Of a DNA stretch of 45,541 nucleotides, positions 1 to 45,541 are shown one piece after another. Position 1 is the stretch's first letter. Each line of letters opens with the position of its first letter. Origin of the DNA: a virus. Lineage: Duplodnaviria; Heunggongvirae; Uroviricota; Caudoviricetes. Location of the stretch: IMG/VR virus record IMGVR_UViG_3300008262_000026; one strand, written 5' to 3'. Under the pieces are notes generated by a model. That model ran no database searches. It had not been told where the DNA came from and saw only the letters and a program-made list of their open reading frames with translations. The translations under genes and the position numbers were made by a program.

Positions 1-3000
1 TACAATCGAAGATTGCTGGTCAATCCAAGAGAATTTTCTTCTATAGATCTTGAAAATAATATCATAACTATTGATAATCACGGATATTATACAGGACAGA
101 AAGTTTTATATACCTCAGATACCCCTGCAACAGGACTATTAAATGAAAGTTGCTACTATATTGTAACTATTGATCCGAACAAAATCAAATTATCGGATAG
201 TTATTACAAATCAACTAAAAAAATACCAGAAGTAATTAATATTACTTCTTCTACTCCTGGTACAATTTCCCCAATCAATCCACCTTTAAAGGTGATAAGA
301 AATCAGAATGTTATTTTTGATCTCTCAGATCCTTCGTTGTCATTTGTTAGTAACTACATTACATATCCGGCATTTGATTTTAAAATTTATCTTGATGAGA
401 AGTTTGCGATGGAATTTGATTCCACATTCACTTCTCCAATTTTTGAAGTATCTAAAACTGGCGAAGTTGGAATAGACTCTACTGCAAAAGTTGTTTTATC
501 AATAAATCAAAATGTCCCTGGTACATTATACTATAATTTAATTCCAGTAAATACAGATTTGAATTTGGATATTAAAAAAGAAATTTTTGCTGATAGTGAG
601 GTAATTAGTTCAAATAAGATTTCGATAGTCGAAAGTGGTTATAACGGCAAATATACCATCACTGAAGTATCTCCAACTTCTTTCAAATACAACATCCCAC
701 AGAAACCTGAATTATATTCGTACACTGACAACGCAGAATATTATACGAACTCACTTTTCGCAAAAGGTCCAATTAAAGGAATAACACTCCAAAATGGAGG
801 AAAAAACTATAATTCATTGCCAGGTATTACTTCAATCTCATCAAATTCTGGGTATGGATGTATTTTAGAACCTGTTACGACTTCTATAGGTAAAATTACT
901 TCCACAGAAATACAAGATATTGGTTTTAATTATTCAGCAGATTATAGCGTTAGACCCACTGCAAAGCTACCTGACATTTTTATATTAGATTCTTTATCAT
1001 CATTCGAATCCATTGGCATAACTTCTTTTGGAAGAAATTATAATTCTGTACCAAAATTAGTTGTTGTTGATGGTCTAACAAATAAAGTTATTTCTGATGT
1101 AAATTTAACTTATTCGTTTGGTGATTCCCAAGTTACTATTCTTAAGAATAATTCATCGCTTAGTAATGTTGCTCCCAAAATTATCCCAACAAATAATTCG
1201 AATGGAATAAAAATTAATAATATACAATTCAATCCATCATCAAAAGATGTAGTCGTAACCTTAGGAGCAAGTTTTAGTGATCCTGAAGATTTTCCATTTT
1301 TTATTGGAGAGAAGGTATTAATAGAAGGTATTAGTGTCGGTATTGCAACAACCGCAAGAGGATATAATTCATCAAACTATGATTACTCAGTATTCACTTT
1401 AACTGGAGTAACTACTGCTCTTGGTGGAATTGGAGCAACTGTATCATATAATCTTTCTTCTTATTTGGAAGACGGGCAAATTCCAGGAACTTTCAATACT
1501 TCCAATTCTTCTGGAAAAATAGTTCCACAATCACATTTTCCAATTTTCAGTCCAGTCCTCAAAAAGAATGATTTTTATACAGGTGAGGTAGTATATTCTA
1601 CATCATCTACTGGAAATGTTGAATATTGGGACTCAATTAATCAATATCTCAAGGTATCAACTGTAGATACGTTTGTGTCAAATGACACTATAATCGGGAA
1701 ATCTTCCGGGTCTGTTGCGATAATAAAAGGTATTATAAGTTATGATGCTGACTATAAAATTGATTCTTCTTCACCCAATAGAAAAGGATGGAATACTGAA
1801 ACTGGATTTTTAAACAATGATTTCCAGAGAATTCATGATAGTGACTACTATCAATATTTTTCTTATTCACTAAAATCTCAAAAAGACTTTAGTACTTGGG
1901 ATAATCCCGTCAGTTCTTTGAATCATACTGCAGGTTTTAAAAAGTTTAGTAATCTGATAATTGAATCTGAGCAATCAAATTCTGGTATTTTAACGGATCA
2001 GAATAATGGAGATTTTAGTGGCACCGCAAATTTATATAATTTTGTTGATCTAAACTGCGTTTTTGATTTTGATTTGGCTAGAGAAAATAATCTAACTATT
2101 GACCAAAATATTAAATCAGATGAGATAATTTTGAATTCTAGAGTAATTCAAGACTATATCGAATCTATAGGTAATAGAGTCCTGACTCTAGATAATATTT
2201 CTGATCAGTTCAATAGTAATCCTAGACCAACGGAATTTAGTGTCGTAGACTCATTCCCTCTAAATGATGCCAGATCTAAAAAATATATCATATCAATCCA
2301 GGACAAAAAGATTTTGGATGAAAAGCAAATAACTGCCGTTTCGTTGATTTATGACGGTTATTATGGATTTTTAAATCAATATGGAGTACAAACTTTAGGG
2401 AATTTGGGATCTTTTGATTTCAATATTTCAGGAAGTAACGGAAATTTATTGTTCTATCCAATAAAATCAAAATTTAATGATTATTATTTAAACATATTCT
2501 CATTTGCATTAAATGATGTTGTCAGTGGTATAAGTACGATAAACCTAGGAAATTCTGCGTATATTCATACGAATACAGTTGCAATTGCACAGGGGTCATC
2601 TACTGCTAATACTATTGTTGGTATAGCATCAACATATAGATCATCCAAGATCCTGGTACAAATCGGGTCTACTACTTCTTCATATTGCGAATATGATGAA
2701 ATCACATATATTCACGATGAAAATGAGGTTTATTTCCTGGATTATGGGCAACTTTCTACTAATTCAATCTCCTCAAGATATTCATCAGGAATAGGTACAT
2801 ATAATGCATATATTTCTGGATCAGAAATTAAAATTGATTTAATACCCAATGATCCTACATCGGAAAATTATACAGTAAATACCTTTAACATATCATTGTC
2901 GAATGGGAATGTTTCTGGGGTTGGAACAGAAACTGTAGGAGGAAGTTCTATCAATTCATCTTCTCTTGGTATTGGTTCCAGCAATTCACCAATACCAAAT

Positions 3001-6000
3001 ATAATTGCATCATATTCTAATCTGGATTATATTTCTTCTTATTTGATACTCAGCATTGAAGATAAAACAAATTTACAGTATCAGATTTCTGAAATTTTAG
3101 TTCTAACCAATTCCGATGAATGTTACCTCACCGAATTTGGAGTACTACAAACAAATTCTATTCTTGGAGTAACTACTGCGGGCATTTCTGGAAACAAAAC
3201 AAACATTTATTTTACTCCAATAGAAAATATTGAAGTTGATGTTAAGGTGTTCTTGACTAATATTGGATTATCTGATGAAGTATCGCAGATTTCATTAAAT
3301 AAAGGTTCCGTTAATTATTCTTATGGGGAATATGTTGGTTCTAATAATGATATCAAAAAGCAATTTAATTTAACACATCAAAATTTGCCAATATTCCAAA
3401 GATATTTCAAAGGAAATGATTCCAATATTGTTAATATTAATAGCAATACTATCAGAATTCCAAATCACTTTTATGTAACTGGCGAGGAAATTGAATATTC
3501 ATATAAAGATTCGGAATTAGATACTACAAAAGCTATTGGTATAGCAACAACTTCTATTTCTGGAATAGGAATAACTGATAAACTACCTTCGTCACTGTAC
3601 GTAGTTAAAGTCAATGATCTTGACATTAGAGTTGCATCTTCTGCATCCAACGCACTCAAGACAATTCCAAATGTTTTAGACATAACTTCAGTTGGTATAG
3701 GAAGTTCGCACCTGTTTACCTCAAAGAATCAAAATGAAAAAGTAATCATAGGAATAGATAATTTAATACAGTCCCCGATAGTATCTACTGCGATTACATC
3801 AACATTGACTGGTAATATCTCAGTTTTTTCTGATCAGATATTTGTTTCTGGAATTAGTTCAATATATGGTGGCGATTTTATTAAAATTGACAGTGAAATT
3901 ATGAAAGTAACTTCAGTTGGAGTCGGCAGTACGAATGCAATTTCTGTACTTAGACCTTGGTTTGGATCTAGAATTTCATCTCACACATCTTCCACATTAG
4001 TCACTAAAATTCAAGGAAATTATAATATTGTAGATAATATACTCTATTTTTCTGAGGCGCCATATGGAAAGGTTCCATTTGTCAATTTATCAAATCGTGG
4101 CGATGAAGAGGACTATGCAGGAATAGTAACCGGATCTACTTTTAGTGGAAGGGTATTCTTGAGGTCTGGATTATCCGGATCAAATGAAGAAGCATATGAA
4201 AAAAATTATATATTTGATGATATTTCCAAAGATTTTAATGGAAAGAAAAATACTTTTACTTTAAAATCAAATGGACAGAATATTTCGGGAATATCTACAG
4301 ACAATTGTATTTTGTTGATCAATAATATATTCCAAGGTCCAGATAATTTAGGCGATTACACTATCAACGAAAACGCTGGCATAAGTTCAGTTTCATTTAC
4401 CGGAACACCAACAACTAATAACTATGACGTAAATACCTCCAGTATTCCTAGAGGTGGAATTATACTTTCCGTGGGTTCCTCTCAGGGATTTGGATACCAA
4501 CCCTTAGTTTCTGCGGGAGGAACTGCGATTGTATCAGCAGCAGGTACAATTCAATCAATTAGTATTGGAAATAGTGGATCCGGGTATAGATCAGGAATAC
4601 AAAAAACAATTAATGTTGGCGTGAAAACCGAAAGTACTGGAATTCCAAATGTTCAATTCATAGGAACTGCTACTGTCAGCAATGGGTACATTGTAGGCGT
4701 GTCTATCACAAATCCAGGTATTGGATATACTTCAACAAATCCACCAATAGTTATTTTTGATGCTCCACTTTCATATTCAAACGTACCATTAATTTACAGT
4801 TCAAAGTCATCATCAGGACTTGGAACTGGAGCAATTGTCGATATTGTTGTTGGGCAGGGATCCAGTATAATTTCATTTGAATTAAAAAATCTTGGTTATG
4901 GATATAATAAGAATGAAATATTAACAGTTTCTATTGGCGGAACGACTGGAATACCAACAACTTCATCTCCGAGTTTTTCTGAGTTTGAGATTTTTGTCGA
5001 TGATATTGCTTCAGATAATTTCAGTGCGTGGTCAATCGGAAATCTGCAAATAATTGATTCCATAGATTCATTATTTGACGACAAAACCAGGGAATTTCCA
5101 ATAATCATAAACGGAAATCAGACAACAATTAGGTCCAAAAAAGGTTCAAACATTGATGTCCAGGCAACATTACTCGTATTTCTTAACGATGTTTTACAAG
5201 TTCCAGGTCAAGGATATACGTTTAGAGGTGGAAGTACGTTGATATTTGCAGAAGCTCCAAAAGTAGGTGACAGATCAAAGTTATTATTCTATAAAGGAAC
5301 TGGTGATGTTGATACACAGAACGTCGATGTATTGGAAAGCATAAAGATTGGTGACATTGTTACTCTAAGTAGCGACAATATCGATCTGATAGAATATGAG
5401 AGATTGGTATCAGAGATTGTTTCTTCGGATATAATGAACACTAATTTATATGATGGACCAGGTATAAGTCAAAATGAAGATTTATATAGACCGCTATCTT
5501 GGTGCAGACAAACTGAAGATTTAGTTGTAAATGGGAAGCAAGTTGCAAAAGATAGGATAATTTATGAGTCTTATATTCAACCATCCACAAACATAATTAG
5601 AAATATTAGTGTTGGATCTACTGTATTTTTTGTCGAAAGTGTTAAGACTTTCTTCGATAGTGAGGGAGAATATCTTCACAATGGTACTAATGAAAAACCC
5701 CAAAATAAAATTATAATAATATCTCAGGATTCTATAGTATCCGCATCAGCAACTGTCGTAGTTTCTTCTTCTGGAACAATTTCCAGTGTTAATATGACAG
5801 ATAATGGAGTTGGTTACACTACTTCTCCTTCAATTTCCATATCAAATCCAATAGGAATTGGATCAACCGGCGTTGCAGTATTTAATTCATCCATCATCAA
5901 CGGATCCGTATCATCAATAGAAATATTGAATGGTGGATTTGGGTATGATCAATCCCTTCCCCCATCTGTATTATTTGAATCCCCGGCGTCTTCTTATGAA

Positions 6001-6564
6001 GTGTTGGATAACGTTTCTTATGAGGGTGATTTTGGAATTATTACTGGGATCAGTACAGTTTCTGTTGGCGTAGCTTCTACTGGAATTGCATTTGACTTCT
6101 TTATCCCTCTTAATTCTACACTAAGAAATAAAAATATTGTTAAGGTTGGAATAGCAACTACGGGAATTAGTGGAATTCAAACTGGATATTACTTTGTAAT
6201 TAACAAATCAAACGTTGGAAAGGGTGTTACTTCACTCGATTCTTCCCAAAATGTTGTTGGGGTTGGCACCAGTTTTATTGATAATATCTATCAGGTTGCT
6301 TCAGTTTCTATTGCACAGACTTCTGTTGCTGGAGTTGGAATTACTAATGTTGCCAAAGTTATTGTAAGTGTTTCTGGTTATAATAATTTAACTGGACTTG
6401 GATTCAGTGGTTTTTATGGAGAATATAGTTGGGGTAAAATTTCTTCTGGTACAAGAACAAGTCCAAAGGAATTTGTATCGTATGCAAATAGTGGAGGAAT
6501 TTCAACTTCTCCAATTATCCAAAGATTTAATAGACTAAAATATATTGGGTATTCTACAACATAA
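1..6564 (+). CDS. gp7: Giant baseplate wedge/structural protein (cyanophage gp7-like), 5'-truncated by the window edge
   Basis: Frame is open from base 1 (TAC AAT CGA AGA TTG...), so TTG at 13 is not the true start. More than 2180 aa, Ser/Thr/Gly/Ile-rich with GIGT/GIATT motifs and NxGxGY repeats; lies directly upstream of gp8 as in T4-like cyanophages. Confidence 0.7.
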   Translation, partial: YNRRLLVNPREFSSIDLENNIITIDNHGYYTGQKVLYTSDTPATGLLNESCYYIVTIDPNKIKLSDSYYKSTKKIPEVINITSSTPGTISPINPPLKVIRNQNVIFDLSDPSLSFVSNYITYPAFDFKIYLDEKFAMEFDSTFTSPIFEVSKTGEVGIDSTAKVVLSINQNVPGTLYYNLIPVNTDLNLDIKKEIFADSEVISSNKISIVESGYNGKYTITEVSPTSFKYNIPQKPELYSYTDNAEYYTNSLFAKGPIKGITLQNGGKNYNSLPGITSISSNSGYGCILEPVTTSIGKITSTEIQDIGFNYSADYSVRPTAKLPDIFILDSLSSFESIGITSFGRNYNSVPKLVVVDGLTNKVISDVNLTYSFGDSQVTILKNNSSLSNVAPKIIPTNNSNGIKINNIQFNPSSKDVVVTLGASFSDPEDFPFFIGEKVLIEGISVGIATTARGYNSSNYDYSVFTLTGVTTALGGIGATVSYNLSSYLEDGQIPGTFNTSNSSGKIVPQSHFPIFSPVLKKNDFYTGEVVYSTSSTGNVEYWDSINQYLKVSTVDTFVSNDTIIGKSSGSVAIIKGIISYDADYKIDSSSPNRKGWNTETGFLNNDFQRIHDSDYYQYFSYSLKSQKDFSTWDNPVSSLNHTAGFKKFSNLIIESEQSNSGILTDQNNGDFSGTANLYNFVDLNCVFDFDLARENNLTIDQNIKSDEIILNSRVIQDYIESIGNRVLTLDNISDQFNSNPRPTEFSVVDSFPLNDARSKKYIISIQDKKILDEKQITAVSLIYDGYYGFLNQYGVQTLGNLGSFDFNISGSNGNLLFYPIKSKFNDYYLNIFSFALNDVVSGISTINLGNSAYIHTNTVAIAQGSSTANTIVGIASTYRSSKILVQIGSTTSSYCEYDEITYIHDENEVYFLDYGQLSTNSISSRYSSGIGTYNAYISGSEIKIDLIPNDPTSENYTVNTFNISLSNGNVSGVGTETVGGSSINSSSLGIGSSNSPIPNIIASYSNLDYISSYLILSIEDKTNLQYQISEILVLTNSDECYLTEFGVLQTNSILGVTTAGISGNKTNIYFTPIENIEVDVKVFLTNIGLSDEVSQISLNKGSVNYSYGEYVGSNNDIKKQFNLTHQNLPIFQRYFKGNDSNIVNINSNTIRIPNHFYVTGEEIEYSYKDSELDTTKAIGIATTSISGIGITDKLPSSLYVVKVNDLDIRVASSASNALKTIPNVLDITSVGIGSSHLFTSKNQNEKVIIGIDNLIQSPIVSTAITSTLTGNISVFSDQIFVSGISSIYGGDFIKIDSEIMKVTSVGVGSTNAISVLRPWFGSRISSHTSSTLVTKIQGNYNIVDNILYFSEAPYGKVPFVNLSNRGDEEDYAGIVTGSTFSGRVFLRSGLSGSNEEAYEKNYIFDDISKDFNGKKNTFTLKSNGQNISGISTDNCILLINNIFQGPDNLGDYTINENAGISSVSFTGTPTTNNYDVNTSSIPRGGIILSVGSSQGFGYQPLVSAGGTAIVSAAGTIQSISIGNSGSGYRSGIQKTINVGVKTESTGIPNVQFIGTATVSNGYIVGVSITNPGIGYTSTNPPIVIFDAPLSYSNVPLIYSSKSSSGLGTGAIVDIVVGQGSSIISFELKNLGYGYNKNEILTVSIGGTTGIPTTSSPSFSEFEIFVDDIASDNFSAWSIGNLQIIDSIDSLFDDKTREFPIIINGNQTTIRSKKGSNIDVQATLLVFLNDVLQVPGQGYTFRGGSTLIFAEAPKVGDRSKLLFYKGTGDVDTQNVDVLESIKIGDIVTLSSDNIDLIEYERLVSEIVSSDIMNTNLYDGPGISQNEDLYRPLSWCRQTEDLVVNGKQVAKDRIIYESYIQPSTNIIRNISVGSTVFFVESVKTFFDSEGEYLHNGTNEKPQNKIIIISQDSIVSASATVVVSSSGTISSVNMTDNGVGYTTSPSISISNPIGIGSTGVAVFNSSIINGSVSSIEILNGGFGYDQSLPPSVLFESPASSYEVLDNVSYEGDFGIITGISTVSVGVASTGIAFDFFIPLNSTLRNKNIVKVGIATTGISGIQTGYYFVINKSNVGKGVTSLDSSQNVVGVGTSFIDNIYQVASVSIAQTSVAGVGITNVAKVIVSVSGYNNLTGLGFSGFYGEYSWGKISSGTRTSPKEFVSYANSGGISTSPIIQRFNRLKYIGYSTT

Positions 6565-6567
6565 ATA
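6561..6567 (+). promoter_or_regulatory. T4-type late promoter (ATAAATA)
   Basis: ATAAATA 16 nt upstream of the gp8 ATG; matches the gp55 consensus TATAAATA. Confidence 0.7.
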
Positions 6568-6583
6568 GATAAAAAACCGTAAA

Positions 6584-8134
6584 ATGTCTGCAATTATTAC
6601 TGACCAATTAAGAATCTTGAATGCGAAGAATTTTGTATCTGCAGCAACTTCTTCAAATAATTCATACTATGCATTTGTTGGTTTGCCAAATGCCACTGAC
6701 TATTCTTCAACCTGGGACAATATTCCCCCTGCTCCAAAGGATAGTTTTGAGCAAGAAAATGATTATTGGGACACCATGATTGCCTTAAAAAAAATTAAGG
6801 CCAATGATGTCAACCAAGTTATCAAGAAAGTAACCTGGTTGTCGGGGATTACTTACGATATGTACCGCCATGATATCAGCAGAACAAACACTTCGAAACC
6901 ATCTGGAGCGACAAGTATATATTCCACAAATTACTATGTAATCAATAGTGATTATAAAGTTTATATTTGTCTCCACAACGGAACAGATCCAGAAAATCCA
7001 AATGGAAGACCATCTCTAGATGAACCTACATTTACGGATTTGGAACCAAAGGCAGCAGGAGATAGTGGAGATGGTTATATCTGGAAATATCTCTATACAA
7101 TTAAACCAAGTGAAATTATAAAATTTGACAGTATTAATTTTATACCAGTACCAAAAGACTGGGAAACAAACAGTGAATATGCGCCAATTAGAACCAATGC
7201 CACAAGTGAAAATAATCAACTTAAGATTATTACCATTACAAATAGGGGTATTGGACTAGGAACTGCAAATACAATATACACAAATGTGCCAATTAAGGGT
7301 GATGGTGTTGGTGCTAAAGCAACGATAGTTATTAACAACGATTCGAAAGTTGAATCAATAACAGTTTCATCTGGTGGTTCTGGATACACTTATGGAACTG
7401 TAGATTTAGTTGGAGCAAACTTTCCAACAGGCACAACTACACCAACGTTCGATGTTATTATCCCACCAAAGGGAGGTCATGGCGCAGACATTTACAGAGA
7501 ACTTGGGTCATATAACGTTTTAATTTATTCGCGAATAGAGAATGATATAGAAAATCCAGATTTTACTACGGGAAATAAAATTGCTAGGGTTGGTATTATA
7601 GAAAATCCTCAGGCATACGATTCATCATCTTTGCTTGATATTGAGAAGGCAAGCGCAGTTTATGCACTAAAACTTGCTGGAGTAGGGTATAGTAGTGCAA
7701 CTTTTGTGGCAAACTCTAAAATCACACAAACAATAAGTACCGGAACAACAGCAGTGGGCAGAGTTGTTTCTTATGATCAAAATACTGGTATTTTGAAATA
7801 TTGGCAAGATAAAAGTCTTGTTGGTTTCAATACAGATGGTTCCCAAAATCCATCACCAGAATATGGAATTAATTTAAATAGATTTACAAGTTCGGTTGGA
7901 ACTGGCGGAACAACATTTATCAACCAAACAAATTTATACATTGATACTTCATTTACGGGCGTTTCTACTACAATAAATAATAGGACATATAACCTAGGTC
8001 AATCTTTCATTAATGGTGTAGCAAACCCAGAAGCAAAAAAATATTCTGGAAACATAATTTATGTGGATAATAGACCATCAATTACTAGGTCATCAAACCA
8101 AAAAGAAGATATTAAAGTTATTTTGCAATTTTAA
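6584..8134 (+). CDS. gp8: Baseplate wedge subunit gp8
   Basis: MSAIITDQLRILNAKNF start; W..G..YDMY, YKVYICLHNG, DGYIWKYLYTI and NIIYVDNR..EDIKVILQF motifs typical of cyanophage gp8. Confidence 0.9.
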   Translation: MSAIITDQLRILNAKNFVSAATSSNNSYYAFVGLPNATDYSSTWDNIPPAPKDSFEQENDYWDTMIALKKIKANDVNQVIKKVTWLSGITYDMYRHDISRTNTSKPSGATSIYSTNYYVINSDYKVYICLHNGTDPENPNGRPSLDEPTFTDLEPKAAGDSGDGYIWKYLYTIKPSEIIKFDSINFIPVPKDWETNSEYAPIRTNATSENNQLKIITITNRGIGLGTANTIYTNVPIKGDGVGAKATIVINNDSKVESITVSSGGSGYTYGTVDLVGANFPTGTTTPTFDVIIPPKGGHGADIYRELGSYNVLIYSRIENDIENPDFTTGNKIARVGIIENPQAYDSSSLLDIEKASAVYALKLAGVGYSSATFVANSKITQTISTGTTAVGRVVSYDQNTGILKYWQDKSLVGFNTDGSQNPSPEYGINLNRFTSSVGTGGTTFINQTNLYIDTSFTGVSTTINNRTYNLGQSFINGVANPEAKKYSGNIIYVDNRPSITRSSNQKEDIKVILQF

Positions 8135-8140
8135 AGAATT

Positions 8141-11100
8141 ATGTCACAAGAAACTAATTTCAACGTCTCTCCTTATTTTGATGACTTTGATGCGGACAAA
8201 AATTACCATAAGGTATTATTCAAACCTGGATACCCTATTCAAGCAAGAGAACTTAATACTATACAGTCTATATTAAAAAATCAAGTTGAACAATTTGGAA
8301 ATCATATCTTCAAAGAGGGTTCTGTCGTAATTCCTGGTCAATTTTCCTATGAAAGTCCATTTTATGCAGTTGAATTAGAATCAACATACAACGGATCTCC
8401 TATTTCTTTGTATTTTGAAAATCTTTTAGGAAAAACTATCTCTGGTTCTAGTAGCGGAGTATCTGCGAAAATTGTATACCTATTAGACAGTAAAGATTCT
8501 GTAAGAGGCAATTACACAATATATGTACAATATCTGAAAAGTGGTGGATCAGACTTTAGTACTAAAGTCTTTGCTGACGGAGAGACTTTAATAACAGAAA
8601 ATGATGTTCAATATGGGAATTTTAATATTCCCCCCGGCCAAGCAATTTGCAATACAATTTCAACAAACGCAACATCAGAAGGTTCTTCGGTAAAGGTAGC
8701 TCCTGGTGTTTATTTTGTTAGGGGTACTTTTGTAAACGTCACTGAGCAAAGAATTCTTCTGGACCAATATGATCAAAATCCTTCTTACAAGGTAGGATTT
8801 AATGTTATAGAAACTATTGTTACTTCTGATGAAGATGATTCGTTATATGATAATGCTCAAGGATTTTCTAACTATGCTGCCCCAGGCGCAGATAGATTTA
8901 AAATAGAATTGGAATTATCCAAAAAGCAATTTGACGAAGACACTTCAAATTTTGTAGAAATACTCAGGGTATTAGATGGTGTTCCGCAATTTTTTGATAA
9001 AAATCCACAATATAATTTAATTAGGGAAGAACTTGCGAGAAGAACGTCAGATACTAATGGTGATTATTATGTCAAACCATTTACATTATTTGTTCAGGAT
9101 AGTCTGAATGATAAAGTTCTCAATAATGGTATATATTTTGAAGATCAAATAACTTCAAGTGGAAATAATCCATCTGAAGATATGATGATATACCAAATTG
9201 GACCTGGTAAGGCATATGTCAATGGATATGATGTAGAGACCATTTCACCAAGACTCTTAGATGTAAAAAAACCAAGAACTTCAAAAGATCTAACCAACCA
9301 AGTAATTTCTTATAATGCAGGAAATTTGGTTGTTGTTAATAATTCCTACGGTTCTGCTTCTATTAGCCTAGGAACAACTTCATATGTAAGTTTGATGGAT
9401 TCCCGCATAGGAAGCACCGCTCACGTTGCATCCGGTACTACTATAGGTGTGGCTCGGGTTTATGATTATGTTCCAGAATCAAATTATGTTGACGATACAA
9501 GTAGATTGAATCTTAGACTATTTGATATACAAACTTTTACAAATATAACCCTGACATCTAACGTCACACAATCAATACCAGCCTTTATACAAGGCAAAAA
9601 GAGTAATGCTACTGGATATCTGAAGTATTCTGTTTCAAATTCATCATCCCTAACACTATATCAAGTATCTGGAACATTTTCAGAAAATGAACAAGTAATC
9701 ATAAATGGTGCTGATAATGGAAGACTAATAAACTCAGTTAGAGACTATAAATTTTCTGATGTAAAATCACTATATTCTAATGTGGGCATATCCACATTTA
9801 ATGCCGATTTAGTCTTAGATTCGGGATTTATTTTAGCACCTCAAGGAACTCCTTTTAATATCAGTGCAGCATCGGCAGGAATTAGTACAGTTTCCGTGGG
9901 ATTGGAAAATAAATTTACCAATAAAATTTCAGCAGGTGATATAATTTCATATCCAAATCCAACTACAGGGTCAGATATAATATACAATAAAGTCAATTCG
10001 GTCAGTGCTGGGGGAACTAATTTCACAATTTCTGCGCTAACAAGTGTTTCTGGTATTTGTTCTGGAAATCTTCCAAGTTCCGATATCACTACTACTAATG
10101 TAAATAAAGTATATTCGTCTTCATATAATTCAAATAGTTCTTTATTGACAAAATTAAATAAAAAAAATATATCTTCAATTTCTTTAGAAAATAATGAGAT
10201 TCTTCAGAGAAGAGTATTTTCAAACGTCTCCTTTTCCTCAAATAAAATAGAAATTACTGTTAGTGAACCCAGTGTATATTTTGACTCCTTTGATGAGGAT
10301 AAATTTATTATTACATATAGTGATGGAACATTAGAACCACTAAGAAGAGATAAGTATTCTGTTAATGGTACTGCGAAGCAATTGACTTTCAGTGGATTAA
10401 AATATTCAAGCGGCACTGCAGAAGTTATTGCTACTGTAAAGAATATAAACCCTAACTCAAAAATTAAAAAATTAAATAAAGTTAATACATTAATCATCAA
10501 TAATTCTAAGTATTCTTCATCTGGTATAGGAACTACAACTTTAAATGATGGATTGACATACAACGCAACATATGGAACAAGAGTTCAAGATGAAGAAATT
10601 TGCCTGAATGTTCCCGACGTATTAAATGTATTGGCTGTATATGAGTCTTCGTCTATTGCTGACCCATCTTTACCAAACTTAAAATTAACCTCCTTTACTG
10701 GACCAACCAATAATAATCAAGATTATATTATTGGAGAACAAATAGTAGGAAAAACTTCAGGAGCTGTTGGTCTAGTGGTCAATAGGATTTCAACTGATAC
10801 TATTGAATATGTTTATTTGAACTTAAATCAATTCACAGAAAATGAGATTATAAAGGGAAAGGAATCATCTATTGAATCTATAATAACTTCAAAGTATTTG
10901 GGAGACAAAAATACAACACGAAATTTTATTTTAGATGATGGCCAAAGAGACCAATACTATGATTATGGAAGAATTATAAGAAGGGAGAATGTTTTAGAAC
11001 CTTCCAAAAAAATAAAAATAGTATTTCAAAATTATACAATAGATTCTGGTGATACTGGAGAATTCATAACAGTAAATAGTTATCCAAACGTTGATTATAA

Positions 11101-14100
11101 ATCAGAAATTCCTCTATACGAAGAAACAAGAGTAACAGATTTTATTGATATTAGACCTAGAGTTGCTCCATATTCGTTGTCCACCAAATCTCCATTTGAA
11201 TTTGATTCTCGCATTTTTTCAAACGATGGACAATACTCAAAATATATCTTAGCACCTGACGAAAATATAATATTGAACTATTCTTATTATGTCGGAAGAA
11301 TAGACTCTGTATTTTTAAATCAAGACGGAAGTTTTGAAGTTGTCTCAGGAATTCCCGACGATTATCCAACTGTACCACAAGAAAAAAATAATTCGCTGCA
11401 AATTGCAATAATAAACCTTCCGCCATATCTTTATGATGTAAAGAATGCTATTGTAAGTATGAGTCAGCATAAGAGATATCTTATGTCCGACATATCTTTA
11501 CTTGAAAATAGAATCCAAAGAGTAGAAGAATTCACTACATTGAGTGCATTAGAATCAAAAACTGAAAATATTACTATAAAAGATGCAGAAACTGGATTGG
11601 ATCGTTTCAAGTGCGGGTTTTTTGTTGATGATTTTAAAGATGACACATATCACGATTTACAAAACTATAGTTATAGATGTTCTATAGACCCAGATACTAA
11701 GACACTGAGACCTCTACATTATACAACATTGATTGATTTGCAATTAGGTTCGGAAGCAATTTCTGGAGTTGGTCAAACATATTCTCCAAACAAGGATCAC
11801 AGTTATGTTTCCGATCTAGGATCTCCAAATATAAGAAAAACGGGGGATCTCATTACCCTGGATTATACTGAGGTTATGTATGATGAGCAATTATTAGCTA
11901 CAAAAACAGAAAGTGTTACTCCGTTTTTGGTTAGATATTGGGAAGGAACTTTAATACTTAATCCACCAATTGATACTTGGATAGATGAGAGTGCAATAAC
12001 TACAAATAGTTTCAATGAGGTTACAACAACTTTAGATCCAATTCCAGACGAAAACATCACTATTATCAATAATGTTACGATTGATAATGTAGTTAATATA
12101 AAAGATCCACTTACTCATGGTGGCAATAATCCAAGAAGATGGCCAAAAAGAATATGCTTCCGCAAAAAAAGATCTCGCCATAACCACAACCGCAAGAGAA
12201 GAATATGGTGCCATAGAAGAGGATTTGCCGACGCTCAGTTAAGAACAAGGCAAATTGGACCAATATCATCTTTCCCATTTTTAAATACATCAAATAACGA
12301 AAGAGAAAGAATTCGTGATGTTTTTGACAATGGATTTAGGGTGAGGATGACAAATAGAAGAAGAAGGAGAAGAATTCCTATTCTTACTTTGCCAGAAATA
12401 ATAGAAACAGGTACAACAACAAGTACAAAAAGTACCACTGATGTTACAACTATTGTAACACCGGAACAAATAATAGAAACCGAAACTACATCAGAATCAT
12501 CTTCTCATTACACTGAGCCTATAAGATTCCTCAGAAGTAGAAACATAGAATTTGATGCTAGGGGATTAAAACCAAGAACAAGATTTTATTCATTCTTCCA
12601 AGGAATAGACGTTAAGGATTATATTATTCCTAAATTGTTGGAAGTGACAATGATTTCCGGAAAGTTTGAAATTGGAGAAACTGTTGAGAGTGACCCAACT
12701 TTCACTACTTCAAAAATTAAATTTAGATTATGTAAACCTAATCATAAGGTAGGACCTTTTGATGGAAGTCCTGAAGGTTTTGTGGATTTGTCAATTGACT
12801 TGGGACTTGAGGACCAACCTGGTCTTCCTAGTCTTAGTTATATTCCTGGTTATAGACTAGTACAGCCAGAAACCTTCAAATTGAATCCATACACGCAACA
12901 ACCAATGCCGGAGGATTATAGTGAATCTTCTTCATTCTTAAATGTGGATACTAGAGCATTGGAAATTCCTTCTGAAGTTGAATTTTATGGAAGAATATCG
13001 CCAAATATGACATTAATTGGTAAAACTTCTGGTGCTGTTGCAAGAATTTCAAATATTCGTCTTATTTCAGATAATGGAGGAAGACTTATAGGTTCTTTGT
13101 ATATTCCAGATCCAAATAAAATTGGTAATCCATCTTGGATTAATGGCGAAAATAATTTCACATTAATAGATACTCCGAATCTTAACGATATAGTATCAAA
13201 TGAATTCACCACAAATAATGAAAGCAGTGCCGATGCAACATTTACTTCGGACGGACAACTTGAAGTAACAGAAACTAATATTATTACAACAAGAAACGTT
13301 ACTATTATTCCGCCACATACAACTACTATAACAACAACAACAAATACAACAACAAATACAACAACAAATACACAAATACCGACAACTCCTAGACCAAGAA
13401 ATCCTAGACCTAGAAGAAGACAAACTAGACCAAGAAGAGTTAGAGTAGATCCATTAGCACAATCATTCTATATCAATGAAGACACCGGCATATTTTTAAC
13501 TTCTGTTGATATCTGGTTTGAAACTAAGGATGAAGACAATATTCCGGTTACATTGCAAATAAGACCTGTCATATCCGGAGTACCAAGCAATGTAGTTATT
13601 CCTTTTTCTGAAGTAACCCTGACTCCAGATCAAATCAATATTTCTGTTGATGGATCAGCATCTACAAGATTCAGATTCCCATCTCCTGTATTTTTGAATG
13701 GTCCACAGCAACAGTCAGTAAGGCAAGCACCAATTGCAAGCAATTCTATTGCCGAATATGCGATTGTATTATTATCCAATAGTTCAAATTATAGAGTGTT
13801 TATAACACAATTGGGACAAAATGATATCCAAACTGGCGTTAGGGTTGTCACTCAACCAACTTTAGGAAGTCTATTCAAATCCCAAGACGGATCCGTATGG
13901 ACTCCATCACAATTGGAAGATTTGAAATACAGAATTAATAGAGCAGATTTTGTGAGTGAAGGATTGGTTAGATTCTATAATCCAAAACTGGCATTAGGAA
14001 ACAATAGAGTTAGTGTACTAGATTCAAACCAAATACAAACAATTTCAAAAAGAATTGTAGTAGGTTTAGGGTCTACTGGATACGACTCTTCAATAATTGT

Positions 14101-15958
14101 TCCTGGAATAACAATCACACAAAATAATAATGCTTATGCGGATTTGATTGGAATAGCAGGGAAAATTACTACAGGAGCCGGTGTTACTGTAAGTAACGCT
14201 GGAATAGGGTATACGCCAACTTCAACATCTGCAACATTTAATAATGTGTCTCTGTTAACAGAGACTGGGTATGGGCAAGGTGCAACTGCAAATGTCGTAG
14301 TAAATTCAAGTTCTGTTTATTCGGTAACAATAACAGATGGTGGATATGGTTATCAAGTCGGAGATTCTTTATTAATTCCAAGTATAGGACAAAATGTAGG
14401 ATTTGGCGCGAAAGTTGTTGTAAGTTCAATATCGTCAAATAATACTTTTATATTAGATAATGTCCAGGGTTCTTTCTCCTCCGGAATTTCCACCTTAAGT
14501 TATATAAATTCTTCGGGTATTACTACATATGTTGGAGCAGGAGTAACCATTTCAACTATTACTGAAGATCAATATTATGATGGTTTACACTTGAAGGTGT
14601 ATCAAAAAAATCACGGTATGCACTCTCCTGAGAATTATGTGCATATATCGAAGATGAGACCTTTGAATGTAGATACAAATTCTCGATTGGCAACAGAACT
14701 AACCTCATTGGAATCAAGTACAATCAATCTGATATCTTCCTCTGGATTTGAATTGTTTGAAGGTGAGAGCGTAAGTGCTCTCAATCCAGGATACGTAATT
14801 ATTGGCGATGAAGTAATTTCTTACACTGGAATTTCTGGCAATTCCTTAACAAATCTCAGTAGATCTATTGATGGCACTCAAGCAATTTCATACATTGCGT
14901 CAACTTACGTTTATAAGTATGAATTTAATGGAATTTCTTTAAGAAGAATCAATAAAATACATAATTTTGCGGAGGTTGACATTGAAAATCATCCAATAAC
15001 GTTTGATAGTTATCATATCAAGATTGACAATTCTTCGGAAGATTTCCAAGATAATAGTATAGGTACAGATAGATCAAATGAGTTATACTTTAAGTCATCA
15101 TCTCAAACTGGAGATGCTGGTACTATAATCTCTAATAATATTCAATTTGAATCTATCGATCCTGATATAGCAACAATAATACCTTCAAAAACAGATATAT
15201 CCGCAAAAGTAAGGACATTTACTGGAACCAGTATTTCTGGAAGCGAAACTTCTTTCAAAGATTGTGGATTCCAAGATATTGATTTAAATGATGCTACTTA
15301 TTTTGATAGTCCTAGATTAATCTGCTCAGAAGTAAATGAAGAGAGATTTATCACAGAAACTCCAGGAAATCGTTCTCTTAGTATGGAATTTTTAATGTCA
15401 TCGGAAGATTCTAGAGTTTCTCCAGTAATTGATACGATAAGAACGTCTGTAGTTCTGACTTCATGTTTGATAAATTCTCCAATTGCAGAAAATTCTTCTT
15501 ATGCGGATGATGAATCTGTTAGAAGCTTATATGCAGATAAGCACAATTCAATATATATTTCTAAACCAGTTAAACTCAAGATACCCGCAAATTCTTTAAA
15601 GGTATTCTTAACTGCAAGTAGAAATGATACCAATGATATCAGAGTTCTATATCAATTATTCCGAGATGATTCTCCAGAAATTCCACAAAATTTTGAATTA
15701 TTCCCAGGTTATTCTAACTATCAAATTGATGGAATAGGAATTAAAAGGGTGATAGACCCATCGAAAAATGATGGGTCTGCGGATTCATTTGTGCAGCAAA
15801 CCTCAGATAGATCATTTAAAGATTATGAATATAGTGTTGATGATCTTCCCGATTTCAGTTCTTTTGCAATAAAAATTGTTATGTCAGGAAGAAATCAGGC
15901 TACTTATCCTATGGTTTCTGCACTGAGAGCTATTGCTACCGTAAAACCAAAACTTTGA
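8141..15958 (+). CDS. VrlC-like / DUF4815 large virion structural protein
   Basis: N-terminal PYFDDFD..KNYHKVLFKPGYPIQARELNTIQS, RFKCGFFVDDF, DPLAQSF and D.DLK(Y)..NRA-type motifs of DUF4815/VrlC; position between g8 and g13. Confidence 0.85.
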   Translation: MSQETNFNVSPYFDDFDADKNYHKVLFKPGYPIQARELNTIQSILKNQVEQFGNHIFKEGSVVIPGQFSYESPFYAVELESTYNGSPISLYFENLLGKTISGSSSGVSAKIVYLLDSKDSVRGNYTIYVQYLKSGGSDFSTKVFADGETLITENDVQYGNFNIPPGQAICNTISTNATSEGSSVKVAPGVYFVRGTFVNVTEQRILLDQYDQNPSYKVGFNVIETIVTSDEDDSLYDNAQGFSNYAAPGADRFKIELELSKKQFDEDTSNFVEILRVLDGVPQFFDKNPQYNLIREELARRTSDTNGDYYVKPFTLFVQDSLNDKVLNNGIYFEDQITSSGNNPSEDMMIYQIGPGKAYVNGYDVETISPRLLDVKKPRTSKDLTNQVISYNAGNLVVVNNSYGSASISLGTTSYVSLMDSRIGSTAHVASGTTIGVARVYDYVPESNYVDDTSRLNLRLFDIQTFTNITLTSNVTQSIPAFIQGKKSNATGYLKYSVSNSSSLTLYQVSGTFSENEQVIINGADNGRLINSVRDYKFSDVKSLYSNVGISTFNADLVLDSGFILAPQGTPFNISAASAGISTVSVGLENKFTNKISAGDIISYPNPTTGSDIIYNKVNSVSAGGTNFTISALTSVSGICSGNLPSSDITTTNVNKVYSSSYNSNSSLLTKLNKKNISSISLENNEILQRRVFSNVSFSSNKIEITVSEPSVYFDSFDEDKFIITYSDGTLEPLRRDKYSVNGTAKQLTFSGLKYSSGTAEVIATVKNINPNSKIKKLNKVNTLIINNSKYSSSGIGTTTLNDGLTYNATYGTRVQDEEICLNVPDVLNVLAVYESSSIADPSLPNLKLTSFTGPTNNNQDYIIGEQIVGKTSGAVGLVVNRISTDTIEYVYLNLNQFTENEIIKGKESSIESIITSKYLGDKNTTRNFILDDGQRDQYYDYGRIIRRENVLEPSKKIKIVFQNYTIDSGDTGEFITVNSYPNVDYKSEIPLYEETRVTDFIDIRPRVAPYSLSTKSPFEFDSRIFSNDGQYSKYILAPDENIILNYSYYVGRIDSVFLNQDGSFEVVSGIPDDYPTVPQEKNNSLQIAIINLPPYLYDVKNAIVSMSQHKRYLMSDISLLENRIQRVEEFTTLSALESKTENITIKDAETGLDRFKCGFFVDDFKDDTYHDLQNYSYRCSIDPDTKTLRPLHYTTLIDLQLGSEAISGVGQTYSPNKDHSYVSDLGSPNIRKTGDLITLDYTEVMYDEQLLATKTESVTPFLVRYWEGTLILNPPIDTWIDESAITTNSFNEVTTTLDPIPDENITIINNVTIDNVVNIKDPLTHGGNNPRRWPKRICFRKKRSRHNHNRKRRIWCHRRGFADAQLRTRQIGPISSFPFLNTSNNERERIRDVFDNGFRVRMTNRRRRRRIPILTLPEIIETGTTTSTKSTTDVTTIVTPEQIIETETTSESSSHYTEPIRFLRSRNIEFDARGLKPRTRFYSFFQGIDVKDYIIPKLLEVTMISGKFEIGETVESDPTFTTSKIKFRLCKPNHKVGPFDGSPEGFVDLSIDLGLEDQPGLPSLSYIPGYRLVQPETFKLNPYTQQPMPEDYSESSSFLNVDTRALEIPSEVEFYGRISPNMTLIGKTSGAVARISNIRLISDNGGRLIGSLYIPDPNKIGNPSWINGENNFTLIDTPNLNDIVSNEFTTNNESSADATFTSDGQLEVTETNIITTRNVTIIPPHTTTITTTTNTTTNTTTNTQIPTTPRPRNPRPRRRQTRPRRVRVDPLAQSFYINEDTGIFLTSVDIWFETKDEDNIPVTLQIRPVISGVPSNVVIPFSEVTLTPDQINISVDGSASTRFRFPSPVFLNGPQQQSVRQAPIASNSIAEYAIVLLSNSSNYRVFITQLGQNDIQTGVRVVTQPTLGSLFKSQDGSVWTPSQLEDLKYRINRADFVSEGLVRFYNPKLALGNNRVSVLDSNQIQTISKRIVVGLGSTGYDSSIIVPGITITQNNNAYADLIGIAGKITTGAGVTVSNAGIGYTPTSTSATFNNVSLLTETGYGQGATANVVVNSSSVYSVTITDGGYGYQVGDSLLIPSIGQNVGFGAKVVVSSISSNNTFILDNVQGSFSSGISTLSYINSSGITTYVGAGVTISTITEDQYYDGLHLKVYQKNHGMHSPENYVHISKMRPLNVDTNSRLATELTSLESSTINLISSSGFELFEGESVSALNPGYVIIGDEVISYTGISGNSLTNLSRSIDGTQAISYIASTYVYKYEFNGISLRRINKIHNFAEVDIENHPITFDSYHIKIDNSSEDFQDNSIGTDRSNELYFKSSSQTGDAGTIISNNIQFESIDPDIATIIPSKTDISAKVRTFTGTSISGSETSFKDCGFQDIDLNDATYFDSPRLICSEVNEERFITETPGNRSLSMEFLMSSEDSRVSPVIDTIRTSVVLTSCLINSPIAENSSYADDESVRSLYADKHNSIYISKPVKLKIPANSLKVFLTASRNDTNDIRVLYQLFRDDSPEIPQNFELFPGYSNYQIDGIGIKRVIDPSKNDGSADSFVQQTSDRSFKDYEYSVDDLPDFSSFAIKIVMSGRNQATYPMVSALRAIATVKPKL
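13331..13377 (+). repeat. In-frame 12-nt tandem repeat (ACAACAACAAAT x3 plus partial) encoding TTTN repeats
   Basis: Exact units at 13334-13345, 13346-13357 and 13358-13369. Confidence 0.9.
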
Positions 15959-15965
15959 TTTAATT

Positions 15966-16190
15966 ATGGAATACTTTAAGGTAAAGGACAGGGATCATTT
16001 AATAAGAGATTGTAACTCAAATGCGATAGTGAACACTGACGTTGAGAGTTACAATACATATATTGAGAATTATAAGAGAATATATAAATCAAATCAAAAA
16101 ATAAAAGACCTTGAAAATGATATAAGCGAAATTAAAACCGATTTGACTGAAATTAAAAACTTATTGAGGAATTTGGCAAATGGATCCTAA
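15966..16190 (+). CDS. Small conserved-type hypothetical protein with C-terminal coiled coil
   Basis: 74 aa; KVK.R..LIRD..SNAIVNTD...Y..Y followed by heptad IKDLENDISEIKTDLTEIKNLL; tight packing after the VrlC-like gene. Confidence 0.8.
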   Translation: MEYFKVKDRDHLIRDCNSNAIVNTDVESYNTYIENYKRIYKSNQKIKDLENDISEIKTDLTEIKNLLRNLANGS

Positions 16191-16350
16191 TCAAATCTCA
16201 CTTGAGAATATTACAAAAATGTTTGAATATGAAAAGGTTGCAAGAGATATAGATAGTATATCTGACATTGACACTTTGAGAAATTTTGCAAAATCATATG
16301 CTAAATTATATCTCAGTCAACAAGAAGCAATTGCTAATCTCAAATTCTAA
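16180..16350 (+). CDS. 56-aa hypothetical protein missed by the ORF track
   Basis: ATG 16180 to TAA 16348-16350 (MDPNQISLENITKMFEYEKVARDIDSISDIDTLRNFAKSYAKLYLSQQEAIANLKF); fills the gap, and its stop overlaps the g13 ATG (TAATG). Confidence 0.8.
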   Translation: MDPNQISLENITKMFEYEKVARDIDSISDIDTLRNFAKSYAKLYLSQQEAIANLKF

Positions 16351-17195
16351 TGGCACAACCATCAACAAGACAAGAACTTATTGATTATTGCAAGAGAAAA
16401 CTGGGCGCTCCCGTTCTGGAAATCAATGTTGCCGATGAACAAATTGATGACTTGGTAGATGATGCCATTCAGTTTTTTCAAGAAAGGCATTTTGATGGCG
16501 TATATCCAACATTTTATAAGTATAAGATAACACAAGATGATATTGAACGAGGTAGAGCTGGATACAGTGGAGGATCTGTAGGAATAGCATCTACATCAGC
16601 AACCGTAAATATAGTCGGCACTGCTACCACATTTACTTATTTTGAGAATAGTAATTACTTGCAAGTTCCACCAAATGTGATAGGCGTCAATAAAATTTTT
16701 ATCTTTGATGGCGCAAATACTATTACCAGTAGTATGTTTAGTGTTAAATATCAATTATTCTTAAATGATATTTACTATTGGGGAACAACTGAACTTCTTA
16801 GTTATGCAATGGTTAAGACATATCTAGAGGATTTGGATTTCCTTCTGAATACACAAAAACAAATTCGTTTTAATAAGAGACAAGATAGACTATATCTTGA
16901 TGTTGATTGGTCATCTTTAAGAAAGGACCAATACGTTATTATTGATTGTTATTCAACTCTTGACCCAAATGATTATTCAAGAGTTTGGAACGATTCTTTT
17001 ATTAAACCATATTTAACTTCATTGATTAAAAAGCAATGGGGACAAAATATGATGAAATTTACTGGCGTAAAACTTCCGGGTGGAGTGGAATTAAATGGAA
17101 GACAAATGTTTGATGATGCACAAAGAGAGATTGATGTCTTGATGGAAAAGATGTCAAACACTTACGAACTTCCACCTTTAGATATGATAGGATAA
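16350..17195 (+). CDS. gp13: Neck protein gp13
   Basis: MAQPSTRQELIDYCKRKLGAPVLEINVADEQI, KKQWGQN..KF.GVKLPGGVELNG motifs. Confidence 0.95.
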   Translation: MAQPSTRQELIDYCKRKLGAPVLEINVADEQIDDLVDDAIQFFQERHFDGVYPTFYKYKITQDDIERGRAGYSGGSVGIASTSATVNIVGTATTFTYFENSNYLQVPPNVIGVNKIFIFDGANTITSSMFSVKYQLFLNDIYYWGTTELLSYAMVKTYLEDLDFLLNTQKQIRFNKRQDRLYLDVDWSSLRKDQYVIIDCYSTLDPNDYSRVWNDSFIKPYLTSLIKKQWGQNMMKFTGVKLPGGVELNGRQMFDDAQREIDVLMEKMSNTYELPPLDMIG

Positions 17196-17199
17196 TAAA

Positions 17200-18609
17200 A
17201 TGCTCAATCCATTCTTTCTGCAGGGTTCTAAAACTGAACAAAGTCTTGTTCAAGATTTAATAAATGAACAACTTAGAATGTATGGTATTGAAGTTTATTA
17301 TCTCCCTAGACAATATATAACAGAAAGAACTGTTATAAGAGAAGTTATAGAATCTGCATTCAATAGTGCATATCCAATTGAGGCTTATGTGGAGACATAT
17401 GATGGGTACAGCGAAAACCCAACTATTTTGTCTAAGTTTGGTATTCAGGCATTGAATGAAATTACTCTAACTATTTCTAAAGAGAGATTTAAAACTTATA
17501 TTTCACCATTAATTCAAAATCAACCAGATATTAAATTATCATCAAGACCAAAGGAGGGGGATATAATTTATTTTCCTCTAGGGAAACGTTTATTTGAAAT
17601 TAAATACGTAGAACACGAAAAACCATTCTACCAATTACAAGGAACATATACATATCAATTAAGATGTGAATTATTCAGATATGAAGATGAGGTAATAGAC
17701 ACCTCTATTGGGGAGATAGACGAACTTATTAGTGGTAATGTTAACGATCCAGAAAAAGTTCCTGTTGGAAATCTGGTAAATCTCAGGATGGTTGGAGTTG
17801 GAGTTACTGCATCAGCAGTTACTAGCATAGTGAACGGTGGGGTTAGGTATGTTACTGTGACAAATAGGGGAGGTGGGTATACCAGCACCCCAAATGTTGG
17901 CATTTCTTCTGCTCCAAGTAGTGGAAAAACTGCAACTGCAATTGCTAAAATGATCGGAGGAATTGTAGTATGCAATGACAATATAAATCCTCAGGCAAAA
18001 TCTGTTCAGAGTGTTCAAATTGCAAATCCTGGGTATGGGTATACTACAACTCCTGGGGTCAGGTTTATAGGTGGAGGTGGAAGTGGCGCAGCTGCAATTG
18101 CAACAATTGGTGACGGAATAGTTGGGGTTATTACAGTTACAAATCCAGGATCTGGATATGCAATTGCCCCTTCTATTGTATTCTCCGGAATATCAACAGT
18201 TTCTGCGGCCGCAACTGCAATTCTTTCTGCGGAAGGATTTATTTCATCAATACTCATCACGAATGCCGGCCTTGGATACACTGTGCCACCTACAATAAGC
18301 ATACAAAATCCAAATACAAACTCAATAGGAAACTTTATTTTTAATGAAGTTATTACAGGATCTCAGAGCGGAACTGCCGCGAGAGTCAAATCTTGGGATT
18401 CTACTACTAATTTACTTCAAGCTTCTAACGTTGATGGAGAATTTATTCTCGGGGAAAATATAATAGGTTCTGAATCGGGTGCATCTCATTATCTGCGATC
18501 TATTGAAATTTATCCTACCGATGATGGGTATGCTTCAAATGAAGAAATCCAAATAGAAGCAAATAACATTTTAGATTTTAGTGAATCTAATCCTTTTGGA
18601 ATGCCTTGA
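17200..18609 (+). CDS. gp14: Neck protein gp14 with internal Gly-rich repeat insertion
   Basis: MLNPFF..EQ.LVQDLINEQLRMYG.EVYYLPR, RPKEGDIIYFPL, FEIKYVEHEKPFYQL motifs; ends FSESNPFG. Confidence 0.92.
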   Translation: MLNPFFLQGSKTEQSLVQDLINEQLRMYGIEVYYLPRQYITERTVIREVIESAFNSAYPIEAYVETYDGYSENPTILSKFGIQALNEITLTISKERFKTYISPLIQNQPDIKLSSRPKEGDIIYFPLGKRLFEIKYVEHEKPFYQLQGTYTYQLRCELFRYEDEVIDTSIGEIDELISGNVNDPEKVPVGNLVNLRMVGVGVTASAVTSIVNGGVRYVTVTNRGGGYTSTPNVGISSAPSSGKTATAIAKMIGGIVVCNDNINPQAKSVQSVQIANPGYGYTTTPGVRFIGGGGSGAAAIATIGDGIVGVITVTNPGSGYAIAPSIVFSGISTVSAAATAILSAEGFISSILITNAGLGYTVPPTISIQNPNTNSIGNFIFNEVITGSQSGTAARVKSWDSTTNLLQASNVDGEFILGENIIGSESGASHYLRSIEIYPTDDGYASNEEIQIEANNILDFSESNPFGMP

Positions 18610-18613
18610 GTTA

Positions 18614-18621
18614 TATAAATA
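18614..18621 (+). promoter_or_regulatory. T4-type late promoter (TATAAATA)
   Basis: Exact consensus in the g14-g15 intergenic region. Confidence 0.85.
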
Positions 18622-18661
18622 TTAGTTATTAGATTATCACAACAATAATAAGGTCAATCAT

Positions 18662-19663
18662 ATGTTTGAATATTTTTATCACGAAATTTTAAGAAAAACT
18701 GTAATTTCGTTTGGAACGCTTTTTAATAATATATCAATTAAACATAATAATGATTCAAATAATACTGTAAGTGTGATTAAAGTGCCTCTTGCATATGGAC
18801 CAACTCAAAAATTTCTTGCAAGACTTAATCAATCTCCAGATTTAAATAAACCAGTTCAAATTACATTGCCAAGAATGTCATTTGAGTTCACTGGACTTAC
18901 ATATGATTCCACTAGAAAATCAACTACAACTCAAACTTTTACTGCAAAATCAGTAACTGATGGTAAAGATGTTAAAAAAGTATATCTACCAGTTCCATAT
19001 AATATGCAATTTGAATTGAGTATAATGTCAAAATTAAATGATGATGCTTTGCAGATAGTTGAGCAAATTTTACCTTATTTTCAACCAGCATATACTTTAT
19101 CAGTAGATTTGCTAGATACCATTAATGAGAAAAGGGATATTCCTGTGATTCTCGAGAATATTACAATGCAGGATGATTATGAGGGAGATTTTACTACTAG
19201 AAGAGTTTTAATTTATACTTTAAGATTTACCGCAAAAACCTATTTGTTTGGTCCAGTTGCTCAAGCAACCGACAGTATTATCAAGAAAACTTCTATCAGT
19301 TACATTGCTGGAGATTTGTCCGCAAATGCAACGAGAGAAATTGTTTATTCGGTAGAACCAAGAGCAATTCAAAATTATACTGGAATTATTCTTACAAATC
19401 TAACCAATGATATTTCAACATCAGACACACTAATTACAGTAAATGATGCGAGTTCTATTTCAGAAAATGTATACTTAGACCTGGAAGGCGAGGAAGTGTT
19501 TGTGAAATCAAAATCAGGAAATATTCTTACTGTTGAGCGCGGAAAAGACAATACTACAATAACCTCACATTTAGCGGGAGCACAAATTAAGTCAATTACT
19601 TCTGCTGATAATGCCTTAGTTGAAGTTGGAGATGATTTTGGATTCAGCGGAAGCACTTTTTGA
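18662..19663 (+). CDS. gp15: Tail sheath stabilizer / tail terminator gp15
   Basis: FGTLFNNI, KVPLAYGPTQKFLARL, LPRMSFE, PVPYNMQFEL, EQILPYFQP motifs. Confidence 0.93.
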   Translation: MFEYFYHEILRKTVISFGTLFNNISIKHNNDSNNTVSVIKVPLAYGPTQKFLARLNQSPDLNKPVQITLPRMSFEFTGLTYDSTRKSTTTQTFTAKSVTDGKDVKKVYLPVPYNMQFELSIMSKLNDDALQIVEQILPYFQPAYTLSVDLLDTINEKRDIPVILENITMQDDYEGDFTTRRVLIYTLRFTAKTYLFGPVAQATDSIIKKTSISYIAGDLSANATREIVYSVEPRAIQNYTGIILTNLTNDISTSDTLITVNDASSISENVYLDLEGEEVFVKSKSGNILTVERGKDNTTITSHLAGAQIKSITSADNALVEVGDDFGFSGSTF

Positions 19664-19669
19664 TAAGAT

Positions 19670-20092
19670 ATGAAAATGACAAAAAAATTTGACAAACTCA
19701 ATGAAACATTTAACGTTGATGCGGAAATAGTTCCGGTTGAAACTCATATTGTTGAAAAGAAAATAGAGTCGTCTAAGGATGACATTAAAAAAGATTATGA
19801 GTATGCGAGAGGTAATTTATACTCCCTCATTGAGAAAGGTCAAGAAGCAATTAATGGAGTTCTTGAGTTGGCGCAAGAATCTGATCAAGCAAGAGCTTAT
19901 GAGGTTGTTGGCCAGTTGATTAAAAATACCGGAGAAATTGCAGAGAAATTATTATCTTTACAAAAAACATTGAAAGATGTAGAGGAGGATAATCAACAAA
20001 GAGGTCCTACTACAGTCAACAATGCTCTTTTTGTTGGATCAACTGCAGAATTGGCAAAATTGTTGAAGCAACAGTCTGAAGATAACAAATAA
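19670..20092 (+). CDS. gp16: Terminase small subunit gp16
   Basis: DYEYARGNLYSLIEKGQEA, RAYEV.GQLIK, NNALFVGSTAEL motifs; located after g15. Confidence 0.88.
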   Translation: MKMTKKFDKLNETFNVDAEIVPVETHIVEKKIESSKDDIKKDYEYARGNLYSLIEKGQEAINGVLELAQESDQARAYEVVGQLIKNTGEIAEKLLSLQKTLKDVEEDNQQRGPTTVNNALFVGSTAELAKLLKQQSEDNK

Positions 20093-20098
20093 TAAATA
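20092..20098 (+). promoter_or_regulatory. T4-type late promoter (ATAAATA)
   Basis: 22 nt upstream of the 581-aa ORF. Confidence 0.7.
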
Positions 20099-20120
20099 TA
20101 AAGAGATTTAGAGTATCTAA

Positions 20121-21866
20121 ATGCAAAAATTAAAATCCCATAAGACGGTTGAACAAATAGCGAAGAAGCATCGGTTAGAAGTTTCTTTTGTGCAAAATCA
20201 ACTTGATATGGGAGAACCTATTGAGCACGAACATACTCAAGATCATGATTTGGCGAAATATATTGCTTTACAACATCTTGATGAAATTCCAGATTATTAT
20301 ACTCGTTTAAAGAAAATGGAGGCAGATGCTAAAAGGCATCATAAAAAATTCAAAGATGTAAAAGAAGAAACAAAATCGGGCGATGAAGGTCTTCGTGATT
20401 GGTTTGGTAAATCCAAATCCTCAGATGGTAAAAGTGGATGGGTTCAACTTGGGGGAAAGTGGGCAGGCAAACCATGTGCTCGTCAAGAGGGTCAAACTTC
20501 CACACCAAAATGCGGAAGTTCTAAAATGAAAAGAGCACTTTCAAAAGACGAAGAGGAAGCAGCAAGACGTAGAAAAAATATTCAAGACCCAAATCAACCA
20601 CAAAAAACTGGCGGCACAAAACCAACTAACGTAAGAACTGAAGAAATGGACCTACAAGAAGTCAAAGACAAACCAGGTAAAGGTAGTGGTAAAAAAGATG
20701 CTTGCTATAATAAGGTAAAGTCTAGATATGATGTTTGGCCAAGTGCATATGCTTCTGGAGCACTAGTAAAATGTCGTAAAGTTGGTGCTGCAAACTGGGG
20801 AACTAAATCGGAGGCAACTATGCACGAAGAAGAAAGATACTGTCCTCTATGTGATAAGAGGGAGTCAAGATCTGAATGTTCATATGGCGAAAAGGCATGG
20901 GATAAAGTTTCTGTGAAGGATGAAGAGTATTCTATGGCAAGATCCGAATTAAAAACTATTCACAATGCACTTAAAAGATTAGAAAAGAAGGTTGGTAAAG
21001 GTGAAGGTGATTTGGAAGCATGGGTTCAGTCAAAAATCACTAAGGCAGCAGATTATATTGATACTGCTGCAGACTATGTGGCAAGTGGGGAGATGGAAGA
21101 ACAAAGATTGGTTGATAGAATCATGGACGAAATGAAATGTTGGTCTGGATATGAAAAAAAAGGTACTCAGAAACTTTTTGGCAAGAAATATAACAGGTGC
21201 GTAAAAAAAGAAGATGTGACCATTGAAGATGCAAATGGAAATACATTTGCAGAAGTTGTTGATATTATCAAACCAGAACCAATCAAAGGATTTAAATCAC
21301 AAGTACAAGAAGCAACAAGATTGCAAGCACAAACTGGCAATGTAGTTGGAGTTACTTTGAACTGGAGAGGGAAATATTATTCACTTAAAATGTTTTTCCC
21401 ACAAGTAAAACTTCCAACTCGTAAAGATATTAATGTTGAACTTCAAAAAGTTTACCCAGGATGTAATGTACTTTACCATTCGGTTTCTGAAATTCAACCA
21501 GGACAACCATTAATCCAAGCATTTGGACCTCAGGGAGGAAGCGCATCTAAACCAGGTCCAAATAGAAATTATGTAAAACCTATGGGGGAAGAAGTTGAAA
21601 TTGATGAAGACTGGCAATCAGTCAATCGTAAAGATAAGACTGACGGATTAAGTCCTGCAGCAGTTAATGCATATCGCAGAGAAAATCCAGGTTCAAAACT
21701 ACAAACTGCAGTAACTGAAAAAAATCCTACAGGAAAAAGAGCAAAAAGAAAAAAAAATTTTTGCAGAAGAATGGGAGGAATGAAAAAAAGATTAACATCG
21801 GCAGAAACTGCAAGAGATCCAGACTCAAGAATTAATAAAGCACTTCGTCGTTGGAATTGTAATTAA
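20121..21866 (+). CDS. Modular basic protein, candidate internal-head polyprotein
   Basis: 581 aa made of short Lys/Arg-rich modules (EHEHT..ALQHLDEIPDYY; GLRDWF..W; VWPSAYASG; LEAWVQSKITKAADY; CWSGY; NFCRRM..SRINKALRRWNC) separated by acidic x-x-E linkers. Confidence 0.85.
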   Translation: MQKLKSHKTVEQIAKKHRLEVSFVQNQLDMGEPIEHEHTQDHDLAKYIALQHLDEIPDYYTRLKKMEADAKRHHKKFKDVKEETKSGDEGLRDWFGKSKSSDGKSGWVQLGGKWAGKPCARQEGQTSTPKCGSSKMKRALSKDEEEAARRRKNIQDPNQPQKTGGTKPTNVRTEEMDLQEVKDKPGKGSGKKDACYNKVKSRYDVWPSAYASGALVKCRKVGAANWGTKSEATMHEEERYCPLCDKRESRSECSYGEKAWDKVSVKDEEYSMARSELKTIHNALKRLEKKVGKGEGDLEAWVQSKITKAADYIDTAADYVASGEMEEQRLVDRIMDEMKCWSGYEKKGTQKLFGKKYNRCVKKEDVTIEDANGNTFAEVVDIIKPEPIKGFKSQVQEATRLQAQTGNVVGVTLNWRGKYYSLKMFFPQVKLPTRKDINVELQKVYPGCNVLYHSVSEIQPGQPLIQAFGPQGGSASKPGPNRNYVKPMGEEVEIDEDWQSVNRKDKTDGLSPAAVNAYRRENPGSKLQTAVTEKNPTGKRAKRKKNFCRRMGGMKKRLTSAETARDPDSRINKALRRWNCN

Positions 21867-21883
21867 TACAAAGGAATATTATT

Positions 21884-23536
21884 ATGCCGATCTCAAATGA
21901 TGTATATCTTGGCAATCCATTATTAAAAAAAGCAAATACGCAAATTGAATTTACTCAAGAACAAATTTTAGAATTTGTCAAGTGTAAAGACGATCCTGTT
22001 TACTTTGCAAATAATTATGTAAAAATTGTAACCCTGGATCATGGATTGCAGACGTTTAAACCATATCATTTCCAAGAAAAATTAATTAAAAATTTTCACA
22101 ATTACAGATTTAATATCTGTAAGATGCCTAGGCAAACAGGAAAGAGTACTACTGTTGTTGCTTTTCTTTTGCACTATGCAGTATTCAATGATAACGTGAA
22201 TATTGGCATTCTGGCAAACAAAGCAGCGACTGCAAGAGAACTCTTAGATAGGTTGCAAACCGCATATGAAAATTTACCAAAGTGGATGCAGCAGGGAATT
22301 ATTTCTTGGAACAAAGGTTCCTTGGAACTGGAAAATGGAAGTAAAATCTTGGCTGCTTCTACTTCTGCTTCTGCAGTTCGTGGTATGTCATTCAATATCT
22401 TATTTTTGGATGAATTTGCGTTCGTTCCAAATCATATTGCAGATTCTTTCTTTGCGTCAGTATATCCTACAATTACTTCAGGTAAGAATACTAAAGTAAT
22501 TATAGTTTCTACTCCACACGGTATGAATCACTTCTACCGTATGTGGCATGATGCAGAAAAAGGTAAGAACCAGTATGTATTTACTGATGTTCATTGGAGC
22601 GAAGTTCCGGGAAGAGATGAGGCATGGAAAAAGCAAACCATAGCCAACACGTCAGATCAACAGTTTAAAGTTGAATTTGAATGTGAATTCCTAGGTTCTG
22701 TTGATACGCTGATTGCACCAAGTAAACTCAGAACCCTCGTGTATGACCACCCTAAGACCCGTAGCGCGGGTTTGGACGTATATCAGGACCCTATAGAGGA
22801 ACACGACTATTTGATTACTGTAGACGTTGCTAGAGGTGTTGGAAATGATTATTCCGCGTTCGTTGTGGTTGATATTACCCAGTTTCCTCATAAAGTTGTT
22901 GCAAAATATAGGAACAATGAAATTAAACCTATGCTTTTCCCCAGCATAATATATGAGGCAGCAATGGCATACAATGCCGCATATATTCTATGTGAAGTAA
23001 ATGATGTTGGGGACCAAGTTGCAAGCATTCTTCAATATGATCTGGAATATAATAATCTTCTTATGTGCTCTATGAGGGGTCGTGCTGGGCAAATAGTTGG
23101 TCAGGGATTTTCTGGGAAGAAAACTCAACTTGGCGTTAAGATGTCAAAGACAGTTAAAAAGGTTGGTTGTCTCAATCTCAAGACGATGATTGAGGAAGAC
23201 AAATTATATTTAAATGATTATGAAATCATTAGCGAACTGACTACCTTTATCCAAAAGCATAATTCATTTGAAGCAGAAGAGGGGTGTAACGATGATTTGG
23301 CAATGTGTTTGGTTATCTATGCTTGGATAGTCGCTCAGGATTATTTTAAAGAGTTAACTGATCAGGATGTAAGGAAGAGATTATATGAAGAACAAAGAAA
23401 TCAAATAGAACAGGATATGTCTCCTTTTGGATTTATTTCAGATGGACTTGATGAGAATACTTTTGTTGATGTCGATGGAGACAGGTGGCACGTTGATGAA
23501 TATGGCGATAGGGCATATATGTGGGAATACATGTAA
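21884..23536 (+). CDS. gp17: Terminase large subunit gp17
   Basis: YLGNPLLK start, Walker A region PRQTGKST, Walker B LFLDEFAF, nuclease motifs TVDVARG and DDLAM. Confidence 0.97.
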   Translation: MPISNDVYLGNPLLKKANTQIEFTQEQILEFVKCKDDPVYFANNYVKIVTLDHGLQTFKPYHFQEKLIKNFHNYRFNICKMPRQTGKSTTVVAFLLHYAVFNDNVNIGILANKAATARELLDRLQTAYENLPKWMQQGIISWNKGSLELENGSKILAASTSASAVRGMSFNILFLDEFAFVPNHIADSFFASVYPTITSGKNTKVIIVSTPHGMNHFYRMWHDAEKGKNQYVFTDVHWSEVPGRDEAWKKQTIANTSDQQFKVEFECEFLGSVDTLIAPSKLRTLVYDHPKTRSAGLDVYQDPIEEHDYLITVDVARGVGNDYSAFVVVDITQFPHKVVAKYRNNEIKPMLFPSIIYEAAMAYNAAYILCEVNDVGDQVASILQYDLEYNNLLMCSMRGRAGQIVGQGFSGKKTQLGVKMSKTVKKVGCLNLKTMIEEDKLYLNDYEIISELTTFIQKHNSFEAEEGCNDDLAMCLVIYAWIVAQDYFKELTDQDVRKRLYEEQRNQIEQDMSPFGFISDGLDENTFVDVDGDRWHVDEYGDRAYMWEYM

Positions 23537-23769
23537 TGGACTTAGATAAGCAGATAAAACTGGGGCATTTATTACTTGTAGATCGGCAATGTAGAGTGTG
23601 TGGGATAATGAAAAATTTAACCGATGATTTTTATAGAACACGTAAAGATAGAGGTCCAGTTGCATCTTCATACTCATATGAGTGCAAAGAGTGTTCAATA
23701 AAAAGAATAATCAAAAGTAGAAAAAAAATAAGGTCTCATAGTAATGAGTGGGAATATCCTGACTGGTAA
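23536..23769 (+). CDS. Small Cys4 zinc-binding protein
   Basis: ATG overlaps the g17 stop (TAATG at 23534-23538); CRVC...F...YECKEC motif. Confidence 0.8.
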   Translation: MDLDKQIKLGHLLLVDRQCRVCGIMKNLTDDFYRTRKDRGPVASSYSYECKECSIKRIIKSRKKIRSHSNEWEYPDW

Positions 23770-23812
23770 TTGCGATTCACGTCATGTTTCCCTTATGGAA
23801 AATAAGTTTTTC

Positions 23813-23819
23813 ATAAATA
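23813..23819 (+). promoter_or_regulatory. T4-type late promoter (ATAAATA)
   Basis: Upstream of g18; GGAG SD before the ATG. Confidence 0.75.
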
Positions 23820-23853
23820 TTTTTTAGATAAACTGAGATTAACGGAGAAAAAC

Positions 23854-26052
23854 ATGGCGACTCCTCAATTATCTCCTGGTGTATTAATCAGAGAGGTTGA
23901 TTTAACTGTAGGAAGAGCTGATAATGTACTAGATAACATTGGAGCAATTGCAGGACCATTTGCAATTGGTCCAATTGATGAGGCGATTGACATCACAACA
24001 GAAAAAGAATTACTTAACACTTTTGGAAAGCCACTTTCTACAGATGCTCAATATGAGTATTGGATGAGTGCTTCCTCATTCCTTTCCTACGGTGGTGTTC
24101 TTAAAGTTGTGAGAGTGGATGGTGGAAGTTTAGTAACTGCCAATGCTATTAGAAACTCTTCCGGAGTTTCTACTGCAGGAGAACCAACACTCAAAATTAA
24201 AAATTTTGATGATTATGAGGCAAATTATGCAGACGATATTGCAAATTATATTTTTGCCGCCAAAACTCCGGGATCCTGGGCAAACAACCTAAAAGTTTGT
24301 GTAATTGACGATAAAGCAGATCAAATTATTACAGTCGGATCCGCAGTTGCAGACCAAGCATCAGTTGGGATGGGGTTAACAACAACCTTGGTAAATGTCC
24401 CATCTGCAGGAATTGGTACTACTTCATTATTTAACGGTTACTTGAAAGGAATTGTAACTGGCGTAGGCGCAAGCACTCTTGAAGTCAAAGTAAGTTCTTT
24501 AGTTTCCACTGATGGCACTGAAACTCCAATAACTTATGCAGCCAAGTCACAATTGCAATCATTCAAACCTTCTACTGGCGGGGGAACTATTGCGGTCAAT
24601 CTAATTGATTCTTCTGGCACATTGGTCGATTCTTCATCAGTAAATACTGGACCTAATCCAATTCTCGATTGGTATGACCAACAAGTATTACAACTATCAA
24701 ATACTTCAATTTATTGGAATTCAATTGCACCGAAACCAAGAACTTCACAATATGCAGCAAATAGAAATGGAAGAAGTGACGAGATTCATGTAGTTGTCAT
24801 TGATGACACTGGTACAGTTACTGGAATTCAAGGCAATCTTCTCGAAAAACATGTTGGATTGTCAAAAGCAACTGATGCAGTTTCTGCAGTAAATTCTCCC
24901 CAACAAATATGGTGGAAGAACTATTTGTCTCTTTATTCAAAGTATGTTTATGTTGGAGATAATCCTTCAGATGAACTAAATGTCAATGAACCAGTTGTAG
25001 CTACTGGATTCTCCACTGCATTTACTGAGTTTACAAATTCACAAGGTCTTTGGAATAAAGACGCTCAAGATAAAACATATAGTGCTCTAGGAAATGTAAC
25101 GTATACATTAGGAGGCGGAAAAGATTATTCCGCTACTGGAGGAATGACCGCAATTCTTGGGGATTTATTTACCGCATATAATTTATTCTCAAATGCGGAT
25201 GAAATTGAAGTTGATTACTTAATCATGGGTCCAGGCCTTCAGAATAAATTTGAGTCGCAGGCAAAAGCAAATCATCTAATTTCTATTGCTAACGGAAGAA
25301 AGGATTGTGTTGCAGTAATTTCTCCCCACCGCGCAGATGTTGTTGATCTCACAAATACTGATACCCAAACTGACAATATCATAGAATTCTTCTCGCCACT
25401 TTCTTCTTCATCATATGCAGTTTTTGACAGTGGGTATAAGTACACCTATGATAGATTCAATAATAAATTCCGTTACATTCCATGTAATGGGGATGTGGCA
25501 GGTCTGATGGTAAGAACAAATGTAGTTGCTTACCCATGGTTCTCTCCCGCAGGACAACAAAGAGGAATTTTGAATAATGCAATCAAACTTGCATATAATC
25601 CAAATAAGGCTCAAAGAGACCAATTATATCCACAACGAATTAATTCAATTATTAATCAACCGGGTATAGGTATTCTTCTTTTTGGTGATAAAACGGCACT
25701 AGGTTACGCATCTGCATTTGATAGAATTAATGTTCGTCGCCTATTCCTTACGGTGGAGCAAGCACTCAAAAGAAGTGCCGAGGCTCAATTATTTGAACTG
25801 AACGATGCGATTACAAGAGCAAACTTTGTCAATATTGTTGAACCATATCTCCGCGATGTTCAAGCAAAGCGTGGACTTTATGGATTCTTAGTTGTTTGTG
25901 ATTCTTCCAATAATACTCCAGATGTTATTGATAACAATGAATTTAGAGCTGATATTTACCTGAAACCAGCAAAATCCATTAATTATGTCACACTTACCTT
26001 TGTTGCTACCAGAACCGGAGTAAGTTTTGAAGAAGTTGCTGGTGCTGTTTGA
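23854..26052 (+). CDS. gp18: Tail sheath protein gp18
   Basis: LSPGVLIREVDLT, YAVFDSGYKY, PWFSPAG..RG, AFDRINVRRLF, KSINYVTLTFVATRTGVSFEE motifs. Confidence 0.97.
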   Translation: MATPQLSPGVLIREVDLTVGRADNVLDNIGAIAGPFAIGPIDEAIDITTEKELLNTFGKPLSTDAQYEYWMSASSFLSYGGVLKVVRVDGGSLVTANAIRNSSGVSTAGEPTLKIKNFDDYEANYADDIANYIFAAKTPGSWANNLKVCVIDDKADQIITVGSAVADQASVGMGLTTTLVNVPSAGIGTTSLFNGYLKGIVTGVGASTLEVKVSSLVSTDGTETPITYAAKSQLQSFKPSTGGGTIAVNLIDSSGTLVDSSSVNTGPNPILDWYDQQVLQLSNTSIYWNSIAPKPRTSQYAANRNGRSDEIHVVVIDDTGTVTGIQGNLLEKHVGLSKATDAVSAVNSPQQIWWKNYLSLYSKYVYVGDNPSDELNVNEPVVATGFSTAFTEFTNSQGLWNKDAQDKTYSALGNVTYTLGGGKDYSATGGMTAILGDLFTAYNLFSNADEIEVDYLIMGPGLQNKFESQAKANHLISIANGRKDCVAVISPHRADVVDLTNTDTQTDNIIEFFSPLSSSSYAVFDSGYKYTYDRFNNKFRYIPCNGDVAGLMVRTNVVAYPWFSPAGQQRGILNNAIKLAYNPNKAQRDQLYPQRINSIINQPGIGILLFGDKTALGYASAFDRINVRRLFLTVEQALKRSAEAQLFELNDAITRANFVNIVEPYLRDVQAKRGLYGFLVVCDSSNNTPDVIDNNEFRADIYLKPAKSINYVTLTFVATRTGVSFEEVAGAV

Positions 26053-26085
26053 TTTTAATTAAAACACTAAAAGGAGGAATCAAAA

Positions 26086-26676
26086 ATGTCACACTCAATT
26101 CAGGATTTCAAAAAAGCACTTAGAGGTGGTGGTGCAAGGCCCAATCTATTTGAAGTTGCTATTCCCTCACTTCCTAGTGGGATTGATTTTGGTGGTACTG
26201 ATGGCCAAGATAATTTCAGTATGCTATGCAAGTCAGCCGCTTTACCAGCATCCAATATTGCTTCAATTGATGTTCCCTTTAGAGGAAGAATCTTCAAAGT
26301 TGCTGGCGATAGAACATATGATACTTGGACAGTAACAGTTCTGAATGATGAAGATTTTGCTGTTAGAAATGCTATGGAAAGGTGGATGCAAAAAATTGGT
26401 CAATATGGTGATGCAAGCGGTGACACCAACCCTGCAGATTATATGGTAGATGCTTACGTGAAGCAGTATAAAAGATCTGCGTCTAATACCGGATTCAATA
26501 CTCCTACTGGACAAGGATTAGAAGCAGCTGCTCTCTATAAGTTCTATTCTATTTTCCCAACTAACGTTGCTGCTATTGATTTGTCATACGATAGTTCTGA
26601 TACCATTGAGGAATTTACTGTAGAATTCCAAGTTCAATACTGGACTCCTCAAGGTGCCCAGGAAGCGTGGCAATAA
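26086..26676 (+). CDS. gp19: Tail tube protein gp19
   Basis: GGGARPNLFEV, VPFRGR.FKVAGDRT, EEFTVEFQVQYW motifs; AGGAGG SD. Confidence 0.96.
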   Translation: MSHSIQDFKKALRGGGARPNLFEVAIPSLPSGIDFGGTDGQDNFSMLCKSAALPASNIASIDVPFRGRIFKVAGDRTYDTWTVTVLNDEDFAVRNAMERWMQKIGQYGDASGDTNPADYMVDAYVKQYKRSASNTGFNTPTGQGLEAAALYKFYSIFPTNVAAIDLSYDSSDTIEEFTVEFQVQYWTPQGAQEAWQ

Positions 26677-26679
26677 ATA
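26673..26679 (+). promoter_or_regulatory. T4-type late promoter (ATAAATA)
   Basis: Overlaps the g19 stop, upstream of g20. Confidence 0.7.
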
Positions 26680-26709
26680 GTAACAGTAAAGTAGGATTGA
26701 ACTTTAATA

Positions 26710-28392
26710 ATGGCAAGATTATTTGGATTTTCTATTGATGATAATGAAGAGTTGTCATCAAGTGCAATCTCCCCCGTTCCTCCCAATAAGGAGGACGGGG
26801 TTGACCACTATTTAAGTAGTGGGTTTTTTGGTTCATATGTAGATATTGAAGGTGTCTATAGAACAGAATTTGACCTTATCAAAAGATATCGTGAAATGGC
26901 ACTACATCCAGAGTGTGATAGTGCGATTGAGGATATTGTAAATGAAGCAATTGTAAGTGATACAAATGATAGTCCTGTCCAAATTGATTTGGACAATCTA
27001 AATGCAAGTGATGGAATTAAAAAGAAAATAAGAGAAGAGTTTAAATATATTTTAGAACTCCTAGACTTTGACAAAAAATCGCACGAAATCTATAGGAATT
27101 GGTACGTTGATGGTAGACTTTATTATCACAAAGTAATTGATTTAAAGAGACCCGAAGCAGGAATACTTGAACTGAGATACATTGACGCAATGAAAATGCG
27201 TTATGTTCGTCAAGCAAAGAAAAAGGAAGGGGATAAGTATAAAGTTTCAAATAGGATGATTAATAATCCAATGGATTATGAATTTCCGGAAATTGAAGAG
27301 TATTTCATTTATGAACCAAAAATGACATACCCAACAGGTACTCCAGCTCCTGGTGCATTGGGTGGGTCAAATTCTGGAATCAGAATGACTAAAGATTCAA
27401 TAACTTATTGTACTTCTGGACTTGTAGATAGAAATAAAGGATCTTCTCTTTCATACCTACACAAGGCAATTAAGTCACTCAACCAGTTAAGAATGATTGA
27501 GGACTCTCTGGTAATTTACCGCCTATCAAGAGCACCAGAAAGAAGAATTTTTTACATTGACGTTGGCAATCTACCGAAAGTAAAGGCTGAGCAATATCTT
27601 CGCGATGTTATGATGAGATACCGAAATAAACTGGTGTACGATGCGAACACTGGGGAAATTCGCGATGATAAGAAGTTTATGGCAATGCTTGAAGATTTCT
27701 GGTTGCCAAGAAGAGAAGGTGGCAGAGGAACTGAAATTACTACTCTACCAGGCGGACAAAATCTTGGAGAAATTACTGATATTGAGTACTTTAAGAAAAA
27801 ACTATACCAATCTCTGAATGTTCCCCCATCAAGAATGGATGGAGAAGGTGGATTTAATCTGGGACGTTCATCTGAGATTTTACGAGATGAAGTTAAGTTC
27901 AGTAAATTTGTATCTAGATTGAGAAAGAGATTCTCATATATGTTCAGTGATATGCTGAGAACTCAGTTGATTTTGAAGAATATCATTACTCCAGAAGACT
28001 GGAATGCTATGGACGAGCATATCCAATATGACTTCTTATATGATAACCATTTTGCGGAATTGAAGGACGCAGAACTTCTCAACGAAAGGTTGAATATGGT
28101 TCAAGTTGCAGAACCTTACATTGGCAAATATTTTTCGCAAGATTATGTAAGACGTAAGATTCTGAGACAAACTGATATTGAAATCCTAGAGCAGGACAAA
28201 ATAATCAAAAAAGAAATAGAGGAAGGAATTATTCCAGATCCAAATCAACCCGTAGATCCAGCAACTGGATTGCCATTGGATCAAACTTCACAAATGGATT
28301 TGGGACAACCAGTGATGGAACCAGAGATTGATGCTAGTGCAACTCAACCGAGTACAAAAGCAGTAGATATGCCAAAAGGTGGTGAAATATAA
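26710..28392 (+). CDS. gp20: Portal vertex protein gp20
   Basis: YRLSRAPERRIFYIDVGNLPK.KAEQYLR, EDFWLPRREGGRGTEITTLPGG motifs. Confidence 0.98.
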   Translation: MARLFGFSIDDNEELSSSAISPVPPNKEDGVDHYLSSGFFGSYVDIEGVYRTEFDLIKRYREMALHPECDSAIEDIVNEAIVSDTNDSPVQIDLDNLNASDGIKKKIREEFKYILELLDFDKKSHEIYRNWYVDGRLYYHKVIDLKRPEAGILELRYIDAMKMRYVRQAKKKEGDKYKVSNRMINNPMDYEFPEIEEYFIYEPKMTYPTGTPAPGALGGSNSGIRMTKDSITYCTSGLVDRNKGSSLSYLHKAIKSLNQLRMIEDSLVIYRLSRAPERRIFYIDVGNLPKVKAEQYLRDVMMRYRNKLVYDANTGEIRDDKKFMAMLEDFWLPRREGGRGTEITTLPGGQNLGEITDIEYFKKKLYQSLNVPPSRMDGEGGFNLGRSSEILRDEVKFSKFVSRLRKRFSYMFSDMLRTQLILKNIITPEDWNAMDEHIQYDFLYDNHFAELKDAELLNERLNMVQVAEPYIGKYFSQDYVRRKILRQTDIEILEQDKIIKKEIEEGIIPDPNQPVDPATGLPLDQTSQMDLGQPVMEPEIDASATQPSTKAVDMPKGGEI

Positions 28393-28395
28393 ATA
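28388..28395 (+). promoter_or_regulatory. T4-type late promoter (TATAAATA)
   Basis: Exact consensus overlapping the g20 stop; serves the remnant ORF that follows. Confidence 0.8.
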
Positions 28396-28413
28396 ACAAA
28401 GATTATTATCAGG

Positions 28414-28491
28414 TATGCTAAGGCAGCAGAAAAGGTTGATGGGTTTCGTCCCGATGTAGCCAATCATTTGTTTAATAACGAAGAAGACTGA
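28414..28491 (+). pseudogene. 3' remnant of the small post-g20 prohead-core-like gene (gp67 position)
   Basis: Reads YAKAAEKVDGFRPDVANHLFNNEED* with no in-frame ATG back to the g20 stop; the only ATG (28415) is out of frame. Homology to the cyanophage post-g20 ORF is from recall. Confidence 0.6.
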
Positions 28492-28528
28492 GAGAAATTT
28501 ACCGAAAGTTAGTAGGTAATCCACAATT

Positions 28529-28536
28529 TATAAATA
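28529..28536 (+). promoter_or_regulatory. T4-type late promoter (TATAAATA)
   Basis: Exact consensus 24 nt upstream of ATG 28561. Confidence 0.85.
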
Positions 28537-28560
28537 ACTAATAAGTGTATTTTAAAAATA

Positions 28561-29112
28561 ATGGCGCATAGACCAGTTGGACTTGGCACATCATTTGCCA
28601 CATCATCAACATCAGCACAATCTACATCATTTTCTGTTCAATCAAATGTCTTGAGAGTGGTGGCAACTGGTGGCAATACTTTCGTTGCCATTGGCACCAA
28701 TCCAACAGCAACTACTGGTGATTATCTAGTTCCTTCGGGAACTTCGGCAACTCTTGCTTTAACAAAGGCATCCAATAGAGTTGTGGGAGTTACTACCGGA
28801 ACAACTACAACTATTATTTTTGCAGAAGGAACTCAATGTCCTTTTGGTGTAGGTGACTATGTTACCTTAACTGCGAATGGGCAAAGTTATTATGATTTTA
28901 CACACCAACCAGTAATTTCAGTGGATACCTCATCTGGATATGATGGATATCATCAAACCAGATGTTCTATTGACACTAACACCAGTGGAATTTTGACTGC
29001 ATTTTCGTCAGTAAATGCAACTCTAACAAATTCCCTTAAAGTTGCCGCAAGAACTGATACCGGAACGGGTGTTCTTTATTTACAACAAGTACAAATTTCA
29101 GGACAAGCATAA
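28561..29112 (+). CDS. Late hypothetical protein (Ser/Thr/Gly-rich, probably beta-rich and structural)
   Basis: 183 aa with own late promoter, between g20 and g21; stop overlaps the g21 start (TAATG). Confidence 0.85.
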   Translation: MAHRPVGLGTSFATSSTSAQSTSFSVQSNVLRVVATGGNTFVAIGTNPTATTGDYLVPSGTSATLALTKASNRVVGVTTGTTTTIIFAEGTQCPFGVGDYVTLTANGQSYYDFTHQPVISVDTSSGYDGYHQTRCSIDTNTSGILTAFSSVNATLTNSLKVAARTDTGTGVLYLQQVQISGQA

Positions 29113-29762
29113 TGAAACTCATCAGAGAAGAAGTAGAAAAGGTAAAGGTCATTACCGAAGAAAAAAACGGTAAAAAAAATCTTTATATTCAAGGAGTATT
29201 TCTTCAGAGTGAATGTGTAAATCGTAATGGAAGAATGTATCCCTTTGCAATTATGGAGAGGGAGGTCAAGAGGTATAATGAAAATTACGTTCAAAAAGGA
29301 CGTGCATTAGGAGAACTTGGACATCCTGATGGCCCTACTGTAAATCTTGATAGAGTTTCTCATAAAATTGTTGAACTCTATCAAAAAGGAAATAATTTTG
29401 TAGGCAAGGCTCAAATTTTATCCACACCAATGGGCAAAATTGCAGAGGCACTTTTGAGTGATGGCGTTACTCTCGGCGTTTCCTCTCGGGGTATTGGTTC
29501 ACTTAGAGAAAATAACAGAGGATACAAGGAAGTAGGCGAAGATTTTATGCTTGCCACTGCTGCTGATATTGTTGCCGATCCCTCTGCACCTGATGCATTT
29601 GTCCAGGGAATTATGGAAGGAAAAGAGTGGTGTTGGGAAGGTGGAGTCCTAAGAGAAAAAGCAGCATACAATACAAAGAAAAAAATAAATAGTTTAGTTG
29701 ACGAAGGTATTCTTGAAGAGTACAAATTATCGTTGTTCAATGAGTTCTTAAATTCATTGTAA
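29112..29762 (+). CDS. gp21: Prohead protease gp21
   Basis: NRNGRMYP, RALGELGHP (His), GVSSRG (Ser), DIVADPSAPDAFV motifs. Confidence 0.97.
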   Translation: MKLIREEVEKVKVITEEKNGKKNLYIQGVFLQSECVNRNGRMYPFAIMEREVKRYNENYVQKGRALGELGHPDGPTVNLDRVSHKIVELYQKGNNFVGKAQILSTPMGKIAEALLSDGVTLGVSSRGIGSLRENNRGYKEVGEDFMLATAADIVADPSAPDAFVQGIMEGKEWCWEGGVLREKAAYNTKKKINSLVDEGILEEYKLSLFNEFLNSL

Positions 29763-29772
29763 ATAATTAAAT

Positions 29773-29780
29773 TATAAATA
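29773..29780 (+). promoter_or_regulatory. T4-type late promoter (TATAAATA)
   Basis: Exact consensus upstream of g22. Confidence 0.85.
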
Positions 29781-29819
29781 AATATAGTTTATAACTTAAA
29801 GGTTAAACGGAGAGTTCAA

Positions 29820-31019
29820 ATGTCTCGTGGAGATTTACAAGAAATGGAAGTAGGCACAAAGCAATCCAGAACCGCCGTAAATGCAAATGCAAAGGCGGGA
29901 GATGCAATGCCAAAATTATCAGGAAATATTCCTGATGGGCAAACTGCAGGTTGGGAAGATCTTGGTGGACCAACACCAGAAAATTATAAATCAGATGATA
30001 ATTCTGCAAAACTTAAAACACCTGGAGCAACACTCAAGCAAGTAAGAGATGTTGTCAATAAGGGTGCCAAGGGAGCGGATCCAATGAAAGGTATGAAGAA
30101 AGAAGATGTTGAGTATGATGAAGACGAAGAACTCTTAGAAGAGACTGATGAGGATGAAGAGATTGGTGAGGATGAAATCGTAGAGGCAAAAGAGGAAGAA
30201 GATAAGGAAGAAGAGGAAGAAGGAAAGAAAAAGGGCAAAAAAGAAGAAGATGATGAAGATGAAGAGGATGAAGATGAGGAAATGGAAGAAGAGTTCAGCA
30301 TTGAAGAAGATGTAAATGCTCTTCTTGAAGGTGAAGAACTCTCCGAAGAGTTCCAAGAAAAGGCACGCACAATCTTTGAAGCTGCACTTCGCTCTAAGGT
30401 GGGTGACATCAAAGAAGCTCTAGAAGAGCAATATGCAGTTGCTCTTGCTGAAGAAGTTGAGGAAATCAAGGCAGAACTCAGCGAGCGTGTTGATGCATAC
30501 CTTGAGTATGTGTCTGATGAGTGGTTCACTGAGAACGCACTTGTCATTGAACAAGGTCTTAAGACCGAAATGACCGAATCATTCCTACAAGGAATGAAGG
30601 GTCTTTTTGAAGAACATTATGTATCAATCCCTGAAGATAAATATGATGTACTTGAGAGTATGGTAGAAAAACTTGATGAAATGGAGACAAAACTCAACGA
30701 GCAAATTGAGAAAAACGTTTCCCTTAACAAGCGTCTCGCAGAGTCGGTTGCTGATGGAATCTTTGAACAAGTCGCTGAAGGTCTTGCAGACACTCAGAAG
30801 GACAAGCTCGCTTCACTTGCCGAAAGTGTTGAGTTTGAAAGTGAAAGAGAATATCGTGAAAAACTGGAGACATTGAAGGAATCATATTTTCCTTCAAGAG
30901 TAGTTTCTCCTAATGCAAAAACTGAAACCTTGTCTGAAGGTGTAGATAGTGCTCCAGAAGCAATTTCTGGATCAATGGCTGCATACCTCAAGACACTTTC
31001 AGCATTCCGCAAAAATTGA
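29820..31019 (+). CDS. gp22: Prohead core scaffold protein gp22
   Basis: ELSEEFQEKARTIFEAA, VDAYLEYV..EW, KLETLKESYF motifs; long acidic low-complexity tract; position between g21 and g23. Confidence 0.93.
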   Translation: MSRGDLQEMEVGTKQSRTAVNANAKAGDAMPKLSGNIPDGQTAGWEDLGGPTPENYKSDDNSAKLKTPGATLKQVRDVVNKGAKGADPMKGMKKEDVEYDEDEELLEETDEDEEIGEDEIVEAKEEEDKEEEEEGKKKGKKEEDDEDEEDEDEEMEEEFSIEEDVNALLEGEELSEEFQEKARTIFEAALRSKVGDIKEALEEQYAVALAEEVEEIKAELSERVDAYLEYVSDEWFTENALVIEQGLKTEMTESFLQGMKGLFEEHYVSIPEDKYDVLESMVEKLDEMETKLNEQIEKNVSLNKRLAESVADGIFEQVAEGLADTQKDKLASLAESVEFESEREYREKLETLKESYFPSRVVSPNAKTETLSEGVDSAPEAISGSMAAYLKTLSAFRKN

Positions 31020-31071
31020 ATTTAATATAATTCAAACAAAAAACGCACTTTAGTAAAAAGGTAAAAAGCAA

Positions 31072-31293
31072 ATGTTCCATTCAGAGCATCTGCAGGAAAA
31101 GTGGGCACCCCTTCTCGACTATCAGGGTCTTGATCCAATCAAAGATTCTCATCGTAGAGCTGTAACCGCTGTCCTGTTAGAAAACCAAGAAAAATTCTTA
31201 AGAGAAGAATCAGCATTTAATTCAGGTGGCATCGGCAACCTGATGGAATCCCCAATCACCAACTCAGGTAAGCAGGTTTTGACCCCGTTCTGA
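31072..31293 (+). CDS. gp23: Major capsid protein gp23, N-terminal fragment (frameshifted)
   Basis: MFHSEHLQEKWAPLLDY..HRRAVTAVLLENQE is the gp23 N-terminus; similarity stops after ESPITNSG and TGA follows at 31291-31293. Confidence 0.9.
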   Translation: MFHSEHLQEKWAPLLDYQGLDPIKDSHRRAVTAVLLENQEKFLREESAFNSGGIGNLMESPITNSGKQVLTPF

Positions 31294-32450
31294 TTTCCCT
31301 CATTCGTCGTTCAATGCCTAACCTGGTCGCTTATGACCTCGCTGGCGTTCAACCAATGAGCGGTCCTACAGGACTCATCTTCGCAATGCGTTCACGTTAC
31401 ACTGGACAAAGTGGCACCGAAGCTTTCTACAATGAAGTAGATTCTGCATTCTCTGGTCAGAATGCCGCTTTCGACAGAAATGCAGGATTCAGTTCAGTTA
31501 CTTCTGGTCTGGGTACTACTGCACAGTCAGGAACCAACCCATCAGTATTGAACCCAGTAGGTGGTGCAGGAGATAATCTTGCATACGATGCTGGTCAGGG
31601 AATGGTAACTGGCGACTCAGAGCAACTTGGTGGTGATTCTGGTCAATTTAACCAGATGGCATTCTCAATCGAGAAAGTCACCGTTACCGCAAAGTCACGC
31701 GCTCTGAAAGCCGAGTATTCACTTGAGCTTGCTCAAGACCTTAAGGCAATCCACGGTCTGAATGCTGAAGCGGAATTGGCAAATATTCTCTCTACAGAGA
31801 TTCTTGCCGAAATCAACCGCGAAGTTATCAGAACCATCTATAAGGTTGCTGAACAGGGTGCTGTACAGAACGTAGCAACTCCTGGCGTATTTGACCTGGA
31901 CGTTGACTCCAACGGTCGTTGGTCAGTTGAGAAGTTCAAGGGTCTTCTGTTCCAAATTGAGCGTGATGCCAACGCAATCGCTCAAAGAACTCGTAGAGGA
32001 AAGGGCAACATTGTCATGTGCTCTGCTGACGTTGCTTCAGCACTGACCATGGCTGGTGTTCTTGACTACACCCCCGCACTCAACGCTAACCTTAACGTTG
32101 ATGATACTGGCAATACATTTGCTGGTACTTTGATGGGCAAATTCCGTGTCTATATTGACCCATATTCTGCTAACCTGACTTCCTCGAACGGAACTCCAGG
32201 CAACCAGTACTATGTTGTCGGTTATAAGGGTTCTTCCCCCTATGACGCAGGAATCTTCTATTGTCCTTATGTTCCTCTCCAAATGGTTCGTGCCGTTGGT
32301 GAGAACAGCTTCCAGCCTAAGATTGGCTTTAAGACCCGTTATGGTCTTGTTGCAAACCCATTTGCAGAAGGCACTGAGCAGGGTCTTGGAAGACTTCAGG
32401 TTAATGCAAACCGTTACTACAGACGTGTTGCAGTCAAAAACCTTATGTGA
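31272..32450 (+). CDS. gp23: Major capsid protein gp23, main body (-1 frame relative to the N-terminal fragment)
   Basis: Frame opens after TAA 31269-31271 and reads AGFDPVLISLIRRSMPNLVAYD...KSRALKAEYSLELAQDLKAIHGL...FQPKIGFKTRYG; the track ATG 31314 is internal to the conserved motif. Confidence 0.95.
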   Translation, partial: AGFDPVLISLIRRSMPNLVAYDLAGVQPMSGPTGLIFAMRSRYTGQSGTEAFYNEVDSAFSGQNAAFDRNAGFSSVTSGLGTTAQSGTNPSVLNPVGGAGDNLAYDAGQGMVTGDSEQLGGDSGQFNQMAFSIEKVTVTAKSRALKAEYSLELAQDLKAIHGLNAEAELANILSTEILAEINREVIRTIYKVAEQGAVQNVATPGVFDLDVDSNGRWSVEKFKGLLFQIERDANAIAQRTRRGKGNIVMCSADVASALTMAGVLDYTPALNANLNVDDTGNTFAGTLMGKFRVYIDPYSANLTSSNGTPGNQYYVVGYKGSSPYDAGIFYCPYVPLQMVRAVGENSFQPKIGFKTRYGLVANPFAEGTEQGLGRLQVNANRYYRRVAVKNLM

Positions 32451-32472
32451 ACCACGGTTCATATTTTATCTG

Positions 32473-32497
32473 GAGGGTCTTCGGACCCTCTTTTTTT
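32473..32497 (+). terminator. Rho-independent terminator after g23 with C(UUCG)G tetraloop
   Basis: GAGGGTC-TTCG-GACCCTC followed by T7. Confidence 0.95.
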
Positions 32498-32499
32498 GT

Positions 32500-32506
32500 C
32501 TAAATA
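32500..32506 (+). promoter_or_regulatory. Late promoter variant (CTAAATA)
   Basis: TAAATA core immediately after the g23 terminator, upstream of g3. Confidence 0.6.
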
Positions 32507-32520
32507 CTTAAAAAAATACA

Positions 32521-33069
32521 ATGACTAGAGGACAAATTGAGAATAGAAATTTTCTTTCTCCGACTGGATTTAAATTTACATTAGCAAGAGAACCAAAAGT
32601 AGCATTTTTTTGTAATCAGGCGAATATTCCAGATTTAAATCTTGGAGTTGCTATTCAACCGACATATACAAAAATGTTACCAACTCCAGGTGACATTATT
32701 GAATTTGGAGATTTGTCCATAAGATTTTTAGTTGATGAAAATCTTGAAAACTATATGTGCATCCAAAACTGGATTCGTGGTATGGGATTTCCGGAGAGAT
32801 TGGGGCAATTTGCTGAGTTGGAAGAAAAGGGATTTGCTCAAGGTAATTATGCTAAAGACCGACAGAATGTGTATTCCGATGGTACATTGCAGGTTTTAAC
32901 TAGTAGTCAAATACCAAACTTTCAGGTAATGTTTCAGGATTTATTTCCATATACATTGTCAACATTGACATTTGATGCTACGGATACTGATATTCAGTAC
33001 TTTACAGCGGACGTATCTTTCAAGTATACTATCTACAATATATTCGATTTAAGTGGAAATAGGTTATGA
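32521..33069 (+). CDS. gp3: Tail tube terminator / tail completion protein gp3
   Basis: NFLSPTGFKF, FFC..ANIP, F.DL.IRFLVDENLENY, DLFP..L motifs. Confidence 0.88.
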   Translation: MTRGQIENRNFLSPTGFKFTLAREPKVAFFCNQANIPDLNLGVAIQPTYTKMLPTPGDIIEFGDLSIRFLVDENLENYMCIQNWIRGMGFPERLGQFAELEEKGFAQGNYAKDRQNVYSDGTLQVLTSSQIPNFQVMFQDLFPYTLSTLTFDATDTDIQYFTADVSFKYTIYNIFDLSGNRL

Positions 33070-33503
33070 GCATTGATTTAGATAATATTCAAAAAATGTG
33101 GGAAGAAGATTCAAAAATGGATATTGACAATCTTCATACAGAATCGTTAAATATTCCAATTCTTCACGCAAAGTATTTTGACCTCTATAATACAATTAAT
33201 CTATTGAAGAAGAAGGCAGAGCAGCAAAGAAAAAAAATAAGGCACGAAAGATATGAATACTTTACCGGTAAAGCAGACCCAGAAGTATATCTAGAAAATC
33301 CATTCCCCAAAAAGATTCGTGATAAGGAGACACTTCAGGGATATTTGGATTCAGACGATAAATTAGCACAAACCGCACTTAAAATTGAATACTACGAAAC
33401 AATGCTTTCATATTTGGACAGCATCTTAAAAATGATATCAAACCGAACATATCAAATCAAAAACTCTATTGATTTTATTCGTTTCCAATCTGGATTGGGG
33501 TAG
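33066..33503 (+). CDS. uvsY: Recombination mediator UvsY
   Basis: HAKY..LY, R.EYFTGKA, YL.SD, NRTYQIKN.IDF..FQSG motifs; between g3 and uvsW. Confidence 0.88.
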   Translation: MSIDLDNIQKMWEEDSKMDIDNLHTESLNIPILHAKYFDLYNTINLLKKKAEQQRKKIRHERYEYFTGKADPEVYLENPFPKKIRDKETLQGYLDSDDKLAQTALKIEYYETMLSYLDSILKMISNRTYQIKNSIDFIRFQSGLG

Positions 33504-33510
33504 ATAAATA
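33504..33510 (+). promoter_or_regulatory. T4-type late promoter (ATAAATA)
   Basis: Upstream of uvsW. Confidence 0.65.
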
Positions 33511-33521
33511 CTCATAGTAAT

Positions 33522-34994
33522 ATGAATGCTATGAGTGACGTAATTATTGAGAAGAAGAATGAAGTTTATTTAAAACTCTCTTGCGAGCCGCATATTTTAT
33601 ATGAACTTCAGCAATATTTTACATTTGAGGTTGAATCCGCAAAATTTATGTCCCACTACAGAAGTAGGCATTGGGATGGAAAGATTCGCCTTTTAAGCAC
33701 CCATACTGGGGAAATTTATGTTGGGTTACTGGATAAAGTAATCGAAAAACTTAAACTTCATAACTATACATACGAATTTAAAGAAAATAAGTTTTACGGA
33801 CAACCATTTGAAATTAATGAATTTGTTTCATATGAGGGAGTAAAGGATTATATGTCCTCTATTTGCTCTCATTCTCCGCGTCAGTATCAAATAGAGGGAG
33901 TATATGATGCTTTACGGCACAATCGAAAGTTACTGATAAGTCCAACTGCGTCAGGAAAAAGTCTGATGATTTACGGCCTCGTGCGGTATTATGTGGATAG
34001 AGGGCAAAAAATTCTTTTAGTTGTTCCAACGACATCTCTTGTAGAGCAGATATACAAGGATTTTCAAGATTATGGATGGGATTCTGATTCATACTGTCAC
34101 CGAATTTATTCTGGTAAGGAAAAGACAAATGAATTTCCAGTTACTATTACAACTTGGCAATCAGTATATAAACTAGAAAGGTCATTCTTTGAAGAATACA
34201 ATGTAATTATAGGAGATGAGGCTCACCTTTTCAAGAGCAAATCTCTAATTGAAATAATGACCAAACTTCATCACGCGAAATATCGTTTTGGATTCACAGG
34301 AACTTTAGATGGCACCCAAACGCACAAATGGGTGCTTGAGGGATTGTTTGGTCCATCTTATAAAGTTACAAGAACAGACGAGCTAATGAGGCAGGGACAC
34401 CTCTCTCAATTAGATATTCGCTGCATAGTATTAAAACATCCTCCACGAAGATTTGAAACCTATGAGGAAGAGATTCAGTATTTAATCTCCCACGAACAAC
34501 GAAATAAATTTATCACAAATCTCACTCTGGATTTAAAGGGAAATACTCTTGTACTTTTTTCTAGAGTAGAGGCACACGGAGCAATACTTTACGAAAGAAT
34601 AAATAGTAATAGAAAAGAAAAGCAAAAAGTATTCTTTGTTCATGGTGGAGTTGATACCGAAGAAAGAGAATTGGTTAGAGAAATTACTGAAAGGGAAAAC
34701 AATGCAATTATTGTTGCTTCTTATGGAACTTTCTCTACTGGTATCAATATCAAAAACCTCCACAATGTAATTTTTGCTTCTCCTTCCAAATCAAGAATTA
34801 GAAACTTGCAGTCAATTGGAAGAGTTTTGAGAAAGGGTAAGGACAAGACAAAAGCAGTTCTTTATGATATTGCTGATGATTGTACTCATAACTCAAGAAA
34901 AAATTATACTCTCAACCACCTCATTGAAAGAATTAAAATATATAACGAAGAAAACTTTAACTACGAAATTATCACAGTACAACTAAAAAAATAA
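33522..34994 (+). CDS. uvsW: SF2 DNA helicase UvsW (start may be 33531)
   Basis: WDGKIRL, SPTASGKS, DEAH, GFTGT, QSIGRVLR motifs. Confidence 0.96.
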   Translation: MNAMSDVIIEKKNEVYLKLSCEPHILYELQQYFTFEVESAKFMSHYRSRHWDGKIRLLSTHTGEIYVGLLDKVIEKLKLHNYTYEFKENKFYGQPFEINEFVSYEGVKDYMSSICSHSPRQYQIEGVYDALRHNRKLLISPTASGKSLMIYGLVRYYVDRGQKILLVVPTTSLVEQIYKDFQDYGWDSDSYCHRIYSGKEKTNEFPVTITTWQSVYKLERSFFEEYNVIIGDEAHLFKSKSLIEIMTKLHHAKYRFGFTGTLDGTQTHKWVLEGLFGPSYKVTRTDELMRQGHLSQLDIRCIVLKHPPRRFETYEEEIQYLISHEQRNKFITNLTLDLKGNTLVLFSRVEAHGAILYERINSNRKEKQKVFFVHGGVDTEERELVREITERENNAIIVASYGTFSTGINIKNLHNVIFASPSKSRIRNLQSIGRVLRKGKDKTKAVLYDIADDCTHNSRKNYTLNHLIERIKIYNEENFNYEIITVQLKK

Positions 34995-35000
34995 TAAAAT

Positions 35001-35390
35001 ATGGAAGAAGATTTTTATGCTACCGTTAAATTAAAAACAGGAGAAGAAATATTTTGTAAAGTTGCTGCATCTGAAGAAGATGATAGAACTTTATTGATAA
35101 TTTCAAATCCTATTATTGTTGCAGAAATTAAAAGTAGAACGGGATTAGTTGGATATAAAGTAGAACCCTGGTTAAAAACCACAACAGATGATATGTTTAT
35201 TATTAATATTGAAGACGTATTAACTCTTTCTGAGTCGTCTGACATAGAGATGATTATGCTTTATCAATCCTACATTAGACAATCCGATAAAGAAAGAAGC
35301 AATCAATCTAAATTGAATAGAAGAATGGGATATATCTCTAATGTTAATGATGCTAAAGAGATTCTAGAAAAGCTTTATAAAAATAGCTAA
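35001..35390 (+). CDS. Conserved-type hypothetical protein (possible Sm-like N-terminal fold)
   Basis: 129 aa; FYATVKLKTGEEIF motif; usual cyanophage position between uvsW and g55. Confidence 0.8.
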   Translation: MEEDFYATVKLKTGEEIFCKVAASEEDDRTLLIISNPIIVAEIKSRTGLVGYKVEPWLKTTTDDMFIINIEDVLTLSESSDIEMIMLYQSYIRQSDKERSNQSKLNRRMGYISNVNDAKEILEKLYKNS

Positions 35391-35418
35391 AGCTCACTTA
35401 TCAAACCTCACAAAGGTA

Positions 35419-35447
35419 ATTATACAGAGATTCCATAGGGTTGTCAA
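35419..35447 (-). promoter_or_regulatory. Antisense sigma70-type promoter TTGACA-N17-TATAAT
   Basis: Reverse complement: TTGACA (35447-35442), 17 nt, TATAAT (35424-35419); perfect consensus. Confidence 0.75.
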
Positions 35448-35469
35448 ATGCCATTAGAAATGTTATAAT
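35441..35469 (+). promoter_or_regulatory. sigma70-type promoter of g55 (TTGTCA-N17-TATAAT, extended -10)
   Basis: TTGTCA 35441-35446, TG 35461-35462, TATAAT 35464-35469. Confidence 0.8.
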
Positions 35470-35494
35470 ATCTACATAATAATGATAAAAACTT

Positions 35495-35992
35495 ATGATA
35501 AGCACAGCGGTTATGACCAAGAGAAAGAGGTCAGAGCATTACGTTAATAACAAAGAGTTTCTGGCAGCACTTATTAAGTATCGCGAGGACAAGGAGATTG
35601 CCCTTCTTCAAGACAAGCCAAAACCACCTATTCCCAGATATATTGGCGAGTGTTTCTTGAAGATCGCAAATCATCTCTCCTTTAAGCCCAACTTTGTAAA
35701 TTACATGTTTAAGGAAGACATGATTTCCGATGGGATTGAAAACTGCGTTCAGTACATTCACAACTTCAATCCCGAAAAGTCACAAAACCCCTTTGCATAT
35801 TTTACTCAAATCATCCATTATGCTTTTATTCGTAGAATCACAAGAGAAAAGCGTCAATTAGAAATCAAGAATAAAATTCTTGAGCGTTCTGGGTTCAGTG
35901 AGGTCTTTACTGACGACAACACTATTGACGGGGGGAACTATTCGGACTACAATAGCATCAAGGACGAAATTCACAGTAAATTGAGGTATTGA
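35495..35992 (+). CDS. gp55: Late-transcription sigma factor gp55
   Basis: HYVNNKEFL, NFVNYMFKEDMISDGIENC, NPFAYFTQI motifs. Confidence 0.96.
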   Translation: MISTAVMTKRKRSEHYVNNKEFLAALIKYREDKEIALLQDKPKPPIPRYIGECFLKIANHLSFKPNFVNYMFKEDMISDGIENCVQYIHNFNPEKSQNPFAYFTQIIHYAFIRRITREKRQLEIKNKILERSGFSEVFTDDNTIDGGNYSDYNSIKDEIHSKLRY

Positions 35993-36002
35993 TTTTTTAG
36001 TA

Positions 36003-37037
36003 ATGAAGATTGCAATTATCACCGATACTCATTATGGCGCGAGAAAGGGGTCTAAACTCTTTCACGACTACTTTGAACTCTTCTATAAGAATGTGTTCTT
36101 CCCAACGCTGGAACAGTATGGGATTACAACAGTTATTCATATGGGAGATGCTTTTGATAGTCGCAAATCAATTGATTATCAAAGTTTGGAGTGGGCTAAA
36201 AGAGTTGTATTTGAACCCCTTTCCAAATATCAGGTTCATATGATTGTGGGAAATCATGATAGTTACTATAAAAACACTAATAATACAAACTCACCAGAAC
36301 TTCTTCTGAAAGATTATCTGAATATTCAAACTTATTCTTCTCCTACTGAAATTAAAGTTGAGAATCTTGATATTCTTCTCCTTCCATGGATTTGCTCAGA
36401 AAATGAAGAGCAATCCTTGAAAATGATTAAGAAAACCAAAGCAAAAGTTGCTATGGGTCATCTTGAACTTCATGGATTTAGAGTAAATAGGCAAATTGTA
36501 ATGGAACATGGACTGGAAGCAAATCTTTTTAAAAACTTCACGAAGGTATTTTCTGGTCATTACCACACTCGTTCTAATAATGGAACTGTGTTCTATCTCG
36601 GCAATCCTTATGAGATATACTGGACAGATGTAAATGATACTCGCGGATTTACTATCTTTGATACTGAAACCTTAGAGCATACTCCAATCAATAATCCATA
36701 TAAAATGTTTCATAACATTTACTATGAGGACACTGATTTTCAAACTTTTGATACAAGAGAGTACGCAAATAAGATTGTAAAAGTTATTGTCCGCAAAAAA
36801 ACAAATACTAAAAAGTTTGAAAAATTCATAGATAAACTTTATGAAGCAAATATTTCAGAGTTGAATATCATTGAAAATTTTGATATTCAAGAACCTGAAG
36901 AGTTTGATGTGTTTGAAAGCGAGGATACAATTTCTATCTTGAATAGATATATTGAGGAAGCAGAAATCAATCTTGATAAATCTGTTATTCAAAAATTAAT
37001 GCAAGAAATCTATCAGGAAGCGTGTGAATTGGTTTAA
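36003..37037 (+). CDS. gp47: Recombination nuclease subunit gp47 (Mre11/SbcD-like)
   Basis: DTHYG, GDAFD, GNHD, GHYH phosphoesterase motifs. Confidence 0.96.
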   Translation: MKIAIITDTHYGARKGSKLFHDYFELFYKNVFFPTLEQYGITTVIHMGDAFDSRKSIDYQSLEWAKRVVFEPLSKYQVHMIVGNHDSYYKNTNNTNSPELLLKDYLNIQTYSSPTEIKVENLDILLLPWICSENEEQSLKMIKKTKAKVAMGHLELHGFRVNRQIVMEHGLEANLFKNFTKVFSGHYHTRSNNGTVFYLGNPYEIYWTDVNDTRGFTIFDTETLEHTPINNPYKMFHNIYYEDTDFQTFDTREYANKIVKVIVRKKTNTKKFEKFIDKLYEANISELNIIENFDIQEPEEFDVFESEDTISILNRYIEEAEINLDKSVIQKLMQEIYQEACELV

Positions 37038-37309
37038 TGTTTATTCTAACAATTAACGGCAGGGAAACAGAAGGTGCATATTCGGTAATCAATGATGAAG
37101 GGGAACATATTTTGTATCTCTTTCAGGAAGAAGATGATGCCACAAGATATGCTATGATGTTAGAGGAAGATGATTATCCCGAAATGCATATAATAGAGAT
37201 TGAAGATGATGTAATGATAAAAACCTGCGAAATGCATGGATATCAGTACGTAGTCATTACTCCAGATGACATTGTAATTCCTCCGAATTTGGATCATAAT
37301 TTTATTTGA
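37037..37309 (+). CDS. Acidic hypothetical protein between g47 and g46
   Basis: 90 aa, coupled to the g47 stop (TAATG). Confidence 0.8.
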   Translation: MFILTINGRETEGAYSVINDEGEHILYLFQEEDDATRYAMMLEEDDYPEMHIIEIEDDVMIKTCEMHGYQYVVITPDDIVIPPNLDHNFI

Positions 37310-37401
37310 AAATTTTTGGAATTTATGAAATCCACGACAAGGACTGGACAAAAAACCAAAAATTTGATAGGATACCTACAGTAATAAATTTTGTGTTGTG
37401 A
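37306..37401 (+). other. 31-aa mini-ORF or endonuclease scar coupled at both ends
   Basis: TTG 37306 overlaps the upstream TGA (TTGA); its TGA 37399-37401 overlaps the g46 GTG (GTGA); peptide MKIFGIYEIHDKDWTKNQKFDRIPTVINFVL. Confidence 0.45.
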
Positions 37402-39110
37402 TTATTTTTGAAACCATATCTTGGCGAAATTTTTTAAGCACAGGACAGCAACCAACTGCCGTAAATCTCAATAAGAACAAGACCTCGCTAATTATTGGGG
37501 CTAATGGTGCAGGCAAAAGTACCATATTGGATGCCCTGTGCTTCTCACTGTTCAATAAACCATTTAGGAAAATTAATCGTCCACAATTAATTAACTCTGT
37601 TAACGAAAAGGATGTATTCGTTGAAGTTAATTTTACTATAGGCAAAACAAAATGGAAAGTTGAAAGGGGAATAAAACCAAATATTTTTAAAATATATTGC
37701 AACGGAAAGGAACTTGATCAAAAAGCGTCTGCAATTGATCAGCAAAAGTGGTTAGAGCAGAACGTTCTCAAAATGGACTTTCGTAGTTTTACTCAAATTG
37801 TTATTTTGGGATCAAGTACGTTTGTTCCTTTTATGCAACTTTCCGCCGCCCATCGTAGGGAAGTAATTGAAGATCTTCTTGATATTAAGATCTTTTCCTC
37901 TATGAATAGTGTAATCAAAGAAAAGATCCGCCAATCAAAAGAGGAAATTAAAGTTTTTGAATTAAAGAAACAATCTCTTGTTGATAAAGTTAAGATGCAA
38001 GAGAACTTCATTGAAGAACTTGAAAGTCGCGGAAAAGAAAACATCAATAAGAAGAAGGAATTAATCAATACGCTCAATAGTGAAGTTGAATTTCATATGT
38101 TGGAAAATTCAAAGATTGAAGAGGGCGTCTTCTCCACACAAAAAGAACTTGAAGATTATCTTGGTGCTTCAGATAAACTCAGGAAACTTGGAAATTTAAA
38201 AGGCAAGATTTCACAAAAAGTATCAACAATTACTAAAGAGCATAAATTCTTCACAGAAAATACGGTTTGTCCTACATGTACTCAAGAGATTGATGATACC
38301 TTTAGAATAAATAGAATTAGTGACGCTCAATCTAAAGCAAAGGAGTTGCAATCTGGTTATAAGGAACTAGAGGAGGCAATTAAAGAAGAAGAGGACCGAG
38401 AGCGTCAATTCCTTATTCTCTCTAAGGAGATTTCAAAACTCACAAATGACATTTCTCAAAACAATACTAAGATCTCTGGATGCCAAAGACAAATACGAGA
38501 TCTTGAATATGAAATTCAAACAATTACCGAACAACTTGAAAACCGAAATACTGAACACGAGAAATTAGAAGAATTTAAAGTTAGTTTAAAAACTACATAT
38601 GATGAACTTGCCACCAAAAAAGATCTAATTAAGTATTACGATTTTTCTTACACCTTACTTAAGGATGGTGGAGTAAAAACTAAAATTATTAAGAAGTATC
38701 TACCACTAATAAATCAGCAAGTCAATCGTTACCTACAGATGATGGACTTTTACATTAATTTTACACTTGACGAAGAATTTAACGAAACTATTCAATCTCC
38801 AATTCATGAAGATTTTTCTTATGCCTCTTTCAGTGAAGGTGAGAAAGCTAGAATAAATCTTGCACTTGTATTTGCTTGGAGAGAAGTTGCGAAGATCAAA
38901 AACTCTGCTCATACAAATTTAATTATATTTGATGAAGTATTTGATAGTTCTCTTGATGGGTTTGGAACAGAAGAATTTCTTAAAATTATTAGATATGTGA
39001 TTAAAGATGCCAATGTTTTTGTAATCTCCCACAAAACTGGACTTGAAGACAAATTTGAAAGCGTACTTAAATTTGAAAAACAAAAGGGATTTTCTCACCT
39101 AATGTTATAA
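37398..39110 (+). CDS. gp46: Recombination ATPase subunit gp46 (Rad50/SbcC-like)
   Basis: WRNFLSTG, Walker A GANGAGKS, CPTC zinc hook, FSEGE signature, DEVFDSSLD; GTG start. Confidence 0.96.
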   Translation: MIIFETISWRNFLSTGQQPTAVNLNKNKTSLIIGANGAGKSTILDALCFSLFNKPFRKINRPQLINSVNEKDVFVEVNFTIGKTKWKVERGIKPNIFKIYCNGKELDQKASAIDQQKWLEQNVLKMDFRSFTQIVILGSSTFVPFMQLSAAHRREVIEDLLDIKIFSSMNSVIKEKIRQSKEEIKVFELKKQSLVDKVKMQENFIEELESRGKENINKKKELINTLNSEVEFHMLENSKIEEGVFSTQKELEDYLGASDKLRKLGNLKGKISQKVSTITKEHKFFTENTVCPTCTQEIDDTFRINRISDAQSKAKELQSGYKELEEAIKEEEDRERQFLILSKEISKLTNDISQNNTKISGCQRQIRDLEYEIQTITEQLENRNTEHEKLEEFKVSLKTTYDELATKKDLIKYYDFSYTLLKDGGVKTKIIKKYLPLINQQVNRYLQMMDFYINFTLDEEFNETIQSPIHEDFSYASFSEGEKARINLALVFAWREVAKIKNSAHTNLIIFDEVFDSSLDGFGTEEFLKIIRYVIKDANVFVISHKTGLEDKFESVLKFEKQKGFSHLML

Positions 39111-39118
39111 TCAAAGAT

Positions 39119-39141
39119 GCACCCATCATGGGTGTTTTTTT
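39119..39141 (+). terminator. Rho-independent terminator after g46
   Basis: GCACCCA-TCA-TGGGTGT hairpin followed by a T run. Confidence 0.8.
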
Positions 39142-39148
39142 ATGTGTG

Positions 39149-39202
39149 CCACTTTTTGAAGTGTCTATGTCCCCTATGCAAGAGGTCTATTCCGTGTATA
39201 AT
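39149..39202 (+). promoter_or_regulatory. Early-type promoter: CCACTT-N4-AAGTGT box with downstream TATAAT
   Basis: Box 39149-39164, TATAAT 39197-39202, no TTGACA; same layout as 42154-42208. Confidence 0.7.
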
Positions 39203-39225
39203 AGGTTCATAACGCACAAGTCCAA

Positions 39226-41382
39226 ATGACAGTTAATCTTGAAATTAAAGGATCTCTTGCCCGCCTTCTGGCAACTGAAGATATTATCGTTGAACATAAA
39301 AAGGTAGAGACCGCCTGTTTTAATGTTCAAACGCGATGCCTGACGCTGCCTCTTTGGGAGAAGGCCAGTGATAGCATTTATACTATGCTTGTTTTGCATG
39401 AGATTTCTCACGCTCTTTGGACTCCTAATGAGGATTGGTCCGTTAATTGTAAAGTTCCTCAGCAATATGTGAATATTGTTGAGGATGCTAGGGTTGAAAA
39501 ACTCTGCAAGAGGAAGTATCAGGGATCTCCTAAAAGTTTTTTCAATGGGTATAAAGAACTTCACGCGGAAGATTTCTTCTCTATTGGCGACGAAGATATT
39601 TCTAAGTTCAGTCTTGCGGACAAAGTAAATCTTTACTTTAAAATTGGCAATTTTATTGATCTGAATTTCACTGCAGAAGAACAGGAAATTGTTGATCTGA
39701 TTGCGGTAGCAGAAACATTTGCTGACGTTCTGATTGCTTCCGAAGAACTTTATAAGTATTGCAAAAAGCAAAAAGAACAGGAAAAGATTGATAATGTTGA
39801 GAACCAGAAAGAATCTGGTTCTTCTGGTGATCAAAGTAATGATCTGCAGGAAAAGAATGAAGGAGAAAATGAAACAAATGAGGCATCTTCTCCAAATTTG
39901 CAACAAGAGACCAATCAATCTGGATCTGCTAAAGGCGATGAAGTTTCTTTTGATGGAAACAAAAATCAAGAAGAACCTGAACTCCGAACTGTAGATTCTC
40001 TTGCGGATAATATCAAAAATCTTGCAAATATGCTTGGATCTGAAAGCATCTATGTTGAAGTGCCAAAGGTTAATCTTGATACTGTGATCGCAAAGAATAC
40101 AGAAATTCACAAAGAAATTGATACTCATTTTCGCCACGAAAATATTAAGCACAAAAATGCTTATGGAGAATCTTCTGATGCGTTTCAAAGCGTAGATTTG
40201 GAATACCGTAAATTTAAGACCTCAGCACAAAAAGAAGTTAGTTATTTGGTAAAAGAGTTTGAATGCCGCAAAGCAGCAGATTCTTATGCTAGGGTTACTA
40301 CTGCGCGAACTGGAGTTCTTGATACTTCAAAACTGCATAGTTATATGTACTGTGAAGATCTCTTCAAGAAGGTATCTGTTCTTCCTGATGGTAAAAATCA
40401 CGGTTTGATTTTTATTCTTGATTGGTCTGGTTCTATGAGCCATGTGATGCAAGATACGTGCAAACAACTTTTCAACTTGATTTGGTTCTGCAGGAAAGTA
40501 TCTATTCCTTTCGAGGTTTATGCCTTTACGAATGAATGGAATTCTTGCACCTATGATTACCAAACCGGAAAGTATATCCGTGCAGACTTGAAATGTCATT
40601 ATACAAAAAAGGATGGTATCCTGTCTGTTGATGATAGATTTGCTTTGATGAACTTGCTCACAAGCAAAGTGTCTGGAAATGAACTGGAAAGGCAAATGGT
40701 AAATATCTGGCGTCTTGCAGCTTGCTTTAGTAATTGCTATGCGTCAAAATATAGCATTCCTTCCAGGTTGTCTCTGTCGGGAACTCCACTGAATGAGTCT
40801 CTTATTTGCTTGCACGAAATTATCCCAGTATTCCAAAAGAATAACGGACTGCAAAAAGTTCATTGCATTGTTCTAACTGATGGAGAATCTCAACCGATTC
40901 CCTATCACGTTGAAATCAAGAGGGGAGAATCAAACTCCTATATTGGAGTTCGTGCAATTAACGAAAAGGTTTTTCTGCGTGATCGTAAGTTGGGCACTAC
41001 CTACCGATTCGGATATGAGTATCATAAATTTACGGATACTATCATCAAAAACTTGAAAGATAAATTCACCTCTGTTAATTTTGTGGGAATTCGTATTATT
41101 GCCAGTAAAGATGCAAGTAGGTTTATGAGTCTTTATCATAACTACGATGATCAGTATCGGATTATGCAGAATGATTGGAGAAAATTCAAAAGTTTTACAA
41201 TCACTAATTCTGCATATCACGCATATTTTGGATTGTCCTCCTCGGCACTATCTCAGGATTGTGACTTTGAAGTTAAGGAATCTGCAACAAAGGCACAAAT
41301 TAAATCTGCCTTTGTGAAATCACTAAAAACCAAAAAATTGAATAAAAAAGTTCTTGGGGAGTTCATTTCTCTTGTGGTATAA
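39226..41382 (+). CDS. Metallopeptidase-like (HExxH) plus vWA domain protein, CobT-like partner of the AAA+ ATPase
   Basis: HEISH and NIVEDARVE in the N-terminus, acidic linker, MIDAS motif LDWSGSM, plus GTPL and LTDGE. Confidence 0.85.
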   Translation: MTVNLEIKGSLARLLATEDIIVEHKKVETACFNVQTRCLTLPLWEKASDSIYTMLVLHEISHALWTPNEDWSVNCKVPQQYVNIVEDARVEKLCKRKYQGSPKSFFNGYKELHAEDFFSIGDEDISKFSLADKVNLYFKIGNFIDLNFTAEEQEIVDLIAVAETFADVLIASEELYKYCKKQKEQEKIDNVENQKESGSSGDQSNDLQEKNEGENETNEASSPNLQQETNQSGSAKGDEVSFDGNKNQEEPELRTVDSLADNIKNLANMLGSESIYVEVPKVNLDTVIAKNTEIHKEIDTHFRHENIKHKNAYGESSDAFQSVDLEYRKFKTSAQKEVSYLVKEFECRKAADSYARVTTARTGVLDTSKLHSYMYCEDLFKKVSVLPDGKNHGLIFILDWSGSMSHVMQDTCKQLFNLIWFCRKVSIPFEVYAFTNEWNSCTYDYQTGKYIRADLKCHYTKKDGILSVDDRFALMNLLTSKVSGNELERQMVNIWRLAACFSNCYASKYSIPSRLSLSGTPLNESLICLHEIIPVFQKNNGLQKVHCIVLTDGESQPIPYHVEIKRGESNSYIGVRAINEKVFLRDRKLGTTYRFGYEYHKFTDTIIKNLKDKFTSVNFVGIRIIASKDASRFMSLYHNYDDQYRIMQNDWRKFKSFTITNSAYHAYFGLSSSALSQDCDFEVKESATKAQIKSAFVKSLKTKKLNKKVLGEFISLVV

Positions 41383-41385
41383 ATA
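41378..41385 (+). promoter_or_regulatory. T4-type late promoter (TATAAATA)
   Basis: Exact consensus overlapping the vWA gene stop, 22 nt upstream of ATG 41408. Confidence 0.85.
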
Positions 41386-41407
41386 TCTCTAAAAGTATTT
41401 TAGGGAT

Positions 41408-41980
41408 ATGAAAACATTTCAAGACTTTATTACTGAAGTTTATGGGCGTTCAAGTTATTCCAAATCTAGGACTTCTTTGCGCCCAGCAGTTCGTGGTAGA
41501 GACTATGAAGATTATAAAGACAGAAAACCACTCCCCGATTTTTCTAAATTTCAGGGCGGGTACAATGTAGATCACAAAAAAGAAGCAGAAAAAAATAGAA
41601 GAGCAGACACTAAAAAAAGAATGAATGCCGCAGGAAAAAAACTTGGTCTTCCTGAAGATGTTGAGATTGAAGAAGGTATCGGAATGACAGTTGCGAATGC
41701 AATTGGTAATCCTCCTCCTTTGAGTAAAAGAATGGTACTCAAGAGGAAACTTATTTCTCGCGAGATTGAAAAAAACTCACAAAAGAATAAAACTAAAAAG
41801 TATAGTGGAAAAGCAGCAGCAACAGAAGAGTATGTTCAAGAATTATTCATAACAAGAAAATCTCCTGAACAAAAAGCAGAAGAAAAGAGAAAGAAAAAAG
41901 TCACCGAACTTATTCGTTTGATGAAGCACGCAAAAGACTCAAGTTCTGATGTTGCAAAGACTAAAGCAAAAATTAATTAA
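41408..41980 (+). CDS. Candidate internal head protein with capsid-targeting sequence
   Basis: Starts MKTFQDFITE (T4 IPII/IPIII start MKTYQEFIAE); Lys/Arg-rich; late promoter. Confidence 0.8.
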   Translation: MKTFQDFITEVYGRSSYSKSRTSLRPAVRGRDYEDYKDRKPLPDFSKFQGGYNVDHKKEAEKNRRADTKKRMNAAGKKLGLPEDVEIEEGIGMTVANAIGNPPPLSKRMVLKRKLISREIEKNSQKNKTKKYSGKAAATEEYVQELFITRKSPEQKAEEKRKKKVTELIRLMKHAKDSSSDVAKTKAKIN

Positions 41981-41986
41981 AATGAG

Positions 41987-42142
41987 ATGAACAAATTTCC
42001 ATTTCAACATTCAGTTGACGAAGATAAAAAAATAGTTTATATTCGCTGGGAAGGAAATGGACACCTTGGGCGATATGGAGTTCCTCATATCGTAAAAAAA
42101 TTCTATCCACAATACACATATAAATTTAGGGACACCATTTAA
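41987..42142 (+). CDS. 51-aa hypothetical protein missed by the ORF track
   Basis: MNKFPFQHSVDEDKKIVYIRWEGNGHLGRYGVPHIVKKFYPQYTYKFRDTI*; fills the gap exactly. Confidence 0.7.
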   Translation: MNKFPFQHSVDEDKKIVYIRWEGNGHLGRYGVPHIVKKFYPQYTYKFRDTI

Positions 42143-42153
42143 CAAATATGGGT

Positions 42154-42208
42154 CCACTTGATGAACTGGCCACTGGGAGTCCTGCCCGACTCCCTTTTGC
42201 CTTATAAT
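42154..42208 (+). promoter_or_regulatory. Early-type promoter: CCACTT-N4-AACTGG box with downstream TATAAT
   Basis: Box 42154-42169, TATAAT 42203-42208. Confidence 0.7.
42175..42198 (+). terminator. Terminator-like hairpin embedded in the cobS promoter
   Basis: GGGAGTC-CTGCCC-GACTCCC followed by TTTT. Confidence 0.65.
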
Positions 42209-42239
42209 GACTACAGTTGAAAAACAAAACCACTACGTT

Positions 42240-43361
42240 ATGCCTCGTATCAAAATGAATGACAATCAAATTATTGACGATCTGAAAACTACTTTCGGTG
42301 GCACCATTACTTCTGCCGATGTGCGGGGTTATTGTGCCTCTAAAAATCTTTCCTATCCCACTGTCACTAAGCGACTTGACCCCTTCAAAGTTGGTCGTGG
42401 CAAATGGAATCTTGAGGTGACTCAAGAACGTGTGGAAGAGATTGAGCGTTCCTTCCAGAATGTTGCTGTCCTTCCCGAACATCACCAAAACCTTATTCCT
42501 GATAAAGATGCTACTTTCGTCAAGTTTGGTAACTTCAATGATGTTAAAAAAATTATTCACTCCCGTCTCTTTTATCCTACGTTCGTTACGGGTCTTTCGG
42601 GTAATGGTAAAACGTTCGGTGTGGAGCAAGCGTGTGCTCAACTTGGTCGCGAATTGATCCGTGTCAATATTACTATTGAGACTGACGAGGATGATCTGAT
42701 CGGCGGTTTCCGTCTTGTGAATGGCGAAACTGCCTGGCACAATGGTCCTGTGATTGAGGCACTTGAGCGTGGTGCTATCCTGCTGCTTGACGAGATTGAC
42801 CTTGCATCTAACAAGATTCTCTGTCTGCAATCCGTTCTGGAAGGTAAAGGTGTCTTCCTGAAAAAGATTGGTCGGTTTGTCAAACCTGCTGCTGGATTCA
42901 ATGTGATTGCCACCGCAAACACTAAAGGCAAAGGTTCTGATGATGGTCGTTTCATTGGTACTAACGTTCTGAATGAAGCATTCCTTGAGCGTTTCCCTGT
43001 GACCTTTGAGCAGTCCTATCCTGCACCTTCCGTGGAACAAAAGATTCTTGAGGGTATTGCTCTGGATCTTGGTGTGGAAGATCGCGAATTCTGCAAACGT
43101 CTTGTTGATTGGGGTGATGTAATTCGTAAGACCTTCTATGATGGTGGTATTGAGGAAATTATCAGTACTCGTCGTTTGGTTCATATCCTTCGCGCATACT
43201 CTATTTTCAATGACAAAGCAAAGGCAATTCAAGTTTGTGTGAATCGTTTTGACGATGAAACTAAAACTGCGTTCCTTGAGTTGTACGATAAAATTGATGC
43301 TGATTTTGTAATGCCTACCAAAGAAGCTACCGAAGAGGTTGCACCAAAGAACATTTTCTGA
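42240..43361 (+). CDS. cobS: CobS/MoxR-type AAA+ ATPase
   Basis: Walker A GLSGNGKT, Walker B LLLDEID, NEAFLERF. The track start 42207 overlaps the -10 box, so ATG 42240 is preferred. Confidence 0.88.
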   Translation: MPRIKMNDNQIIDDLKTTFGGTITSADVRGYCASKNLSYPTVTKRLDPFKVGRGKWNLEVTQERVEEIERSFQNVAVLPEHHQNLIPDKDATFVKFGNFNDVKKIIHSRLFYPTFVTGLSGNGKTFGVEQACAQLGRELIRVNITIETDEDDLIGGFRLVNGETAWHNGPVIEALERGAILLLDEIDLASNKILCLQSVLEGKGVFLKKIGRFVKPAAGFNVIATANTKGKGSDDGRFIGTNVLNEAFLERFPVTFEQSYPAPSVEQKILEGIALDLGVEDREFCKRLVDWGDVIRKTFYDGGIEEIISTRRLVHILRAYSIFNDKAKAIQVCVNRFDDETKTAFLELYDKIDADFVMPTKEATEEVAPKNIF

Positions 43362-43367
43362 TATAAT
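43339..43367 (+). promoter_or_regulatory. sigma70-type promoter with extended -10 at the cobS end
   Basis: TTGCAC 43339-43344, 17 nt, TG-A-TATAAT 43359-43367. Confidence 0.65.
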
Positions 43368-43369
43368 AT

Positions 43370-43398
43370 GGGAAGGTAACTATACCTTCCCTCTTTTT
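43370..43398 (+). terminator. Rho-independent terminator after cobS
   Basis: Perfect 9-bp stem GGGAAGGTA-ACTA-TACCTTCCC followed by TCTTTTT. Confidence 0.85.
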
Positions 43399-43752
43399 AT
43401 GATTGATCCAACCTTTACTATTAATATGAACGAAACAACAAATCATCTTTGGAAATATAACGAAGATAAAATCCTGAAAGATATTGAGGATTATGTGACT
43501 AGTACTTATGGAAGTCATTACTGTGGTCACAGCGAAGATTATAGGAATATTCAAACTATTGATCTGATGGCAGCAAAAGACCTTGCTCCTGGATTTTGTC
43601 AATCAAATATTTTGAAATATGGGTCTCGTTATGGTGATAAAGATGGGCGCAACAAGCGGGATTTGCTGAAAGTGATTCACTATGCTATGCTTCTGCTTCA
43701 CTTTGATGGGCACTATTCCCGCAAAGATAACGGTCTCTCTGAATTTCGCTGA
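43399..43752 (+). CDS. DUF3310-like protein (T7 gp1.7 nucleotide-kinase-like family)
   Basis: TY..HY...IQTIDL...F...NILKY..RYG.KDG....DLLK..HY motif; start 43399 or 43426. Confidence 0.7.
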   Translation: MIDPTFTINMNETTNHLWKYNEDKILKDIEDYVTSTYGSHYCGHSEDYRNIQTIDLMAAKDLAPGFCQSNILKYGSRYGDKDGRNKRDLLKVIHYAMLLLHFDGHYSRKDNGLSEFR

Positions 43753-43757
43753 ACATT

Positions 43758-44423
43758 ATGAAACTCTCTGATAAAACTCTGACTCTTCTTAAGAACTTCT
43801 CTTCTATCAATCAATCTATTCTTTTTAAAGAAGGAAATTCTCTTCGTACTATTTCTGTAATGAAAAATATTCTTGCAGAAGCAACAATTGAAGAAGAACT
43901 ACCCAAGGATTTCGGTATCTATGACCTCAATCAATTCCTGAATGGTCTTAATCTTCACCAAAATGCGGAACTTGATTTTGGGAATGATAATTATGTTGTC
44001 ATCAAAGAAGGCAAATCGCGCTCCAAATACTTCTTTGCAGATCCCAATGTAATTGTCACTCCTCCTGATAAATCCATTTCCCTTCCAAGTGAAGATGTTT
44101 GTTTCCTTCTTGATACCAAAGAACTTGATAAACTGCTTAAGGCTGCTGCTGTGTATCAACTGCCTGACTTGTCTGTGGTTGGCGAAGCTGATGTGGTGAA
44201 ACTTGTGGTTCGCGATAAGAAGAATGATACCTCTAATGATTTCTCTATTGTTGTTGGTGAAACTGATGAAGTATTTTCCTTCAACTTTAAAGTGGAAAAT
44301 ATCAAGATTATTCCTGGTTCTTATGAGGTTGTGATTTCTCAGAAACTTCTTTCCCGATTTAAGAATACTGGATTTGATGTAACATATTATATCGCTCTTG
44401 AACCCGACAGCACTTTTGGGTGA
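43758..44423 (+). CDS. gp45: Sliding clamp gp45
   Basis: MKLSDKTLTLLKNFSSINQSI, FGIYDLNQFL, YYIALEPDS motifs. Confidence 0.97.
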   Translation: MKLSDKTLTLLKNFSSINQSILFKEGNSLRTISVMKNILAEATIEEELPKDFGIYDLNQFLNGLNLHQNAELDFGNDNYVVIKEGKSRSKYFFADPNVIVTPPDKSISLPSEDVCFLLDTKELDKLLKAAAVYQLPDLSVVGEADVVKLVVRDKKNDTSNDFSIVVGETDEVFSFNFKVENIKIIPGSYEVVISQKLLSRFKNTGFDVTYYIALEPDSTFG

Positions 44424-44443
44424 ACATCTGAGAGTATTCTTTT

Positions 44444-44451
44444 TATAAATA
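44444..44451 (+). promoter_or_regulatory. T4-type late promoter (TATAAATA) of the endonuclease gene
   Basis: Exact consensus 24 nt upstream of ATG 44476. Confidence 0.8.
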
Positions 44452-44475
44452 ATTATGTAGTTGGAAGATAAGCAA

Positions 44476-45057
44476 ATGTATTGTTTGGAATGTAATTCTT
44501 CTCTTAAAAAAAGACAAAAAAAGTTCTGCTCTTGTAAATGTATGAATGTGTATAATGCAAGAGAATTTGGTATGAAAAAAAGAGAAGAAAATCCAAACCG
44601 ATATAAAATTTGTGAAGAATGCAATCAATCTCTAAATCTTAATAAATTTAGTTTGATTGATAAGTGGAACTCCAATTCTGGAACAAAGAATACTTGTAAA
44701 AAATGTTCCGCAAGAATCCGACAAGTTCAAAAATTAAATAAAGATTGGAAAGAAGATGCTGCTAAACTTCTTTATAAAAATATTAAGTCAAGATGTAAAC
44801 AAACTGGAAGAGAATTTTCTATTGATTTAGAAGATATAATTATTCCAGAAAAATGCCCCGTATTTGGATTTGACTTAAAAAGAGAAGATAAAAAAACCTG
44901 GATGTTTGCTCCTAGTGTTGACAGGATAGATAGTTCCAAAGGTTATATAAAAGGAAATATTACAGTCGTCAGTAGAAGGGCAAACATCTTAAAAAGAGAT
45001 GCTACAGTTGAAGAGTTAGAACTATTGGTTCATTACTACAAAACATTGAGGAATTAA
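44476..45057 (+). mobile_element. Free-standing HNH/His-Me-finger homing endonuclease gene
   Basis: Two N-terminal Cys clusters, CPVFG, SVDRIDSSKGY..GN..VVS..AN..K beta-beta-alpha motif; own late promoter; inserted between g45 and the denV-like gene. Start TTG 44461 or ATG 44476. Confidence 0.8.
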
Positions 45058-45059
45058 TC

Positions 45060-45541
45060 TTGAACATATTTGTTACTTCTCCATTTCCTGCGGAGAGTGC
45101 TATTGTACTTCCTGACCGTCACGTAACGAAGATGGCCCTTGAATGCTGCCAGATGCTGTCCATAGTGGCGTCTGAGTGGTATCATGGGTATGGAACCCTA
45201 CCCAAGGCAGATGGGACGCCTTACAGCACCACCAAGGGGGCATTCAGGAACCATCCCTGTACCAAGTGGGCAGCGGAGAGTGTCCACAATGCTTACTGGT
45301 TGATCAAGCACGGTATGAATCTGTGTGATGAATATATGCTGAGATACGGTAAGCAGCATTCGTGTTATAATACTCTACTTGCTGCTTATTATCTTTTCCC
45401 CAAAGGAAAGATTACTGAAGTCACTCCATTTGTTCGTGCTATGCCCGATGAATATAAACTTGACACAAGCATTGACACTTTTACTGCTTACAAGATGTAT
45501 ATCGCATCCAAACCTTGGGTTGCATCTAATTATCTTCGTAT
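45060..45541 (+). CDS. Pyrimidine-dimer DNA glycosylase / endonuclease V-like protein, 3'-truncated; missed by the ORF track
   Basis: TTG start; MNIFVTSPFPAESAIVLPDRHVTKMALECCQML...NHPCTKW...RYGKQH, open to the window end. Confidence 0.8.
   Translation, partial: MNIFVTSPFPAESAIVLPDRHVTKMALECCQMLSIVASEWYHGYGTLPKADGTPYSTTKGAFRNHPCTKWAAESVHNAYWLIKHGMNLCDEYMLRYGKQHSCYNTLLAAYYLFPKGKITEVTPFVRAMPDEYKLDTSIDTFTAYKMYIASKPWVASNYLR

Follow-up and report, generated by a model that had tools for sequence, protein, structure and literature searches.

The split capsid gene g23 of a freshwater T4-like cyanophage contig is very probably an assembly artefact

Whether a phage of the T4 type could have a major capsid gene that is broken in two is the question raised by g23 in the window, by which we mean the whole stretch of 45,541 nt analysed here. 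The window is the late-gene block of a freshwater T4-like cyanophage (Kyanoviridae-like) and has the gene order tail sheath, tail tube, portal, two small core genes, gp21 protease, gp22 scaffold, gp23, uvsY and uvsW. Read as biology, the split suggests a defective or a recoding cyanophage, and caution is needed here, as the evidence instead points to an ordinary capsid gene and the split is most likely not real biology.

The split is real in the sequence, with the ORF ends, frames and TAA and TGA positions that the first-pass annotation gave: g23 does not run as one ORF from the propeptide to the C-terminus, as the frame changes at 31271/31272 (Table 1). ATG 31072 starts a 73-codon ORF that stops at TGA 31291-31293; its codons 1-66 are native, up to T-N-S-G (GGT 31267-31269), and codons 67-73 (K-Q-V-L-T-P-F) are out of frame. 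The -1 frame has a TAA at 31269-31271, reads A-G-F-D-P-V-L-I-S-L-I-R-R-S-M-P-N from 31272 and stays open to TAA 32448-32450; its earliest ATG is at 31314, so that the longest ATG-initiated ORF (31314-32450) encodes 378 aa. Both parts belong to a capsid gene. The N-terminal ORF matches the PHROG major head protein family (E 4e-10) and aligns with the N-termini of intact relatives, and the body (31272-32447) gives a full-length match to the Pfam profile PF07068 Gp23, over positions 3-376 of 376 (E 7e-149).

Table 1. Coordinates of the two parts of g23 and of the two junctions in the window
Feature	Position	Strand	Content
N-terminal ORF of g23	31072..31293	+	73 codons: 66 native + 7 out-of-frame + TGA
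g23 junction, 55 nt missing	31271..31272	.	L093:19373-19427, 18 codons + 1 nt of Gly/Ala linker
g23 body, -1 frame	31272..32450	+	392 codons + stop; Pfam PF07068 Gp23
Second junction, 82 nt missing	28416..28417	.	L093:16534-16615

The closest model for this gene is the T4 gp23 precursor (PF07068; 6UZC, 5VF3, 7VS5), which occupies the same slot after the portal, small core genes, gp21 and gp22, and the gp23 of an intact relative matches the T4 structures 6UZC and 5VF3 with E 3e-83. Aligned through that relative, an L-M-E/S-P motif at 31240-31254 falls at the propeptide cleavage position of T4, so that the window's propeptide, like that of T4, ends in an L-x-E motif, with a predicted gp21 cut within L-M-E/S (31240-31251). 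The predicted propeptide is therefore 59 aa long, cut after E59, and not the 73 aa that had been proposed for it. A Gly-rich stretch ahead of the conserved N-arm is also shared with T4. Unlike in T4, the frame in the window breaks where 55 nt of the linker are missing, whereas near-identical contigs encode an unbroken protein of 477-479 aa.

These contigs allowed the lesion to be sized. Cultured phages are only ~81% identical in g23, and DNA homology to them begins at 31272. Looking up the gp21, gp17, gp47, gp8-like and gp22 proteins of the window in JGI, ENA and NCBI metagenomes led to contigs from many independent metagenomes that are 99.4-99.97% identical to the window, with exactly two indels in 45.5 kb, one of 55 nt and one of 82 nt; the contigs used to count indels have an identity of 99.7-99.97%. 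The fact that there are only two indels over this length indicates that general read error is not the cause, and it bears out the earlier view that the lesion in g23 is local. That earlier view had allowed for the loss of 1 nt or for a longer deletion of 3n+1 nt that takes out a Gly/Ala linker of 15-20 aa, to be told apart by alignment with the intact gp23 of close relatives. The alignment with near-identical contigs shows that 55 nt, or 3x18+1, are lost between 31271 and 31272, which is exactly that linker, and the 1-nt loss can be set aside. The 55-nt segment and an intact g23 of 477-479 aa are carried by contigs from at least seven other metagenome samples, with flanks that are 99.4-99.96% identical to those in the window; the JGI samples with the intact gene are 3300008110, 3300008107, 3300008448, 3300042691, 3300042987, 3300047550 and 3300047564, to which two ENA proteins can be added, and the gp23 calls of 477-479 aa from these seven samples and two ENA assemblies lie within the same 90% cluster. 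In each of the 80 IMG/VR relatives that are more distant, the propeptide is in frame with the body, and the stretch from Met1 to GFDP counts 70-90 residues, compared to 67 2/3 in the window.

The junction belongs to this contig alone. A scan for its 24/25-mer, which evidently did not extend to the window's own record, gave no match in IMG/VR, JGI metagenome contigs and GTDB genomes, so the search of other assemblies for the same junction, proposed at the outset, yielded none. Each of the two products (73 aa and 378 aa) is a singleton, both being from the window's own JGI contig of 109,541 nt, and exact-product look-ups of the two pieces returned no record. A junction confined to one assembly, with the intact allele in near-identical genomes, is what an artefact would leave.

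As for the linker itself, its intact form contains an 18-nt imperfect direct repeat (L093:19367-19417; 83% identical, 33-nt spacing) that amounts to an 11-codon duplication, and it is the most variable spot of g23 among near-identical strains. Several ways of losing the segment were tried and rejected on the geometry of the junction. There is not a single shared base at the g23 junction for a microhomology- or repeat-mediated deletion; a deletion between the local CAGGT repeats would take out 63 nt in frame instead of the 55 nt observed; the 33-nt spacing of the 18-nt repeat does not fit the end points; and the segment is not bracketed by an inverted repeat, as hairpin skipping would need.

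The edges of the missing piece are more informative. The first deleted base, directly after GGTAA, is C in L093 and L114 and T in L111, L112 and L113, at the third position of an Asn codon, and the last, directly before GCAGG, is C in L093 and L114 and T in L112 and L113, at the third position of a Thr codon; the T-haplotype linker was sought in IMG/VR and was not found there. Several further variable sites lie within the 55 nt, which give at least four protein haplotypes in 18 codons, and the flanking residues are invariant. The missing piece is thus bounded by polymorphic sites and variable inside, and as far as the compared contigs tell, it is exactly what would be the interior of a strain bubble, from the first variable site to the last. 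Since both bounding SNPs are at third codon positions, the length of the deleted block is 3n+1 and a frameshift results.

Other assemblies of the same population fail at the same place or in the same manner. Within the 55-nt block, contigs L088 and L111 break off after 17 nt and 37 nt, respectively, and L100 starts 23 nt before the block end. In the sister JGI scaffold L098, 54 Ns (L098:13946-13999) stand for 196 nt of the window (42299-42494), a stretch that both begins and ends with a site that is polymorphic (SNP) among L100-L102; in gene 45, the same scaffold has a gapless, in-frame loss of 147 nt (window 43991-44137). L084 lacks 98 nt at 28523-28620, which removes a late promoter and the start of a DUF7243 gene, and L111 starts 6 nt from this junction, with a SNP at 28524. 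Defects of the kind seen in g23 are thus found elsewhere in this population's assemblies, in L098 and L084 and at the contig ends of L088, L100 and L111.

A second lesion in the window lies 2.9 kb upstream of the g23 junction, at 28416/28417. The loss of 82 nt deprives a gene of 46-50 aa after the portal gene of its ribosome-binding spacer, start codon and first half; this small gene belongs to PHROG 14164, of unknown function, and sits at the position of T4 gene 67. The 82-nt segment is present in 10 near-identical contigs from at least eight assemblies, and the junction, sought in JGI metagenomes and IMG/VR by scans that evidently did not extend to the window's own record, had no match. The left edge of this lesion adjoins a T/C SNP, and three JGI scaffolds, each immediately preceded by an A/C SNP, begin 7 nt inward of its right edge; against an artefact, the closest known SNP to the right edge is 8 nt off and not adjacent.

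Compared with most near-identical contigs, the window has 21 mismatches in the 700 nt to the left of 28416 and none in the 700 nt to the right. The 3' end of the portal gene (27700-28416) is a divergence hot spot, and the nearest relatives differ on either side of it, which suggests strain mosaicism. The switch of nearest relative at 28416 might be taken to prove a chimeric join, but this argument was kept only in part: L090 has a similar mosaic with the 82 nt present, so that natural recombination can give the same pattern.

Taken together, it is very probable that the g23 split is an artefact of metagenome assembly or scaffolding, in which a strain bubble was dropped and its flanks were butted together. 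The first-pass annotation had ranked an assembly artefact first, and this ranking holds up on the private junction, the SNP-bounded ends, the other assemblies that break there and the N-gap of a sister scaffold. The sampled population would have held several near-identical cyanophage strains whose g23 linkers differ at many sites within 55 nt, and this variation would have produced a short bubble in the assembly graph. The left path common to the strains would stop directly ahead of the first variable site, and the common right path would start directly behind the last; the short branch pieces would then be discarded and the two flanks joined without a gap, giving a 3n+1 deletion. The same process 2.9 kb upstream would have caused the 82-nt loss. 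The exact assembler step, and the join itself, we infer. The window resembles the strain-bubble collapse and zero-length scaffold joins of short-read metagenomes in that an SNP-bounded piece is missing where other assemblies break, that this piece is shorter than a read, and that a sister scaffold represents its gap by Ns of the wrong length. It differs from L098 in that there are no Ns at its join, which counts against an artefact. The phage itself most likely has an ordinary gp23 precursor of 477 aa, as predicted from the contigs with the intact gene.

Dropping of a bubble does not predict the likeness of the two junctions, and this likeness is where the other explanations have to be weighed. 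The junctions read TCAGGTATGC and TCAGGTAAGC, and their 10-mers (28409-28418 and 31264-31273) have 9 of 10 bases in common (TCAGGTA-W-GC), which is improbable by chance, as simulated random deletions in the window give p ~8e-5 when the same register is demanded and ~3e-3 under a loose comparison. The likeness is unexplained, and because the motif cannot be connected to the artefact model, we keep a real, sequence-directed deletion in the account at a low probability. It is unlikely that the deletions are real, in which case the contig would represent the genome of a defective phage, or a minor variant that depends on co-infection by intact phages to propagate, without 55 nt of g23 and 82 nt of the gene after the portal, and perhaps cut by a sequence-directed process at TCAGGTA-W. 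That both lesions are in head-assembly genes within 3 kb of each other, that the remainder of the window is clean, and that a pure de Bruijn contig would need reads crossing the junction speak for such deletions. However, the junction is in no other assembly of this abundant population, and a lethal double mutant would need to out-cover the wild type to become the assembled path; nor is there a reason for real deletions to start and end exactly at population SNP sites or to coincide with the contig ends of other assemblies. TCAGGTA is not enriched in the window, with 6 copies compared to 4.9 expected, and the other two copies on the + strand, at 22478 and 32922, are free of lesions. We consider it quite unlikely that both lesions are real and come from a sequence-directed process whose target lies directly behind TCAGGTA-W and which inactivates head-assembly genes; if it were so, defective cyanophage genomes would persist in the lake population by complementation. 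A defective or helper-dependent phage, which had been listed as an option, is disfavoured by the private junction and the SNP-bounded ends. What decides for a dropped bubble is that the edges are SNP-bounded and that other assemblies stop there, as a real deletion would have no reason to do either.

The two remaining explanations accept the split and ask how a capsid protein could still be made. Programmed recoding, by a -1 slip in 31272-31290 or by an 8-nt hop from GGT 31267-31269 to GGT 31275-31277, would yield a full capsid protein, and the frames indeed overlap by 22 nt, with identical GGT codons 8 nt apart and a four-T run and a four-C run in the overlap; we regard it as highly improbable. 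None of the three marks of a programmed -1 frameshift (slippery heptamer, downstream structure, conserved frame arrangement) was found: the overlap 31272-31290 lacks an X XXY YYZ heptamer, and at its G-GTT-TTG and A-CCC-CG only one tRNA could re-pair; no significant fold is formed by 31255-31375 (z -1.56; 14/200 shuffles fold as well); and the 80/80 distant IMG/VR relatives and all near-identical contigs are in frame. T7 likewise has a capsid gene, 10A/10B, with parts in frames 0 and -1, but there an extension is added by means of a conserved slippery site close to the 3' end, whereas in the window the heptamer is missing and no functional protein at all could be made unless the shift took place. 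A bypass of the T4 gene 60 type (a 50-nt hop between matched GGA codons) resembles the window in that matched Gly codons, GGT here, flank a short untranslatable stretch as would-be take-off and landing sites, but the codon after the would-be take-off GGT is AAG (31270-31272) and not a stop, there is neither a conserved signal nor conservation in relatives, and the arrangement arises from a private deletion. The sequence downstream does not differ by a single base from that of relatives with the intact gene, so it holds no dedicated signal, and the 700-nt flanks have 0 mismatches to L088 and L100, which makes the junction too recent for a recoding signal to have evolved. Any recoded product would still lack 18 linker residues. 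With so recent a deletion, no slippery heptamer and no significant structure, the -1 slip or 8-nt hop put forward by the first-pass annotation is effectively excluded. It is extremely improbable that g23 is truly split and that translation of the body alone, starting at ATG 31314, yields a shorter but functional capsid protein. This frame is open from 31314 to 32450 and spans most of the Gp23 profile; yet no Shine-Dalgarno-like sequence lies ahead of 31314, and a protein made from there would be without the propeptide and without the invariant A-G-F-D-P-V-L-I-S-L-I-R-R-S block kept by the 80 relatives and T4 gp23, which confirms on both counts what had been said of this internal start. The arrangement is in no other genome, and the split forms on other long contigs are from long-read assemblies with many frameshifts.

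These split forms were considered separately as a possible recurrent biological split of g23, since the search with the 73-aa product also matched numerous short ORFs for the N-terminus of g23, located on contigs of 50-210 kb. This was ruled out, as the shift points are scattered (~aa 43-105) and lead to both alternative frames; in the one example examined, P0050, which lies on a 'pilon' long-read contig, the scaffold gene of that contig is also in three pieces. Such short N-terminal ORFs are evidently ordinary indel errors and have no shared biological feature.

If g23 was indeed broken by a dropped strain bubble, the case would show how such an artefact can be recognised in viral metagenomes with many strains: by a clean deletion of 50-150 nt that has SNPs at its edges, lies at a place where other assemblies break, and is of length 3n+1 when both bounding SNPs are synonymous third-position sites. 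This signature could serve to screen further cases in which an essential phage gene seems to be frameshifted. The comparison also marks the linker of the gp23 N-arm as a micro-diverse spot among otherwise near-identical strains.

Two further differences among the near-identical contigs were observed. In L096 the portal gene is split by a 1-nt indel. A 198-codon ORF between gene 45 and the next gene (window 44424-45060) is present in L100 and L102 and absent from the near-identical L101, where ~28 nt stand in place of 637 nt and identity falls to 87% in the flank beyond, a presence/absence polymorphism that is typical of a mobile endonuclease gene.
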